Shown here piece after piece: positions 1 through 63,796 of a stretch of 63,796 nucleotides of DNA. Made by a program: the position numbers and the translations under genes. Source of the DNA: Kiritimatiellia bacterium. GTDB taxonomy: Bacteria; Verrucomicrobiota; Kiritimatiellia; CAIKKV01. Location of the stretch: contig JBIIYJ010000003.1 of assembly GCA_044346855.1 (NCBI GenBank), positions 1 to 63,796 on the forward strand, read 5' to 3'. Numbering within the stretch: position 1 is the stretch's first letter; every line of letters starts with the position of its first letter. Under the pieces are notes generated by a model. The model saw only the letters and a list, made by a program, of their open reading frames with translations, was not told the origin of the DNA and searched no databases.

Positions 1-1466
1 CCAGTACCGCCATGGCTTCCCCCCCCATTCCCGGCTATAAACTTGCCGGGTCCATACTGGGCGGCGTACCCCCTGCCGTCCACGTTGATGGCGCCGCCTT
101 TCTGAATGACGAGGTCTCCCATGACTGTTAAATCGATCTTATAGAGTTCGACCCCCTCGTTTTTAGAGTGATCCACGAGACCTCCAGCCGCGATCGTGAG
201 CGGGCAATTCAAGACGAATGGCGCATTGATCCGCAAGATGGCATTGCTCCCCAGCGTCAGGTAGGGTCCGCAGTTGAAGGTCGCATTCGGAAGATAGGCT
301 GCGATGTAGTAGTTCGAGTAGGTGGTAAACGTGGCTGGGACGTTCAGCGTGCCGCCAATCCAGATTCCGTCATTCTGGTTGGTCGGGTCTCCTTTGATGG
401 TCGTCTCGCTGGGCAGCGTGAGCACGTCATTGGTGTCCAGCCCATACATGCCGCCGTTGGTGAGGATGATCTCCGAAAACATGTTCGACGATGCGGCCAG
501 GCCGTTCTGAACCGTTATGCAACCGACCATGTAGGGCATAATGTTGCCATAATCCACGACCAACACCCCTTGGCCGGGCGTATGCCCCGTGTGCTCAAGG
601 TAGACGGTGCCGCCCGCGCCGTTCTTGCCGCCGGTGGGGCATTTTCCCGAATACGCATCCAACTTGATATCGCCATAACTGGTCGAACCGGTCAGGACCA
701 CCGCCACCCGTCCTCCGGCCCCCGGGCTAAAGCTGGCGTTTGTGATCGGAGCGCCGCGCGTGCTGATGCTGCCCGTGCCCGTCAGAAACGCGGTCGTCAG
801 AAACACCGAACCGCCGGATGAACCATAATAAAAGTTGCCCGAGTTGTTATTGCCCGAGGCGGTGATGGTGCCGTGCACCAGCGTGGTGCCACCTACGATT
901 AATTGAACGGCACCGCCCCCGTTTTGCCCTGCATAGTACCCGCCACTACCAAAATTCGTGGGCGACACGATCGATCCGTAGGTCTTTCCGACCTGGTACG
1001 GGTTGACCTGTGTTCCGCCAATTCCTCCGTGCCCGGCTCCGCCCACGCCCGTTGCGGGTCCAGGCCCCTGCTGGTAGGCGTATCCCCGCCCATCCACATT
1101 GATCTGGCCGCCTGCCTCGATCGTCAGGTCGTTGGCGATGCTCAGGACGACCTTGAATTTCTCGCCGACGGCGGTCGTGGTGTTCGACGCATGGGTCAAC
1201 ATGCCGTTGGGTTGAATCGTCAGGCTGGCGATGCTGGTGACGGAGTTTGTGGCGATCATGTTCGTGGTGCCGGTGGCGATGACCACATCGTCTATCGGGG
1301 TGGGGACCTGGGCGGGCGTCCAGGCCGCCGGATTGGTCCACATCCCGGAGCCGACACTGGTGATGGTTGTGGCGCGAGCGCTGCCGGCGCCCAGAGCGAA
1401 CAGCAGGAAGAAGAAGGAAAGGAGTATGGAAGATTGACGAGATAGGCGGTCACAGCCGATTTTCAT
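1..1466 (-). CDS. Exported glycine-rich beta-helix-like repeat protein, N-terminal ~488 aa (C-terminus lies beyond the window start)
   Basis: ATG at 1466-1464 follows a GGAGGGG SD. This minus frame stays open to nt 1 by hand translation; it is missing from the ORF track because it is unterminated. The N-terminus MKIGCDRLSRQSSILLSFFFLLFALGAGSARA looks like a signal peptide. The motif GG(Q/A)INVDGRGYA..GPG....G(A/S)HGG occurs twice. Composition is Gly/Thr/Asn-rich. Confidence 0.6.
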   Translation of the reverse strand, partial: MKIGCDRLSRQSSILLSFFFLLFALGAGSARATTITSVGSGMWTNPAAWTPAQVPTPIDDVVIATGTTNMIATNSVTSIASLTIQPNGMLTHASNTTTAVGEKFKVVLSIANDLTIEAGGQINVDGRGYAYQQGPGPATGVGGAGHGGIGGTQVNPYQVGKTYGSIVSPTNFGSGGYYAGQNGGGAVQLIVGGTTLVHGTITASGNNNSGNFYYGSSGGSVFLTTAFLTGTGSISTRGAPITNASFSPGAGGRVAVVLTGSTSYGDIKLDAYSGKCPTGGKNGAGGTVYLEHTGHTPGQGVLVVDYGNIMPYMVGCITVQNGLAASSNMFSEIILTNGGMYGLDTNDVLTLPSETTIKGDPTNQNDGIWIGGTLNVPATFTTYSNYYIAAYLPNATFNCGPYLTLGSNAILRINAPFVLNCPLTIAAGGLVDHSKNEGVELYKIDLTVMGDLVIQKGGAINVDGRGYAAQYGPGKFIAGNGGGSHGGT

Positions 1467-1666
1467 GGGTTCCCCTCCAGAGTGGCGGCGCGGAATAGTA
1501 AACGGTATTATTGTAATAGTAGCTTTTCTGCCCGCTTACGGTCAAGACAGATCAGAGTAATGTCGGCATGGCGGGTGGCAGGGGCTGTCAGCGGGGCTTG
1601 CACGACGGGAAACGATCGGCTAATGTGCTGCCTTGTTGCGTCAACAGGGCCTGGGAGAGAGTCGGC

Positions 1667-1813
1667 ATGAACGAGCAGATCGCACGGGGGCGCGAGGCGG
1701 CCCTGTCCATCCTGAAACCGTCGGACGACGCCATCCGGCAGATCATCGGCGGGAACGTCCTGCGCGTGGCCCGCGCCGTGCTGCCCGACCTCAGGGCCGG
1801 AGCCCCGTCATGA
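1667..1813 (+). CDS. 48-aa ORF resembling only the C-terminal helix of amidohydrolase-type TIM-barrel hydrolases (gene remnant or small coupled ORF)
   Basis: ATG 1667 follows a GGGAGAGA SD. The segment ...SDDAIRQIIGGNVLRVARAV resembles the ...ILGGNAxRL tail of amidohydrolase-2 proteins. The stop overlaps the next ATG (ATGA 1810-1813). No homology extends upstream in the same frame. Confidence 0.25.
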   Translation: MNEQIARGREAALSILKPSDDAIRQIIGGNVLRVARAVLPDLRAGAPS

Positions 1814-2925
1814 CGGCCATTCCTTCCCTCGCGTACAAGGCGAATTTCGCCGACTGTGTCGCCCGCCACCGCGCCCTGCAGCAGGCCCGGCGGGGCTGTC
1901 TCATCATGACCTCCCTGGACGAGGAGGATCCCTACTGGATCCGGGCGCCGCTTCCGCCTCTGGAGGCCCTGGACTTCGAGCGCGACCCGCTCCTCATGCC
2001 GCGGCGGCTGTGCGACTACGCGGAGACGCGGTTCGCCGCCCGGGCGGACTATCCCGACGACTGGATTCCCTTCCTCTCGCCGCGCTACGGCACGGGCATC
2101 ATCGGCGGCATGCTGCTGGGCGACATGCAGTTCGGGGCCAACACCAGCTGGACGCCCGAGGTGGGAACGACGCTGGACGAGGCGCTGGAGTTTCAGTGGG
2201 GGCGGGAGACGGTGTGGCTCGAGCGCGTGACGGCCGCCCTGAACGAGATGGCCGACCGGATGGCGGGCAAGTGCTACGTTTTCCTGGAAGGGTATCACAC
2301 GCCGCTCGAGTGGGCCTCGATGGTGCGCGGGAGCGAGCTCTACCTGGAGCTGTCGACCGAGCCGGAGAAGGTCCATGCGCTGCTGCGCCGGTCCGACGCC
2401 GCCCTGACGTGGCTGTACGACGCGATCGCCGCGCGGGTGAGGAAGACCGAGTACGGTGCGTTGGCCCACAGCCTCTGGATGGAGCGCTGCGTGCCGTTCC
2501 TGAGCGACGATTCGGCCGGCCTGATGTCGCCGGCCCACTATGCCGAGTTCGGCGTCCCCTACACCGACGCCCTGTGCCGGCGCTACGGCGGCGCCTTCCT
2601 CCATTTCCACACCTGCGCCTACCACCAGATGGACAACCTCAGCGCCATGCCGGCGCTGACGATGTATAACTGGCGGCAGGACCCGAACACCCCCAAGCCC
2701 GAGGACATCCTGCCCGAACTCCTTCCGGGCGCCCAGGCGAAGATCGTGATGATGAGCCTGACCCCGGACCAGATCCGCGAAAAAATCGACGTCCTGTCGC
2801 AGGGGCGGTTCCTCATCTATACGCGCTGCCGGGACCGCCGCGAACAGGAGTCGATCGTGCGCTTCGTCCATGAGAATGCTCCGATTGCCGCAGGACAGGA
2901 TTGCAAAAGCCGCACCTTTCCCTGA
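1810..2925 (+). CDS. URO-D (uroporphyrinogen decarboxylase)-like TIM-barrel family protein, divergent
   Basis: Internal ATG of track ORF 1633..2925; the upstream part is Arg/Pro-rich read-through. SDDSAGLMSPAHYAEFGVPYTDALCRRYGGAFLHFHTCAY follows the layout seen in URO-D/MtaA-like proteins and in the three clearer paralogues of this window. Confidence 0.45.
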   Translation: MTAIPSLAYKANFADCVARHRALQQARRGCLIMTSLDEEDPYWIRAPLPPLEALDFERDPLLMPRRLCDYAETRFAARADYPDDWIPFLSPRYGTGIIGGMLLGDMQFGANTSWTPEVGTTLDEALEFQWGRETVWLERVTAALNEMADRMAGKCYVFLEGYHTPLEWASMVRGSELYLELSTEPEKVHALLRRSDAALTWLYDAIAARVRKTEYGALAHSLWMERCVPFLSDDSAGLMSPAHYAEFGVPYTDALCRRYGGAFLHFHTCAYHQMDNLSAMPALTMYNWRQDPNTPKPEDILPELLPGAQAKIVMMSLTPDQIREKIDVLSQGRFLIYTRCRDRREQESIVRFVHENAPIAAGQDCKSRTFP

Positions 2926-2977
2926 TAATTCGATTTGATCAGCGGCAGAAAAATTTACGGGATGGCGGCGAAATACG

Positions 2978-4135
2978 ATGAACGCATGCAACGAATGGTT
3001 TCTGGCGGGCCGGCAGGTGCCGCTGCCCCGCCACCTGATCATTGAGCTCACCTCCTTCTGCAACCTCCGCTGCCGCATGTGCCCGAAGACGCACCACACG
3101 GTCAACACGGCGGAAAACAACGTGATGAAATGGGAGACGTTCGAGCGGCTGATCCCGCTTCTCCCGTACATCGAATCGCTGGACCTGACGGGCGTCTGGG
3201 GCGAGGCGTTCCTGCATCCCGAGCTCTACATCCGCATGCTGAAGACGATCAAGTCGCTCGGCTCGGACGTCTACACGATCAGCAACGGGACGCTCATCAC
3301 CGACGACCTGGCGAGGCAGCTGGTGGAGCACGACCTCAACAAGCTCACCATCAGCCTGGACGCGGCCACGCCCGAAACCTATTCCATCATCCGGCCCCCC
3401 GGCCGCTTCGAGGACATCCTGAAAGGCCTTGGCTATATCAACGCCTGGAAGAAGAAGCTGGGCAGTCAACAGCCGCGGCTGGACCTGGCCTTCGTGGGGA
3501 TGAAGACCAATATCGGCGAGTTCCCGCGCGTGGTGCAGTTGGCGGGCGAGCTGGGGGCGGAGCAGCTCTGCCTCCAGGCCATGGGCGAGTATCCCGGCCT
3601 GGAAAATGAGTCCGTGGCCGCCCATCACAAGGCGCTGGGCCGCGGCCTCTACGAGGAAGGGCTGCGCGTGGCGAAGGGCAACGGGGTCAAGATCGTGCTC
3701 CAGCCGCCGGACCAGTTTGAAGAGGACCGCAAGGGCTGCAATGATGTGGTGGACAATCGCGGCCGCCGTAAGCAATGCTTCGATCTGTGGAACCGGGCCC
3801 TGGTCTCGGCCACCGGCGATATCCTGCCCTGCTGCGCCTCGCCGGTCTCCATGGGCAACCTGCGGGACTCGACTTTCGCGGAGATCTGGCGCGGCCCAGC
3901 CTACAACGCCTTGCGGAAGCAGTTCCTGAGCGGCGACATACCTGACATGTGCCGGCAGTGCACGGGGACGGCCTGGGTGGACAAGTCCGCCCGGCGAGAC
4001 CTGCAGTTCTTCTTCGGGAGCCTGCTGGTTCCGAGGGTCAAACGCCGGGTGAAGCGCAAGCTTAAGGAATACAAGGCGCTCCGCTGGGTCAAGCGACGCC
4101 TCGACCAGGCTCGCGGCATTTCGCGGCAGGGTTGA
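2978..4135 (+). CDS. Radical SAM protein with C-terminal SPASM-type Cys-rich domain
   Basis: CxxxCxxC motif in IIELTSFCNLRCRMCPK. C-terminal Cys cluster CFDLW...ILPCCASP...MCRQCTG. Basic Lys/Arg-rich tail. Confidence 0.85.
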   Translation: MNACNEWFLAGRQVPLPRHLIIELTSFCNLRCRMCPKTHHTVNTAENNVMKWETFERLIPLLPYIESLDLTGVWGEAFLHPELYIRMLKTIKSLGSDVYTISNGTLITDDLARQLVEHDLNKLTISLDAATPETYSIIRPPGRFEDILKGLGYINAWKKKLGSQQPRLDLAFVGMKTNIGEFPRVVQLAGELGAEQLCLQAMGEYPGLENESVAAHHKALGRGLYEEGLRVAKGNGVKIVLQPPDQFEEDRKGCNDVVDNRGRRKQCFDLWNRALVSATGDILPCCASPVSMGNLRDSTFAEIWRGPAYNALRKQFLSGDIPDMCRQCTGTAWVDKSARRDLQFFFGSLLVPRVKRRVKRKLKEYKALRWVKRRLDQARGISRQG

Positions 4136-4221
4136 ACGCATCTTAGGTGGTATGATATGCAAAAATTAATAATTGGTCATCTTTAGTAGATTGCCCTATT
4201 GTTTTCTGTTACTATAACGGA

Positions 4222-5649
4222 ATGCACATCAGTCTGCCGAAAATTATACAGGGCGGCATGGGCGTGGGCGTCTCTCATTGGCGCCTGGCGCAGGCCGTAT
4301 CAAAGTTGGGACAGCTCGGGGTGGTTTCGGGCACGGCCCTTGATATCGTCCTGGCCCGGCGGCTCCAGGACGGCGACCCGGGCGGGCACGTCCGTCGCGC
4401 CTTGAGCCACTTCTGTTTTCCCAAGATGGCGCAGCGGATTCTGGACGCCCTGTTCGTCCCCGACGGCCGGAAGGACGACGCGCCCTACAAGTCGGTCGGC
4501 ATGCACGCCATCCGCAGCCCCCGCGGGCTTGAAGAGCTGTGCATCGTCTCCAATTTCGTCGAGCTGTTCCTTGCCAGGGAGGGCCATTCCCATCCGGTCG
4601 GGATCAACTACCTGGAAAAGATCCAGTTGCCCCACCTGCCGTCCATCTACGGTGCGATGCTGGCCGGCGCGGCGGTGGTCATCGTGGGCGCCGGCATCGC
4701 CGTCGAAATGCCGGGCGTGCTGGACGCCCTCGCGAACCACCAGCCGGCCACCTATTCCATCCGCGTCCTGGGCGCCCAGGCCGACACGGAAGTCCGCACC
4801 GTCTTCGATCCTTCCGTCTACCTGGAGGAAGGCGTCACCCTCCCCCCCCTCTGCCGGCCCGACTTCCTGCCGATCATCTCCTCCGACGCCCTGGCCACGA
4901 TGTTCCTCCGCAAGGCGACCGGGCGGGTCGACGGCTTCATCGTGGAAACGCCCCAGGCCGGCGGGCACAACGCCCCGCCGCGCGGCGCCCTTCAATTGAC
5001 AGCGGACGGCCAGCCGATCTACGGGCCGCGCGACAAGGTCGATATGGCCGTTCTTCGAAAACTGGGGCTTCCGTTTTGGTTGGGCGGATCGTACGATTCG
5101 CCCGAACAGCTCCAGGCGGCCCTGGACGCGGGCGCGGCGGGCGTGCAGGTCGGAACGGCCTTCGCCCTCTGCGTGGAGTCGGGTCTGCTCCCCGAAACCC
5201 GCCTCGCACTGGTGCGAAAAGCATTGTCCGGAGAGGCCCGGGTCTTCACCGACCCCGTGGCCTCGCCCACCGGTTTCCCGTTCAAGGTTGCCCAGTTGGA
5301 AGGGACTCTTTCCGAGGCGGACGTTTATCTGGACCGCCGGCGGATCTGCGACCTCGGTTATCTGCGCGAGGCCTACCGCCGCGAAGACGGCGCCGTGGGC
5401 TTCCGCTGTCCCGCCGAGCCGGAGGCCAGCTACCTGGCCAAGGGCGGCAAGGAGGCCGATATGGCCGGCCGCAAATGCGTCTGCAACGGCCTGCTGGCGA
5501 ACATCGGCCTGGGCCAGCGCCTGCCCGGCGGAACGAGCGAGCCGCGCCTGCTGACCCTGGGCGACGCCTTCGCCGGCATCGCCCGGTTCTGCACCCCGGA
5601 GCGTCCCGATTTCAGCGCTGCCGACGTCGTCCGCATCCTGCTGGGGTAG
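4222..5649 (+). CDS. Nitronate monooxygenase / 2-nitropropane dioxygenase (NMO, FabK-like) family FMN protein
   Basis: N-terminal PKIIQGGMGVGVS and later GGHNAP and GVQVGTAF motifs are typical of the NMO family. An extended -10 element (TGgTATGAT, 4148-4156) lies upstream. Confidence 0.75.
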   Translation: MHISLPKIIQGGMGVGVSHWRLAQAVSKLGQLGVVSGTALDIVLARRLQDGDPGGHVRRALSHFCFPKMAQRILDALFVPDGRKDDAPYKSVGMHAIRSPRGLEELCIVSNFVELFLAREGHSHPVGINYLEKIQLPHLPSIYGAMLAGAAVVIVGAGIAVEMPGVLDALANHQPATYSIRVLGAQADTEVRTVFDPSVYLEEGVTLPPLCRPDFLPIISSDALATMFLRKATGRVDGFIVETPQAGGHNAPPRGALQLTADGQPIYGPRDKVDMAVLRKLGLPFWLGGSYDSPEQLQAALDAGAAGVQVGTAFALCVESGLLPETRLALVRKALSGEARVFTDPVASPTGFPFKVAQLEGTLSEADVYLDRRRICDLGYLREAYRREDGAVGFRCPAEPEASYLAKGGKEADMAGRKCVCNGLLANIGLGQRLPGGTSEPRLLTLGDAFAGIARFCTPERPDFSAADVVRILLG

Positions 5650-5687
5650 GCCTTTACGGCCGCCTTTCAGAGTGGTAAGGTTGTCCC

Positions 5688-6818
5688 ATGACTCATTCCC
5701 ATGGCCATGATCACTCTTTCATCCAGACGCCCGACGCCCTGCGCGCCCTGGCCGCCCGGCTGTCCGGCGAACCCTGTGTGGTGCTGGACACGGAATTCGT
5801 CTGGGAGCGCACGTTCTATCCGATCCTGGGGCTGGTCCAGCTCGCGCTTGCCGACGGAACCTGCTTCCTGATCGACACGGTCGCCGTGCCCGACCTCTCG
5901 CCCCTTGCCGGGATGCTGGCCGATCCCGCCATCGAGAAGATCCTGCATGACGCGCCCCAGGACCTGATGATCCTGAACCGGGCCGCCGGCGTGCCGGCCC
6001 GCCGCGTGTTCGACACCCGGCTCGCGGCCGGCTTCGCCGGCATGGACGGGCAGACTTCGCTCCAGAACCTGCTGGCCGACCTGCTCGACGTGCACCTGCC
6101 CAAGGGGCACACCCGCACGGACTGGACGGCGCGGCCGCTCTCCCGCCACCAGCTGGAGTATGCCGTCGACGATGTGGTCCACATGCCCCGGGCGGCGGCG
6201 CTGCTGCGCGAAAAGGCCCGGGCCTCGGGCGTGGAGGGCTGGCTGGACGAGGAGCTGGCCGCGCTGTTTGACCAGGCCGTTTACGAGGAGCGGGCCCCGG
6301 AGGAGGCCTACCTGCGCCTCAAGGCCGCCGCGTTCCTGCCGCGGCGCAACCTCGCCGTCCTGCGGGAGCTGGCCGCCTGGCGCGAGCGGACCGCCCGCGA
6401 AGCCGACTTGCCCAGGGGCTTCGTGGCGACCGATCAGGAGTTGATCGCGGTGGCCCGGGCGCTGCCTGAAAACGAGGCCGATTTCATGAAGTGCCGCGAG
6501 CTCGATCCGCGGATGGCCCGCCGCCACGGGGCGCAGCTGCTGGCCGGCGTGCGGCGCGGCCTGGATCTGCCCGAGGCGCAGTGGCCGCAGCCGCCTGTGC
6601 AGCCCGACGAGCGGGCTCTGGGAAAGGCCCGCATCCAGGCGCTCTCGGCCCTGATCCACGCCCGGGCGGAAGCGCGGCGGCTGGATCCCAGGCTGGTAGC
6701 GTCGAAGGCCGATGTGATGCAGCTGCTGGCCGACGGGCCGGCGGCCTCCCCCGAGCGGCACAGGCTGTTACGCGGCTGGCGGGCGGAGCTGCTGGGTGAT
6801 GCCTGGCGGGCGATCTAG
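5688..6818 (+). CDS. rnd: Ribonuclease D (3'-5' exonuclease plus HRDC)
   Basis: DEDDy exonuclease motifs VLDTEF, ILHDAPQDL and YAVDDVVH. The C-terminal region is HRDC-like (LRELAAWRERTAREADLPRGFV). Confidence 0.85.
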   Translation: MTHSHGHDHSFIQTPDALRALAARLSGEPCVVLDTEFVWERTFYPILGLVQLALADGTCFLIDTVAVPDLSPLAGMLADPAIEKILHDAPQDLMILNRAAGVPARRVFDTRLAAGFAGMDGQTSLQNLLADLLDVHLPKGHTRTDWTARPLSRHQLEYAVDDVVHMPRAAALLREKARASGVEGWLDEELAALFDQAVYEERAPEEAYLRLKAAAFLPRRNLAVLRELAAWRERTAREADLPRGFVATDQELIAVARALPENEADFMKCRELDPRMARRHGAQLLAGVRRGLDLPEAQWPQPPVQPDERALGKARIQALSALIHARAEARRLDPRLVASKADVMQLLADGPAASPERHRLLRGWRAELLGDAWRAI

Positions 6819-7198
6819 GTTTTGAGCCGGGGCGCCAGCACGCCGGCGATCGTGTCGAGAAAATGGTTCATGCGGACGGGCTTGGCGATATACTCCGTGC
6901 AGCCGGCGCGGATGGCTTCCTCGCGGTCGCTTTGCAGGGAGTGGGCGGTCACGGCAATGATCGGGATCGAGGCCGTCTGCGGATTGCCCTTCAGCCGGCG
7001 CGTGGCTTCCAGCCCGTCCATTCCCGGCAGGCCGATGTCCATCAGGATCAGGTTCGGCATTTCCCGCTCGATCAGGGGAATGCCTTCCTCGGCATTTTCC
7101 GCCCACAGCACGGAATAGCCCGCCGACTCCAGCATCACGGAAAACAACTTCATGTTGATCGTGTTGTCTTCGATCATCAGGATGGTTGCCGAACCCAT
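6815..7198 (-). CDS. Single-domain response regulator (CheY-like receiver)
   Basis: ILMIEDN, the phospho-acceptor context LILMDIGLPGMDG, and IIAVTAH...KP. No output domain. Confidence 0.9.
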   Translation of the reverse strand: MGSATILMIEDNTINMKLFSVMLESAGYSVLWAENAEEGIPLIEREMPNLILMDIGLPGMDGLEATRRLKGNPQTASIPIIAVTAHSLQSDREEAIRAGCTEYIAKPVRMNHFLDTIAGVLAPRLKT

Positions 7199-7207
7199 GA
7201 TACGCTC

Positions 7208-9718
7208 CTAGGACTCTGGTTGGGCGTTAAGCGGGAGAATGCAAACCAGGCGGCTTCCCTTTCCCGAGCCCGCGCTCTCCGCCCAAACCTGACCGCCGTG
7301 CATGTTGACAAACCGCCGGGTTAAAGCCAAGCCCAATCCCGTGCCGGCCGGTTTTCGGTGGGGGCTGTTTCGGACCTGGAAAAATTCCGAGAAGACGGTT
7401 TCGAGGTGATCCTTGTCGATCCCGATGCCGGAATCCGACACCACGATTTCCACGCAGGGGAACGTGACGGCCGGCTGGCGCTGGGTGATGCGAGGAAGGG
7501 AGTAGGGGGACGGGTAGGCCGGATTCTCCTGGGCGCTTTCGGCGGTTTCCAGCAGCCGGGCGGTGACCAGTATCTGTCCCCCTTCCGGCGTGAACTTGAC
7601 GGCGTTGTCCAGCAGGTTGGCGAGCACCTGCTTCAGCCGGCCCGCATCGGCCTGGAAGGTCAGGTCGCACGCGGACTCCTGGACGATCAGGCGCAGCGAC
7701 AGCCCCTGGTTCTCGCACTTGGAGCCGAAAGGGGCCAGGCACTCGTCCAGCAGCGGGCGCAGGGCTACCGGCCTGGGCTGCAGCACCAGGCTGCCGGTTT
7801 CGACCTTGGAAATCGTCAGGATGTCGTCGATCAGCCCCTGGAGGTGGAGGCCGCTTTCGAGGATGTGGTTCAGGTATTCCGCCTGTTTTGGCGCCAGCGC
7901 CCCGAAGTGGGGCTCCAGCAGCACCTCCGAGAAGCCGATGATGGCGTTGAGCGGCGTGCGCAGTTCGTGGGACATCCCGGCCAGGAAATCGTTCTTCGTG
8001 TGGCTGGCAACCTCGGCCGCGTCGTGCGCGGCCTTGAGCTCGGCGGACATTTTCTCCATCTTGGCCAGCAGTTCGTCGCGATCGCGCTCGAGGGTCAGCC
8101 ACTTTTCCTGCAGCCGGTTTTCCGCGCCGGGCCCGAAGAGCGCCAGGATGCGGACGGGGCGGCCCATTTCATCGCGGATGGCGGTGGCATCCAGCGGCGT
8201 GCTGAGGTCGCGGCCGCTTTTCAGGCGGCTCCGGACCAGGCCGAACGCGTGCCCCGTCTCCCAGAGCTGGCGCAGCAGCGAAGCGGTCTGCTCGGGGCGG
8301 TCGGTGATGGCGGCCAGCGATTGCCCGCGGACGTCCTCCTCGTGGTCGCATTCCCAGGCGCGCAGGAAGGCGGCGTTGGCGAACAGGATGACGCCGTCCG
8401 CGTCCAGCAGGGCCACGGGCTGGTCCAGGGTCCGCAGGATGGCATCCGGGAACAGCCGCTTGTCCTCCAGGCGACCCTGGCCGATCCGGTTGCGCAGCGC
8501 CGTCAGCCCGATCCCGATCGAGCGGGATAGCTGCTGCAGGCCGGCCGTTTCGTCATGCCCGAAGGCGTCCGCCTCGGCGGAAAACAGGTTCAGGATGCCG
8601 AGGGACTGGTTGCCGTCGGTGATCGGAAGACAGGCGGCGGACTCGTAGCCCCGCCGGGCCGCCTGCTCGCGCCAGGGAGCGTGGGCCGGGCTGCTCTGGA
8701 TCTGGCGCAGGATGACGGGTTCGCCCGACCGGATGGCCGCTCCCGCGGGGCCCGCTCCCGCCCCCGCCGCCCAGCTGACGTGCAGGGAGCCCAGGAAGCC
8801 GGGTTCGAAGCCCGACTCCGCGACGGGCCGGATCAGCCGCTCGGGCCCGTGGTCGGTGAGGCCGGCCCAGGCCATGCGATAGCCCCCCTGGGCCACGAGG
8901 AGGCGGCAGATCTCCTCGAACAGCGCCTTTTCCTGCTCGGCCTTGAAAATGACGGGATAGCAGGCGTTCAGCGCTTTGAGCAGCCGGATTGTCTTGTCGG
9001 TCGCCGGCGGCTCCGCCGGGAGAAGCTCCGGCGCGGGCGGCGCCTGTTCCTCTTTGTTTGCTTCCGCCAGGCTTTGCACGGCCTGGGCCAATTCGGATTC
9101 GACCCGGCCCGCGTTGGGAACCACGTTGGCCGGAAGATGGAAGGAATTGCAGTTCAGCTGGCCGCCCAGGATGATCCAGGGATGGCACTTGATCATCTCC
9201 ATGAGCAGGGCGGGGCGCAGCGAGGCCTTGCAGTAGAAGCAGACCATGATGCTCTTGGAGGCGAAGTCCTTCGTGTGAAGCGAGGACTCGAAAGTCAGCA
9301 GCGGCCGGTCGTCCCCGTGCAGGGGAAGAAAGGCGTCCATGACCGACAGCGCGCAAAGGCCGGTAAAGCCCTGGGCCGTGGCCCGGTACAGCGCCGTCTC
9401 GTAGAAGGTCAGCAGCGCCTGCGCATTGGCTCCCTCGTTCCGCCGCGCCGTCGCATCGGGAAACAGGAACGAAAGCTGCCCGCTTTTCTGAAGCCCGGTT
9501 ACATCCCTGTTGTTCCGCTGCAACTCACGGAGCAGGGAATCCTGCCCGGACTCCTCGATCACGCAGAACACCTTTTCGCGCCGATCAAGCGCCTGCTCGA
9601 CCATGGCGACCAGGACTTTCAGCTTGTCCAGTTCGTGGTCATACAGGCAAACGGCATGATCCCCAAATCGCAGAGTTGCGAAGGAGGCGCCGTCGCGTTT
9701 TTCTAGGGCGTTACTCAT
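7208..9718 (-). CDS. Sensor histidine kinase with MEDS-like N-terminal domain, GAF, PAS, HisKA and HATPase_c
   Basis: H-box SHELRTPLNAIIGFSE, N-box LLDNAVKFT, G-boxes DSGIGI and GTGLGLAL. The N-terminus DHAVCLYDHELDKL... is MEDS-like. The central region looks GAF/PAS-like. Confidence 0.85.
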   Translation of the reverse strand: MSNALEKRDGASFATLRFGDHAVCLYDHELDKLKVLVAMVEQALDRREKVFCVIEESGQDSLLRELQRNNRDVTGLQKSGQLSFLFPDATARRNEGANAQALLTFYETALYRATAQGFTGLCALSVMDAFLPLHGDDRPLLTFESSLHTKDFASKSIMVCFYCKASLRPALLMEMIKCHPWIILGGQLNCNSFHLPANVVPNAGRVESELAQAVQSLAEANKEEQAPPAPELLPAEPPATDKTIRLLKALNACYPVIFKAEQEKALFEEICRLLVAQGGYRMAWAGLTDHGPERLIRPVAESGFEPGFLGSLHVSWAAGAGAGPAGAAIRSGEPVILRQIQSSPAHAPWREQAARRGYESAACLPITDGNQSLGILNLFSAEADAFGHDETAGLQQLSRSIGIGLTALRNRIGQGRLEDKRLFPDAILRTLDQPVALLDADGVILFANAAFLRAWECDHEEDVRGQSLAAITDRPEQTASLLRQLWETGHAFGLVRSRLKSGRDLSTPLDATAIRDEMGRPVRILALFGPGAENRLQEKWLTLERDRDELLAKMEKMSAELKAAHDAAEVASHTKNDFLAGMSHELRTPLNAIIGFSEVLLEPHFGALAPKQAEYLNHILESGLHLQGLIDDILTISKVETGSLVLQPRPVALRPLLDECLAPFGSKCENQGLSLRLIVQESACDLTFQADAGRLKQVLANLLDNAVKFTPEGGQILVTARLLETAESAQENPAYPSPYSLPRITQRQPAVTFPCVEIVVSDSGIGIDKDHLETVFSEFFQVRNSPHRKPAGTGLGLALTRRFVNMHGGQVWAESAGSGKGSRLVCILPLNAQPES

Positions 9719-9834
9719 TTTTTAGAAGACAACACAAAACTATCATATAATAAACATCATGGGTGGACAGGTAAAGCCTTATTTCCCCCGATGAGCAGCA
9801 TTGAATAGTTTCATTTTTCACGTAGACTTCTTCC

Positions 9835-10932
9835 ATGAAAAAGGCCGAACGTTCGTTGATCGAGCAGGCCCGGTGCAAGAAGGGGCGCTACGGCGGCTTC
9901 TGTTTCGGCGGTTGCCGGCCGGAAGGCGTCCGCGCCCGCGACCCGCTGCCTGCGGGCACGGCCTGGCCCAACGGGGCAAAGGCGGCTCTCCTTCTGACCT
10001 TCGACGTGGAAGGCACGTATGGCAACGGGACGGGCGACATGGCCCGCGAAATCGCCAACTACCGCCGCATCTGCGCCCGGCTATCCCGCGCCGGCATCCC
10101 GGCCACCTTCAACGTCGTGGGCCGCATGGTCGAGGAGCAGGGGCCCGAATTCGTCCGCTGGATGCTCGAGTGCGGCTCGGAAATCGCGACGCACGGCTAC
10201 CTGCACGAGCTGAACGCGCGCTACGGCGGCGAGGACGTCTACGCCGGCCACTACGGGCCCGAGGAAAACCGGCAGCAGCTCCGCGACGGCGTCGCGGCGC
10301 TGGAGAAACATTTTCCCGGGACCGTGCGCGGCGCCCGCCTTCCCTACGGCCACTTCAACGAATACACCTATGACGCGATCGCGGAGCTCGGGCTGGCCTG
10401 GGCGAGCAACGTGTCGATCGACGACTTCCTGACGCCCGGCGGCGGGTTCGGCCCGGCCCCGTTCCGGATGCAGCTGGGCGAAACGGTCTATCCCGTGGTC
10501 GAGATCCCGCTCGACAGCCAGACCTACGACTGGTGCATCTGGGCGGCCGACGAGTCCGCCAACCGCCCCTTCGTCGAGGCCGTCCGCGCCTACTGCGCCG
10601 GCAAGGGAATCCCCTTTGATCGTACGCCGGCGGGCGGCGTGCCCGTCTGGCTCGCGCGCTGCCGCGATGCGATCGCCCGGCAGGCCGTCTTCACGCTGCT
10701 GTGTCACCCGATCAACCTGGTCGTGCCCTCCGAGCGCTGGAAGGACCCCGTGGAGGAGTTCCTGTTTCCGGTTATCGACGAACTGGGCCGCCTCCACCGG
10801 AGCGGGGAGGCGTTTGTCGGAACCTGCGGCCAGGTCGCCGACCGCTATCTCGCGTGGGCCAGCGGGACGCCGGGCAAGGGGCCCGCCGGACAGCCGCCGC
10901 AAACGTCAACCAAACAGGAACAGTCGCCATGA
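9835..10932 (+). CDS. Polysaccharide deacetylase (NodB-homology) family protein
   Basis: LLLTFDVEG and ATHGYLHE motifs match the NodB metal-binding pattern. Confidence 0.7.
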   Translation: MKKAERSLIEQARCKKGRYGGFCFGGCRPEGVRARDPLPAGTAWPNGAKAALLLTFDVEGTYGNGTGDMAREIANYRRICARLSRAGIPATFNVVGRMVEEQGPEFVRWMLECGSEIATHGYLHELNARYGGEDVYAGHYGPEENRQQLRDGVAALEKHFPGTVRGARLPYGHFNEYTYDAIAELGLAWASNVSIDDFLTPGGGFGPAPFRMQLGETVYPVVEIPLDSQTYDWCIWAADESANRPFVEAVRAYCAGKGIPFDRTPAGGVPVWLARCRDAIARQAVFTLLCHPINLVVPSERWKDPVEEFLFPVIDELGRLHRSGEAFVGTCGQVADRYLAWASGTPGKGPAGQPPQTSTKQEQSP

Positions 10933-11972
10933 AACGCAAGATCAGCTGGGGCGTCATCGGATCGGGCGGCATCGCCCGGCGCAGGACCATTCCCGAGGGG
11001 ATGGGCCCGGCGCGCAACGGCGTGCTCAAGGCCGTCTACGACCTGGATCCCGCCGTCAACGCGGCGGTGGCCGCCCAGTTCAAGGCGCGGCCGGCCGCGT
11101 CGATCGAGGAACTGCTGGCCGGCGACATCGACGCCGTCTACATCGCCACGCCGGCGAACGCCCACGCCGCCCAGGCGGAGGCTTGCCGCCGCGCGGGGAA
11201 ACATGTGCTGTGCGAGAAGCCCCTCGGCCTCACGGCGGCGCAGGTCCGGCGGATGACGGAGTCGTTCAAGGCGAGCGGGCTCCTGCTGGCCCCCGCGTTC
11301 ATGATGCGGTTCCAGTCCCAGCACGTCCAGGCGCGGGAGTGGATCCGGCAGGGCCGGCTCGGCACCCCCGTCTATGCGCGGGCCCAGCTCTCGTGCTGGT
11401 ATCCGCCGATGAAGGGCGCCTGGCGGCAGGATCCGGCTCTGGGCGGGGGCGGGTCGCTGATGGACCTGGGCGGGCACTGCATCGACCTGCTGGAGCTTTT
11501 CCTCGGGCCGGCCGCGGAGGTGCGCTGCCTGACCGCCGGGCTGGTGCACAAGTACGCGGTGGAGGACAGCGCCACGGTGCTGCTGCGGTTCGCCTCGGGC
11601 GCGCAGGCCACGGTGGACACGTTCTTCTGCATCCCCGATTTCGCCAGCCGGAACCGGCTCGAGCTTTACGGCTCCGCCGGCGCGATCCTGGCGGAGGGGA
11701 CGATCGGCCAGGGCTCCGCCGGCGTCATGAGGGCCTGCCTGGGCAAGGCCGGGGGCTATGACGCCAAACAGGCGCGCGCGTCCGCGAAGGGCATCGACGT
11801 CAAGCCCCGGGCGGTCAACCTGTACCGCGCGGAGGTGGAGGCGTTCGGGGACGCGGTCCTGGCGGGGAAGCTTCCCGGGGATTGGGCGCAAGCGGGGCTG
11901 CGCAGTCAGCTCGTCCTCGACGCCTGCTACCGTTCCGCAAAGAGCGGGCGCACCGTTAAGCTCTCTGGGTGA
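10929..11972 (+). CDS. Gfo/Idh/MocA family NAD(P)-dependent oxidoreductase
   Basis: Internal ATG 10929 overlaps the upstream stop (ATGA). Rossmann start KISWGVIGSGGIARRR and the EKP motif (LCEKPLGL). Confidence 0.85.
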   Translation: MKRKISWGVIGSGGIARRRTIPEGMGPARNGVLKAVYDLDPAVNAAVAAQFKARPAASIEELLAGDIDAVYIATPANAHAAQAEACRRAGKHVLCEKPLGLTAAQVRRMTESFKASGLLLAPAFMMRFQSQHVQAREWIRQGRLGTPVYARAQLSCWYPPMKGAWRQDPALGGGGSLMDLGGHCIDLLELFLGPAAEVRCLTAGLVHKYAVEDSATVLLRFASGAQATVDTFFCIPDFASRNRLELYGSAGAILAEGTIGQGSAGVMRACLGKAGGYDAKQARASAKGIDVKPRAVNLYRAEVEAFGDAVLAGKLPGDWAQAGLRSQLVLDACYRSAKSGRTVKLSG

Positions 11973-11981
11973 AACGGAGTC

Positions 11982-12200
11982 GAGTTCAGCGGGACCTACG
12001 GGACCGCTGCCGAGGGGGATGGAGTTCAGCGGGACCTACGGGACCGCTGCCGAGAGGGATGACAGCGGTCCCGTAGGTCCCGCTGAACCCTGCTCGGCGT
12101 AAGCGGATCGGGCAACTTCAGTCTGAAGCAAGAGGCCTTGACGCCTGCTCGCGGTACCGCTGCCGATGGGGTTGACAGCGGTCCCGTAGGTCCCGCTGAA
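11982..12200. repeat. REP/BIME-like cluster: 25-nt element TTCAGCGGGACCTACGGGACCGCTG twice forward and twice inverted
   Basis: Forward copies at 11985-12009 and 12025-12049. Inverted copies at 12063-12087 and 12176-12200. Copies 2 and 3 form a perfect 25-bp stem with a 13-nt loop. Copy 4 is preceded by a truncated partner (12155-12162). The cluster lies between convergent genes. Confidence 0.9.
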
Positions 12201-12217
12201 CCCTTCTTGACGCAACA

Positions 12218-13243
12218 CTACTTCTCGCGTCTCGCTTCCTCGACAAAGGCGCGGATATTGGCCTCGGGGGTGTCGCGCGGAACCATTTCGCCCGAGCACA
12301 GGATGTGGCCGCCCTGGACGCTCACGGTATCCAGGATGTGGCGCACTTCGGCCCTCACCAGGTCGGGCGTGCCGTTCATCAGCGTCAGGATCGGGTTCAC
12401 GTTGCCGGACAGGCAGACGCGCTTCCCCACGGCTTTGCGCGCTGCGGCCAGGTCGATGCCGGGCCCGCAGTTGACAATTGAAAAGCCGACCTCGGCCAGT
12501 ACGTCCAGCATGGCGGGCAGCTCCTCGCTGTTGTGGCAGTGGACGATTCCGCCGGCCTCCCGGTACGCCTTGGCCACCGCGGCCGCGGGCACGAAGGCGA
12601 AGTCCCGGTAGAGAGCCGGGCTGATCAGGTGCCCCGAGGCGTTGCAGTCGCCAAGCCAGATGGCGTCGGCCCCGGCCTTGAGCTGGTCCAGGCCGAAGCG
12701 GGTCTGGTACTCCGTGAAGAAGCGGAGGGCGTCGCGGACGAGCTCCGGCCGGTCGTAGAGGGCCAGCATGGTCTCCTGGATCCCGAAGGCCAGCGTCACC
12801 GAGCTGAAGGGCGCGGCCGTCCGGCCGGTGACGCAGACCGTGTCCCCAAAACGGGATTTCAGGCCGGCGATGGCGTCGAGCAGGACGCGCATCCGCCCCT
12901 CCACGCGGTAGCCGTGTTCGCGAAGGCGGCGCAGCGAGCCTTCCTCGAGCGGCAGGTAGCCGCAGGTGGCGGGCAGGATATCGCCGCCGCCTTTGACCCC
13001 GACGCCGAGCGGCTCGAATTCCAGGCAGTCGTCCACCTGGAGCCAGGCCCAGTCGTAGTCGAACCGGGCGATCGCCTCGCTCTGGACGCGGATCATCTCC
13101 TTTGCGTCGGAGTTGTAGCGGTCGTACCGGCTTCCGGCCAGCCGCACGTCGGCCTCCTCGCTGCACATCAGCACGGGCATCCGCCGCGGCCGCTCCATCC
13201 GGACCGCCCGCCGCAAATCATCCAGAACGCCTTGATAGGCCAT
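12218..13243 (-). CDS. URO-D-like (uroporphyrinogen decarboxylase / MtaA-type methyltransferase family) protein
   Basis: 341 aa. DAIWLGDCNASGHLISPALYRDFAFVPAAAVAKAYREAGGIVHCHNSE and the tail HILCSGEMVPRDTPEANIRAFV are typical of this family. Confidence 0.7.
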   Translation of the reverse strand: MAYQGVLDDLRRAVRMERPRRMPVLMCSEEADVRLAGSRYDRYNSDAKEMIRVQSEAIARFDYDWAWLQVDDCLEFEPLGVGVKGGGDILPATCGYLPLEEGSLRRLREHGYRVEGRMRVLLDAIAGLKSRFGDTVCVTGRTAAPFSSVTLAFGIQETMLALYDRPELVRDALRFFTEYQTRFGLDQLKAGADAIWLGDCNASGHLISPALYRDFAFVPAAAVAKAYREAGGIVHCHNSEELPAMLDVLAEVGFSIVNCGPGIDLAAARKAVGKRVCLSGNVNPILTLMNGTPDLVRAEVRHILDTVSVQGGHILCSGEMVPRDTPEANIRAFVEEARREK

Positions 13244-13262
13244 GGTGTCGCTCCCGGAAAGG

Positions 13263-14612
13263 TCAGATGCCGGCCTTCAGTTCCCGGACGGTGTCGATCA
13301 CAGCCGAGGCCATGTATTTCAGCTCGCTCTTCGTCAGGGGATAGAGCGGCAGGTGCGTGAAGCCGTGGTTGAAGACCTGTTCCGTTTTCGGGCACGTTTT
13401 CGCGATCGCGTCGGGCTTGTACCCGAGCTGCTCCAGGATGTGGAAGCGGTACATCGGGCCGAAGTGCGGGATTTCCGTGACGCCCTTTTCCTTCAGCTTG
13501 CGGCGGACCGCCTGGATGTCCGCGCCGATCGTCTTCGGGTCGATGCGCAGGGGGTAGAGGTGGTGGCTGCTGCGCGTGCGGGCGGTGTCGGCGGGGGGAA
13601 GCAGGATGCCCGGCACCTTGGCGAAGGCGGCGTTCAGGTAGTCGGCGTTGCGGCGGCGGGCCTCCAGGATCTTGTCGAGGCGCTTGAACTGGAGGCAGAA
13701 GCCGAGCCCCTGGATCTCCGAGACGGAGTGGTTGTTCGGGACCTGGGGCTTGCCGAAGCGGTCGTCGAGGGCGGTGATGTCGTAGAGCCAGTTGGGGATG
13801 GCGCGGGTGAAGTCGAGCCCCAGGAACCGCGCCTTGGCGAACTGGGCGCCGGCGGGGAGGTTGGAGACCAGCAGGCCGCCTTCGCCGAAGGAGTTGATGT
13901 TCTTCACCTCGTGGAAGGAGTAGCCGCCGAAGTGGCCGATGGTGCCCAGCTGGCGGCCCTTGTAAGTGGCGCCGAGGGCGTGCGCCGCGTCCTCCATGAC
14001 GTAGACGCCCCGCTTGGCGGCGACCTTCATGAGGGCGTCCATGTCGCACGCGTAGCCGCCGATGTGGACCGGCACGATGACCCGGGTGCGGGGCGTGATC
14101 TTGCGCGCCACGTCGGCGGCGTCGATGCCGAGCGTGCGCGGGTCGACGTCGGCGAAGACGACCTTGGCGCCGATCATGAGCGGGTAGGCCATGGTGGCCA
14201 CGAAGGTGATGGCGGGGACGATGACCTCGTCGCCCGGGCGCAGGCCCGCGAGCTTGTAGCCGATCTCCATGCCGGCGGTCCACGTGTTGAGCAGGCAGGC
14301 GTGCTTCACCTTCAGCTTGGCGCAGGCTTCCTCTTCGGCCTTCTTGACCCAGCTGCCCAGGGTCAGCTTGGCGGCGCCGGCGCTTTGCCCGGCCAGGCCG
14401 CGGAGGGCAACTTCCGTTTTCTTCAGGGCCGCCGCGTAGGCCTTGGCATCGGGGGCGGGCGGGAGGAGGAACTTGACCGTTTCCAGCACGTCGGCTCCGG
14501 AAAAGCGTTCGCCGACCGTGTGCCAGGGGACCCGGGCAGGGCCCGCGCTGTAACGGAACTCGATCGCGGCCTGCTTGGCGCTCGTTTTCTTCACGCGTGC
14601 TTTCCCGCTCAT
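13263..14612 (-). CDS. DegT/DnrJ/EryC1/StrS family PLP-dependent sugar aminotransferase
   Basis: ITFVAT...VFADVD...PVHIGG...EDAAHALGA...GGYSFHEVKN, including the PLP-lysine context. Start placed at ATG 14612 behind an AAGGAGA SD; the track start 14645 lacks an SD. Confidence 0.85.
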   Translation of the reverse strand: MSGKARVKKTSAKQAAIEFRYSAGPARVPWHTVGERFSGADVLETVKFLLPPAPDAKAYAAALKKTEVALRGLAGQSAGAAKLTLGSWVKKAEEEACAKLKVKHACLLNTWTAGMEIGYKLAGLRPGDEVIVPAITFVATMAYPLMIGAKVVFADVDPRTLGIDAADVARKITPRTRVIVPVHIGGYACDMDALMKVAAKRGVYVMEDAAHALGATYKGRQLGTIGHFGGYSFHEVKNINSFGEGGLLVSNLPAGAQFAKARFLGLDFTRAIPNWLYDITALDDRFGKPQVPNNHSVSEIQGLGFCLQFKRLDKILEARRRNADYLNAAFAKVPGILLPPADTARTRSSHHLYPLRIDPKTIGADIQAVRRKLKEKGVTEIPHFGPMYRFHILEQLGYKPDAIAKTCPKTEQVFNHGFTHLPLYPLTKSELKYMASAVIDTVRELKAGI

Positions 14613-14771
14613 GGATCGTCTCCTTGGCTGTGATGCGACATTCAATACGCTGGATAAATGCTACAGGGGACGGGGCGGATGTAAAGCCGATTGTGAATGA
14701 AACTGAAGTTGGTTCCGTCCGAATAGTAGAACCAAGAGGGCAATGATCTTGGCTGTTTCTGCCGGCTTTTC

Positions 14772-15176
14772 CTATGGCACATCATAAAAACGCGTCCACC
14801 ATCGGTTGTTCTTTTCCGGCTTGAAAAGGAAAATCTTCCTTCCCAAATCGGACTGGATTACCGCAGCGGAGTAGGACTCCATACGACCAGTGTTCAGTTG
14901 GATATGCCGTGTCTCCAGAATCTCATAAGTCTTAATGTGACCTTGGTCAAATCCTGTCATCTTCACTGCTTGCCCGAGAACCGCTTCCGGCTTCGCATCC
15001 CGTGGAAGGTCAATATCGGGATATAGTCCGTTGATCCAGAGACCATTACTCGCATTCAACTTTCGGACGATGGTGCCGATGGGGTCATCCACGGGAGCCT
15101 TAGTTTCGGCCATAACCGATCTGACCGGCAAATTGGCAACCAGCAGGGCGAGGAGGAATGGAAGGAGGCGGTTCAT
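14772..15176 (-). CDS. Small exported protein, unknown family
   Basis: ATG 15176 overlaps the upstream stop (ATGA). Signal peptide MNRLLPFLLALLVANLPVRSVMA. No recognisable motif. Confidence 0.6.
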   Translation of the reverse strand: MNRLLPFLLALLVANLPVRSVMAETKAPVDDPIGTIVRKLNASNGLWINGLYPDIDLPRDAKPEAVLGQAVKMTGFDQGHIKTYEILETRHIQLNTGRMESYSAAVIQSDLGRKIFLFKPEKNNRWWTRFYDVP

Positions 15177-15630
15177 CTGGGCGTCTCCCCCTTGGGCTTT
15201 GCAGGAAACAACTTCATATTGCCCTTCGATCGAGTTTTGTTTAAGGCTGGTCTGTCAACTGTGAAGGCGACATTGCTCGATTGGAAGCCACCTCCGATCC
15301 ATGTGGCTTTGTACTGACCCTCTGGAAGCGTGCCCGCATTGATTATCTTCCAGAATGTAACAAGCATGGCTTTTGAATCGAAATTTTTGAGATCATCATC
15401 GGAAAAGGTGAGCGGGATGTTGGTTTGAACGGAACCGCTGATTTCAATGAAGGATTTGCTGATCTCTTTTGAGGTGATTAAATGAGGATCGTTTTTCACT
15501 GAAAACATTGTGGTGATCTTTATGTTGTCATGGTCGTCCAGAGCGATGCCAGCAATCTTTATGGTTGTATTGGATGCGACAGCCAGATCGGTGCTAGCAG
15601 GGTGAGGAGGAATGGAAGTAGGCGGTTCAT
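15173..15630 (-). pseudogene. Small exported protein gene whose signal peptide and mature part are in different frames (1-nt deletion)
   Basis: ATG 15630 overlaps the upstream stop (ATGA) and encodes MNRLLPFLLTLLAP..., which stops after 23 codons (15559). The 155-aa track ORF 15173..15640 is offset by 1 nt. DNA alignment to the 18391 paralogue shows one base missing near 15589-15594. Confidence 0.55.
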
Positions 15631-16031
15631 CGTGTCGCATCTCCGATTGCTCGTTTGACCGCTTCGATTGAGTTGGTGGGTTGCACTTCCTCGGGGAAAG
15701 TCAGTTCGAATCCATTTTTCGATGATCGCCATAGAAGCCAGATAGAAGGGGTGGCAACCCGAGGTGTAAAATCGGACACATTTTCCATAACGGGTGCTAC
15801 GGTCCATGAGACCGGGATGTTGTTGGTGGCAGGTCCCTTCAGCATTTCCTGAACGATGATCCGAGAAAAAGCGATTTTGGTGCCATTCGTCATTCTGGTA
15901 TGGATGTTGGAGGCGGTGCCGACAACGATAACCTTGCTGGCCTTGGCAAGGTTCTCCAGGGATCGCTCGTTTCGTTCTCCCAATGAAACCGCCGACACAA
16001 GAGCCAGCACCATGATTGCGTATCGTTTCAT
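15627..16031 (-). CDS. Small exported protein, unknown family
   Basis: Signal peptide MKRYAIMVLALVSAVSLG, a GAGGAAA SD, and promoter-like module P1 upstream. Confidence 0.6.
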   Translation of the reverse strand: MKRYAIMVLALVSAVSLGERNERSLENLAKASKVIVVGTASNIHTRMTNGTKIAFSRIIVQEMLKGPATNNIPVSWTVAPVMENVSDFTPRVATPSIWLLWRSSKNGFELTFPEEVQPTNSIEAVKRAIGDATR

Positions 16032-16120
16032 CGTGCGGTTTCCTCTCGCTCTGTTGGCGTTGTGCCTCCCGAGTGGCCGTCCAGCGTCACGGGGGGGGGT
16101 GCATCCCGTATCCGCTCCCG

Positions 16121-16148
16121 ATCATACGCCGATCCGTTCCTGATTCAA
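16121..16148 (-). promoter_or_regulatory. Promoter-like module P1 (TTGAAT-N16-TATGAT)
   Basis: Minus strand reads gcTTGAATcaggaacggatcggcgTATGATcggg. It lies about 90 nt upstream of ATG 16031. Confidence 0.5.
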
Positions 16149-16210
16149 GCCCCGTTCACAGGGGCTTGATGCCCTTATCCGTTGAGCAGGAACGCCTGCC
16201 AGAAACCTGA

Positions 16211-16903
16211 TCAGGTGATCCATTCACTCACCGATATTACAATCCAGCCCTCGCTCGTTTTCCGTATCACGATAGAGTAGCCCCGTCCGCTCCCAACAGT
16301 TACCTTAACATCCCCGTCTGCCATCTTCTCGATCGCATTCACATGCCGATAAGTTGGAGGCAGGTATTGACTCATCTTGGCGTTCTCAAGGAAGATTTTC
16401 GTAATCGCATCACCGATGCCTGGCAATTCGGCCGGGGCAAGATCACCGCGGGCATAGAAGATACTATCCATCGCATTTGAATTTATGATCCCATAATTTC
16501 CTGAACCTTGATCTGCTAACAAGTACCATCGCCCTGCAATGACGTATCCGGACAACAAGCCCCGCCGATCGTAATCCGCTTGAACTCTATCCCGCATCGT
16601 GGCGGAATCAAATGTATAGCATATGAAAAATTTGCCGATGCTGGCCACCTCGCTCGTAGAACCTGAACGAAAATACACGCAAGCTGACGGAACACGCATA
16701 GGCTTTTTATCAAGCAGGCGTTCTTGAATGAGCCAAACCGTTTGGCTGGAGGAAACTGCTTGGGCTAGGGCAAGAATGTCCGAAACATCGTTGGATGAAA
16801 GACTTCCCTTGATGATCGGCGAATTGACCGAACCTGTCAGCGTTTCGCCATTCACCCCAAGAACTGTCATGGCAATTAAAAAGGCTGTCAGAAGGCGGTT
16901 CAT
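16211..16903 (-). CDS. Exported protein, unknown family
   Basis: ATG 16903 (MNRLLTAFLIAMTVLGVNG signal peptide) follows a GGGAGA SD. The track start 16909 is a TTG. Confidence 0.6.
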   Translation of the reverse strand: MNRLLTAFLIAMTVLGVNGETLTGSVNSPIIKGSLSSNDVSDILALAQAVSSSQTVWLIQERLLDKKPMRVPSACVYFRSGSTSEVASIGKFFICYTFDSATMRDRVQADYDRRGLLSGYVIAGRWYLLADQGSGNYGIINSNAMDSIFYARGDLAPAELPGIGDAITKIFLENAKMSQYLPPTYRHVNAIEKMADGDVKVTVGSGRGYSIVIRKTSEGWIVISVSEWIT

Positions 16904-16945
16904 TGACAATCTCCCAGCAGAGGGTGCATCTCGTATCCGCTCACG

Positions 16946-16973
16946 ATCATACGCCCTCTCGTTCCCAGATCAA
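16946..16973 (-). promoter_or_regulatory. Promoter-like module P2 (TTGATC-N16-TATGAT)
   Basis: Minus strand reads gcTTGATCtgggaacgagagggcgTATGATcgtg. It lies 43 nt upstream of ATG 16903. Confidence 0.5.
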
Positions 16974-17107
16974 GCCGTATCCCGAGCCATTGAGGTTCTC
17001 CCCGACCGACTGCCAATGGGTTCAGCGGGCTCGCCCAGGACGCCACAAGGTGGTAGCCCGTCCTTACCGCCCCGAGGGGGGGGCGAAGTCCCGCAGTCTG
17101 GTTGATT

Positions 17108-17425
17108 TCAATAACTGAAGCCAGAGGTGCTCTTCCGAACCTTCTTGTCCGATCCAACGGAAAGCCATAGTTCCTTGCCTTGGGTGGAAGAATAGTGCAA
17201 CTCCCAATCTCCTGCTGAAAAAGTACGGGCAAGAGAGGCCCCGATACAGAAGAATTCCACGTCATCTTGTTTCAAATCAGCCTCTGCCAATGTCAGGGCT
17301 TCTTTTAACGAGACTGGGGGTTTCTGGTCGTTGTTCCACCCCGCATTTTTAGCAAAAGCGGTAACTACGCCTATCAGGACACAGAGTGCGATAACTGCCG
17401 GAAGACTAATTTTAATTTTGCCCAT
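17108..17425 (-). CDS. Small exported protein (weak PepSY-like appearance)
   Basis: Signal peptide MGKIKISLPAVIALCVLIGVVTAFA. The mature part VSLKEALTLAEADL...WELHY...LWLSV vaguely resembles PepSY-type domains. Confidence 0.5.
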   Translation of the reverse strand: MGKIKISLPAVIALCVLIGVVTAFAKNAGWNNDQKPPVSLKEALTLAEADLKQDDVEFFCIGASLARTFSAGDWELHYSSTQGKELWLSVGSDKKVRKSTSGFSY

Positions 17426-17512
17426 CTCATCTGATCCTTATGTCTGCGAGCATTCCCGATTCCTCCTCACTCTACCGCCCCGCCTCGTTCCCGTCCCAGC
17501 GTCAGGGCGGGA

Positions 17513-18391
17513 TTACTGTAGCAATGCGATGCTGATCGAAGCGATATAGATTGACGGCATTGATAGCCTTTTCTCGAAGAAATCAAGTTCCTGGTTGTTC
17601 CCAGCCCGAATCAGGATGCCTAAACCTTTATCCCAATACATCCTATTCGTTTCCCATCCTGACCCGAGCACGAAGAAATCACGGATGTTTGTCCCTGATC
17701 CATAAAGGCTTTCAATCAGCGTCGTATTTACCAGATAAAATCTGAAAGCAGGGACTTTATTCTCGTCGCATAATGCCTTTGCTTTTATCATCATGCCAAA
17801 GTGTGCGATCGGCTTTACATCCAAGATTCGATTTGTCGCCTCTTCCAATACCGTGCACCTACCCGTTTTCTCGTTGAAATCAGTTAAAAGGAATGACCTT
17901 CCCATCATCTTAAAAGAATCACCAACCCTGACTGTCACATCAGGTTGCGGAGAGTTCCCCCGAAAGGTTGCAAATTTCTCTGTGTAGGGCAAACGTTCGC
18001 CTTTCCGCATTTTGAATTGGCGATCTCCAGATTGGATTGTGAGTTCTGTTACATCAGTCTTCACCTCGTTCCCCTGAATCACTCGGGTTTCCTGCTTTTC
18101 ATCAACGGCGATAAGCCTGAAACCCCTTACCTCTTTCCCGATTTTCAGAATTGAGTTTGTTGGTATAGAAGGCGGAATATCGGAGATTTCCCAGCGGATC
18201 GGGGGCTCGTAAAACATCCCATACCACAAGAGCAATGGCTCGCATCTAACAGATACCACGGCAAAGTCCATATTCGTGACTAAATCGGGCTGGGCGAGTT
18301 CAACCCCTGGAACCTGTTTCTCATTGGTGCCCTCTGCCCCCGCCAGATCGACGACCAGTAGGGCGAGGAGGAATGGAAGGAAGCGCTTCAT
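17513..18391 (-). CDS. Exported protein, unknown family (292 aa)
   Basis: Signal peptide MKRFLPFLLALLVVDLAGA, a GGGAGA SD, and promoter-like module P3 upstream. Confidence 0.65.
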   Translation of the reverse strand: MKRFLPFLLALLVVDLAGAEGTNEKQVPGVELAQPDLVTNMDFAVVSVRCEPLLLWYGMFYEPPIRWEISDIPPSIPTNSILKIGKEVRGFRLIAVDEKQETRVIQGNEVKTDVTELTIQSGDRQFKMRKGERLPYTEKFATFRGNSPQPDVTVRVGDSFKMMGRSFLLTDFNEKTGRCTVLEEATNRILDVKPIAHFGMMIKAKALCDENKVPAFRFYLVNTTLIESLYGSGTNIRDFFVLGSGWETNRMYWDKGLGILIRAGNNQELDFFEKRLSMPSIYIASISIALLQ

Positions 18392-18415
18392 TGGTGTCTC
18401 CCGTGTCTGCCCCCG

Positions 18416-18443
18416 ATCATACGCCGATCCGTTCCTGGATCAA
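18416..18443 (-). promoter_or_regulatory. Promoter-like module P3 (TTGATC-N16-TATGAT)
   Basis: Minus strand reads gcTTGATCcaggaacggatcggcgTATGATcggg. It lies 25 nt upstream of ATG 18391. Confidence 0.5.
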
Positions 18444-18517
18444 GCTCCGTTCACGAGGGCGTGGGGTGCCGATCGACTCGGCCCCGTCCAGCATCAGGGC
18501 GGAGGAACGCCGTATGG

Positions 18518-19012
18518 TCAATATGCGATCACGCAACCACGAGGCCATGCTTTCAATGGTTCTGTCCATCCACAGGGAAGACGCCCAACCCGATATATCT
18601 CAAGAAGGCGGGTAAAGAACCTGGGCACCTTTGGAAAGACAGTCGCATATGCGTTTTCCAAAGCTGCTCTGTTAATGTCCAGCAATACACTCTTGCTGAC
18701 ATCCGGAAGACCTGCCTTGGTCATAGCCTCATAGATTAAAAGATGCAGTTCCTCTAGATGAGCGAGCGATTCTTTTGCTAGGTTGTTCCAGTGCCCTCCG
18801 TACGATGCGTAATGATGCTTTGCGAGGTAGCCTGTTAAATCGCCTTGTGCTTCCGTGCGAACATCAGCCCATTGCGGGCTTGATAACAGCAAGAGGGCTT
18901 GTTCTTGAAGTTGGACAAAACGAATATCCGTACTGCCATCTGCAGGCGTCCCGCATCGTGAGAACCATTCGATTGACCGGACATTATCGTAGAATGCCAG
19001 ATTGAGTTTCAT
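18518..19012 (-). CDS. Cytoplasmic 164-aa protein, unknown family (immunity-protein-like by context only)
   Basis: No signal peptide, predicted helical, ends ...VGRLPCGWTEPLKAWPRGCVIAY. Promoter-like module P4 lies upstream. Confidence 0.55.
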   Translation of the reverse strand: MKLNLAFYDNVRSIEWFSRCGTPADGSTDIRFVQLQEQALLLLSSPQWADVRTEAQGDLTGYLAKHHYASYGGHWNNLAKESLAHLEELHLLIYEAMTKAGLPDVSKSVLLDINRAALENAYATVFPKVPRFFTRLLEIYRVGRLPCGWTEPLKAWPRGCVIAY

Positions 19013-19042
19013 TGTGCGGTGTTCCTGAATGCAAACTACCCG

Positions 19043-19071
19043 ATCCTACCGCCCTTTCACCACCAACTCAA
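19043..19071 (-). promoter_or_regulatory. Promoter-like module P4 (TTGAGT-N17-TAGGAT)
   Basis: Minus strand reads gcTTGAGTtggtggtgaaagggcggTAGGATcggg. It lies 31 nt upstream of ATG 19012. Confidence 0.45.
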
Positions 19072-19482
19072 GCCGTATCCCATGCCCCTTGGGGTCCCCC
19101 TGTCCGTCCGCCGAGGGGGTCAGCGGGATCCCCCCCAGGACGCCCACGGCGGGAGGGGCAGTCGGCACCGTCCCGGCCACGGGCGGGATCGCCTTGAAAC
19201 CCGCCCACGGCCCCCGCCAAGGGCGAGATGGGCGGAGGGAGTCCCATGTGCAACAACCGCCCCATGTCTGCCCCACAAGCCCGCCTGAACCCGCCGAGGG
19301 GGGAGCGGGTGGCGGGGAAGACGGTCTCGCAGGAGCTCGACCCTCCGGATGGCAGGCACAGCCGATAGCAAATAGCGGATGGGCACGAATTCCCCCGTTG
19401 ACCGGGAGAGAGGAAGACGGCACTATTCCCGGATTGTGCGGCTCGGTGAGCCAAACGGTTTTCAACGACAGGGCGGGGCAAT

Positions 19483-20427
19483 GTGAAACAGGCGGACGGA
19501 CGGCTCGATCTTGCGCGCATTCCAGCTCCGGTTCTTTTCCGGGGCGACCCCCGGTTCGCTTTCCGCGATCCGGCCGTCCACTATCACGACGGCGTTTTCC
19601 GCCTGTTCTTCACCCTCGTCGAGCGCGAGCCGGACGGCCGGTACTTCCTGTATCTGGCCGCCAGCCGGAGCCGGAACCTGGCGGACTGGACCGAGCCCCG
19701 CCGCCTCACCCCGCGCGACCAAGCCCTCAACTTCTCGAGCCCCGGCAACGTCGTCCGCCACAACGGCCGCTGGGTGCTCTGCCTGCAGACCTACCCCACG
19801 CCCGGCAACGAACTGTACGGCACGGAGGCGGCGCGGCTGTGGACCATGACGAGTTCCGATCTCGACACCTGGGGCGAGCCGGAACTGCTGCGGGTCAAGG
19901 GGCCCGACGTCCCGGTGGCGGAGATGGGACGCATGATCGACCCTTTTCTGATCCGGGACCGGACCGATTCCTCCAAATGGTGGTGCGTCTACAAGCAGAA
20001 CGGGATGAGCCGCTCCTGGAGCCGCGATCTGGCAAGTTGGACCTGGGCCGGCTCCGCCCGGGCGGGCGAGAACGCCTGCCTCCTGGACGGGGGCGAAGAC
20101 TACCTGCTGTTCCATTCGCCCGCCAACGGGATCGGGCTCAAGCGGTCGCGCGATTTGGTCGAATGGCAGGACGAAGGACTGCTCGATCTTCCACAGGCGC
20201 AATGGCCCTGGGCCGGCGGCCGGTTGACCGCGGGATTCGTGCTCGATATGCGGGCTCATCCGGACCTCGGCTGTTACCTGCTCTTCTTCCACGGTACGCC
20301 CAAGGCGGCGACCGCCTCGCGCGAGACCCACGGCGAGGCGAGCCTGGCTCTGGCCTGGAGCCGGGACCTGAAGCGGTGGCGCTGGCCGGGCGACGGGGCC
20401 GGGGATTCCGGGAGGGTGACCGTATGA
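19483..20427 (+). CDS. Five-bladed beta-propeller glycoside-hydrolase-like protein (GH43/GH130-like)
   Basis: GTG start. FRDPAVHYHDGVFRLFFT, MIDPFLIRD and DYLLFHSP repeats are typical of GH43-type propellers. Confidence 0.5.
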   Translation: MKQADGRLDLARIPAPVLFRGDPRFAFRDPAVHYHDGVFRLFFTLVEREPDGRYFLYLAASRSRNLADWTEPRRLTPRDQALNFSSPGNVVRHNGRWVLCLQTYPTPGNELYGTEAARLWTMTSSDLDTWGEPELLRVKGPDVPVAEMGRMIDPFLIRDRTDSSKWWCVYKQNGMSRSWSRDLASWTWAGSARAGENACLLDGGEDYLLFHSPANGIGLKRSRDLVEWQDEGLLDLPQAQWPWAGGRLTAGFVLDMRAHPDLGCYLLFFHGTPKAATASRETHGEASLALAWSRDLKRWRWPGDGAGDSGRVTV

Positions 20428-21572
20428 AAAAGGGAATGCAGGCCGGCCGCGCGACCCTGCTGCTGGGCGGGGATGTCTGCCCCATCGGCCGGTACGAGAA
20501 GAAGATCCTTGCCGGGGAGCCGGTTTTCGACGACGCCCTGCTGGAGGCTTTCCGGCAAAGCGATTTTTCCATCGTCAACCTGGAGGCCCCGCTCTGCGCC
20601 GCGGGGCTGCCGTGCGGCAATCCCGGCGAATCGGGGCTGAAGGCGGATCCGGAAATCGCCGCCTTCCTGAAGCGGATCGGGGTTACCGCCGCGGGGCTGG
20701 CCAACAACCACATCCGGGATTTCGGCGATGAAGGGGTCCGGCAGACCGCACAGGCCCTTGAGCGGAACGGTGTTCTCCATACCGGGGCGGGGGCCAACCT
20801 GGCTGAGGCGCAGAAGCCGCTCGCCGTGACGGTCAACGGACTCCGGCTCGGGATCTGGGCGCTCGCCGAGAGGGAGTTGAATGTGGCGACCGGAACAAAG
20901 GCCGGCTCGTCCTGGTTCAGGCCGGAAGAGGATGTCCACGCCATCCGGGAGATGCGGCCGCGCTTCGACTTCCTCCTGGTGTATGTCCACGCCGGCCACG
21001 AGTTCATGGGGACGCCCTCGCCCCGCATCCGGGCCGCGTACCGGAGCCTCGTGGAAGCCGGCGCCGATGCCGTCATCGGGCACCATCCGCACGTCATGCA
21101 GGGGGCCGAGACCTGGAAGAACGGCCTGATCGCCTACAGCCTCGGAAACCTGGTTTTCGACAGCCCCTACGTGTCCGCCCAGCCCGACACCGATTCGGGC
21201 TGCCTGCTCCGCCTGGAGATAGCCCCCCGCAGGATCGTGGAGGCGGAGTTCATCCCTTACACATTAAGGGACGCCACCCGGGTCACGGTTTTGGAGGGCG
21301 CCGGGCGCGAGGCCTTCATGAGCCGGTTCCGGGCGCTTTCGGAGCTGCTCGCGGACGACAGCCGGTTCGATCTGGAATGGGAACAGAACGTGAAGGCCCG
21401 CTGGCAGTCGGCGTACAAGCACGTCGTGGAGGCCTTTTCGGCCACGATCCGGGACCCGGCGAAAATCAGCTTTCCGAGGCGGGCGAAAAACCTGATCACT
21501 TGTCCAACCCACGTCGAACTGCTGGCCAAGGCGTTCGAGCTGATGGAAGAGGGCAAGATACCGAGGGGGTGA
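20424..21572 (+). CDS. CapA/PgsA-family metallophosphoesterase-like protein
   Basis: ATG 20424 overlaps the upstream stop (ATGA). Motifs NLEAP, ANNHIRDFG, VYVHAGHE and IGHHPHV. The N-terminal 465 aa of track ORF 19029..21572 is not coding. Confidence 0.8.
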   Translation: MKKGMQAGRATLLLGGDVCPIGRYEKKILAGEPVFDDALLEAFRQSDFSIVNLEAPLCAAGLPCGNPGESGLKADPEIAAFLKRIGVTAAGLANNHIRDFGDEGVRQTAQALERNGVLHTGAGANLAEAQKPLAVTVNGLRLGIWALAERELNVATGTKAGSSWFRPEEDVHAIREMRPRFDFLLVYVHAGHEFMGTPSPRIRAAYRSLVEAGADAVIGHHPHVMQGAETWKNGLIAYSLGNLVFDSPYVSAQPDTDSGCLLRLEIAPRRIVEAEFIPYTLRDATRVTVLEGAGREAFMSRFRALSELLADDSRFDLEWEQNVKARWQSAYKHVVEAFSATIRDPAKISFPRRAKNLITCPTHVELLAKAFELMEEGKIPRG

Positions 21573-21580
21573 GGCCCCCT

Positions 21581-21598
21581 GTAATCGTAATCGTAATC
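21581..21598. repeat. (GTAATC)x3 tandem repeat, an imperfect reverse complement of the downstream hexamer array
   Basis: gtaatcgtaatcgtaatc starts 9 nt after the CapA-like stop codon. Confidence 0.9.
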
Positions 21599-21654
21599 TT
21601 GCTTTCACGCCGTTTAATCGATATATGGAAAACGAGTGCGGGGCAGGGGCGAAG

Positions 21655-21704
21655 AGGATTAGGATTAGGATTAAGATTAAGATTAGGATTAAGATTAAGA
21701 GATT
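21655..21704 (+). repeat. Hexamer array (ARGATT)x7 plus a variant unit, abutting the G-rich RBS of the next gene
   Basis: aggatt aggatt aggatt aagatt aagatt aggatt aagatt aagagatt, then gggggacaccATG (21715). Confidence 0.95.
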
Positions 21705-21714
21705 GGGGGACACC

Positions 21715-22467
21715 ATGAAAGTATCCGTTTGTGCCGATATGTTGTTCAGCGATATGCCGACTGCGGCCGCCATGGAGAAGATCAAGGCTGCCGGTGCGGA
21801 CGCGGTGGAGTTCTGGAAGGCGGCGGGCAAGGATCTTGGCGCCATTGCGGAGGCCGGCAAGCGGCTCGGGTTGCCTGTTTCCGTTTTCTGCTCGCCCATG
21901 ATGCCCCTCGTGGCGGCCGACTCCGCCGTCAAGTATCCCGAGGCGCTGAAGGAGCTGGTGCCGGCGTGCGACAAGCTCGGCTGCCGCACGCTCATCGCCA
22001 CCAGCGGCATTCCGCAGGGCGGGCTGACGCCGTCGCAGATGCACGACAATCTCCGCGCCGCGATCGAGGCGGCCGTGCCGGTGGCGGAGGCGCACGACCT
22101 GATCCTGGTGCTGGAGCCCCTGAATGCCTCCGAGCTGAGCTACCTGCGAAGCAGCCGCGAGGCGTTCGACCTCTGCCGGATGATCAACAGCCCGCGGGTC
22201 AAGGTGCTCTACGACCTGTACCACATGCAGTACATGGAGGGGAATCTCATCAACACCATCCGGGCCAACCTGCCGCTGATCGGCCATTTCCACGCGGCCG
22301 ACCTGCCGGCGCGCACGGCCCCGGGGCAGGGGGAGATCAACTTCCCGAATATCGCCCGGTTCCTGGCCGGCAGCGGCTACGCCCATTATTTCGGGCTCGA
22401 ATACAGGCCCGGCCCCGACCGGGACGGCGAACTGAAGGCTGTGATCAGCCAACTGAAGCGGGCCTGA
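21715..22467 (+). CDS. Hydroxypyruvate isomerase-family (Hyi/OtnI-like) xylose-isomerase-fold TIM-barrel protein
   Basis: Start at MKVSVCADMLF. VLEPLN, VKVLYDLYHMQYMEGNL and IGHFHAADLPARTAPGQGEINF closely follow the Hyi-family pattern. Confidence 0.8.
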   Translation: MKVSVCADMLFSDMPTAAAMEKIKAAGADAVEFWKAAGKDLGAIAEAGKRLGLPVSVFCSPMMPLVAADSAVKYPEALKELVPACDKLGCRTLIATSGIPQGGLTPSQMHDNLRAAIEAAVPVAEAHDLILVLEPLNASELSYLRSSREAFDLCRMINSPRVKVLYDLYHMQYMEGNLINTIRANLPLIGHFHAADLPARTAPGQGEINFPNIARFLAGSGYAHYFGLEYRPGPDRDGELKAVISQLKRA

Positions 22468-23510
22468 TGAAACTCGTACCGCCTCCCGCCCTTGACTTGG
22501 GCGGGCTGACCGACTGCCTGCTGCGGCGCGGAACGCCCGCGCGGGTCTTCTCGTTCGAGCACAGCGTGGCCGACTCCATGAAGGCCGCGCTGATCAAGCG
22601 TTTCGCCCTTGGCGCGCCCGCCCCGGCCTCCGACGTGGAGCGGACCGGCCGGAACGAGATCGCCCTGCAGCGCTTCCTGGGCCAGGAACTGCTGCGCCTG
22701 CGGCTTACGGGCGGGCGGGTCGTCCACGCCATGCCCAGGAAGGCGGGTCAGTGGGAAAACGAGCATGCGGGGTGCATCCAGTCGATGGCCGACTTCGACC
22801 GCTTTCCCTGGCCTTCGGTCGACGGCATCGACTTCCGGCAGCTCGACTGGTTCGAGCGGAACCTGCCCGACAACCTGGGCGTCATCGCGACGGTCCACGT
22901 CTGGGAGGACATCCGCGCCCTCTTCGGCTACGAGACCTTCTGCTACAAGCTGTACGAGGAGCCGGAGCTGGTCGAGGCGGTGGCTCGCAAGGTGGGGGAG
23001 TTCAACCTGGCCCTGGCCCGCGCGCTCGGCGGCTACAAGCGGGTTTACGCCGTCTACGGCGCAGATGATTTTGGGTACAAGAGCGGACTCATGGTCCCGC
23101 CCGCCGACCTGCGGCGGCTGGTGCTGCGGTGGCACAGGGCGATCTCGGAGCAGGCGCACGCGGACGGGAAGCTGTACCTGCTGCACGCCTGCGGGAACCT
23201 GCGGGAGATCATGGACGAGCTGATCGACGAGGTGAAGATCGACGCCAAGCATTCCTTCGAGGACGTGATCATGCCGGTGACGGAGGCCAAGCGGATCTAC
23301 GGGGGGCGGGTGTCGCTGCTGGGCGGGCTGGACGTCGACCTGGTCGCGCGGGCGGGCGAGGCGATCATCCGCGGCAAGGTGCGCGAGGTGCTGACGGTGT
23401 GCCAGCCCGGGGGCGGGTATTGTCTGGGGCTTGGCAACTGGGTGACCGACTACATCCCCATCGACAGCTATCTGGCGGTGCTCGACGAAGGCCGCCGCTT
23501 CGCCGGGTGA
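22467..23510 (+). CDS. URO-D-like family protein
   Basis: The ATG shares 1 nt with the upstream TGA. GADDFGYKSGLMVPPADLRR...LYLLHACGNLREIMDELI...GGYCLGLGNWVTDYIPIDSY. Confidence 0.65.
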   Translation: MKLVPPPALDLGGLTDCLLRRGTPARVFSFEHSVADSMKAALIKRFALGAPAPASDVERTGRNEIALQRFLGQELLRLRLTGGRVVHAMPRKAGQWENEHAGCIQSMADFDRFPWPSVDGIDFRQLDWFERNLPDNLGVIATVHVWEDIRALFGYETFCYKLYEEPELVEAVARKVGEFNLALARALGGYKRVYAVYGADDFGYKSGLMVPPADLRRLVLRWHRAISEQAHADGKLYLLHACGNLREIMDELIDEVKIDAKHSFEDVIMPVTEAKRIYGGRVSLLGGLDVDLVARAGEAIIRGKVREVLTVCQPGGGYCLGLGNWVTDYIPIDSYLAVLDEGRRFAG

Positions 23511-23513
23511 CGG

Positions 23514-24566
23514 TTAAGTCAGTTTCCCGTCCAGCAGCGGCTCGAGGTGGTGGAAATAGCATTCCGCGATCAGCTGGGAGCCGTAGGCGTTGGGGTGGAT
23601 GTCGCCCTTCAGTCCGTCGGGGTTTCCGGGCGGATTGGCGGTTCTCCGCATTCCGATCTTGTGGCCCGGGTCGTTGTGCCAGTCCCAGTCGCCCGCTTTC
23701 GCCCGGTCGCGCATGACAGCGTCAAGGTCGATCAGGGGCAGCTTCCGCTCGGCAGCCACGGCGCGGGACTGGTTGTTGAACACCTCGGTTCCGGCGGCCG
23801 GAATGGTTGTTGAAATAACGAGCTGCGCCTTGGGGAAGCGGCGCTGGATCCGGTCGCAGGCCTCGTGCAGGAGGGGGCCGAAGGTCTCGGGCTTGAGTTT
23901 CGGGTTCCGGTCGTTGAGCCCGTAGCGGATCATGGCGATGTCGCACCGGGGAAGGGCGGCCAGCTCGCGGTCGAGGCGGCCGGACGCCAGCAGGCGCGTC
24001 AGCGTTTCCCCGCCCTCGGCGAGGCCGTGCACGTCGATCCGGCTAGTGGCGAAGCGGTCCCGCAGCAGCAGTTCCAGCCTGCGGGTCAGGCGGTGCTCGT
24101 AGGGCAGGTAGCAGGTCATGTCCGTGCTGTCGCCGAAGACGGCCACCACGGCGTCGGCATCGTCCGGCCAGGGCGGCAGGGCCTCCACCTTCAGGTTGCG
24201 GATAAGGAGGCGCCCCTTCGCGTGGAAGCGGACGTGCAGCTCGGCCGTGCGCAGGTCGCCGCGGGCCCGGGCGTCGCAGCTGAGCGTGCGCCAGGGCGCG
24301 GTGCCGGTGTCCGGGTAGAGGAACATATCCCAGAACACGGGGCCGTCGGCGTATTCCAGGTTGAAGAAGATCGCGCAGGCCATGCCCGGGACGCCGGTGA
24401 CGCCTTCCGTGCGGACCTCGGCCGAGATGCGGACGGGGCCCGCGGCGGGGCCGGCCACGGGGAGTCGTCGGATCACGTCGGGCAGCGCCAGGTTAGCGGC
24501 CGGGTTGGCGAGGTCGAGCGGTTCGGTCAGTTCGGCCAGGAGGCGGGGGGCGGACTGTTCGGGCAT
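23514..24566 (-). CDS. SGNH/GDSL hydrolase with an N-terminal beta-sandwich-like domain
   Basis: Block I VAVFGDSTD, block III GLNDRN and block V GDIHPNAYG. Confidence 0.7.
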   Translation of the reverse strand: MPEQSAPRLLAELTEPLDLANPAANLALPDVIRRLPVAGPAAGPVRISAEVRTEGVTGVPGMACAIFFNLEYADGPVFWDMFLYPDTGTAPWRTLSCDARARGDLRTAELHVRFHAKGRLLIRNLKVEALPPWPDDADAVVAVFGDSTDMTCYLPYEHRLTRRLELLLRDRFATSRIDVHGLAEGGETLTRLLASGRLDRELAALPRCDIAMIRYGLNDRNPKLKPETFGPLLHEACDRIQRRFPKAQLVISTTIPAAGTEVFNNQSRAVAAERKLPLIDLDAVMRDRAKAGDWDWHNDPGHKIGMRRTANPPGNPDGLKGDIHPNAYGSQLIAECYFHHLEPLLDGKLT

Positions 24567-24588
24567 GGGGTGGGGGCTCCGGGAGGGG

Positions 24589-25461
24589 TCAGGCGAGTTT
24601 GCCGGCTCGGGGTTGGCAGGCGTGGCGGTCGTGCAGGTCGACGATGGCGCGGATGACGGGATCCGCCGAATCGCGGCCCGAGACGGTGAGGAGGTCGCAG
24701 ACGCGGAAGCCGGCGGATTTCTTCCGGTAGTCTTCCAGCCAGGCGTTTTTCCGGTCCGCTGACTCCTGGTGGCGGACCGGGAACAGGGCGGGGTAGGCCG
24801 GCACGCCGCAGCGCCAGGGCTTGGGGGAGAGGCGGGCGCGGAACGACTCCTGTTTCCGGGTCAGGCGGATGTAGAGCGCGTCGCTGCCCAGTTCGCGGAG
24901 CAGGCCGAGGGATTCCTCGCCGGTCGGCTGGTAGGTCCGGTCGGTGAACAGCAGGCGCAGGCCGGCGGCGGTGCGGTAGAGGCGCACGCCGCGTTGGGGG
25001 TGGTTGAGTATCCAGGTCTTGATGCCGGAGAGGGTGGCTTGGCGGGTTTCCTCCTCGCGCTGCTGCTTGCGTTCGGGGGAGAACAGCATGAGGAAGGCGT
25101 CGAGGAAGCCCCGGGCTTTGGCCGGGGGGAAATCGACATCGGCGAAGAGGACCCCGGCGGTGTTGAGGATGAGCGACCCGTACCGGTTGCGGGTGATGGC
25201 GGCGGTGGGCTGGTCGGCCGGGCCGATTTCCTCGAGGACTTCCTCGCGGATGGGCATGTCGAGGTAGTCGTATTCGGCGGCGTGGCGGCGGTCGTGGTTT
25301 TTCAGGAACCGCTCCAGCGCCTGCCGGGCCCGGCTGAGCCCGATTTTTTCCGCCTCCGCCTCGCTGACGCGCGACCAGCCCCAGGCTTCAAAGCGCACGG
25401 GCTTCCCCCGCGGGTCGGGGGAGGCGCAGGCGACTTTTGTCCAGAAGCGCGGCAGGCGCAT
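24589..25461 (-). CDS. Hypothetical protein (290 aa), no family recognised
   Basis: ATG 25461 (MRLPRFWTKV...) is preferred over the TTG at 25518. Motifs VLFADVDF, YRTAAGLRLLF and FRARLSPKPWR. Confidence 0.5.
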   Translation of the reverse strand: MRLPRFWTKVACASPDPRGKPVRFEAWGWSRVSEAEAEKIGLSRARQALERFLKNHDRRHAAEYDYLDMPIREEVLEEIGPADQPTAAITRNRYGSLILNTAGVLFADVDFPPAKARGFLDAFLMLFSPERKQQREEETRQATLSGIKTWILNHPQRGVRLYRTAAGLRLLFTDRTYQPTGEESLGLLRELGSDALYIRLTRKQESFRARLSPKPWRCGVPAYPALFPVRHQESADRKNAWLEDYRKKSAGFRVCDLLTVSGRDSADPVIRAIVDLHDRHACQPRAGKLA

Positions 25462-25765
25462 GAAGTCCTCGCAGGTTGATGCAGGGGGCAGTATGGCGGC
25501 TTGGTGCAAGGCTGTCAATCGGGGATGGCGCAGAACAATTTCAGGGAAGATGACAGGATTTACTGGACACCGGCCCTGAATTTCGGTCTCATGGAGTCGA
25601 AATGATTCCAGACCGGAGCCGCGCAGGTTTTCCGCGCCGGAAACGGAACGGGGACATCGGCCGGGCGGTCGCGGCGAACGGCGCCGATTGCGATCCGCGA
25701 TGTCCAGGGGTCTTGGGACGCCCGGGGAGTTGCGCCGTCACGGGGAACGCTAGAAGAAAAGGGGA

Positions 25766-26413
25766 ATGAGCATGATTCAGCCGAACAATGTGATTCTGTT
25801 CCAGGGAGATTCGATCACGAACGCCTTCCGCAAGCCGGAAGAGGCGTGCAACGCCTACCAGCTGGGGGCGGGCTACGCCATGATGGTGGCGGCGCAGATC
25901 CTGGCGGCGCGGCCCGCGGACGGCCTGACCTTCCTGAACCGCGGCGTGAGCGGCGAGGGCGTGCAGGGCCTCCGCAAGCGCTGGCAGGCGGATTGCATCG
26001 ACCTGAAGCCCGACGTGCTGAGCCTCCTGGTGGGGGTGAACGACTCCCGGCCCACGAAGGCCGAGCCGTTTCTCGACGTGGCCGAATTCGAAACGCAGTA
26101 CCGCGACCTGCTGCAGGTCACGCGCGACGCGCTGCCGAAGGTGACCCTGGTCCTGTGCGAGCCCTTCATCCTGCCGTGCGGCGAGGTGCAGGCCCGGGCC
26201 GCCGAGGATATCGCCGCCCGCGGCGAGGCCGTGAACCGGCTGGCCGATGAGTTCGATGCGGCTGTCGTGCCCCTCCAGGACGTCTTCGCGGCGGCCCTGA
26301 CGAAGGCGCCGGCCGAGTACTGGGCTTTCGACGGCATCCATCCGACCGCCCAGGGCCACTGGCTGATCGCCAAGGCCTGGCTGAAGGCCACGGGACTCGA
26401 CAAGGCGAAGTAA
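25766..26413 (+). CDS. SGNH/GDSL-family lipase/acylhydrolase
   Basis: ILFQGDSIT, RGVSGE, GVND and DGIHPT blocks. AAAAGGGGA SD. Confidence 0.85.
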   Translation: MSMIQPNNVILFQGDSITNAFRKPEEACNAYQLGAGYAMMVAAQILAARPADGLTFLNRGVSGEGVQGLRKRWQADCIDLKPDVLSLLVGVNDSRPTKAEPFLDVAEFETQYRDLLQVTRDALPKVTLVLCEPFILPCGEVQARAAEDIAARGEAVNRLADEFDAAVVPLQDVFAAALTKAPAEYWAFDGIHPTAQGHWLIAKAWLKATGLDKAK

Positions 26414-26470
26414 GTCTTGCCGGGCCGATGCGCCGTCGGGTGACGCCTGGATCAGCCGCGAGCGAACGCG

Positions 26471-26505
26471 AAGAACACAAGGATCAACAGTCTTTGTGTT
26501 CTTTT
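26471..26505 (+). terminator. Hairpin with short T-tail after the SGNH gene
   Basis: aagaacacaa / ttgtgttctt form a 10-bp stem with a 13-nt loop, followed by tt. Confidence 0.45.
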
Positions 26506-26535
26506 GCCGGCCAACCATAGAGCACGCGAGGATGA

Positions 26536-27579
26536 ATGAAAGCCGCCATTATCGGATATGCCCAGTCCGGGAAGAAGACCCTTTTCAAGCTGCTGACCAA
26601 CCGTGACGTGCCCGCGGGCCGCCGCGAGGATGAGGCCGTGGAAGGCGCGGCGCCCGTGTTTGACGCGCGCGTCGAAAAACTTTCGGAAATCTGCAAGCCG
26701 CAGCGGACCAAGTTCGCCGAGACCGTCATGGTCCTGTGCCCCGACGTGCCCGAGGGGGGGAAGGGGACCTGGATGGAAGCCGCCCGCAAGTGCGACCTGC
26801 TGTGCGTGGTGCTGCGCGCCTTTTCGGCCCCCGAGGTCTTTCATCCGCGCGGCACGGTGGACGCGGAGCGGGACCGGTCCGACCTGGCCACCGAGATCGT
26901 CTTCGCCGATGTGGACATGGTCGACAAGCGCCTGGAGCGGCTGGCCAAGGAGAAGCGGGCGGGGCTGAACCCGGCCCAGCAGGCCGAGGAGAAGGCGCTG
27001 CTCAAGTGCCAGGCCGCGCTGGCCGCGGGCAAGTGGCTGCGGGACGCCGGGCTGGACGAGACCGACCTGAAGACCATCCGGACGCTGGGTTTGATGACCC
27101 TCATGCAGGTTCTCTATATTTACAACGTCGACGATTCCGGCGTCCAGGCCGCGCTGGAGGCGGAAAAGGCGGACCCGCTGGCCATCGTGGTGTCGTGCAA
27201 GATCGAGCGCGAGATCATGGCCATTGAAAACCGGGACGAGCGCAAGGCCTTCCTGAGCGAGATCGGCTTTGCCCAGTCGGGCCTGGAGCGCCTCAACACG
27301 GCCGCCTACGACGCGCTCGGGCTCATGTCGTTTTACACGGCCGGAGCGGACGAGGTGCGGGCGTGGACCATCCGCAAGGGCAGCACGGCGCCCGTGGCGG
27401 CCGGCAAGATCCACAGCGACATCGAGCGAGGGTTCATCCGGGCCGAGGTGACGAAGTTCACCGACCTGGTCGAAGCCGGCGGCGAGGCGGAGGCCAAGGC
27501 CAAGGGCAAGACGCAGGTCAAGGGCCGCGACTACGTGATCGAGGACGGCGACATCTGCCATTTCCGGTTCAGCGTCTAA
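26536..27579 (+). CDS. ychF: YchF/OLA1-type ribosome-binding ATPase (divergent G1)
   Basis: G1 IIGYAQSGKKTLF. C-terminal AWTIRKGSTAPVAAGKIHSDIERGFIRAEV...DGDICHFRFSV matches the YchF TGS-like tail. Confidence 0.8.
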   Translation: MKAAIIGYAQSGKKTLFKLLTNRDVPAGRREDEAVEGAAPVFDARVEKLSEICKPQRTKFAETVMVLCPDVPEGGKGTWMEAARKCDLLCVVLRAFSAPEVFHPRGTVDAERDRSDLATEIVFADVDMVDKRLERLAKEKRAGLNPAQQAEEKALLKCQAALAAGKWLRDAGLDETDLKTIRTLGLMTLMQVLYIYNVDDSGVQAALEAEKADPLAIVVSCKIEREIMAIENRDERKAFLSEIGFAQSGLERLNTAAYDALGLMSFYTAGADEVRAWTIRKGSTAPVAAGKIHSDIERGFIRAEVTKFTDLVEAGGEAEAKAKGKTQVKGRDYVIEDGDICHFRFSV

Positions 27580-27880
27580 GGGCCTTTCCAGGCCGTGCTC
27601 CCGCAGCGGGGTCGGGCCGGCCGGCTTTTTCGATCCGGCGGTTCCGGGCGAAGAGGATGATATCGGCGCCGACCATGAAGGCGTTCAGGGCGTAGAGGCA
27701 GATGACCAGGTCGCGGCTATGCTGCCACTTGTGGATCACGCCCGACAGGTACCCGATGAAGACGATGATCAGGAAGCCCAGGCTTTTGCCGCCTGTCTGG
27801 CGCGAGCGCCAGGACTTGGCGAGGGCGAAGGGCCAGGCGGACCCGAAGCAGACCAGCATGATAATTTCGAAAATGCTCAT
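27569..27880 (-). CDS. Small 3-TM membrane protein (PQ-loop / SemiSWEET-like topology)
   Basis: TM1 plus WPFALAKSWRSRQTGGKSL, then TM2 and TM3, resembling the PQ-loop arrangement. The ATG overlaps the stop of the upstream mscS-like gene (ATGA). Confidence 0.4.
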   Translation of the reverse strand: MSIFEIIMLVCFGSAWPFALAKSWRSRQTGGKSLGFLIIVFIGYLSGVIHKWQHSRDLVICLYALNAFMVGADIILFARNRRIEKAGRPDPAAGARPGKALRR

Positions 27881-29457
27881 GTCAGTCCGAAGAAGTTAAG
27901 AATTTTTGTCATGAACTGGTGTCCCTTTTGTGTTCCGTTGGTCGGTCCGGCCGGCGTAGCCGCGCCCGCCGAAGCGGTTTGACGGGCCAGGTCCCGCTCG
28001 CCCAGCACGCGGCCCAGATACTCAGCCAGGTCGGGCCTGGCCTTGAGGATTCCCGCAAACGACTCCTTGCCGAGTTCCGCCACCGTCGTGTCGGCCAGCG
28101 CCGTCACGGTGGCCGAGCGGCCCTCGCCCGTGAGCAGCGAGCGTTCCCCGAAGAAGTGGCCGGCGGGCAGGGTGTTCACCTTCACCCGCTGGCGGTCCTT
28201 CTGGTCCACGAAAACGCCCACCTCGCCGTGCTCGATGACGAAGAGGGAGGCGCCCTCGTCGCCCTGGTGGACGATCACCTCGCCCGCGGCGAAAATCCGC
28301 ACCCGGCAGGCGGCGGCCAGCGTGAGGCGCTCGGCGTCCGTGAGGGGCGAGAAGAGGTCGTTGCCCGCGAGCAGCCGGGCGATGGCGGCGTGGCCGTCCT
28401 TTTCGACGGCTTCCTCGTGCTCCCGCGTGATCCGGCGTTCGCGGACGTCGCGGATGGGGTAGGGGATCGCGATGTCGGCCCGCTTGAAGCGGTACCAGAT
28501 GAGATTCATGAGGTCGGCGCGGATGTCGTCGAGCCGCTCGTAGTCGTGGATGTAGAAGAGGATGTCGTAGACGACGGCGGAGTCGGCATAATTCACGACC
28601 CGGATCTTGGGGGCCGGCGAGGCGTCGATGCCCGGCACGTCCCGAATGGCGTTCAGCAGCACCTCGCGCACGCGGTTGGGCGGCACGTCGTAGCTGACGC
28701 CGACCTGGAGGATCGTGCGCAGCTCCGGGGTGGGGCGGGAGAAGTTGATGAGGGTTTCTTTCGAGAGTGTGGAGTTGGGGACGATGACGTCCTCCAGGTT
28801 CTTGGTCCGCAGCCGGGTGGAGCGCCAGGTGATGTCCGTGACTTTCCCGATCCGGTCGCCGACCGAGACCCAGTCGCCGATGCTGAAGGAGTTTTCCGAA
28901 TTGAGCGCCAGGCCGGCCACCAGGTTGCCGAGGGTGTCCTGCGTGGCGTTGCCGACCACGTAGCCGACGATGATGGAGGAGACGGCCAGGACGTTGAAGT
29001 TGACGGCGGGGAAGAAGCCCTTGATGACGAGGAGCAGCACGAGGGCGGTTAGCAGGGCGCGGGCGATGTCGCGCAGCACCACGGGGACGGGCTTGCGGCC
29101 GGCGCGGGCGAAGAGGATCTCGAAGAGGACGATCTCGCCCGTCCGCATGAACACGACGATGAGGAAGAAGACGACGGCGGACCAGAGCAGGCGGGGCGCC
29201 TGGGCGAAGACGGCGCCGAGGGTGGCGCCGAGAAACAGCTGCAGGATGCAGGCCAGGCCGAGCAGGTTCAGTCCGACCGAGACCCGCCCGAGCCCCCGGT
29301 TGCGGACGAGGCGGAGCAGAACGAGGAGGGCCAGGTAGGCGGCCACCGCCATCAGGACGTGGGGCACGGCCTCGCGGAGGAACGCGGCGGAGCCGAGGCG
29401 CTCGAGCTTCAAGGCCAGGGCTTCCGCGGCGACGGCGGGAACGGCGTTGGTCGTCAT
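27877..29457 (-). CDS. MscS-family mechanosensitive channel fused to a C-terminal cyclic-nucleotide-binding domain
   Basis: Start MTTNAVPAV at ATG 29457. MscS core GNLVAGLALNSENSFSIGDWV...GKVTDITWRSTRLRT. cNMP domain FGERSLLTGEGRSATVTA. The first 596 aa of track ORF 27877..31245 are a Pro/Arg-rich out-of-frame artefact. Confidence 0.85.
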   Translation of the reverse strand: MTTNAVPAVAAEALALKLERLGSAAFLREAVPHVLMAVAAYLALLVLLRLVRNRGLGRVSVGLNLLGLACILQLFLGATLGAVFAQAPRLLWSAVVFFLIVVFMRTGEIVLFEILFARAGRKPVPVVLRDIARALLTALVLLLVIKGFFPAVNFNVLAVSSIIVGYVVGNATQDTLGNLVAGLALNSENSFSIGDWVSVGDRIGKVTDITWRSTRLRTKNLEDVIVPNSTLSKETLINFSRPTPELRTILQVGVSYDVPPNRVREVLLNAIRDVPGIDASPAPKIRVVNYADSAVVYDILFYIHDYERLDDIRADLMNLIWYRFKRADIAIPYPIRDVRERRITREHEEAVEKDGHAAIARLLAGNDLFSPLTDAERLTLAAACRVRIFAAGEVIVHQGDEGASLFVIEHGEVGVFVDQKDRQRVKVNTLPAGHFFGERSLLTGEGRSATVTALADTTVAELGKESFAGILKARPDLAEYLGRVLGERDLARQTASAGAATPAGPTNGTQKGHQFMTKILNFFGLT

Positions 29458-31217
29458 GGGGGGGACGTCCTTTCCGGCAGGTCTAACGGTTTTGGGAACA
29501 TGACATAGCAGGGGATGGCGAGGGCCTGGAGGGCGGCTTTCCGGTCGGGGGCCCGGAGCAGGGCCCAGACGGCGGCGGGGCCGAGGTCGGGCGGGGGCAG
29601 GGAGCCGGAGCGGACGGCCTTGTAGCGCTCGGGCGGGAAGAGGGCCGCGTCCGGGCCGGCGCAGATCACGGGGCGGCGGGAGGCTTTGCTCAGGTAGGCG
29701 GAAAGGCTGATGCGTTCGACCGAGACGTCGCCGCCCGAGACGAGGCGGACCTGGCTGGCGTATTTTTCCTTGTAGCAGTTGGATTGGTCCAGGGGGAGGC
29801 CGGCCTGGAGCGGAAAGTAGACGCGGGTGAAGCCGTTGCGCCGGAGGGTCCGGGTCAGGGCGTAAGCGGGGGATGACGGGAAGGCCGGGCGGACCAGCAG
29901 GAAGGCGGTCCAGAGGAGGCCGAATGCGCCCAGGGCCAGCAGGACGGGGCGGGCGGCGGGGGCGAGGCGGCCAAGGCCGAACCCGATCCCGGCGGCCAGC
30001 AGGACTGTCGCGGCGGCGGCGGCGGCGAGGCGGGTCCGGTCCAGGGAGAGGGCGACGAGGAGCAGGGCGGCGGCCAGGAGGGGGAGCAGGGCGAGGCCGG
30101 CGCGGAGGGTGCGGTGCAGGAGGCGAGCCACGGCCGGCTGGTCGAGGGCCGGCTGGAGGAGCGCGGCGGCGGCTGCCGCCAGCAGGGGGTAGGCGGGGAG
30201 GAGGTAGCGGGTCCGGGTGAGGTTGGCGGGGGAGAAGACGATCAGCAGGACGGCATACCAGGCCACGACGAAGAGGAAGGAGGCGGCCTGCCCGCGCCGG
30301 ACGTCCGCGAGGCGGGGGCGGGCGGCAACCAGGGCGCCGGCCAGGAGGAGGGACCAGGGGAAGAAGGGGAGGGCCAGGCCGAGGGTGTAGCGGTACAGGT
30401 TGGCCAGCACGCTTCCCGCCGTGTTGGAGACGCGGTTGCCCACCTGGTCGTGGAAAAAGCCTTGAAGGGCCAGGTCGCCGTGCTTGATCGTGACGGCGAC
30501 GAACCACGAGAGGGCCAGCACGAGGCAGGCGAGGATGGGCAGCGGCTGGAGCAGGGCGCGGAGGCGGGCGCGGCGGTCCGGCCGGCACAGGGCGAAGATC
30601 AGCACGAAGCCGAGCAGCAGGAGGCCCAGCAGGCCCTTGGAGGCCACGGCCAGGCCGGCTCCGGTGTAGGCGAGCCAGGCGTCGGAGCGCCGGGGTTCGC
30701 CGAGCAGCAGGCCGGCGAAGCCATAGAGGCTTGCCAGGGAGAAGAGGCAGAGAAAGACGTCGGGCGTGGCGCGCATGGAGGCGGTGATCAGCGCGATGTT
30801 GCTCGCGAGGATCAGCATGGCCAGCCAGGCGGCGGCCTCGGACTTGAAGAGCCGGAGGGTCAGCTTGCGCGTGAGCAGGAGGATGAGCAGGCCGGCCGCC
30901 AGCGAGGCGAGGCGGGAGCTGAGGACGGAGATGCCGGCGAGGCGGAAGCCGCCCAGGATCATCCAATAGGAAAGCACCGGCTTGTTGAAGCGAAGGGCCC
31001 CGTCGGCGTAGGTGGGCGTCAGGTATTGGCCGGTTTTCGTCATCCGGAGCGCGCTGTCGGTGTAGAAATGCTCGTCGCCGAAAAAGTAGGCATTGTAGTC
31101 GGGCATGATGGTCAGCAGCCCCCCCGCGAACACGGCCAGCAGGAGGGGGATTGCCCAGCGCGGGAGAAAGGGTGTGTTGATCGCTGTTTCGGCATTCATG
31201 ATGATCCGGCCCATCAT
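29454..31217 (-). CDS. ArnT/PMT-like (GT83/GT39-type) polytopic membrane glycosyltransferase
   Basis: More than 10 predicted TM segments. N-terminal loop YFFGDEHFYTDSALRMTKTGQYLTPTY...FNKPVLSYW is typical of dolichyl/undecaprenyl-phosphate-sugar transferases. Confidence 0.7.
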   Translation of the reverse strand: MMGRIIMNAETAINTPFLPRWAIPLLLAVFAGGLLTIMPDYNAYFFGDEHFYTDSALRMTKTGQYLTPTYADGALRFNKPVLSYWMILGGFRLAGISVLSSRLASLAAGLLILLLTRKLTLRLFKSEAAAWLAMLILASNIALITASMRATPDVFLCLFSLASLYGFAGLLLGEPRRSDAWLAYTGAGLAVASKGLLGLLLLGFVLIFALCRPDRRARLRALLQPLPILACLVLALSWFVAVTIKHGDLALQGFFHDQVGNRVSNTAGSVLANLYRYTLGLALPFFPWSLLLAGALVAARPRLADVRRGQAASFLFVVAWYAVLLIVFSPANLTRTRYLLPAYPLLAAAAAALLQPALDQPAVARLLHRTLRAGLALLPLLAAALLLVALSLDRTRLAAAAAATVLLAAGIGFGLGRLAPAARPVLLALGAFGLLWTAFLLVRPAFPSSPAYALTRTLRRNGFTRVYFPLQAGLPLDQSNCYKEKYASQVRLVSGGDVSVERISLSAYLSKASRRPVICAGPDAALFPPERYKAVRSGSLPPPDLGPAAVWALLRAPDRKAALQALAIPCYVMFPKPLDLPERTSPP

Positions 31218-31307
31218 ATCGGAAGCTCCTGCAAATGGAAAGCATTTCGCTTTTCGTTGCGGAACGGGGGCCGGATGGGCTAGGATTTGCGCAAACGGAG
31301 AAGACTT

Positions 31308-31802
31308 ATGAACCTGTTGACATGGAGCGCGGCGCTTGCCGCCGGACTCGGCATGGGGTTGACGGCGGTCCTGGCCCAGGACACGAACGCGCCGGCAGCC
31401 GCGGCGGCCACCCAGGTTGTGGCGGCGGCTGCCGCTACCGCGCCGGAGAGCTGGACGGGTTTTGTGCGGACGCTGAAGGATCCCAAGGGCGACCTGCGCG
31501 CGGTGAAACTGGTGGCGGACGACAGGCTGCTGGCCGTGGATCTGACCCCCAAGGGGCGCGAGCTGGGGCAGATGCCGAAAACGCTGAAGCTGCAGGTGTC
31601 GGGTTCGCTGGAGGAGCGGGACGGCCGGCCCTGGCTGATCGTGACCGATTTCAAGGAAGCGCCCGCCGTGGCTCCGGAGCCTGCCCCGACGCCCGTTCCC
31701 GAGGCCGCCGCCCCTTCCACGAACGCCCCGGCTGCCGCGCCGGCCTCCACCAATGCCCCGGCTCCGGACGCCGCGGTTACCAATGCCCCCGCGGTGCCGT
31801 GA
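31308..31802 (+). CDS. Exported Ala/Pro-rich protein, unknown function
   Basis: ATG 31308 follows a GGAGA SD. Signal peptide MNLLTWSAALAAGLGMGLTAVLA. C-terminal (S/V)TNAPA repeats. Confidence 0.5.
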   Translation: MNLLTWSAALAAGLGMGLTAVLAQDTNAPAAAAATQVVAAAAATAPESWTGFVRTLKDPKGDLRAVKLVADDRLLAVDLTPKGRELGQMPKTLKLQVSGSLEERDGRPWLIVTDFKEAPAVAPEPAPTPVPEAAAPSTNAPAAAPASTNAPAPDAAVTNAPAVP

Positions 31803-31811
31803 GGCAGCCGG

Positions 31812-31978
31812 AGAAGGGTTCAGGGTTCAGGGTTCGGGGGGCAGGGGGAAGAGAAGGGTTCAGGGTTCAGGGGTCAGCGGTTTTAAGAGATAGGACCTAT
31901 AGGGCCTATAGGACCTATTGTTGAACCCCGCCCCCTGAACCCCGCCCCCTGAACCCCGAACCCTGAACCCCGAACCCT
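31812..31978. repeat. Intergenic spacer built from heptamer arrays (GGGTTCA / TGAACCC) in inverted orientation around (ATAGGNCCT)x3
   Basis: The left arm is 2 x GAGAA(GGGTTCA)2GGGKTCR. The centre is ataggacct atagggcct ataggacct (31890-31916). The right arm is 8 in-phase heptamers YGMMCCC (31922-31977). The spacer sits between convergent stop codons. Confidence 0.95.
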
Positions 31979-31980
31979 GG

Positions 31981-33000
31981 TCACTGCGCCCTCTGCCTCG
32001 AAAGCCGCCCGGCCTCATCGGCGTATTCGCGGAAAAGGCGGATGTAGAGTTTGTAGTCCTCGTAGGAGACGCCGGGCGGGGTCTGGTGATCGCATGAGAT
32101 CAGGAATCCGCCCTTTGCCGCGGCGGGCACGAGTCGTTCGAATTCCTTGCGCATGGCGGCCTCGCCCTTGTTCATCACCATTTTATCGTATTGGCCGATG
32201 AAGCGCATGGTCGGGTGATCCGCCCGCAGGCGGTTGATATCCACGCCGGCCTGTCGTTCGAGCGGCAGGATGCCCTCCACGCCGGCCTCCTCGAACCAGG
32301 CGGCGGGCTCGGTGATGTCGCCGTCGGAATCGACCAGGATCAGGGTGCCTTTTTTCTTGAGAATGGGGCAGAGCTGGCGGTAGTAGGGCGCCAGGAAGGT
32401 CTCGAACAGGTCGTGGGAGAGCAGCGAGCCGTTGTTGTAGCTCATGTCCTCGGCGAAGGTCATGAAATCCGGGGTGCAGATGGAGAAGATCTCCTCGAAC
32501 ACGTCCCGGATCCATTCGGTCAGGTCCTCGTTGATCCGGGTGATGAGGGCGGGATCGTCGTAGAAGGCGAAGAGGTGGGCTTCGGTGCCGAGGATGCGGC
32601 GGGGGAACCAGTAGAAGCCGTCGACGGTGAACCAGAGGACGGCCTTGCCCTCGGCCTGGAGGCGGGCGCGCTCCTCCCATTTCTTCCGGTCCACGGCGGG
32701 GCGGGGGAAGAGCTGGGGGCGGATGACCTTCTCGTAGTGCTCGCGGTTCTGCACGATGCCGATGCCGCGGGCGCCGTCGGGGGCGGGGCAGCCGGGCTTG
32801 AGCGCGCGGATCCAGTCCTGCATCTGGCGGTCCAGGCCGAAGTGGTCGTGGATGCCGTAGAAGTCCTTGGGGTCGACCGGCATGCCTTCGCGGCTCCAGC
32901 GCTGGGTGGTGTCGCCCCACCAGCTGGCCCATTCGATCAGGGGCAGCCGGTCGAAGGGTTTGAAGTTCATGGCGGCGAGGAAGCGTTCGCGCGGGGTCAC
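31981..33000 (-). CDS. URO-D-like family protein
   Basis: FAEDMSYNNGSLLSHDLFETFLAPYYRQLCPILKKKGTLILVDSDGD...FLISCDHQTPPGVSYEDY. The ATG overlaps the upstream stop (ATGA). Confidence 0.7.
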   Translation of the reverse strand: MTPRERFLAAMNFKPFDRLPLIEWASWWGDTTQRWSREGMPVDPKDFYGIHDHFGLDRQMQDWIRALKPGCPAPDGARGIGIVQNREHYEKVIRPQLFPRPAVDRKKWEERARLQAEGKAVLWFTVDGFYWFPRRILGTEAHLFAFYDDPALITRINEDLTEWIRDVFEEIFSICTPDFMTFAEDMSYNNGSLLSHDLFETFLAPYYRQLCPILKKKGTLILVDSDGDITEPAAWFEEAGVEGILPLERQAGVDINRLRADHPTMRFIGQYDKMVMNKGEAAMRKEFERLVPAAAKGGFLISCDHQTPPGVSYEDYKLYIRLFREYADEAGRLSRQRAQ

Positions 33001-34088
33001 GAGGCGCCCTCGTCCAGTCCGAGCCGGGCGGCCAGGAAGTCGTAGGCCAGGCGGCCGCTGATGGCATGGCGGCCCTCGAAGATGTCGGCCTGGAGCGCAT
33101 CGGCGGGGGCGCCCGAGGCGGCGAAGATCCGGCGGGCGGCGGCGAGGCCCTTCTTGACGGCCGGCAGGGGGAAGATGGGGTCGCGGGTCCCGGCTTCCAC
33201 CAGCATGGGGCGGGGGGCGATGAGGCCGGCGAGGTCGCTCATCTCGCCGAAGCGGCCGAGGCCGGGCACGAAGTTGCAGGGGCAGTGGTGCATGGCCAGG
33301 ATGCTGTCGCGGAAGGTGCTGAAGTAGCCGCTGACCACGCAGGCCTTGATGCGCTCGTCCAGGCAGGTGGAGAAGAAGGCGTGCATGCCGCCGCCGGAGA
33401 TGCCCATGGCCCCGATGGCGTCGGCCTTCGCCTCCCGCCGGGTCTGGAGGTAATCGATGAGCCGGCGGGCGTCGTGCAGGCGCAGGCCGAGGGCTGTGCC
33501 GCCGAGGTGGGTGGCGAGGAACGCGGTGTGGGTGCAGGTGCTGGGGATGCCCGAGCCGAGGCCCTTGTAGAGCCAGCTGAAATCGGACTGGCGTTCGCCG
33601 AAGCAGGAGATTTCGGGGGCCGCGACGACGAAGCCGCGGCGGCAGAGGGCGACGCCGAAGTCCTTGTGGTAGCCGTCGGGGGTGTTGCGCTCGTCGCCGG
33701 TTTCCCAGAGGCCCACGATGTCCTTGACGCCGTAGCCGTGGCCGTGGAGGGCGATGACGACCGGGGCGGGGCCTTTGAGCTTTTTGGGGATCAGGAGGTA
33801 GACGGGCATCAGCGAGCGGGCGGAGGTGCGGAGCAGGATTTTTTCGCGGACATAATCGCCTTTATCGGTACGTTCCAGCCGCTTGGGGGACAGGGGGGCG
33901 GGGGGGAGGCTGGTGAAACCGACGGTGTCGGCGAGGGCGGTCCGGGTGCGGGCGCGCCAGCGGGAGGCCTCGGCCGGGGTGCGGGCGGAAAAGCGGAAGG
34001 GGGCCTGGCCGGGGCGGTAGAGCGGCCAGAGGAGCGCCGCTGGCTGGAGGTTGCGCTTTTTCCTGAAATCGAGAAGGGGTGTTGACAT
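32997..34088 (-). CDS. Alpha/beta hydrolase (acetyl-xylan-esterase / dienelactone-hydrolase-like)
   Basis: Nucleophile elbow GAMGISGGG. Start at ATG 34088 (MSTPLLDF) follows an AGGAG SD. Confidence 0.65.
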   Translation of the reverse strand: MSTPLLDFRKKRNLQPAALLWPLYRPGQAPFRFSARTPAEASRWRARTRTALADTVGFTSLPPAPLSPKRLERTDKGDYVREKILLRTSARSLMPVYLLIPKKLKGPAPVVIALHGHGYGVKDIVGLWETGDERNTPDGYHKDFGVALCRRGFVVAAPEISCFGERQSDFSWLYKGLGSGIPSTCTHTAFLATHLGGTALGLRLHDARRLIDYLQTRREAKADAIGAMGISGGGMHAFFSTCLDERIKACVVSGYFSTFRDSILAMHHCPCNFVPGLGRFGEMSDLAGLIAPRPMLVEAGTRDPIFPLPAVKKGLAAARRIFAASGAPADALQADIFEGRHAISGRLAYDFLAARLGLDEGAS

Positions 34089-34164
34089 GGAAAGACTCCT
34101 GGGGCTGGGGTAAAGACCCCATACTGTAGGATGATCCGGAAGCGGAGTCAATGGCCTTAAAGCA

Positions 34165-34193
34165 TTGACACAGTTCCCCGAATGGCCGATACT
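34165..34193 (+). promoter_or_regulatory. Sigma70-like promoter TTGACA-N17-GATACT ahead of the polysaccharide-export genes
   Basis: ttgaca at 34165-34170 and gatact at 34188-34193. It lies 45 nt upstream of ATG 34238. Confidence 0.4.
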
Positions 34194-34237
34194 TCAACAA
34201 GGTAGACGTTGGGTAAATTTCAGATTTAGGAGAAAGA

Positions 34238-35440
34238 ATGAACCGAGGATCATGGATCAGCATGTTGTCGGCTCTTGTTGTGTCCGCCGCCGGCCTGGCC
34301 GGGGCGCAAGGGATTGAAAACACGCCGGAAACGGTGGTATTCTCGGTCGAGGGTAACGCGCGGTTCGATGACAACCGCGATGCCACCCGGAGCGGCAAGG
34401 AGTCGCAGGTGACGCTCCGGTTTACGCCGGGCGCCCGGCTGAATCTCGACGACAACGACACCCGCTTTTTCCTGATGTACAAGCCGTCCGGCATCTGGCG
34501 GGACAACACGCGCGACGACCAGAACGAAACCGAGCTCTATCACCTGGCCGAGGCCAACGTGGAGCACTGGGCGTCGGAGCGCCTGCGCCTGGGCGCCTTC
34601 AACCGGTTCGAGATGACGGACGATCCCAACGTGACCGCGGGGGGCGTGACGGTCCGCGAAAGCACCAGCTACTGGCTCAACCAGAGCAAGGGCTGGATGG
34701 CCTACGCGCTGAGCGAGCGGCTGCAGTATGATATTGACGGGTCCTACCTGATCAAGCGGTACGAGGACAATGACTTCGAGGATGCTGCGGACGAGAACCG
34801 CCTGGTGGTGAACACGGGCCTGCGCTACAAGCTGGAGCCCGACCTGCAGACTTTCGGCTTCGTCGGGTACGACCGGCCGACTTTTGAATCGGACGCGCGC
34901 GGCGACTACCACGGGTATCTGGCGGGTGGCGGGGTGACCCGGACGTTCAGCGATCGTCTGTCCGGCACGGTGGCGGCGGGCTACAAGCTTCTTGAGTATT
35001 CCGATGCGGATGATGACAGCGAAGGACTGCCCTTCTTCCAGTTGATCGGCGAATACCGGTTGACGTCAAATCTGCGGCTTCAGGCGCAGGCTGATTACTC
35101 CCTGGAGCCCTCGGATCGCGCCTATTATTCCTCCAAGGAATACTCACGCTTGCTGCTGAGGGGGCTTTACACGATCACAGACAGCCTGATCGCCGACGCC
35201 CAGGTGGTCTTCGCCAACGGTGCGTATGACGCCAGCACGGCGACCGAAGAGGGCGAAGCCGTTCCCGACCTGGAAGAGGGGGATGACACCCTGGTGGATT
35301 ACCAGGCCGGGTTGACGTTCCGGCCCAAGGCGCGGCGTTACTACGGTCGCGTTGCGTATGAGTACGAGGATTGGACGTCCGACGTCCGCGAATCCTTTGC
35401 TCGCAATACCGTGTCCGCGATGGTGGGCATGGAATTCTAA
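34238..35440 (+). CDS. Outer-membrane beta-barrel protein of an exopolysaccharide locus (EpsL-like)
   Basis: Signal peptide ...SAAGLAGAQG, an alternating-strand pattern, and a C-terminal ...MVGMEF with terminal Phe. Confidence 0.55.
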   Translation: MNRGSWISMLSALVVSAAGLAGAQGIENTPETVVFSVEGNARFDDNRDATRSGKESQVTLRFTPGARLNLDDNDTRFFLMYKPSGIWRDNTRDDQNETELYHLAEANVEHWASERLRLGAFNRFEMTDDPNVTAGGVTVRESTSYWLNQSKGWMAYALSERLQYDIDGSYLIKRYEDNDFEDAADENRLVVNTGLRYKLEPDLQTFGFVGYDRPTFESDARGDYHGYLAGGGVTRTFSDRLSGTVAAGYKLLEYSDADDDSEGLPFFQLIGEYRLTSNLRLQAQADYSLEPSDRAYYSSKEYSRLLLRGLYTITDSLIADAQVVFANGAYDASTATEEGEAVPDLEEGDDTLVDYQAGLTFRPKARRYYGRVAYEYEDWTSDVRESFARNTVSAMVGMEF

Positions 35441-35459
35441 ACACGGTTCAGTCGAGTTC

Positions 35460-37601
35460 ATGGAACAAAGCCAGCCTCAAACTCAAGCCGGAACGGCCCA
35501 TTTCTGGGATTACTGGCAGGTCATCCGTTCGCGCAAAGAGATCGTCATCGCGATTTTTCTCTTTATCGTGATCGTCGGTGCGGTCGTGACCTTTTACCTG
35601 CCGAAAACCTACATGGCGAGCACGCGGATCCTGGTCAACCGCGAGACTCCGACCGTGGAGGGCATGAAGCAGCAGGGCGTCAACGTCGCCTATGATCCGT
35701 TCTTCCTGCGCACGCAGTTCGAGATCATCCAGTCGAAGCCGATCATTTACGAGGTGGTTCGGAACCTCCGGTTGCAGGAGCACTTCGGCCGGATCTACAG
35801 CGACGACGGCAAGCCCGTCTCGTCCGGCAAGGCGTACGAACTGGTGACCAAGAGCATGAAGGTGCACCAGTACCGGGACACCAACATGATCGAGATCCAG
35901 ATTGAGCGCAGCACGTTCCGCTCGACGGCGCAGGAGGCCCGCTCGGACGCCTCGCGCATCGCCAATGAAATCGCCTCGGTTTACCGCGACCAGCGCATGA
36001 AGATCAACCGGGCCGAGAAGGAGAAAGGGCTTCTGGCCCTGCGCGAGGCCTTCCGCGAGAAGCAGAAGCGGGTCCAGGACCTTGAGGATCGGCTTGAGAC
36101 GATGCGGCGCGAGATGAACATCAACATGGCCGGCAGCAGCGGCGCCGAGGCGGGGCATATCGACAAGGCCCGGATCTCGCAGCTGGAAGCCGACCGCCTC
36201 GCCTCCCAGAACCGGATGCTGGACCGGCAGACGCGGCTGGAGGCGCTGGACAAGCTGGAAGGGGAGCAGCTTCTCTATGCGGCGGCCAACCTGACGGGCG
36301 ACCCGATGTTGACCACCCTGCGCCAGCAGCTTTCCGAAAACCAGGTGGCGCTGAGCCAGATCCAGGGCGCGCTGGGCGCGAAGCATCCCGATGTGCTGCG
36401 GATGGAGACCGTGGTCAGCAACCTGAACCGCAAGCTGGGCGAAACGCTGATCGGGATGAAGGTGGGGCTCCAGACCGAATTCGAGATTTCGAAGCGCGAA
36501 CTGGAGCTGATCGATAAGAACCTGGTCCAGCTGCGGGCCAGCGATATCAGCGCGGAGACGGAAAAGTATCTGCCGTTCCGCAAGATCGAGCACGAACTGT
36601 CGGCGCAGCGCGAAATCCGCGACTCGCTGGAGATGCTGGTGGTGAAGGAGGAGATCGACCTCCAGCTGCCCCGCACCCCCGTCGAGGTGATCGAGATGGC
36701 GGAAGAACCCGACCTGCCGATCGCCCCGGACATGCGGCTTAACATTCTTCTCAGCGTGCTGCTGGGCATGGGCGTGGGCATAGGCCTGGCCTTCTTCATG
36801 GAATACCTCGACACCTCGGTCAAGACCGTGCAGGACATCGAGGACTTCATCGGAGCCCCCATCCTGGGCGTGATTCCCCAGAAGGTCCGCCCCCTTAACA
36901 ACGAAAAGGGCGACGTCTCCCACGCCGAAGCCTACCGGGTGCTGAAGACCAACCTCCAGTTTTCCAAGAAATGGGCCCATGGCAAGGTGCTCTGCGGCGC
37001 CAGCGGCGGGGCGGGCGAGGGCAAGTCGCTCTCGCTCTTCAACCTCTCGTTCGTGTTCGCCCAGCTTGGAAGCCGGGTGCTGCTGATCGATGCCGACATC
37101 CGCCGGCCGACCCAGCACAAGATGGTGGGGCTGTCCAACCGCGTGGGGCTGGCCGACGTGCTGCTGGGGCGCATGAAGCCTCAGGACGTCATCATGCCCA
37201 CCTCCATGGAAAACCTCTTCTTCCTGCCCAGCGGGCGGGCGCTGGCGGGCATGCACGGCATCGTGGATTCCCCGCGCATCCGCGCGTTGCTCGACTCGGT
37301 GAAGGGGGACTACGACTACGTTTTCCTGGACTCCCCGCCGATCCTCGGCGTGAGCGACGCCGCGGTCCTTTGCAGCGAGGCGGACGGCACGCTGCTGGTG
37401 ATCGAGCACCGGAGCTATCCGCGGGACGTGGCCGCCCGGGCGCGGAGCATGATTCAGAACGTGGGCGGCAACCTGGTGGGCGTGGTGTTGAACAACATCA
37501 ACATCCACCGCGACTATTATTACTATTACCACTACGTGGGTAGCTATGCGTACAAGCCCGAGCCGGCCGAAGCGGCTCCCGGTTCTTCGCGGAAGAGTTG
37601 A
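35460..37601 (+). CDS. Polysaccharide co-polymerase / BY-kinase (Wzc/GumC/EpsG-like tyrosine autokinase)
   Basis: N-terminal Wzz-type TM and coiled coil. Walker A GGAGEGKS, A' LLIDADIRRP and B YVFLDSPP. Tyr cluster HRDYYYYYHYVGSYAY at the C-terminus. Confidence 0.85.
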   Translation: MEQSQPQTQAGTAHFWDYWQVIRSRKEIVIAIFLFIVIVGAVVTFYLPKTYMASTRILVNRETPTVEGMKQQGVNVAYDPFFLRTQFEIIQSKPIIYEVVRNLRLQEHFGRIYSDDGKPVSSGKAYELVTKSMKVHQYRDTNMIEIQIERSTFRSTAQEARSDASRIANEIASVYRDQRMKINRAEKEKGLLALREAFREKQKRVQDLEDRLETMRREMNINMAGSSGAEAGHIDKARISQLEADRLASQNRMLDRQTRLEALDKLEGEQLLYAAANLTGDPMLTTLRQQLSENQVALSQIQGALGAKHPDVLRMETVVSNLNRKLGETLIGMKVGLQTEFEISKRELELIDKNLVQLRASDISAETEKYLPFRKIEHELSAQREIRDSLEMLVVKEEIDLQLPRTPVEVIEMAEEPDLPIAPDMRLNILLSVLLGMGVGIGLAFFMEYLDTSVKTVQDIEDFIGAPILGVIPQKVRPLNNEKGDVSHAEAYRVLKTNLQFSKKWAHGKVLCGASGGAGEGKSLSLFNLSFVFAQLGSRVLLIDADIRRPTQHKMVGLSNRVGLADVLLGRMKPQDVIMPTSMENLFFLPSGRALAGMHGIVDSPRIRALLDSVKGDYDYVFLDSPPILGVSDAAVLCSEADGTLLVIEHRSYPRDVAARARSMIQNVGGNLVGVVLNNINIHRDYYYYYHYVGSYAYKPEPAEAAPGSSRKS

Positions 37602-37607
37602 GGATTG

Positions 37608-38306
37608 ATGAACGGACGTTTCAGTCGAACCGCCGGCTTGCTGCTGGCCGTCTTGGCGCTTGCGGGCTGCACCAGCCTGCCCCGCCGGGCCGATCCTGTG
37701 GCGCCTTACAAGCCCGGCGTTGAGTCGCTCGATGTGGAGGGCGCGGAAGGAGGGGCGGCCCCGCTCGTCCAGCAGCCTTCCCCCGATGTGCCCCAGCCGC
37801 CCGGCGTCCTGCCGATGGGGGAGCCGATCATGCGGCCGCTTCTTCCCGGCGACCGCCTCGTGATCACGCTCCGGGTTTATCCGAAAACGGAGAATTTCGA
37901 GAGCGTCATCGATGAGAACGGCACCATCAATCTGGACCTCGTGGGCCGAGTCAAGGTCGCCGGCAAGTCGGCCGCCGAGGCCGAAAAGGCCATTGAACGC
38001 GCCTATATCGACGGCCAGTTCTACAAGACCGTCACCGCCTCGATCATACCCCCGGTGCGGGAGTTCTTCGTCAAGGGCTACGTGATCCGCCCGGGCAACT
38101 ATCCGATCAGCCGATCCAAGATGACCGTTCTCCAGGCGCTGACCATGGCGGGGGGTTGGAACGAATTCGCCGATCCGACCAAGGTGCGCCTGGTCCGGGG
38201 CGAGGAAGTGATGATCCTCAACATTCCCCGGATCCAGGCCCGTTCGGATACCGACGTGTTCATCGAGCCCGGCGACGTGATTGATGTGCCCAAGCGCTGG
38301 ATGTAG
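37608..38306 (+). CDS. Polysaccharide export lipoprotein (Wza/Poly_export plus SLBB-like)
   Basis: Lipobox LALAGC. GDRLVITL...IDENGTINLDLVGRVKVAGKS...PGNYPI match the Poly_export pattern. Confidence 0.75.
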   Translation: MNGRFSRTAGLLLAVLALAGCTSLPRRADPVAPYKPGVESLDVEGAEGGAAPLVQQPSPDVPQPPGVLPMGEPIMRPLLPGDRLVITLRVYPKTENFESVIDENGTINLDLVGRVKVAGKSAAEAEKAIERAYIDGQFYKTVTASIIPPVREFFVKGYVIRPGNYPISRSKMTVLQALTMAGGWNEFADPTKVRLVRGEEVMILNIPRIQARSDTDVFIEPGDVIDVPKRWM

Positions 38307-38308
38307 GC

Positions 38309-38337
38309 TTGACCGAAGCTGGTTGAAATCATACTAT
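38309..38337 (+). promoter_or_regulatory. Sigma70-like promoter TTGACC-N17-TACTAT
   Basis: ttgacc at 38309-38314 and tactat at 38332-38337. It lies 24 nt upstream of ATG 38361. Confidence 0.4.
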
Positions 38338-38360
38338 AGAGACGAAAGAGGAGACCGCAC

Positions 38361-38993
38361 ATGACTATGAAAATGACGTTTTTCGCGGTATTGGCTACTT
38401 GCAGCATCGGGCTGTGCCAGGCGTGGGGCGAGGTTGCTAACCCCGAGCCTCCGGTGAGTTCCGAACTGGCCGCCGCGCAGGAGCAGGCCAAGGCCGCATT
38501 CGATGAAGCTACGGACTGGGCCTCCAAGGCGGCCGAACTGGCGGCTCAGGGGCATGCGCAGATGAAGGCCCTCGATGACGAAATCGCCCGGCTGGAAGCG
38601 GAAATCAAGAAGCTGGAAAGCGATAATCAGGCGGACACGCTGCCCATGCTTCGCATCATGCTGAAGAACCTCAAGGACGCCAAGCTGCACGCGACCCCGT
38701 ACCTGACCAATCTGGATGCGGCCGCCTCCGCCGCCGCCGCCGCCGCGGCCGCCGCCCAGGAAGCGCTGAAGAGCCTGACCAACGCCCTCACCCCGGAACA
38801 GATCAGGGACTTTCTTGCCCTTGCCCGGGTTCAGGCCGGAAACGCCAAGGCCGGCCATAACACCGCCAACAGCAACCTGAACTCCTTCTTCAGCTCGATC
38901 AAGCAGGACGGTTTTACCAGTATGCTGATCTCGAGCGGAAGCCTCCTGAACACCGGCACCACGCCCACCCCCGTCGGACAAGGGCGCCGGTAA
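38361..38993 (+). CDS. Exported coiled-coil protein with a poly-Ala tract
   Basis: Signal peptide MTMKMTFFAVLATCSIGLCQAWG, an AAAGAGGAGA SD, heptad-like helices, and AAASAAAAAAAAA encoded by a (GCC)n run at 38717-38755. Confidence 0.5.
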   Translation: MTMKMTFFAVLATCSIGLCQAWGEVANPEPPVSSELAAAQEQAKAAFDEATDWASKAAELAAQGHAQMKALDDEIARLEAEIKKLESDNQADTLPMLRIMLKNLKDAKLHATPYLTNLDAAASAAAAAAAAAQEALKSLTNALTPEQIRDFLALARVQAGNAKAGHNTANSNLNSFFSSIKQDGFTSMLISSGSLLNTGTTPTPVGQGRR

Positions 38994-38999
38994 TCCGCG

Positions 39000-39659
39000 G
39001 TGAGGACGCTGCCCAAGCACAGGGAAATTGTCGATCAGGTTAGGATGATTCTGGGTGTTTTGGGCGTCTACCTGATCATATTCGGAGCGGTTGCAGCCGT
39101 CTGGTCAATCCGTTCCACGATTGCCCAGTTCGAGTATGCCGCCATCCTGAACAAGCCGGCCGACCCAGGCGTCAAGCTGGACCGGGCAAGGCGGTCATTC
39201 CGGTTTTACTCCAAGAATTACTCCCTCTGCATCCGGGCCGCCAAAATCGCGTTCACGGAAGCCGAAGCCGCCCGCACCCCTGAGGACACCGATTCGCATA
39301 TGAGACTGGCCGACTATTGGGTTTCGAGGGGGCTCGAACTGAATCCCTGGCTGATCGAACTGCGCCATATGAAGGCCAAGCTCCTGGCCCGGCAGGTGTC
39401 CCCCGAGGCCGGCATGCGGTCCTGGCAGGAATATGTGGACTGGCATTTCTGGGATCCCCGCAATTTGGAGGTCCTGGCCAAGTTCCAGGAGGAGGCGGGG
39501 TTCTACAAGGAAGCCGTGGAGACCTTGACGTGGCTGGAAGACCAGCCCGCCGCCGCGGCTTGGAAGAGGCGGTTGAAGGCCGCCCTTGAGGAAGCGGCCC
39601 GGCAGCAGTTGTCAACGCCCGCCGTTACTCCGGCTGAATCTGGGGCGGCCCGGCCTTAA
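39000..39659 (+). CDS. Membrane-anchored helical-repeat (TPR-like) protein
   Basis: GTG start in the track; an alternative ATG is at 39045. One TM segment (ILGVLGVYLIIFGAVAAVW) is followed by helical repeats. Confidence 0.4.
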   Translation: MRTLPKHREIVDQVRMILGVLGVYLIIFGAVAAVWSIRSTIAQFEYAAILNKPADPGVKLDRARRSFRFYSKNYSLCIRAAKIAFTEAEAARTPEDTDSHMRLADYWVSRGLELNPWLIELRHMKAKLLARQVSPEAGMRSWQEYVDWHFWDPRNLEVLAKFQEEAGFYKEAVETLTWLEDQPAAAAWKRRLKAALEEAARQQLSTPAVTPAESGAARP

Positions 39660-39852
39660 GGTCGGCTTCCACCACTCGCTTCATGATATCGGACACCTGG
39701 GAAAGTCCCGTCGAGGGGATGATGATGGTGTCTCTCCGCCCCCCCACATCCTCAGTGACCCGGAGAAAGCGGCCCCGGGGATTCTCGCGCAGGGAAAAGG
39801 AAAATGTCTTGCGTTCGACCTGGACCTGCTCGGTGAACAATTCGGTATCCAT
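39625..39852 (-). CDS. Bacterial Pur-alpha-like (DUF3276-type) nucleic-acid-binding protein
   Basis: ATG 39852 follows a GGGGAGGGG SD. ELFTEQVQVERKTFSFSLRENPRGRFLRVTEDVGGRRDTIIIPSTGL matches the PUR-repeat pattern. Confidence 0.55.
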   Translation of the reverse strand: MDTELFTEQVQVERKTFSFSLRENPRGRFLRVTEDVGGRRDTIIIPSTGLSQVSDIMKRVVEADLKAGPPQIQPE

Positions 39853-40025
39853 GCAACCCCTCCCCTTCACGGTCTTATCATCAGCTTATAGAGATAATGC
39901 AGAGAGAGCTGGGATTTGTCAATGGGAGAAAAATAGTTTCCCGAGCTCGGCTTTACCAGGCAGGCGTTCTCCGTCCCGGGCTGTTCCGCATTGCAAGGAA
40001 GGCGGAGCTGGTGTTAAATAAGCGG

Positions 40026-42865
<2,840 letters not shown>

Positions 42866-42869
<4 letters not shown>

Positions 42870-45406
42870 ACGAACGGACAACAACGAGGCGGCCCGGGGG
42901 ATGGCTCAGGCTGGCTTCCTGGCTGCTGCTGGCGGGTGTTCTTTCCGCGGCGGCCGCGGACACCGGTCCGGCCGCGCTTTCGCGCGGAGGGCGCGCCGCC
43001 CTGGAGGACGGGCAGTACGAGCTGGCGGCCAAGCTCTTCCGCCAGTGGCTCGATTCGGCGCCCGCCGGCTCGCCGGCATCCGTTGAGGCGCGGCTGGGGC
43101 TGGCGCGGGCCGCGTTCGGCCTGAAGCAGTATTCCGGTATGCTGGAGGCGCTGCCGGCCGCAGGGGCCCCCCGGCGGGGCCAGCCCCTGGCCGCCGCCTA
43201 CCGCTACCAGCGCGCCCTGGCCCTGCACGCCCTGGAGTCGAACGACGAGGCGCTGGCGGAGCTGGACGATCCCGACCTGGCGGCGGACACGGGGCCGCTG
43301 GCGGTGGACGCCCTGCGGCTGCGGGCGTGGATCCTGCTCCGGCAGACCCGGTGGCCCGAGGCGGACCGGGCCTTTGCCGCCTGGGAGGCGGCCCCCGGGT
43401 CCGCCGGCGCCCGCGGCACCAACGTCCTCGAGTGGGCCGACGCCCTGATGGCCGCCGGCCGCCCCGGCAGCGCGGAGCCCGTGCTCAAGCGGCTGCTGGA
43501 AAGCGGGCCGCCGCCGGAACTGGAGTGGGCGGCCCGGCTCAGGCTGGCCCGCTCGCTGGCCGAGCAGGGCCATTTCAAGGCCGTGGAGCTGGAGACGGAC
43601 CGGCTCGTGGCCACCGGCGCGCCGGACCGGATCCGCCTGGACGCCTGGCTTCTGCGCGCGGAGATGGAGACGGCTCTCACAAACGGCCCGGCCGCCTGCG
43701 AGGCCGCCTCCAACGCGGTCGCCCTGGCCCGGGGACCGGCGGAGCAGCGCCGCGCGCAGACGGCGCTGGGCCGCCTGCTGCTGAAGCAGGGCGCCGTGAA
43801 GGAGGGCGCCGAGCGGCTCCAGTCCATCATCGCGGCGGATCCGGGCGACCCCCAGGCGCCCGTCCTCCAGCTGGTCCTCGCGCGTGCGTTCCTTGATTCG
43901 GGACAACCCGCCGAGGCGGAGCTCAACTACCGCTATTACCTGGAGAGCTTCACCAACGCCGAGGGCGTGGTCGAGGCCCTGGACGGGCGGTCCTGGGCGC
44001 TGGTCGCCCTGGCCCGCTACGCCGAGGCGGCGGCGGGCTTCGAGAAGGCGGCGGGGCTGGCCGCCCAGCCCGCCCGGCGCGACCGCCTTCTCTACAAGGC
44101 GGGCGACGCCTATTTCGCCGACCGGCACTACCAGCTGGCGGGCGAGCGCTACCGGGCCGTCCTCGAGTCGAAGGCCGACCCCGCCCTGGCCCGCGAGGCG
44201 CGGTTCCAGTCCGCCGAAACCCTGGCCCGGCTGGGCCGGGCGCCGGAGGCGCTGGCCGAGCTGACGGCCATCGAGCGCGAGGAGCCGGCGGAGCTGGGCG
44301 AGCGGGCGGCGCTGCGGATCGCGGAGCTGCACCAGGATGCGGGCGCGCTGGAAGAGGCCCGGAAGGCCTACGACCGCTTTCTCGCCGTCTACACCTCCAG
44401 CGTCAAGACCGCCTCGGCGCTCTACAGCCGCGGCCTGGCGTCCTACCAGACGTACGTGTTCGAGCCGGCCCTGGCGGATTTCGACGCGGTGCTGGCCCGC
44501 TTTCCCGGCAGCCCGCTGGCGGAGAACGCGGACTACATGCGCGTCTGCACGGCGTTCCAGCTCTACACCGACGGCCGGGCCGAGGCGATGGCCCGCGCGT
44601 TCCTGAAATCCCGCCCCGCTTCCGTCTGGGCTCCCCAGGTCAAATTCCGGGAGGCGGAGTCCGCCTTCAACCGCGGCGGCTACGAGGAGGCGGAGACGAA
44701 TTTCCTGGCCGTGGCCGAAGGCTGGCCCCAGGACCGGCTGGCGGGCGACGCGCTGTTCTGGGCGGCCCGGGCGGCCTCGGCGCGGCGGCAGTACAAGCGG
44801 GCGATCGAGATCGACACCCGGCTGGCGAAGGACTTCCCGGACCATCCCAAGGTCGGCGAGGCGCTGTTCTACCAGGCCGAGGCGCTGGTGAAGCTGGCCG
44901 ACTATGCCGGCGCCATCGCGCTGTTCGACGAGGTGATCCGGCGGCAGCCCGATTCCTTCCTGGCTTTCGCGGCGCGGGCCCAGCGGGGAGAATGCCAGTT
45001 CACGCTGGGCGCGGACGACCCCGCCCGGCTCGAGGAGGCGATCCGGACCTACACGGAGCTGGCGGCCGACGCGAAGGCGCCGTTCGAGGTGCGGCTCCAG
45101 GCCTCCTATAAGATCGGGCGCGGCCTGCAGAAGCAGGGCAAGCCGGACGAGGCCTTCGAGCAGTATTACACGAAGGTGATCCTGGTTTTCATCGAGGCGC
45201 GGCAGGCGGGCGAGCCGGTGAACGAGTCGAGCACGGCCTGGTTCACCTCCGCGGCGTTTGACGCGGCCGCCATCCTCGAGGGGCGGGGGCGGTGGCGGCA
45301 GGCGGTGCGCCTCTACCAGCGGGTGGTGGACTCGGGCGTGGCGGCGGCGGACGACGCCCGGCGGCAGATCGAAACGATCCAGCGCGAGCACTGGCGGTTT
45401 TTCTGA
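42866..45406 (+). CDS. Large exported TPR-repeat protein preceding exbB-exbD
   Basis: The ATG overlaps the uvrA stop. Signal-peptide-like N-terminus followed by many TPR-like Ala/Leu/Arg-rich repeats. Confidence 0.7.
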
Positions 45407-45422
45407 AAGCGAGGATGCGGTC

Positions 45423-46049
45423 ATGATGCAAGTGTTGCTGCAGGGCGGGCCCCTGGTGTGGGTGCTTCTGGCGGTCGGGTCGGTCGGGCTCCTGGTCTTC
45501 CTGGAGCGCCTTCTCCATCTGCACCGGGCCAGGATCCGGTCCGAGGATTTCCTTCAGGGCCTGTTCCGGAATCTGGAATACGGCCACGTGGAGGAAAGCC
45601 TGAAGGTGTGCGAGGAGACCCCGGGTCCGGTGGCCTATCTGGCCAAGACGGCCATCCAGCACAGGGACAACGATCCCGCGGCCTTCAAGCGGGCCATGGA
45701 CAACGGCGGGCGCGTGGAGATTTCGCGGATGGAGCGGCGGCTCCTGATCCTGGCGACCGTGGCGCAGCTGGCCCCGCTGCTGGGCCTGCTCGGCACGGTG
45801 CTGGGGCTTGTCCGGGCGCTGCTGGTCATGCGCCAGCAGGGGCCCCTGGTCCAGTTCGCGGACCTTTCGGGCTGGCTCATGCAGGCGCTGGTGACCACGG
45901 CGCTCGGGCTGATGGTGGCCATTCCGGCCTACGGCGGCTATAATTTCCTGATCAACAAGGTCGAGAAGATCGTGCTGGACATGGAGCGGTCGGCCTCGGA
46001 CATCACCGCCTTCTTCCAGGCCCAGCGCGCCAAGAGGGGAACACCGTGA
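45423..46049 (+). CDS. exbB: MotA/TolQ/ExbB proton-channel protein
   Basis: Three TM segments and the conserved LGLLGTVLGL...A segment. Confidence 0.85.
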   Translation: MMQVLLQGGPLVWVLLAVGSVGLLVFLERLLHLHRARIRSEDFLQGLFRNLEYGHVEESLKVCEETPGPVAYLAKTAIQHRDNDPAAFKRAMDNGGRVEISRMERRLLILATVAQLAPLLGLLGTVLGLVRALLVMRQQGPLVQFADLSGWLMQALVTTALGLMVAIPAYGGYNFLINKVEKIVLDMERSASDITAFFQAQRAKRGTP

Positions 46050-46552
46050 GCGATTCCGCCTACCAGTGGAAGGTCCGCTCGTTCGAGTCCTACCACCCCC
46101 AGAACCGGCTCAACCGCAGCCTGGTCCTGGTGGCGCCGTGGGTGGATGCGGCCATCCTGCTGGTGTTTTTCCTGCTGCTCACCTCCCGCTTCGTGCTGCA
46201 GCCGGGCATCCGCATCCGGCTTCCCGAGGCGCCCTTCAACGCGGGCGCCTCGCCCTACGGCCTGATGGCGGTGGTGGTGGTGCAGGAGGGGGCGGACGGC
46301 CAGGGCGAGGAGGAGATCCTGTATTTCGACGACGCGCGCTACGTGCTGAGCCAGCCCGAGGCCATTGATAAACTCAAGGCGGCGCTGAGCCGGGCCGCGC
46401 ATGACCGGCCCTCCCAGCCCCTGATCCTGGAGGCCGACCGGCTTCTGCGCCACGGGACCCTGGTGTCGCTGATCAACCAGGCCTCGGCGGCGGGCATCGC
46501 CGAGGTCTACGTCGCGTCGCGGCCGTCCGTCTCCGGGGGGGAGGAGCCGTGA
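46046..46552 (+). CDS. exbD: ExbD/TolR biopolymer transport protein
   Basis: The GTG start overlaps the exbB stop. One N-terminal TM segment is followed by the ExbD-type periplasmic domain (LILEADRLLRHGTLVSLIN). Confidence 0.75.
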   Translation: MSDSAYQWKVRSFESYHPQNRLNRSLVLVAPWVDAAILLVFFLLLTSRFVLQPGIRIRLPEAPFNAGASPYGLMAVVVVQEGADGQGEEEILYFDDARYVLSQPEAIDKLKAALSRAAHDRPSQPLILEADRLLRHGTLVSLINQASAAGIAEVYVASRPSVSGGEEP

Positions 46553-47271
46553 TGGCCTCCTTCCAGGACAGGCGGGCGGGCCGGGATTTTCTCGTTTCGG
46601 GGGCGGGCATCCTGGTCCTTGCCGCGCTCATGGTGCTGATCGCCGTCTGGTACGTCAAACCCCGCCCCGCCGTCCCGCTGCCGCCGGCGCGCTGCCGGGT
46701 CACGATCATCCCGCCGGACATGGCGCGCGTGGCCCTGGCGCCGATCCATTTTTCGCTTCCGTCCAGGATCGGCTTCAGCCGCACGGTCCACCCCGGGCAG
46801 CCCCGGCTGGCAACCCCGCTGAGTCCGAGGCCGGAGGATGTGCGGTATCTGCCGCGCGAGCCGAAGCCGGAATCGCCGCCGCCCGCGGCGGAGCGGCCGG
46901 CCCTGCCGCTGTTCAAACCGTGGCGGGAGGAGACGCCTGTCTTCGTCCCGATTGCGGGGCCGGCGGCCGGAACGGTGACGATCGAGCCGCTGGAAGGGCC
47001 GGAGGTGGTGCTGCCGGCCGGGTTTTCCGCCTCGGAAAAACTGGCCGGTTCGGGGTCCTGGTCGGTTGTGGCGCGACTGGCGGCGGGGGCGGACGGGCGG
47101 GTGGAGCATGTGTTCCTGATGCCGCCGGTCCCGGCTCCGGCCGTGGCCGCGCGCGTGGTGGGAGTCTTGCGGCAGGCGCGCCTGGCGGAGTCCGGCGGCC
47201 GGGAGGCCCGGGTGAGGATCGGCCGGCTGGATAGCGGGACCGGCGGGAACAGGGAAGGAACGAAGCCTTGA
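46552..47271 (+). CDS. TonB-like energy transducer (membrane anchor, Pro-rich spacer, divergent C-terminal domain)
   Basis: TM segment GAGILVLAALMVLIAVW, a Pro-rich middle region, and C-terminal SVVARLAAGADGRVEHVFLMPP...VVGVLRQARL resembling TonB_C. Confidence 0.5.
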   Translation: MASFQDRRAGRDFLVSGAGILVLAALMVLIAVWYVKPRPAVPLPPARCRVTIIPPDMARVALAPIHFSLPSRIGFSRTVHPGQPRLATPLSPRPEDVRYLPREPKPESPPPAAERPALPLFKPWREETPVFVPIAGPAAGTVTIEPLEGPEVVLPAGFSASEKLAGSGSWSVVARLAAGADGRVEHVFLMPPVPAPAVAARVVGVLRQARLAESGGREARVRIGRLDSGTGGNREGTKP

Positions 47272-48578
47272 AGAACACGATCGATATTCTGGCCTGGCGG
47301 CCCGGCGAGAAGGGCGGCCGCGTGGACGCGTTTTTGCGGCGGCCCGCCGTGGATTCCGGGGCGGAGAAGGCGGCGGCCGAGGTGCTGGCCGACATCCGCG
47401 GGCGGGGCAATGCCGCCGTCCGCCACTGGATGGGGAAGTTCGAGAAAGCGGACCTGCAGCCCGGCCAGTGGCGGGTTTCCGCGGCCGAGCTGGCCGCCTC
47501 CGCAAAAGGGACCGACGCCGCGTTCCGGCGGGCGGCGGCGGAGGCGCACCGGCGCATCCGCGCCTTCGCCCGGGCCGGGCTCCGGAAGAACTGGACGCTG
47601 AACGACGGCCGGGGCGCCCGGCTGGGCGAGCGGTTCGTGCCCTATGACCGGGTCGGCGTCTACGTGCCCGGCGGGGCGGCCCCGCTCGCGTCCACGGTGC
47701 TGATGACCGTGACGCTAGCGAAGGCGGCCGGCGTGAAGGAGATCGCCGTCTGCACCCCCGCGGACGCGCAGGGCCGGGTCAACCCCTACGTCCTCCACGC
47801 CCTGAAGCTCGCGGGCGCCACCGAGATCTACCGCGTGGGCGGCATCCAGGCGATCGGGCTCATGGCGTACGGGACGGAAACGATCCCCCGGGTCCAGAAG
47901 ATCGTGGGCCCCGGCGGGGCGTTTGTGACGGCCGCCAAGAAGCTGGTCTACGGCGACGTGGCGCTCGATTCCGTGGCCGGGCCCAGCGAGATCGCCGTGC
48001 TGGCCGACGCGTCCGCCGACCCCGCGTTCGCGGCCGCGGACCTGCTCTCCCAGGCGGAGCACGGCACGGGGCACGAGAAGGCGCTGCTGGTGACCCCGTC
48101 CCGCCCCCTGGCCGAAAAGGTGCGGCGGGAGCTGCTGGACCAGGCGGCCCGGCTGGGGCGGCGCGAGGCCGTGTCCGAGGTCATGCGGCGCGGCGGCATT
48201 TTGTTCGCGGTGACCGCGTCCCTGGCGGACGGCGTGGCGCTGTGCAACGCCTTCGCGCCCGAGCACCTGGAGCTGATGGTCCTGAAACCGGAACGGCTGC
48301 TGCCGCTTATCACCCGGGCCGGCGCCGTCTTCCTCGGGCCCTGGACGCCCGAGTGCGTGGGCGATTACGCCGCCGGGCCCAGCCACGTGCTGCCCACGGG
48401 GGGCACGGCCGCCCTGTTCTCGGGGCTCACGGTGAACGACTTTGTCCGGCGCATCAGCGTGGTGAAATACTCGAAGGCCGCGCTGAAGCGGGCCTGGCCC
48501 ATCATCGAGGCGTTCGGCCGGGTGGAAGGATTGGACGCGCACGCCGCGTCCGGGAAGGTGAGGCTCGCGAAGAGATGA
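47268..48578 (+). CDS. hisD: Histidinol dehydrogenase
   Basis: GPSEIAVLAD...LLSQAEHG...APEHLEL...GDYAAGPSHVLPT. The TTG start overlaps the upstream stop, and the N-terminal length fits HisD. Confidence 0.9.
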   Translation: MKNTIDILAWRPGEKGGRVDAFLRRPAVDSGAEKAAAEVLADIRGRGNAAVRHWMGKFEKADLQPGQWRVSAAELAASAKGTDAAFRRAAAEAHRRIRAFARAGLRKNWTLNDGRGARLGERFVPYDRVGVYVPGGAAPLASTVLMTVTLAKAAGVKEIAVCTPADAQGRVNPYVLHALKLAGATEIYRVGGIQAIGLMAYGTETIPRVQKIVGPGGAFVTAAKKLVYGDVALDSVAGPSEIAVLADASADPAFAAADLLSQAEHGTGHEKALLVTPSRPLAEKVRRELLDQAARLGRREAVSEVMRRGGILFAVTASLADGVALCNAFAPEHLELMVLKPERLLPLITRAGAVFLGPWTPECVGDYAAGPSHVLPTGGTAALFSGLTVNDFVRRISVVKYSKAALKRAWPIIEAFGRVEGLDAHAASGKVRLAKR

Positions 48579-49621
48579 AATCGCTGATTCGACGCAACAT
48601 CCGGCTCATGGCCGGCTACATCCCCGGCGAGCAGCTGGCCGTCCCCGGCCTGGTCAAGCTCAACACCAACGAGAATCCCTACCCGCCGTCCCCCCGGGTC
48701 CGGCGCGCGCTGGCCTCCCTGGACCCCGCGCTGCTGCGCCTCTACCCGGATCCGGTTTGTACCCAAATTCGGAAAATCCTGGCGGCCCGGCACGGGGTGG
48801 AGCCCGCGCGGGTGTTCGTGGGGAACGGGTCCGACGAGGTGCTCCGCCTGATCACCCTGGCGTTCGTGGAGGCCAGCGGGTCGCTGGGCATGTTCACGCC
48901 CTCCTACTCCCTGTATGACGTGCTGGCCGACTCGATCGGCGTCCCGATGCGGAAGGTCCCGCTGGGGCCCGGGTTCGCCTGGCGCCCGCCGCCGGCTTCG
49001 CTGCGCGCCTCGGTCTTCTTCATCACGACGCCCAACAACCCCACGGGGGTCATGTACCCCGCCAAGGCGGTCCGCGCCTTCTGCGCGCGCTTCAGGGGGC
49101 TGGTCGTGATCGACGAGGCGTATGTCGACTTCGCGGGCTGGAACAACATGGACCTGGCGAAGGAGTTCCCCAACGTGCTGGTGCTTCGGACGCTGTCGAA
49201 GTCCTACTCCCTGGCCGGCATCCGGCTCGGATACGCGGTCGGGGATCCGGCCCTGATCGCCGCCCTGCTGAAGCTGAAGGATTCCTACAACGTGAACCGT
49301 CTGACCCAGGCGGCGGCCCTGGCGGCCCTGGAGGACGAGGGCTACATGCTTCGGCAGGCGGAGCGCATCCGCCGCAGCCGGGCCTGGCTGGCCCGCAGCC
49401 TGGCCGCCCTGGGCTTCGAGGTTGTCCCCTCCGAGGCGAATTTCCTGTGGGTCCGGCCGACGCGCGTGGCCGCCGTCACCCTGTTCGAGAAGCTGCGTGA
49501 GCGGAATATCCTGATCCGGTACAATCCGAAGGACTGGCATCCGGAGTACGTGCGCATCACGGTGGGAACCGGGCCTGAGCTGAAACGGCTGCTGGCCGCC
49601 ATCCGGGAGATTCAGGGATGA
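48575..49621 (+). CDS. hisC: Histidinol-phosphate aminotransferase
   Basis: KLNTNENPYPPSP...IDEAYVDF...RTLSKSYSLAGIRLGY with the PLP lysine. ATGA overlap with hisD. Confidence 0.9.
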   Translation: MKSLIRRNIRLMAGYIPGEQLAVPGLVKLNTNENPYPPSPRVRRALASLDPALLRLYPDPVCTQIRKILAARHGVEPARVFVGNGSDEVLRLITLAFVEASGSLGMFTPSYSLYDVLADSIGVPMRKVPLGPGFAWRPPPASLRASVFFITTPNNPTGVMYPAKAVRAFCARFRGLVVIDEAYVDFAGWNNMDLAKEFPNVLVLRTLSKSYSLAGIRLGYAVGDPALIAALLKLKDSYNVNRLTQAAALAALEDEGYMLRQAERIRRSRAWLARSLAALGFEVVPSEANFLWVRPTRVAAVTLFEKLRERNILIRYNPKDWHPEYVRITVGTGPELKRLLAAIREIQG

Positions 49622-51006
49622 AACCGATCACGTTGGCTGAAGCCGCGGCTGAGTTCGAGGCGCATCGCGACCGGTACTGGGCCGACTGGATGGCCGCCGT
49701 CCGCTTCCCGAGCGTGGGGGCCGACGCCGCCCGCCTCGGCGACTGCCGCGCCTGCGCCGCCTGGTTCGCGGAGCGGCTGGAGGCCGCCGGCTTCACGGCG
49801 GAACTGCTGGAGACGGGAGCCCCGCCCGTCGTGTTCGCCGAGCGGAAGGGCCGGGCCGGCCTGCCGGTGATCCTCCTGTACGGCCATTACGACGTGCAGC
49901 CCGCGGATCCGCTGGAGGCGTGGCGCTCGCCGCCCTTCGAGCCCGAGTTCCGCGACGGCCGGCTGTACGGCCGCGGCGCGCAGGACAACAAGGGCCAGCT
50001 GGCCTACGGGCTGGCGGCGCTTGACACGTTGAACCGGTTGGGCGGCGATGGGCTCTGCACCGTCAAGGTGCTGCTGGAGGGGCAGGAGGAGTCGGGAAGC
50101 AGCGCCCTCTCCCTGCGGCTGCCGGAGTGGGCGGACCGCCTGAAGGCCGATGTGCTGCTGGTGACGGACACGTTCCTGGCCGATTCGGGCGCCCCTTCGA
50201 TCGTGATGGGGTTGCGCGGGATCGTGCACTGGACCCTGACCGTCGAGGGGCCCCTGCGCGACCTGCATTCGGGTTCGCACGGCGGCCTGGCCCCCAATCC
50301 GGCCGCAGCCCTGTGCCGCCTGGTCGCGGGCCTGCACCGGCCGGACGGCAGCGTGGCGGTGGAGGGGTTTTACGACGGCTGCCGCGCGCCGACGGCGCGC
50401 GAGCTGGCCCTGCTGGCGCGCGAGCCGTTCGATCCGGAGCGGTACCGGGCCCAGACGGGCGTGCCGCCGGCCGGCGGGGAGACGGCGCGGCCGCCCCTGG
50501 AGCGGCTGGGCTTCCGGCCCACGGTCGAGGTGAACGGCGTGCATGGCGGATACGGCGGCGCGGGCTCCAAGACGATCATCCCGGCAAAGGCCTTTGCGAA
50601 GATGACCGCCCGGCTCGCGGCGGGTCAGGAGCCGGCCGCCGTGCTGGCCGCCCTGGATGCCCATTTCAAGAGGCAGGCGCCGGAGGGGCTGACGGTGACG
50701 ATGGACGAGGCGACGGTCGGCGGCCCGGCCCTCCTGCTGGATGCGGATTCGCCCCTCGCGGCCCGGGCGGCCGGCGTGCTGCGCGAGGTGTGCGGCCGGG
50801 AGCCTGCCTTCCACTGGGAGGGCGCCTCCATTCCCGTGCTGACCCTGCTGGCCCGGGTGGCGGGCGGGGCCCAGCCGCTGCTGACCGGCTTCGGGATGGA
50901 GGACGACCATGTGCACGCGCCGAACGAGTCGTTCGCGCAGGAGCGGTTCCGGCTTGGCTTCCTGTATATGGTGCGGCTCTTGTCGGATTTTTCCTCGAAG
51001 GGTTGA
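49618..51006 (+). CDS. M20-family metallopeptidase / dipeptidase (ArgE/DapE/CPG2-like)
   Basis: LLYGHYDVQPADP...PPFEP...DGRLYGRGAQDNKGQ...EGQEESGS. Confidence 0.85.
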   Translation: MKPITLAEAAAEFEAHRDRYWADWMAAVRFPSVGADAARLGDCRACAAWFAERLEAAGFTAELLETGAPPVVFAERKGRAGLPVILLYGHYDVQPADPLEAWRSPPFEPEFRDGRLYGRGAQDNKGQLAYGLAALDTLNRLGGDGLCTVKVLLEGQEESGSSALSLRLPEWADRLKADVLLVTDTFLADSGAPSIVMGLRGIVHWTLTVEGPLRDLHSGSHGGLAPNPAAALCRLVAGLHRPDGSVAVEGFYDGCRAPTARELALLAREPFDPERYRAQTGVPPAGGETARPPLERLGFRPTVEVNGVHGGYGGAGSKTIIPAKAFAKMTARLAAGQEPAAVLAALDAHFKRQAPEGLTVTMDEATVGGPALLLDADSPLAARAAGVLREVCGREPAFHWEGASIPVLTLLARVAGGAQPLLTGFGMEDDHVHAPNESFAQERFRLGFLYMVRLLSDFSSKG

Positions 51007-51053
51007 TCTGGATAAGGTCAACGGCTAAGGGCGCGGAAAAAAAGGAAACAGAT

Positions 51054-52052
51054 TTGAAAAAGGTACTTATCATTGGAACGGGCGGAATCGGCAAGCGGCA
51101 CATCCGGGGATTTCTGAAAACAGGGCGCGCCAAACTGTGGGTCGTGGAGCCGGTGGAGGAGAAGCGGGCCGAGGTGTTGCGGGACTATGCCATCGAGAAG
51201 GGCTTTGCGGACCTGGGGCAGGCCGACCTGACGGCCTTCGATCTGGCCGTCATCTGCGCGCCGGCCCACGTCCACGTGCCGCTGGCCCTGAAGTGCGCGG
51301 AGGCGGGGCTGCCGTTCCTGACCGAGAAGCCGCTTTCCGCGACCCTGGACGGCGTGGAGGCCCTGCTGGCCAAGGTCAGGGGCAAGGGGATCGAGGCGCG
51401 GGTGGGCTATGTCCGGCGCAGCGCGGTTGAGCTTTTGGAGATGAAGCGGCAGCTTGGCGCTGGCAAGATCGGCGAGCTGCGCATGGCGTACATGAACGCC
51501 TCCCAGGAATTCCCGAAATACCGGCCCGATTACCAGACCACGTATTACGCGAAGAAGGCCATGGGCGGGGGCTGCATCCTGGACGGGGCCAGCCACATGA
51601 TCGACCTGGCGATCTGGTTTTTCGGGGAGCCGCTCGAGGTGAGCGCGATGTACGACCGGCTGTCGTTGACGGGCGTCGAGTGCGAGGACTGCTGCCTGAT
51701 CGCCATCCGGTTCAAGAGCGGGGCGCTGGTCCAGATCTCGATGAACCAGTTCCAGAAGCCCAACGTCAACACGGTCGAGGTGATCGGCACGACGGGCAAC
51801 CTCATGCTCGATATGAGCACGCTCAGGTTTGCCGCCGACGATTCGGGCCAGTGGGCTGAAAAAAATTACATGGAAGGCCTGCGGCCCCTGGAGGCGCACG
51901 AGGCCCGGTTCGCGCTCCAGGCGAACCTGATGCTGGACACGATCGAGGGCAAGCCCTCGCACATGGCCACGCTGGGGGAGGCGTTCCTTAATTTGAAAGT
52001 GGCCCTGGCGGCCAAGCAGTCGGACCGTGAGAAGCGGATTGTCCCGGTCTGA
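51054..52052 (+). CDS. Gfo/Idh/MocA family oxidoreductase
   Basis: TTG 51054 (LKKVLIIGTGGIGKRH) follows an AAAGGAAA SD; there is no nearby in-frame ATG. EKP motif LTEKPLS. Confidence 0.7.
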   Translation: MKKVLIIGTGGIGKRHIRGFLKTGRAKLWVVEPVEEKRAEVLRDYAIEKGFADLGQADLTAFDLAVICAPAHVHVPLALKCAEAGLPFLTEKPLSATLDGVEALLAKVRGKGIEARVGYVRRSAVELLEMKRQLGAGKIGELRMAYMNASQEFPKYRPDYQTTYYAKKAMGGGCILDGASHMIDLAIWFFGEPLEVSAMYDRLSLTGVECEDCCLIAIRFKSGALVQISMNQFQKPNVNTVEVIGTTGNLMLDMSTLRFAADDSGQWAEKNYMEGLRPLEAHEARFALQANLMLDTIEGKPSHMATLGEAFLNLKVALAAKQSDREKRIVPV

Positions 52053-53063
52053 TCAAGGCAGGCTGAGTTCCGCGAAATAGACGTCCGAGGGCATCAGGCG
52101 GTCGGCTTTGGTCCAGGGATCCGAGGGGATGTAGCGGAAGACCGCGTCCAGCACGCCCATGTTGTAGGCGTGGGCCGAATAGTAGCTCAGGCAGATGCGC
52201 CCCTCGGGGTCCTCGATCAGGCCCGGATAAGCGCAATCGCCCGAGGCCGGGATGTGGAGGACCGGTTTGACCGTGCCGCGCCCGAGTTCCCAGACGCCGA
52301 GGCTCCCCGTGCCGGCGTAGAACGTGGTTTCGCCTTCCAGGTCCGGCTTGCGGCGGCCGGTGACAAAGACGCTGTCCTTCACGGCCAGGATCGCGGGACA
52401 GTGGATGACGACGCCGAGGTTGGTCAGCGTCCAGTCCGTGTAGGGAGCGCGGGCGGAGGCGAACCAGCTGTAATCGGGATTGCCGGCCCCCCGCGCCACG
52501 ATCCAGGCCTCGCCATCGGGGCGGAACAGGATGTCCGACTCGTTCAGCGGCAGGTCGGGGCCGACGGTGCACAGCGGAGTCCAGTGGAGCAGGTCTTTCG
52601 AAGTCACCAGCTTGAGCTGGTAGGGCGGGGTCAGGCCGGTACGGATCTGTTCGATGAGCCCGTAGTAGAGGCCGTTGTGCTCCCGCACGCGCCAGAGCCA
52701 GTCCGCACGATCTAAAATAGGTACGGGCTGGCTCCAGGTGAATCCCTCGTCGGAGAAGGCGACATACTGCTGCAGGCAGCCGCCCTCGTATTTTTCATGC
52801 CAGCTGGGGAAGATCATGCCCAGGCGGTCGCCCATCGGGACCAGCTTGGGGTCGCGGTTGTCGCCGGGCACCTTGAGATGGGCGGTCTCGCGGAAACGCT
52901 GGCGGTCCAGGGAGACGGCGAGAACGGCTTCGCCGTCCTGCGAGGCATGCGCCGTGCCGCGGCGGTAGCTGACCCAATAGGCTCCCTTCCAATACACGAG
53001 ATCGGTGAAGCCGTTGTGCCAGCCATCCCTTACCACTGTTGTCTGCCGCAGTATCTTTCCCAT
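52053..53063 (-). CDS. Sialidase/BNR-like beta-propeller protein (intracellular, glycoside-hydrolase-like)
   Basis: Repeated Trp/Asp-containing blade pattern (FSDEGFTWSQP, SKDLLHWTP, PYTDWT). The stop abuts the convergent Gfo stop (tgatca, 52050-52055). Confidence 0.45.
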   Translation of the reverse strand: MGKILRQTTVVRDGWHNGFTDLVYWKGAYWVSYRRGTAHASQDGEAVLAVSLDRQRFRETAHLKVPGDNRDPKLVPMGDRLGMIFPSWHEKYEGGCLQQYVAFSDEGFTWSQPVPILDRADWLWRVREHNGLYYGLIEQIRTGLTPPYQLKLVTSKDLLHWTPLCTVGPDLPLNESDILFRPDGEAWIVARGAGNPDYSWFASARAPYTDWTLTNLGVVIHCPAILAVKDSVFVTGRRKPDLEGETTFYAGTGSLGVWELGRGTVKPVLHIPASGDCAYPGLIEDPEGRICLSYYSAHAYNMGVLDAVFRYIPSDPWTKADRLMPSDVYFAELSLP

Positions 53064-53073
53064 GTCTCCCCCC

Positions 53074-53097
53074 TAATCTTAATCCTAATCTTAATCC
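53074..53097 (-). repeat. Hexamer array (GGATTA AGATTA)x2 abutting the G-rich RBS of the sialidase-like gene
   Basis: Minus strand reads aggattaagattaggattaagatta GGGGGG agac ATG (53063). An 8-bp-stem hairpin at 53096-53123 lies immediately upstream. Confidence 0.95.
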
Positions 53098-53181
53098 TGC
53101 CTGTAACTTCAAGTGCAGGCAGGACGAGACAAACCCAAACGCAATCCTATTTTATACGGAGCGGCTGTGCCACTATAAACG

Positions 53182-53214
53182 AAAAAAACAACCGCCCGGT
53201 CGGCCGGGCGGTTG
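53182..53214 (-). terminator. Rho-independent terminator of hsp20 copy 1
   Basis: 11-bp GC stem caaccgcccgg/ccgggcggttg with a 4-nt loop, followed by T7 on the minus strand. Confidence 0.85.
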
Positions 53215-53237
53215 TCCAGTACAGGAGATGGGAGTGT

Positions 53238-53711
53238 TCAGTCGATTTTAATCTCAATATGTTTTCTGGGCTCTTCCGTCTTCGGGATCGTGACGGTCAG
53301 AACCCCTTTCCGGAATTCCGCCCTGGCCTTTTCGACATCGCCCCTGGCCGGAAGCGGGATGGACCGGTGGAAACTGCCGAAACGGCGTTCCGTCCGAATA
53401 CCACTTTTGGTTTTTTCCTGTCGTTCCTCCTTTTTTTCCCCACTGATCACCAGTGAATTGTCTTCGAGCTCAACCTTCACTTCCTTTTCATCCAGGCCGG
53501 GAAGCTCGGCGGTCACTTTCATTTCGTGGTCCAGTTCCTGGACATCCACTCGCGGGATGAACGTCTCCGACGGTCTGAACAAGTCCGTTTCCCTGCGGAT
53601 CAGGCTGAACGGGCTGAAAAAGTCCTCGTCGTCGAAGAAATCATCCCAACCCGGGGTCCGCGCTTCTTCGCGGCTAGCCTCGAGCGGACGATTTTTCATG
53701 AGACTTTTCAT
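53238..53711 (-). CDS. Hsp20/alpha-crystallin small heat-shock protein
   Basis: VDVQELDHEMKVTAELPGLDEKEVKVEL...RRFGSFHRSIPLP...A.F.KGVLTVTIPK, the canonical ACD pattern. Confidence 0.9.
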   Translation of the reverse strand: MKSLMKNRPLEASREEARTPGWDDFFDDEDFFSPFSLIRRETDLFRPSETFIPRVDVQELDHEMKVTAELPGLDEKEVKVELEDNSLVISGEKKEERQEKTKSGIRTERRFGSFHRSIPLPARGDVEKARAEFRKGVLTVTIPKTEEPRKHIEIKID

Positions 53712-53741
53712 GTTTGATCACCTCCCGTCATACATTGATAA

Positions 53742-53757
53742 AGCATCAGCCATGCCA
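53742..53757 (-). promoter_or_regulatory. Sigma54 (-24/-12) promoter TGGCATGgctgATGCT
   Basis: GG and GC are spaced as in the TGGCAC-N5-TTGCW consensus. The -12 GC lies about 32 nt upstream of the hsp20 ATG 53711. Confidence 0.6.
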
Positions 53758-53920
53758 GACGGCAGGGAATAGAAGGGTGATCGATTTGTAAGGCTTTCCC
53801 CGACGGGCGCAGGGTCAAAAAGACCTTTGAGAGCGCGACAAATTGCCCTAGCGGATCTGGATCAGGGATCCGAAGGCAAGCGGACGCCGGATGCCGATTA
53901 AGGCAGCCCTCCCATCAACG

Positions 53921-53952
53921 AAAAAACCCGTCCGCCGGGGGGGCGGACGGGT
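53921..53952 (-). terminator. Rho-independent terminator of hsp20 copy 2
   Basis: 11-bp stem acccgtccgcc/ggcggacgggt with a G5 loop, followed by T6 on the minus strand. Confidence 0.85.
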
Positions 53953-53979
53953 GTAGCTGGGGGTTTATAAAACGGGCGA

Positions 53980-54429
53980 TCAGCCCGCCTTGATTTCGAT
54001 CCGCTTCGGTTTCTCGGCTTCCGACCGGGGAACCGTGATCTTCAGGATGCCGTTCTTGAACGTGGCGCTCACCTTCCCGGCGTCCGCCTTGTAGGGCAGC
54101 TTCACCGTTCGCGCAAACTCCCCGGCAGGCCGCTCCTGACGATGCCAGGTCTGGTTTTCGCCCACTTCCGGCACGATCCGCTTCGCTTTCAGCGCCAGGA
54201 CATCGTCCACAACGGAAATCTCCGCGTCCTTCGGATCCACCCCGGGCAATTCAACCTCCAGGGTGATCTCATCCGAACTGCCGAACGCGTTCAGCAGGGG
54301 CGTGTAAACTCCCTCCATCCCGTTGCCGTTGCCCCTCTCGAAAAACGAATCCAGGGCATTGTGCACATCCATCAGATCTTCCATCATCGATACCATTCCG
54401 CGAGGCCGCACATAACGAGTCAGTGTCAT
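53980..54429 (-). CDS. Hsp20/alpha-crystallin small heat-shock protein
   Basis: ATG 54429 (MTLTRYVRP...) follows an AAGGAGA SD. ITLEVELPGVDPKDAEISVVDDVLALKAKR...GEFARTVKLP...ATFKNGILKITVPR. The track start 54477 would overlap the promoter. Confidence 0.9.
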   Translation of the reverse strand: MTLTRYVRPRGMVSMMEDLMDVHNALDSFFERGNGNGMEGVYTPLLNAFGSSDEITLEVELPGVDPKDAEISVVDDVLALKAKRIVPEVGENQTWHRQERPAGEFARTVKLPYKADAGKVSATFKNGILKITVPRSEAEKPKRIEIKAG

Positions 54430-54460
54430 AGCAACTATCTCCTTTCTGCCATTGTCTAAA

Positions 54461-54476
54461 AGCAAGGAGCATGCCA
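54461..54476 (-). promoter_or_regulatory. Sigma54 (-24/-12) promoter TGGCATGctccTTGCT
   Basis: Near-consensus match, with the same geometry as copy 1 (about 33 nt to ATG 54429). AT-rich DNA lies upstream. Confidence 0.65.
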
Positions 54477-54606
54477 AAGATGTTTAATCACTATAACAAC
54501 TTTAATAGCAATAACTTATGCATAAAATAATAAACCGCAAGAATGAGACAAAGTGACGCTAAGCTAAGTGCGCAGCCATTCGTTGGTGAGTTATAATGTC
54601 GCTATT

Positions 54607-56001
54607 TTAGCGTTCGGAATCGGGGATATGGATGGCGGCGAAGGCGGTGAGGCCGAAGCCGTTGCTGGGCATCTTGGGCAGGCGGAGTTTTTCCTCGGCG
54701 TGGCCGTTGAGGTTGACGTAAAGGGTGGCGTTGTCGGCGCTCAGCTTGACTCCGTACGTGCCGCAGGGGACGTAGCCGGTCTTGGCCAGGATGGCGTCCT
54801 GGAGAAAGGCCAGGACCTTGCGCTGGCCGGTCTTGACGTTGTACTGGAGGACCGGCGTGCCGATTTTCAGCGAGCTGCCGTGGGCGCCGGGGAGGTAGTA
54901 GACGTATTTGCCGTCGGAGGAGAGCGTGCAGACGGTGGTGTAGTCGCCATCCAGGAAGTCGGGCCCCAGCATTTCGAGCTTGTCAGAGGCCGGCGCGAAG
55001 CGGAAGAGCGACTGCTGCACGGTCTTGTCGCCGCCGAAGGTGGTGCCGTAGATCCAGCCGTCCGCGGATTCCTCCGTGGAGGAGCGCATGACCGCGCCGC
55101 CCGCGAAAACCATGCGGGTGGCCCGGATCTCTTTCTTTTTCGGGTCGAATTTCCACAGCCCTTCCTTGCCGTTGAAGTAGACGCAGCCGTTCCGGGCCAG
55201 CGCCATGTTGCGGTCCTGGGTGACGGCGTCGTAGGGGCTGATGTAGCTGAATTTTCCGGCCCCCAGGTCGTAGGCGGAAAAAGCGACCGCCTTCGGATGC
55301 TTGCCCTCGAGCATGATGTAGAGCGTGTTGTGCGGCTTGTCCATCAGCGTCGTGGCCGTGCACTGGCCGGGGAGATGGCCGGCGATGTCGGTCTTGCCGG
55401 TCGCCGGGTCGTAGCGGAAGATCGGGCTCCCCGGCACGTTCGTCGTCCACGTCTGCGCATGCGCCAGGCCGCCGTCGTTGAGCGTGGTGATGGCGTAGAT
55501 CTTGCCGTCCGCGCCCTCGTGGATGCCGGCGTGGACCTTGGACCAGTAGACGTCGCCCGGCTGGTGCTTGGAGACCGCGTTGACGTCGATGATCTGACGG
55601 AGCTCCTTCCTGGCCGGATCCCAGGCATAGATGAAACAGAACGCGCCGGTCGCGTTGTTGCCGTGGTCGCCCGTCCCCGAATAGACCGTGCCGTTGGAAT
55701 CCACGCCGATGTCGCCCCAGGCCGACCAGCCCGTGCCGTTAAGCGCGGGGTTGGGCAGGTTGCCGTGGTAGGCCAGCTCCACCACCGGCGCGGTCTTCGC
55801 CATCACGAACGGCGCGGTGTTGGCGTTGGTCCGCAGCGCGGCCACGTCCGGCGGAATCGTCAGGAAGTCGTCGGTCCTGATCGTCGCCGTGCCGTTGACC
55901 GCGCCCGGCAGGGCGGGGGGCCAGGACTGGGCTTCGGCGCCGCGGCTTGCGAACAGGGCGGCCAGCGCCAGGGACAGAACGGCATAACGCGTCACGTGCA
56001 T
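54607..56001 (-). CDS. Exported beta-propeller-like protein, unknown function
   Basis: Signal peptide MHVTRYAVLSLALAALFASRGAEA. Repeated blade-like segments (DGKIYAITT, DGWIYGTT, DGKYVYYLP). Confidence 0.5.
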   Translation of the reverse strand: MHVTRYAVLSLALAALFASRGAEAQSWPPALPGAVNGTATIRTDDFLTIPPDVAALRTNANTAPFVMAKTAPVVELAYHGNLPNPALNGTGWSAWGDIGVDSNGTVYSGTGDHGNNATGAFCFIYAWDPARKELRQIIDVNAVSKHQPGDVYWSKVHAGIHEGADGKIYAITTLNDGGLAHAQTWTTNVPGSPIFRYDPATGKTDIAGHLPGQCTATTLMDKPHNTLYIMLEGKHPKAVAFSAYDLGAGKFSYISPYDAVTQDRNMALARNGCVYFNGKEGLWKFDPKKKEIRATRMVFAGGAVMRSSTEESADGWIYGTTFGGDKTVQQSLFRFAPASDKLEMLGPDFLDGDYTTVCTLSSDGKYVYYLPGAHGSSLKIGTPVLQYNVKTGQRKVLAFLQDAILAKTGYVPCGTYGVKLSADNATLYVNLNGHAEEKLRLPKMPSNGFGLTAFAAIHIPDSER

Positions 56002-56091
56002 CGGAGTCTCCCGTTAAAGGCCTCCATCCTATTCCCTCCCGACCGGTTTGCCAAGTCGCGTTTCTGTCCTTGCCATATCGTCGTCCGATAA

Positions 56092-56121
56092 CCGGACACA
56101 CACCTGTCCGGCTTCCGGACA
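56092..56121. promoter_or_regulatory. Inverted repeat CCGGACA-N6-TGTCCGG plus a third half-site; candidate enhancer-binding-protein site
   Basis: The inverted repeat spans 56092-56111, with an extra CCGGACA at 56115-56121. The site lies 55-80 bp upstream of the sigma54-type promoter at 56174. Confidence 0.3.
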
Positions 56122-56173
56122 CTTCCCGCGGAAGCACATTGAAAAAAGCCTGAAAAATGGGGGTTTTTACTGA

Positions 56174-56189
56174 TGGCATGGGGGCTGCT
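56174..56189 (+). promoter_or_regulatory. Sigma54 (-24/-12) promoter TGGCATGggggCTGCT upstream of flp
   Basis: It shares TGGCATG-N4-NTGCT with the two hsp20 promoters. It lies 84 nt upstream of ATG 56273. Confidence 0.5.
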
Positions 56190-56272
56190 TTAGGGGATGC
56201 CGCCGATGCAACCGAAGGAAAGCCAAGGTGGCGGGCCCGGGAGGCGGAGGCGGAAACGAAAAGGAGATCAGG

Positions 56273-56518
56273 ATGAAGGCGAACGACATGATGAAGCGCG
56301 GGTTCGAGGCGGTTGAGACGGCGGGACTGAAGCTGGGCGTCCGGTTGCAGGGCTGGAACAGGCGGCAGGGCAAGCGGGGGCTGAGCACGGTTGAAACCAT
56401 CGCCCTCACGGTCGTGGTGGTGGGCGCCGTGGTGGGCGCCGCGGCGATTCTGAACCCCAAGCTGAACGATCTGATGGGCCGCGCCTTCGACAAGATCGCG
56501 GCGAATTTGGGCATCTAA
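56273..56518 (+). CDS. flp: Flp-family type IVb (Tad) pilin with an unusually long leader
   Basis: ATG 56273 follows an AAAAGGAGA SD. ...RRQGKRG/LSTVETIALTVVVVGAVVGAAAIL resembles the Flp G/xxxxE(Y) processing motif followed by the hydrophobic helix. About 36 aa precede the putative cleavage Gly. Confidence 0.65.
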   Translation: MKANDMMKRGFEAVETAGLKLGVRLQGWNRRQGKRGLSTVETIALTVVVVGAVVGAAAILNPKLNDLMGRAFDKIAANLGI

Positions 56519-56562
56519 CGGAAAGGAGGATCAACTATCAACGACAGGCGGGAGGAGCAACA

Positions 56563-57009
56563 GTGAATAGCCACAATCAAAACGAACAAAAACCAAAGCG
56601 CGGAGATCGTTCGGGTATGTCGATTGTGGAGTTCACGCTCCTCCTGCCCTTTCTTGGCGTCATGGCAGCGACCCTTTTTTCGCTGGCCTTCCTGTTTTAC
56701 CGGTCCGTTGGCCAGTCGCATGCGGCTTTCTCGGCGGCGCGGCACTGCGCTGTCAACGGGAAGGCGGGAGCGGCCGTGATCTACGTCAACGCCGACTACC
56801 GCGCGTATTCGATCCCCGGTTCCCCGGCGGTGAGCGCGCAGTTCATCCCGGGCGCTCCGAGTCGTTGCCGGGTGGAAGTTCGGGATTCCTTTCTGGCGCT
56901 TCTTCCGGGTTCGAACGGCGGGCTGCGCACAAGACCGCGTCCGGGCGCCAAGGTTGTCATCACGGCCGCCGGAACGGCCCCTTGCATGGGAGGCGACAAT
57001 GACCTCTAA
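56563..57009 (+). CDS. tadE: TadE-like pseudopilin
   Basis: GTG start follows a GGAGGAG SD. SGMSIVEFTLLLPFLGVM matches the TadE N-terminal motif. Confidence 0.65.
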   Translation: MNSHNQNEQKPKRGDRSGMSIVEFTLLLPFLGVMAATLFSLAFLFYRSVGQSHAAFSAARHCAVNGKAGAAVIYVNADYRAYSIPGSPAVSAQFIPGAPSRCRVEVRDSFLALLPGSNGGLRTRPRPGAKVVITAAGTAPCMGGDNDL

Positions 57010-57829
57010 GTCTTCTCGGGCTGGCCGCATCACCGTGTTATTCGCGTTCCTGATGGTCGGGCTGAGCGTGTTTTTCGGCCTTTCCCTGAACATCAGCCAG
57101 CTTTTCCAGGAGCGGGCGCATCTGCAGATCTGCGCGGATGCCGCCGCCTTTTCCGGGGCGGTCCAGCAGGCCCGCGGGTTGAACCGGATCGCCCGCATGA
57201 ACACCGAGTCGGCGGACACGCTCAAACGGACGGCCGCTGCACTTAAGTTCATGATCTACCCCAACCACGATGCCGGTGAGCGCGCCGCCGTCGCCATGGA
57301 AACCGGATACAGGGTCTATAACGTCGTCAATCTGGCCCGGCAGCAGAAGGTCAGCGTGGAGGCGGTTGACGAAGCCCGGGATACGGCAGAAGAAGTCACG
57401 CGGCGAAACGAACCGGCCGCCGTCCTCACGACTTACGTGCCGGCGGCCTGGGGGCTGGGGCGTCTCATTCCCGTCACCGGCACCAGCGAGCGATTCGGCT
57501 TCTTCTTCAAGCAGGCGACTCCCCTCGGCGAAATCATTCTCTATGATCCGGGCCGGAAGGTGGACGCCCTCGTGTTCCGGAAAGCGCTGGCCGTGGACAC
57601 GATCGCGTTCACCGCCCAGGTCCGGCGGCCCCATTTTCCCTGGCTGTTTTCCTGGCGGAACCGTTCCGCGGGCGTCCGCAACCTGCGCGCCTATGCCACG
57701 GCCAAGCCGGCTGGCGGCACGCTCTGGGAGGGCGACTCCGCCGATCCCGAGTACCGCGTCAAGCTGGTCATGACCGGTCTTGTTTTTCCTCAACCCATCA
57801 TTCCCGACGCCTGGGGGTACGCATGGTAA
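56999..57829 (+). CDS. TadG-like Flp pilus assembly protein
   Basis: ATG 56999 follows a GGGAGG SD. GRITVLFAFLMVGL...LQICADAAAFSGAV matches the TadG N-terminal pattern. Confidence 0.55.
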   Translation: MTSKSSRAGRITVLFAFLMVGLSVFFGLSLNISQLFQERAHLQICADAAAFSGAVQQARGLNRIARMNTESADTLKRTAAALKFMIYPNHDAGERAAVAMETGYRVYNVVNLARQQKVSVEAVDEARDTAEEVTRRNEPAAVLTTYVPAAWGLGRLIPVTGTSERFGFFFKQATPLGEIILYDPGRKVDALVFRKALAVDTIAFTAQVRRPHFPWLFSWRNRSAGVRNLRAYATAKPAGGTLWEGDSADPEYRVKLVMTGLVFPQPIIPDAWGYAW

Positions 57830-58173
57830 CGCCGTCTCAGAAGTCGGATGTTTCCCGCAAGCGCGGGGGCGTGACGGTCGAACTGGTCGCCGCCTGTGTC
57901 GTCATCGGGGTTCCCGTGCTGCTGGCCCTGACCGAGCTGGCCCGGCTCGACCTGGCCGCCCGGCGCCTCCAGTTCGAAGCCCAGGAGGCGTGCATCCAGG
58001 CCGCCGTGGCGGGAAATGAAGACCGCTCCTTCAGGCTCATTTCGGTGGTTTCGAGAACGCAGGTTTCGGCGAGGCCCGAGTGGAGGCGCCTGCAGGACGG
58101 CGCCGGCTGTTCGGTCACCCTGAAACGGCAGTACTGGATCGGGACCGGCAGCGGGCATGGCGAAAACTGGTAA
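57823..58173 (+). CDS. Second TadE-like pseudopilin
   Basis: RGGVTVELVAACVVIGVPVLLAL. Confidence 0.55.
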   Translation: MVTPSQKSDVSRKRGGVTVELVAACVVIGVPVLLALTELARLDLAARRLQFEAQEACIQAAVAGNEDRSFRLISVVSRTQVSARPEWRRLQDGAGCSVTLKRQYWIGTGSGHGENW

Positions 58174-58192
58174 CGCAAAGGAGAGCAAAGGC

Positions 58193-59044
58193 ATGAACAG
58201 GAAAATGACGGTTTGGGTGGCGGTGGGGCTGAGTCTGCTGGCGTGGTTGTTCTACCGGATCCATGTGTCCCGGAAGACGGCCGAGATAACGGCGCTCTAC
58301 GGCTCCCGCACGATGGTCTGGGTCGCCTCCCGCGACATGCTGACGGGCCATGCCATGGAAGAGCTCGACGCCGAACTCGCCGAGGCTCCCGCCGCGTTCA
58401 TCCAGCCCGGCGCCCTCACAAACGCCGACTGGTCCCCCGCGGGAGGCATGGTCCAGGTGCCGATACGGAAAGGGGAACAGATCCTGGCCACCAAGCTCGC
58501 CCAGGACGGCGCCGGCATGCTCTCGCTGCGGATCGCCCAGGGCGAAGGCGCTCGGGCCCTGACGCTGAAGTTCGACGGCGAGGGCGGCCTTGCCGGCCTC
58601 CTCCAGCCCCGCGATCGGATCGACATCATCGGCGTCTTCGAGTCCGCCGCCAGTTCCTCCGAGTCGACCCGCAGTCACGCCGTGGTGCTGGCCCAGGCCG
58701 TCGCGGTGCTGGCCGTGGACCAGCGGATGGGCGAGCGCGCGGTCGGGGTCGAAAGCCTGGCCGAAGGGGCCGGTGGCAACCGCCCGGCGATGGCGGGGGT
58801 CCCCATGACCGTCCACGTCACCGTCCAGGTTACCTCGGCCGAGGCCTGGCGCCTCAGCCTCGCCTCCCAGATGGCCTACCTGCGCTGCATCCTGCGCAAC
58901 CGCCGGAACGAAAAGCTGGAGATGCTCCAGCCCCCTCCCGAAAGGATGCCTTCCTTGAAGGGCGACGAGATTTTCGGGGCCCGTGTCCCGGTCAAGATCC
59001 GCACCTCAACCCGCACGTCCCTCGATGAACTGGGCGCGCTGTAA
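58193..59044 (+). CDS. cpaB: Flp pilus assembly protein CpaB/RcpC
   Basis: ATG 58193 follows an AAGGAGA SD; the track start is 58157. N-terminal TM segment followed by SAF-like and RcpC-like regions (VWVASRDMLTGHAM..., DRIDIIGVF). Confidence 0.65.
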   Translation: MNRKMTVWVAVGLSLLAWLFYRIHVSRKTAEITALYGSRTMVWVASRDMLTGHAMEELDAELAEAPAAFIQPGALTNADWSPAGGMVQVPIRKGEQILATKLAQDGAGMLSLRIAQGEGARALTLKFDGEGGLAGLLQPRDRIDIIGVFESAASSSESTRSHAVVLAQAVAVLAVDQRMGERAVGVESLAEGAGGNRPAMAGVPMTVHVTVQVTSAEAWRLSLASQMAYLRCILRNRRNEKLEMLQPPPERMPSLKGDEIFGARVPVKIRTSTRTSLDELGAL

Positions 59045-59059
59045 CAGGAGCCATCACCC

Positions 59060-60559
59060 ATGAACGGATTCACAACCATCATGAAACGGAAACTCGCAGC
59101 CGGCATCGTCGTCCTGGCCGCCGTCCTGGACGGGCAGTCCGCCGTCCAGCGCGTAAACTTGGATCTCAAGTCCGGAAAGCCCGGCCTCTTTCCGGTTGCC
59201 TACGCCGTCAACCGCGCGGAGTTGGCCGCCGGCGGCGATCGGGTCATCGGGGTTGAAATCGAGCCCGACACGCTGCGGATGACGCCTCTCTCGGAGGGGC
59301 GGACCACTCTCTATGTGTTCGACGAGGCCGAGGTCGAGCGCGACCGCCTTGAGATCTTCGTTTCCCGAGGCGCCCCGGGCGGCCCCCTGGACGCCGCCGT
59401 CCGCTCGCTCCTCTGCGACAGCGAGGGCCGCCCGCTTCCCGGCTTCACCGTCTCCCCGATCGAGGGAACGGAAAAGGTCCGGGTGACCGGAACCGTCTTC
59501 ACGCGCCAGGCCTATGACCGGCTCGGGCGGGCCCGCGCCGCCATGGGCGACACGCTTGTGGATCTGACCGACATCGCGCCTGCCTACGGCGACGAGGTGG
59601 TGGCCGCCGCCCGCAACCGCATCGGCAATGGCAACATCGAGATTTCCTTCACGGGCCGGGAGTTACTCCTTCAAGGCATGGTATTCAACGACTCTGAAAA
59701 GGCCTTTGTCGAATGCGCCGCCGCCGCCGCGCATCCCGTCGTCCGGAGTTTTCTTGTCGTGAAACCCTGGAAGGGCGGGGAGATGCCCCAGGACGTGATC
59801 CTCGAAAAGCCGCTCCTGCTGCTCGAATGCCAGCTTGTGGAGATCACCCTCGAGACGATGCGCGAAATGGGCGTGGACTGGGGCGGCGTTCAGACGCTGA
59901 GCGCGGAGGCAGGCTGGAGCCTGGCCGCCGGCGACGCGGTTTCCTCCGTTTCGCTCGGCACGACCAAGCTGTTCCAGTTGCTGACCCCCCATTTGCAGAG
60001 CGGCGACGCCCGCCTTCTCTACACCCAGAACCTGGTCTGCGAGGACGGCGGCAAGGGCCGGTTCTTCGCGGGCGGCTCGTTCCACATCGTTGCCGTCGGC
60101 CCCGGCAGCCAGGAGGTCGCGGTTGAGGAGGTCGAATACGGGATCGCGTTGGATCTGGAACCCCGCGTGGACCGGCTTGGCAACATCGAGACCAAAGTCG
60201 GCATCGAATTCAGTAATCTCGGGCCCGTTGTCGCCAACTACCCCTCCATTCTTAAGCGGTATGTCCGCACGTCGGTGAACGTGAAGCAGGGACAGACCCT
60301 CAGCCTGGGCGCCCTGATCGGGCACACGGATTCGGAAGATGTCTCCAAAATTCCGGGGCTCGGCAGCATTCCCGTGCTGGGCGCCCTGTTCAAGTCGGAA
60401 CGGTACCAGAAGAAGGAGAGCGAACTGGTCATCCTCATCACCCCGCGCCGGATCGTGCCGGGCGGCCCCGAGGAAACGGCGTTGCGGAACGGACTGAGGG
60501 AGAAGGCGATGGAACCGGCGGGCACCCGTCCCGCCCCCAAAAAGGAGAAGCGGTCATGA
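59060..60559 (+). CDS. cpaC: CpaC/RcpA secretin
   Basis: C-terminal secretin signature VNVKQGQTLSLGALI...KIPGLGSIPVLGALFKS...ELVILITPRIV. Confidence 0.85.
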   Translation: MNGFTTIMKRKLAAGIVVLAAVLDGQSAVQRVNLDLKSGKPGLFPVAYAVNRAELAAGGDRVIGVEIEPDTLRMTPLSEGRTTLYVFDEAEVERDRLEIFVSRGAPGGPLDAAVRSLLCDSEGRPLPGFTVSPIEGTEKVRVTGTVFTRQAYDRLGRARAAMGDTLVDLTDIAPAYGDEVVAAARNRIGNGNIEISFTGRELLLQGMVFNDSEKAFVECAAAAAHPVVRSFLVVKPWKGGEMPQDVILEKPLLLLECQLVEITLETMREMGVDWGGVQTLSAEAGWSLAAGDAVSSVSLGTTKLFQLLTPHLQSGDARLLYTQNLVCEDGGKGRFFAGGSFHIVAVGPGSQEVAVEEVEYGIALDLEPRVDRLGNIETKVGIEFSNLGPVVANYPSILKRYVRTSVNVKQGQTLSLGALIGHTDSEDVSKIPGLGSIPVLGALFKSERYQKKESELVILITPRRIVPGGPEETALRNGLREKAMEPAGTRPAPKKEKRS

Positions 60560-61935
60560 AGGGAACGCTGTTCAAGGCGGAGTCGGATCGGACCCGGTGC
60601 GTCGACCTGCAGTCGGTGCTGGGCGTCATCGAGGAGCGGGAAAAGGGCCGGCGCGTGAAAATGCAGGAGCTGAAGAGCCGGCTCCTGGCCCGGGTGCAGG
60701 AGAACGAGGAGCTGCGCCGGATGAATCTTGACGTCCTGGAAGGCGCGATGCGCATGGTCGCCCTTCGCAAGCGCACGGAGGACATCATCCGGTTCGAGCT
60801 TGATCGCCTGGGCGAAACCCTGTCCCTCCATGAGCGCGATGCGCTCGTCAAGGAGGTGCTGGACGAGGCGCTGGAGCTCGGGCCGCTCGAGGATCTGCTC
60901 AAGGACGAGTCGATCGAGGAGATCATGGTGAACGGGCCGGAGCGCATCTTCGTGGCCCGCCACGGCAAGATGGAATTGACCGACCGCCGGTTTGGCACAT
61001 CGAAGCAGCTGGCCAGCATCATCGACCGGATCGTGGCGCCCATCGGCCGGCGGGTCGACGAGAGCATGCCGTATGTCGATGCGCGGCTGGAGCGGGACGG
61101 CTCCCGCGTGCACATCATTTTGCCTCCCCTCGCGGTGGACGGGCCGACCATCACAATCCGCAAGTTCGCCCGGCGCGGCATGGCGGCGGCGGACCTGGTC
61201 ACGGGCGGCTCCTGCACGCCCGCCATGATGCGGTTCCTGGACCTGTGCGTGCGCGGCCGCCGGAACATCATCGTGTCGGGCGGCACGGGTACGGGCAAGA
61301 CCACGCTCCTGAACGCCCTGTCCAATTCGGTTTCCACCGATGAGCGCGTGATCACGATTGAGGACTCCGCCGAGCTCCGGCTGACCCACCTGAACCTGGT
61401 CCGGCTGGAAGCGCGCCGCGCGAATGTGGAAGGACGCGGCGAGGTATCCATCCGCGACCTTGTCCGCAACGCGCTTCGGATGCGGCCGGACCGCATCATC
61501 GTGGGTGAATGCCGGGGTTCGGAAGCGTTCGACATGCTCCAGGCCATGAACACCGGGCATGAGGGGTCGATGACCACGCTTCACGCCAATTCCCCGCGCG
61601 ACATGCTCGCCCGGCTCGAGGGCCTCGTCATGATGGCCGTGGAGATGCCGGTTGCCGTGATCCGCCGGAACATCGCCTCGGCCGTCCAGCTGGTTGTCCA
61701 GATCGCGCGGCTCAGCGACGGGTCCCGCAAGATCGAGCGGATTTCGGAAGTGTTGGGACTGAAGGACGGGGAGGTGGCGGTGCAGGACATTTTCGTGTTC
61801 GAGCAGACCGGCGTCTCGGTCGGCGGGAAAGTGGAGGGCCAGTTCAAGCCGACAGGCCATGTGCCGTCCTTCGCGGACAGGCTTCGGACGTCGGGTATGG
61901 ATGTGGATGAAACCTTGTTTGAAATCGATCGGTAA
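60556..61935 (+). CDS. cpaF: CpaF/TadA secretion ATPase
   Basis: Walker A SGGTGTGKTTLLNAL, Asp/His boxes (IITIEDSAEL, RPDRIIVGECRG, TGHEGSMTTLHAN). ATGA overlap with cpaC. Confidence 0.9.
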   Translation: MKGTLFKAESDRTRCVDLQSVLGVIEEREKGRRVKMQELKSRLLARVQENEELRRMNLDVLEGAMRMVALRKRTEDIIRFELDRLGETLSLHERDALVKEVLDEALELGPLEDLLKDESIEEIMVNGPERIFVARHGKMELTDRRFGTSKQLASIIDRIVAPIGRRVDESMPYVDARLERDGSRVHIILPPLAVDGPTITIRKFARRGMAAADLVTGGSCTPAMMRFLDLCVRGRRNIIVSGGTGTGKTTLLNALSNSVSTDERVITIEDSAELRLTHLNLVRLEARRANVEGRGEVSIRDLVRNALRMRPDRIIVGECRGSEAFDMLQAMNTGHEGSMTTLHANSPRDMLARLEGLVMMAVEMPVAVIRRNIASAVQLVVQIARLSDGSRKIERISEVLGLKDGEVAVQDIFVFEQTGVSVGGKVEGQFKPTGHVPSFADRLRTSGMDVDETLFEIDR

Positions 61936-61949
61936 ACAACGGAGGAAAC

Positions 61950-63290
61950 ATGAAGCGGATAGTGTTGATCGGCGTGTTGGCGGCGGGCTTGGGCGTGTGC
62001 AGGGCGCAGGACGTGAACGAGGGAAACCAGAACGCGGTACCGGAGACCATCATGAAGGCATCGGAGTCGTACAACGAGGCGGTGTCCCACCAGGAGGCGG
62101 GGCGGCTGGAAGCGGCATTGGCGGGATTCCAGCGGGTTTTGGCGGGCGCCAAGCCTGGCGCCGGGCCGGATGAGAAGCGGGTGTTCAGCGGCGCCGCCAA
62201 CAACGCCGGAAACCTGACGCTCCTGCGGGGAAGCCTCGGCCGGGCCGAGTTCTATTATCGCCAGGCCGTGGAATGGGATTCGGGCAACGCGCTGGCCTGG
62301 AACAACCTGGGCGCCGTGCTGCTGAAGCAGGGCCGGATCTCGGACGCCCAGGCCGCCTTCGAGCGGTCGGTCCGGGAAAATCCCCTGCTGGCCATGCCCC
62401 TGAACAACCTGGCCCGCCTGCTGCTGGAAACCGGGAACCTGCAGATGGCGGCCGAATACCTGATCGTGAGCCTGAAGATCAATCCAGGCGACTCCGAAAC
62501 CCTGTTCCTGCTGGCGCGCCTCTACGAACAGGCCGGCATGCCGGAGCGGCAGGCCACCGTCTGGAAGGCGCTCGTGGAAGTGTCGGGCGACACGCCCGAG
62601 AGCCGCCTCATGCTGGCCACCCAGTATGTTCGCGACGGCGTGCTGGAAGAGGCCGAAAAGGTGATCGGGGGGATTCTCAAGGAGAAGCCCGATTATCCCG
62701 AGGCCCGGCTGCAACTGGCCCGGCTGCAGGGCCGCCGCGGTCGCTGGGGTGAAGCGGAGCTGATCCTGAAGGACCTGCTGAAATCCTATCCCGCCGACCC
62801 GGCTGTGCGCAACGACCTCGCCGCCACGCTGGCCGAGCAGGGTCGGGTTAAGGAAGCCGTGGACTTGGCCGAGGAAGGGACGGCCCGCTTCCCGGCCCTG
62901 GCGGAGAATTGGTATGTCCTGGGCCTGTGCTACGACAAGATGGACGATGTCCGCCGCGCCGAGGCCGCCTTCCGCAAATGCGTCGAGCTGAAGCCCGGCT
63001 ACGCCCGCGCCTGGAGCGATCTTGGCGTGATCGCCGTGCGGCGCGCCGACAAGGACGGGGCCCTGGACGCGTTTTCGAAGGCGATCGCCGCCGATCCCTA
63101 CCTGCCCCAGGCCCAGTACAACTTCGGCCGGTTCCTGGTGCTGAGCCAGACCGACTACGACCGCGGCGTCCGGCTCATGGCCGCCGTGGCCGATGGCAAC
63201 AGCCCCCTGGCGGACCAGGCCGTCAAGTTTCTCGACGATCTGATCCTTATTGGCCAGGGCAAGGACCCGGGTTGGAAGGGAAACCGCTAA
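61950..63290 (+). CDS. Exported TPR-repeat protein (TadD-like role by position)
   Basis: Signal peptide MKRIVLIGVLAAGLGVCRA followed by about 8 TPR units (AWNNLG..., AWSDLG...). Confidence 0.6.
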   Translation: MKRIVLIGVLAAGLGVCRAQDVNEGNQNAVPETIMKASESYNEAVSHQEAGRLEAALAGFQRVLAGAKPGAGPDEKRVFSGAANNAGNLTLLRGSLGRAEFYYRQAVEWDSGNALAWNNLGAVLLKQGRISDAQAAFERSVRENPLLAMPLNNLARLLLETGNLQMAAEYLIVSLKINPGDSETLFLLARLYEQAGMPERQATVWKALVEVSGDTPESRLMLATQYVRDGVLEEAEKVIGGILKEKPDYPEARLQLARLQGRRGRWGEAELILKDLLKSYPADPAVRNDLAATLAEQGRVKEAVDLAEEGTARFPALAENWYVLGLCYDKMDDVRRAEAAFRKCVELKPGYARAWSDLGVIAVRRADKDGALDAFSKAIAADPYLPQAQYNFGRFLVLSQTDYDRGVRLMAAVADGNSPLADQAVKFLDDLILIGQGKDPGWKGNR

Positions 63291-63305
63291 TTCAAGGAGA
63301 CTCAC

Positions 63306-63796
63306 ATGAAAGTTAAAATGAACACAGCGTTTTTTGCGAGATGGATCGGCGGCGGGTTGCTGGCGCTGGCAATGGCGGCGGAAGGCGACACGAAGACCCA
63401 GGTCCGCATGGTCGATACGGTCAAGGTACGGAAACCCGACGAGACGGTCAAGGTCACCACGGAAGTGCATGAAACGCAGGTCCGGACGACCGGCGATAAC
63501 GGCCGCTGGCAGACCACCACGGCCGGCACCCAGTCGAAAACCACCGAAACCACGGATTGGAAGGGCTCCTGGGAGGAAAACACCTGGGAGGGCGGGGGCG
63601 GAATCAAGAACGACACCAAGGTCAAGGTTCAGACCCGCCTGGGCAATTCGACGGCCAAGACGATCGGGAAAACCCGCCTGGAAGAGCCGGAAACAATCCT
63701 GGAAGGCGAAGTCGGCCCCTCATATCGGAATACGGTCAAAGGCAATCTCGGCACGGCCACGATTAATGCCAGCGCCGGCGCGGAAGGCTCTGTCCG
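63306..63796 (+). CDS. Exported Thr/Lys/Glu-rich protein, N-terminal 163 aa (runs off the window end)
   Basis: ATG 63306 follows an AAGGAGA SD. Signal peptide ...GGGLLALAMAAEG. The frame stays open to nt 63796 by hand translation. Confidence 0.5.
   Translation, partial: MKVKMNTAFFARWIGGGLLALAMAAEGDTKTQVRMVDTVKVRKPDETVKVTTEVHETQVRTTGDNGRWQTTTAGTQSKTTETTDWKGSWEENTWEGGGGIKNDTKVKVQTRLGNSTAKTIGKTRLEEPETILEGEVGPSYRNTVKGNLGTATINASAGAEGSV

Follow-up and report, generated by a model that had tools for sequence, protein, structure and literature searches.

The window analyzed here, a 63,796-nt stretch of DNA, carries a 4.4-kb islet between a DegT gene (13263–14612, minus strand) and a GH43-like gene (19483–20427, plus strand), within a core sugar-metabolism neighborhood of an uncultured Kiritimatiellia-like (PVC) bacterium. 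The islet holds seven open reading frames, A–G, all on the minus strand, with lengths of 134, 155, 134, 230, 105, 292 and 164 amino acids, respectively. As delimited by sliding GC and a spacer repeat family (D3), the low-GC cargo and its GC-rich repeated spacers together occupy 14646–19140 (minus strand); the low-GC part stops at 19012, and the stretch of ~130 nt that ends the upstream spacer, at ~19140, repeats the spacer between E and D. Sliding GC is 0.44–0.58 within the islet and 0.63–0.73 outside, and the seven ORFs have a GC of 0.47–0.51 and a GC3 of 0.46–0.59, as compared with a GC3 of 0.85–0.94 for the flanking DegT, URO-D and GH43-like genes. The islet DNA is compositionally foreign. 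The low-GC island and the seven minus-strand ORFs of 105–292 residues given in a preliminary description of this DNA are thus borne out, with a coding GC (47–51%) slightly above the 40–47% estimated there. None of the seven proteins matches Pfam, NCBIfam, PHROGs or PADLOC, and their mature parts show no similarity to one another; the earlier statement that they belong to no recognizable family holds for curated libraries, but G is a member of a large uncurated family.

Fourteen contigs from JGI, ENA and Logan assemblies carry this locus without any difference. Gain or loss of cassettes between strains, which the preliminary description suggested looking for, could not show up among these contigs, because every one of them represents the same clone. 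The two nearest DegT relatives (L018 and L019; 83–84% identical DegT) have no such island upstream of DegT, and none of the 65 DegT loci examined encodes any islet protein.

Five ORFs (A, C, D, E and F) have an intact signal-peptide-like N-terminus. A (14772–15176), B (15173–15640) and F (17513–18391), all on the minus strand, share signal-peptide-coding DNA, hereafter module 1, with 77–85% identity over 52 nt (chance expectation, 0 matches), while D (16211–16903, minus strand) has only the first ~14 nt (MNRLL) in common with it. The reuse of this DNA by four ORFs, on unrelated mature domains, was therefore described correctly for A, B and F, and in part for D. The sixth of the classical signal peptides reported earlier, that of B, is out of frame: the module (15562–15630) encodes MNRLLPFLLTLLAPIWLSHPIQP* in a different frame from the mature ORF, owing to the loss of 1 nt that A and F retain, a deletion that is the same in 14 independent metagenome contigs. 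B is probably a decaying gene. The signal peptide of C (15627–16031, minus strand) is unrelated to module 1, and E (17108–17425, minus strand) has a signal-peptide-like N-terminus and a spacer of its own.

Through its mature domain, A matches at 56–57% identity the extracytoplasmic domain at the C-terminus of P0003, a protein of the BlaR1/M56 family. P0003 is the only homologue of A and adjoins BlaI, not a toxin. An AlphaFold2 (AF2) model of A (pLDDT 78) combines two helices with four strands, a fold for which the PDB offers no significant match. Residues 1–196 of F are 40–45% identical to P0002, a 192-residue lipoprotein-like protein and likewise the only homologue, whose neighbors are a membrane protein and an ankyrin lipoprotein, not a toxin. 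Homologues of B–E were not found by a concatenated-query search, a weak test that missed even the self proteins.

Four spacers of 87–204 nt (62–67% GC) separate islet genes, and the C/B and B/A junctions have no spacer at all. Three of the four spacers contain a promoter-like module, TTGATC/TTGAAT-16-TATGAT, with copies 82–94% identical over 34–71 nt on the minus strand: upstream of F (18393–18463; TTGATC-16-TATGAT at 18443–18416), of D (16923–16993; TTGATC-16-TATGAT at 16973–16946) and of C (16098–16168; TTGAAT-16-TATGAT at 16148–16121). Alignment places a diverged version, TTGAGT-17-TAGGAT, upstream of G (19043–19071, minus strand), so that three of the four nearly identical promoters described earlier deserve the term; the module is absent upstream of E. 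Two families of 5′ modules can be distinguished: (i) promoter, RBS (GGGAGA) and signal peptide, common to F, D, B and A, and (ii) the leader AGGAA(C)ACCGCAC(A/G)ATGAAAC, common to G and C, whose leader and first codons nearly copy those of G. Both families support the earlier suggestion that 5′ modules were duplicated within the array. The 5′ leader that follows the promoter-like module of C contains a minus-strand C9 run (plus-strand G9, 16091–16099), which together with a G8 run (17076–17083) accounts for two of the four runs of at least 8 nt in the whole window. The spacers are thus GC-rich and carry G8/G9 runs as first described, but their designation as REP-like is unsupported, with zero further copies of the repeats in the remaining 59 kb of the window and nothing convincing from a palindrome search.

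G (18518–19012, minus strand), a 164-residue cytoplasmic protein, is an orphan immunity-type gene as judged by homology, structural modeling and the neighborhoods of its relatives. Its family comprises 448 representative clusters at E ≤ 1e-3, with members of ~165 residues patchily distributed over Azonexus, Clostridium, Lacrimispora and Gemmataceae, and G retains every invariant family residue, including P145-C146-G147-W148. No HMM from any curated library, Pfam and NCBIfam included, matches G or 77 aligned relatives, and no PDB chain was matched by sequence. In the AF2 model (pLDDT 97.3), G is helical apart from small strands near the C-terminus. The top three Foldseek hits, and the sole notable ones, are to RhsI2 of Serratia marcescens (PDB 8CM0/9T38), all of them weak (prob 0.82–0.92, TM 0.42–0.51, E 0.013–0.11, rmsd 7.7–9.4 Å); RhsI2 is the immunity protein that counters Rhs2, an HNH DNase of Serratia (bioRxiv 10.1101/2025.10.28.685041). 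G also fits the published description of Imm24, a family paired with Tox-AHH, Tox-SHH and Tox-HNH that is mostly α-helical but for small strands toward the C-terminus and has an invariant P-C-G(W) motif (PMC3482391). As the curated HMMs do not match, membership goes by this verbal description. In contrast to Imm24 and RhsI2, G is found in an islet that has no toxin partner.

In four independent loci (L085, L090, L091 and L093/L094), a G homologue is located directly downstream of one and the same C-terminal toxin domain, ~120 residues long, 46–91% identical between loci and bearing the signature [A/S/R]HH-N-H-H-Y. Its invariant residues H13, H14, N16, H47, H51 and Y73 fit the pattern that Zhang et al. 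2012 (PMC3482391) give for Tox-AHH, '[AG]HH, N, H, H, Y', and such a signature is usual in HNH/EndoVII nucleases of the AHH type. Neither the domain nor the G family is matched by a Pfam model, be it AHH, Tox-SHH or one of the Imm families. The G homologue overlaps the toxin gene in L085, follows a 605-residue protein after 14 nt in L090 and a 153-residue ORF after 10 nt in L091, and in L093 overlaps the gene of an RHS_repeat protein of at least 1785 residues that carries the domain at its end. The neighborhood of L091 also encodes Imm48, SUKH/SMI1_KNR4, Endonuclea_NS_2, RNAse_A_bac and Colicin-DNase/WHH, and the toxin–immunity module of L093 has 53–54% GC in a contig of 64.6%, a low value like that of G (49%).

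The toxin domain was not found in the window. Immediately upstream of G, a 24-nt segment (19013–19036, minus strand) that includes the RBS of G reads A-F-R-N-T-A-Q-stop over eight codons, the stop overlapping the G start in CAATGA. It is identical at 18 of 24 nt to A-I-R-N-L-A-Q* in L086, and an orphan copy in Azonexus (L088) is preceded by a toxin remnant of ~25 codons ending in PIRNFAQ*. Putative toxin remnants thus stand 5′ of orphan copies of the G family, that of the window included; for the eight codons upstream of G, the sequence is short and no more than suggestive of the 3′ end of a toxin gene. The earlier proposal of orphan immunity accordingly gains support from G, the gene that had been set aside as cytoplasmic, through the Rhs-borne toxin domain preceding its homologues, the eight-codon remnant and the lack of a toxin in the window. 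On the six exported proteins, which that proposal took for periplasmic immunity proteins, the analysis yielded evidence neither way: no immunity family was hit, and the two homologues known, those of A and F, do not adjoin toxins.

The islet resembles heterogeneous poly-immunity loci (PMC3482391) and orphan immunity islets or AID clusters (Ross et al. 2019, bioRxiv 10.1101/471110) in its tandem, co-oriented and mutually unrelated small genes, foreign composition, absence of an internal toxin gene and presence of at least one orphan immunity gene. It differs in that only one of its seven genes is of a recognizable immunity type; poly-immunity loci are, moreover, usually tight operons, whereas several islet genes have spacers and promoter-like modules of their own. 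The PVC host is a further difference, the 2012 paper having recorded extended poly-immunity loci in Proteobacteria, Bacteroidetes, Firmicutes and Actinobacteria only (PMC3482391). Orphan toxin–immunity modules downstream of rhs and cdi genes likewise have an immunity gene after a truncated toxin 3′ piece (8 codons in the islet, ~25 in L088), but in the islet no rhs or cdi main gene is near and the remnant is joined straight to a duplicated promoter module. Conserved promoters, RBSs and signal peptides in front of dissimilar mature regions in tandem clusters are known from the Borrelia upstream homology box and Mycoplasma vlp/vsp systems. The islet shares this 5′ arrangement but shows no sign of phase or antigenic variation, the G8 and G9 tracts being of constant length among the 14 contigs.

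We tentatively interpret the islet as a small orphan-immunity or heterogeneous poly-immunity-type array without a recombinase, a reading we consider plausible though short of probable; that an immunity link of any kind exists for one of the seven genes only counts against it. Somewhat doubtful, but to be taken seriously, is the explanation that the islet is a horizontally acquired set of genes for exported ORFan proteins that have nothing to do with toxin immunity and could act instead in envelope or surface remodeling, phage-receptor masking, or nutrient binding or sensing, and that G, at one end, is an orphan immunity gene that came along as a hitch-hiker. A–F have no immunity-family match in Pfam, NCBIfam or PADLOC, the domain of A corresponds to the extracytoplasmic end of a sensor of the BlaR1 type, the homologue of F is an ordinary-looking lipoprotein, and composition tells of foreign origin only, not of function. 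However, promoter and leader modules are common to G and the exported genes, which ties all seven into one co-evolving array, and co-oriented heterogeneous small genes with skewed GC, repeated spacers and an orphan immunity gene in first position match the published pattern of immunity arrays.

It is unlikely that the islet is foreign DNA in decay, largely or wholly without function today, and that several of its small ORFs (B, C and E) are not real genes. Such decay would account for the frameshift in B, for the ISL3-type IS that breaks D at ~16879 in one metagenome contig (L084) and for the conflicting results of gene callers on G, E and B in assembly L001. No homologues were found for B, C and E, whose lengths are not significant by themselves; we estimate that chance yields ORFs of 105–155 codons in 4.4 kb of ~49% GC DNA. 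Against decay, the ORFs tile one strand gaplessly, each with an RBS-like sequence and five with signal-peptide-like N-termini, real homologues exist for A, F and G, the invariant residues of G are all kept, and the locus is identical across many samples.

Signal peptides that are conserved while the mature part diverges are the pattern of conotoxin superfamilies, Mycoplasma Vlp/Vsp and Borrelia UHB lipoproteins. That A, B, D and F are such paralogues of one exported-protein gene, diverged under diversifying selection, would agree with the similarity of their RBS and signal-peptide DNA and its disappearance beyond ~55 nt, but is very improbable: the mature lengths are unequal (about 110 to 270 residues), the homologues of A and F occur in different N-terminal contexts (a BlaR1 C-terminus and a lipoprotein that has a lipobox-type signal of its own), which shows that the cargo had independent origins, and GC3 steps from 0.74 in the signal-peptide segments of A and F to 0.52–0.56 in their cargo, which points to a mosaic and not to divergence in situ.

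Equally hard to credit is an integron-like or rAID-like cassette array built by a site-specific tyrosine recombinase on the repeated spacers. The co-directional genes, skewed (here low) GC and repetitive intergenic sequences are indeed those of the recombinase-associated acquired interbacterial defence arrays (rAID-1) of Bacteroidales (bioRxiv 10.1101/471110), but the defining 5′ XerD-like recombinase is missing, no recombinase was found in 8518–29012 with Pfam families, the rest of the window is housekeeping as judged from the 25 of 55 families listed, the repeats are promoter and leader copies 5′ of genes and unlike attC hairpins, the sole inverted repeat reported within 14400–19600 leaves the spacers untouched, two junctions are spacer-free, and the islet is far smaller (7 genes versus up to 31). 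The preliminary description, too, had seen no toxin, recombinase, attC site or tRNA, and none was found, recombinases having been looked for in 8518–29012 and among the families listed.

Returning to the orphan-immunity array, its anatomy suggests that the units arose when 5′ ends already present, namely a σ70-like promoter, RBS leaders and a single segment coding for a signal peptide, were copied to positions ahead of unrelated low-GC cargo, with no site-specific recombinase involved. At least four separately promoted units may exist, G, F, D and C-B-A, with E either part of the F unit or on its own unrecognized promoter, and possible read-through from C-B-A into DegT. The array would be partly decaying, with B frameshifted and an IS within D in part of the population. 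We propose that G binds and neutralizes an incoming AHH-type DNase delivered by competitors, and that the six genes downstream of G (five intact, one frameshifted), which would encode small Sec-exported proteins, may by association serve the same defensive role, within the envelope or the periplasm, and might for instance bind effectors that act in the latter.

Between the DegT gene and the GH43-like gene, a sliding-window profile falls to a GC of 0.44–0.58 from about position 14600 to 19000, versus 0.63–0.73 in the flanks. This islet holds seven minus-strand ORFs: A (14772-15176), B (15173-15640), C (15627-16031), D (16211-16903), E (17108-17425), F (17513-18391) and G (18518-19012), among which the only overlapping neighbors are C/B and B/A. 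Their GC is 0.47–0.51, so that the 40–47% counted by hand in the preliminary description was a little low, and their GC3 is 0.46–0.59 compared with 0.85–0.94 in the DegT, URO-D-like and GH43-like genes; the island is thus a genuine and strong departure in composition. The flanks consist of ordinary chromosomal genes, with PGA_cap, the GH43-like gene and a URO-D-like gene on one side, and DegT, a URO-D-like gene, GFO_IDH_MocA and a polysaccharide deacetylase on the other; the remainder of the window, among the families listed, is housekeeping. Since URO-D-family paralogues are found on either side of the islet (12218-13243 and ~22467-23514), we suggest that it sits within a single pre-existing functional neighborhood. 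Directly downstream of the URO-D-like gene, a 40-nt unit occurs twice with 97% identity (11982-12061). A tRNA scan and an Rfam search of the window returned no tRNA and no Rfam family. Two small heat-shock genes (Hsp20/alpha-crystallin-like; 53238-53711 and 53980-54477, minus strand), unrelated to the islet, coincide with another, less pronounced dip in GC (0.48–0.56).

The spacers between the islet genes (126, 87, 204 and 179 nt) are GC-rich, 62–67%, and promoter-like modules are present in three of them. A G9 run lies at 16091-16099 and a G8 run at 17076-17083, the window containing four runs of at least 8 in total. Upstream of F, D and C, the promoter-like module reads GCTTGA-N4-GGAACG-N4-GGCGTATGATCG, i.e., TTGATC/TTGAAT, 16 nt, TATGAT. 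The copies are 82–94% identical over 34–71 nt, with a 23-nt core that is identical in two of them, where shuffled sequences lead one to expect 0 matches. The copy upstream of G has diverged (TTGAGT-17-TAGGAT), and the ~130 nt preceding it are 72% identical to the E-D spacer. A second module, composed of an RBS (GGGAGA), ATGAA(C/G)CGC and about 50 nt of signal-peptide-coding sequence (ATGAASCGCYTNCTTCCATTCCTCCTC), is common to A, B and F at 77–85%, while only its first ~14 nt are found in D. The third module is a leader, AGGAA(C)ACCGCAC(A/G)ATGAAAC, common to G and C.

The mature parts of the islet proteins share no mutual similarity. The signal-peptide segments of A and F have a GC3 of 0.74 versus 0.52–0.56 in the cargo, and these two genes are thus mosaics. 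Relative to A and F, a 1-nt deletion in B places the signal peptide out of frame with the mature ORF, and of the six signal peptides originally proposed, an intact signal-peptide-like N-terminus is therefore retained in only five ORFs. The spacers had also been called REP-like, a term for short palindromic repeats dispersed in intergenic regions; we find no support for it, as none of the islet repeats recurs in the remaining 59 kb of the window. A hairpin over the -35 box in the D-C spacer was rejected as a conserved structure, since the G-F copy does not conserve it. Pattern scans of viral contigs for the signal-peptide and promoter modules gave 0 matches, and the promoter pattern gave a single match among metagenome contigs, an unrelated ordinary promoter, in a collection that excludes the source contigs and is hence uninformative on further copies in the source genome. 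Repeats of other kinds occur elsewhere in the window. Two intergenic regions of this 65% GC genome (21657-21700 and 53072-53098) carry AT-rich hexamers in tandem, with units (GATTAA)x7.3 and, as the same unit read on the other strand, CCTAAT/CTTAAT. A third intergenic region (31815-31979) contains two adjacent heptamer arrays in inverted orientation, (AGGGTTC)x~10 followed by (GAACCCC / TGAACCCCGAACCC)x~8, which jointly make up a potential palindrome of considerable length.

The head gene, G, belongs to a family of 448 representative clusters (exhaustive phmmer, E<=1e-3), nearly all of them single-domain proteins of about 165 aa, and the named members (Azonexus, Clostridium, Lacrimispora, Gemmataceae) are patchily distributed. 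G has no Pfam or NCBIfam match and its 77 aligned relatives have no Pfam or Imm-family match, in libraries that may hold no Imm24 model; a PDB sequence search with the family gave nothing significant, tblastn against plasmids gave no match, and a scan of viral contigs found no member. The AF2 model of G (pLDDT 97.3) comprises helices 4-11, 35-42, 45-65, 67-98, 105-124 and 131-140, and strands 145-148 and 160-162. Residues P145, C146, G147 and W148 are invariant or nearly so in 78 and in 12 aligned relatives. The only notable Foldseek matches were three chains of RhsI2, all weak (prob 0.82–0.92, TM 0.42–0.51); RhsI2 is the immunity protein of Rhs2CT, an atypical HNH DNase of Serratia (bioRxiv 10.1101/2025.10.28.685041). 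In the published account, Imm24 is built largely of helices, has a beta-hairpin at the C-terminus and carries a PxG motif whose middle residue is usually C; its partners are Tox-AHH, Tox-SHH and Tox-HNH (PMC3482391). The model of G, with its small C-terminal strands, matches this fold, and P145-C146-G147 matches the motif; the likeness is thus to the published description, a match to a curated family model being absent.

The genes preceding G homologues also bear on this comparison. In L085 and L093/L094, contigs from other genomes or metagenomes, the G homologue and the gene before it overlap at the latter's stop codon; the homologue begins 14 nt after the gene for a 605-aa protein in L090, a MAG contig, and 10 nt after a 153-aa ORF in L091 (Clostridium sp. 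CTA-7). A ~120-aa C-terminal (CT) domain closes each of the four upstream genes (L085; L090:6609-6983; L091:6529-6990; L093:5007-5357), with 46–91% identity among the copies, and a G-family gene is next in every case. In L093, the domain terminates an RHS-repeat protein of at least 1785 aa (RHS E 1.6e-24), and the GC of the CT-plus-immunity module is ~10 points lower than elsewhere on the contig. The L091 surroundings, with Imm48, SUKH, Endonuclea_NS_2, RNAse_A_bac and Colicin-DNase/WHH, are a classic toxin/immunity cassette array. The domain follows the pattern QxHHLNQxAAYRDVIP...G(A/S)PH..AH.S.E.FW...VPR.P.RI, and its invariant residues, H13, H14, N16, H47, H51 and Y73, appear to agree with the signature published for Tox-AHH, “[AG]HH, N, H, H, Y” (PMC3482391). 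It has no match to the Pfam AHH, Tox-SHH or HNH models at E<=1, to any NCBIfam model or to any PDB sequence; where Imm24 is paired with Tox-AHH, Tox-SHH or Tox-HNH, G homologues follow an [A/S/R]HH, N, H, H, Y domain that matches no Pfam model. Because Tox-REHH likewise pairs with Imm24 (bioRxiv 10.64898/2026.09.22.753552), it was considered as a partner and discarded; the spacing of R46/H52/E53/H102/H121 does not fit the HH-N...H-3-H pattern of the CT domain. Near the G homologue in L090, an unrelated 166-aa ORF follows 257-aa and 59-aa ORFs, together with an IS200-type Y1 transposase (L090:9101-9601 and L090:9695-10126), a cluster that may be another toxin/immunity cassette.

No CT domain is encoded in the window, and nothing in the islet matches a toxin family. 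An orphan copy in Azonexus (L088) keeps a piece of the toxin gene upstream (...GGIEVPRAPSPIRNFAQ, followed by a stop). In the window, the 24 nt before G read A-F-R-N-T-A-Q-stop, 8 codons with the same CAATGA overlap and identical at 18/24 nt to L086, a contig that, like L087, was too short to help with genomic context; a promoter copy now lies 6 nt upstream of this remnant. The remnant and the missing CT domain together indicate that G is probably an orphan immunity-type gene, which was captured with the terminal codons of its toxin gene still attached.

For the exported proteins, homology is sparse. Pfam, NCBIfam, PHROGs and PADLOC gave nothing significant for any of the seven islet proteins, nor did PDB sequence searches with A, D and F, and tblastn of D against plasmids found no match. 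The mature domain of A is 56–57% identical to the last ~105 residues of a 757-aa Peptidase_M56 (BlaR1-like) protein, P0003, whose gene (L083:6001-8274) adjoins that of a BlaI-type repressor; the domain thus exists both as an appendage at the extreme C-terminus of a sensor and as a free exported protein. The model of A (pLDDT 78) is a two-helix plus four-strand alpha+beta domain, for which a fold search gave no significant PDB match and only weak, partial PUR-alpha/NTF2-like ones. Residues 1-196 of F are 40–45% identical to a 192-aa lipoprotein-like protein encoded beside a membrane protein and an ankyrin-repeat lipoprotein. No homologue of B, C, D or E emerged from a concatenated A+B+C+D+E+G query, which missed even the self proteins and gave no more than the A-related BlaR1-like protein. 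Each of the six exported proteins is a candidate founder of a new periplasmic family.

At least 14 contigs, drawn from JGI, ENA and Logan assemblies, contain the locus with 99.95–100% identity over the islet, the frameshift in B included, and the protein clusters of the islet genes have 1–3 members that are single-residue variants. The sole variant is an IS insertion in D: in JGI 3300044611 (contig Ga0453738_0114356), an ISL3-type element lies within the signal-peptide coding region, with its junction at ~16879, an end reading ...TTATGCGGAAAGAGCC and a partial 340-aa transposase on the opposite strand; it has no copy elsewhere in the window. The closest DegT relatives (83–84%) come from MAGs labeled Verrucomicrobiota and Kiritimatiellia, and in neither is there a low-GC island upstream of DegT. 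Their upstream regions do not align with that of the window and hence do not define the insertion boundary. Islet proteins are encoded at 0/65 DegT loci.

Orphan and poly-immunity arrays are a defense against contact-dependent toxins, known mainly from Bacteroidales, Proteobacteria and Firmicutes. Published poly-immunity loci (PMC3482391) are tandem immunity genes in one orientation, uninterrupted by toxin genes or cassettes; the islet has seven co-oriented genes, of which only G is linked to immunity, and of toxin sequence just the 8-codon remnant. Such loci also have small intergenic distances implying one polycistronic message, unlike the islet with its 87–204 nt spacers. Their gene content varies among strains; the islet contigs are near-identical, with the IS in D as the only variant, and the two nearest DegT relatives have no such island upstream of DegT. 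The rAID-1 traits of at least two co-directional downstream genes, low or skewed GC and repetitive intergenic sequences (bioRxiv 10.1101/471110) are all present, but the defining recombinase is missing: the upstream gene is the divergent GH43-like gene, and the called genes at 8518-29012 include no recombinase family. An integron, in which IntI and attI accompany cassettes each followed at the 3' side by an imperfect inverted repeat (attC), does not fit either, as the islet repeats are instead 5' and promoter-like, no integrase is found near the islet, and the single inverted repeat reported in 14400-19600 lies outside the spacers. Overall, the anatomy appears to match orphan/poly-immunity arrays and, in part, rAID-1 without its recombinase.

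The orphan-immunity idea raised in the preliminary description is supported for cytoplasmic G, whose homologues follow an Rhs-type CT domain; no toxin link was found for any of A–F. The main rival, in which exported ORFans make up an ordinary islet and G is merely carried along, is doubtful in our judgment while deserving serious weight; should it be right, the islet is simply an ordinary small genomic islet. What the islet shares with the published arrays is its foreign composition, its small genes, unrelated to one another yet all in one orientation, its repeated spacers, the orphan immunity gene that heads it and its signs of decay. Given the resemblance to published immunity arrays, we favor a small immunity-type defense islet, built by copying resident 5' ends ahead of foreign cargo; because an immunity role for A–F would follow by association only, we propose this tentatively, at somewhat less than even confidence. 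A more specific scheme, which we consider improbable, is that foreign genes are domesticated independently of a recombinase: an “expression and export adaptor” already resident in the genome, with host-like GC and comprising promoter, RBS and signal-peptide-coding segment, would be copied repeatedly, unrelated low-GC ORFs would become fused behind the copies, and a periplasmic repertoire, possibly of immunity proteins, would build up beside the captured Rhs-toxin immunity gene.

Earlier work has already established orphan immunity genes, Imm24-like proteins and poly-immunity arrays; new here are the host lineage, the missing recombinase, the way in which promoter, leader and signal-peptide modules are reused, and a toxin-immunity pair outside curated HMM libraries. 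If the defense reading is correct, orphan/poly-immunity arrays would extend to an uncultured Kiritimatiellia-like bacterium, in an array assembled by module copying and not by an associated recombinase; under the adaptor scheme, it would be the first poly-immunity-type array of its kind from the PVC superphylum, and its exported members would belong to wholly new families. Whichever reading of the islet applies, the analysis yields a testable toxin-immunity pair covered by no curated HMM library: an AHH-like CT domain (QxHHLNQxAAYRD...PH..AH), carried by an RHS-repeat protein in L093, and a ~165-aa PCGW-motif protein, whose immunity family spans about 450 clusters across phyla.
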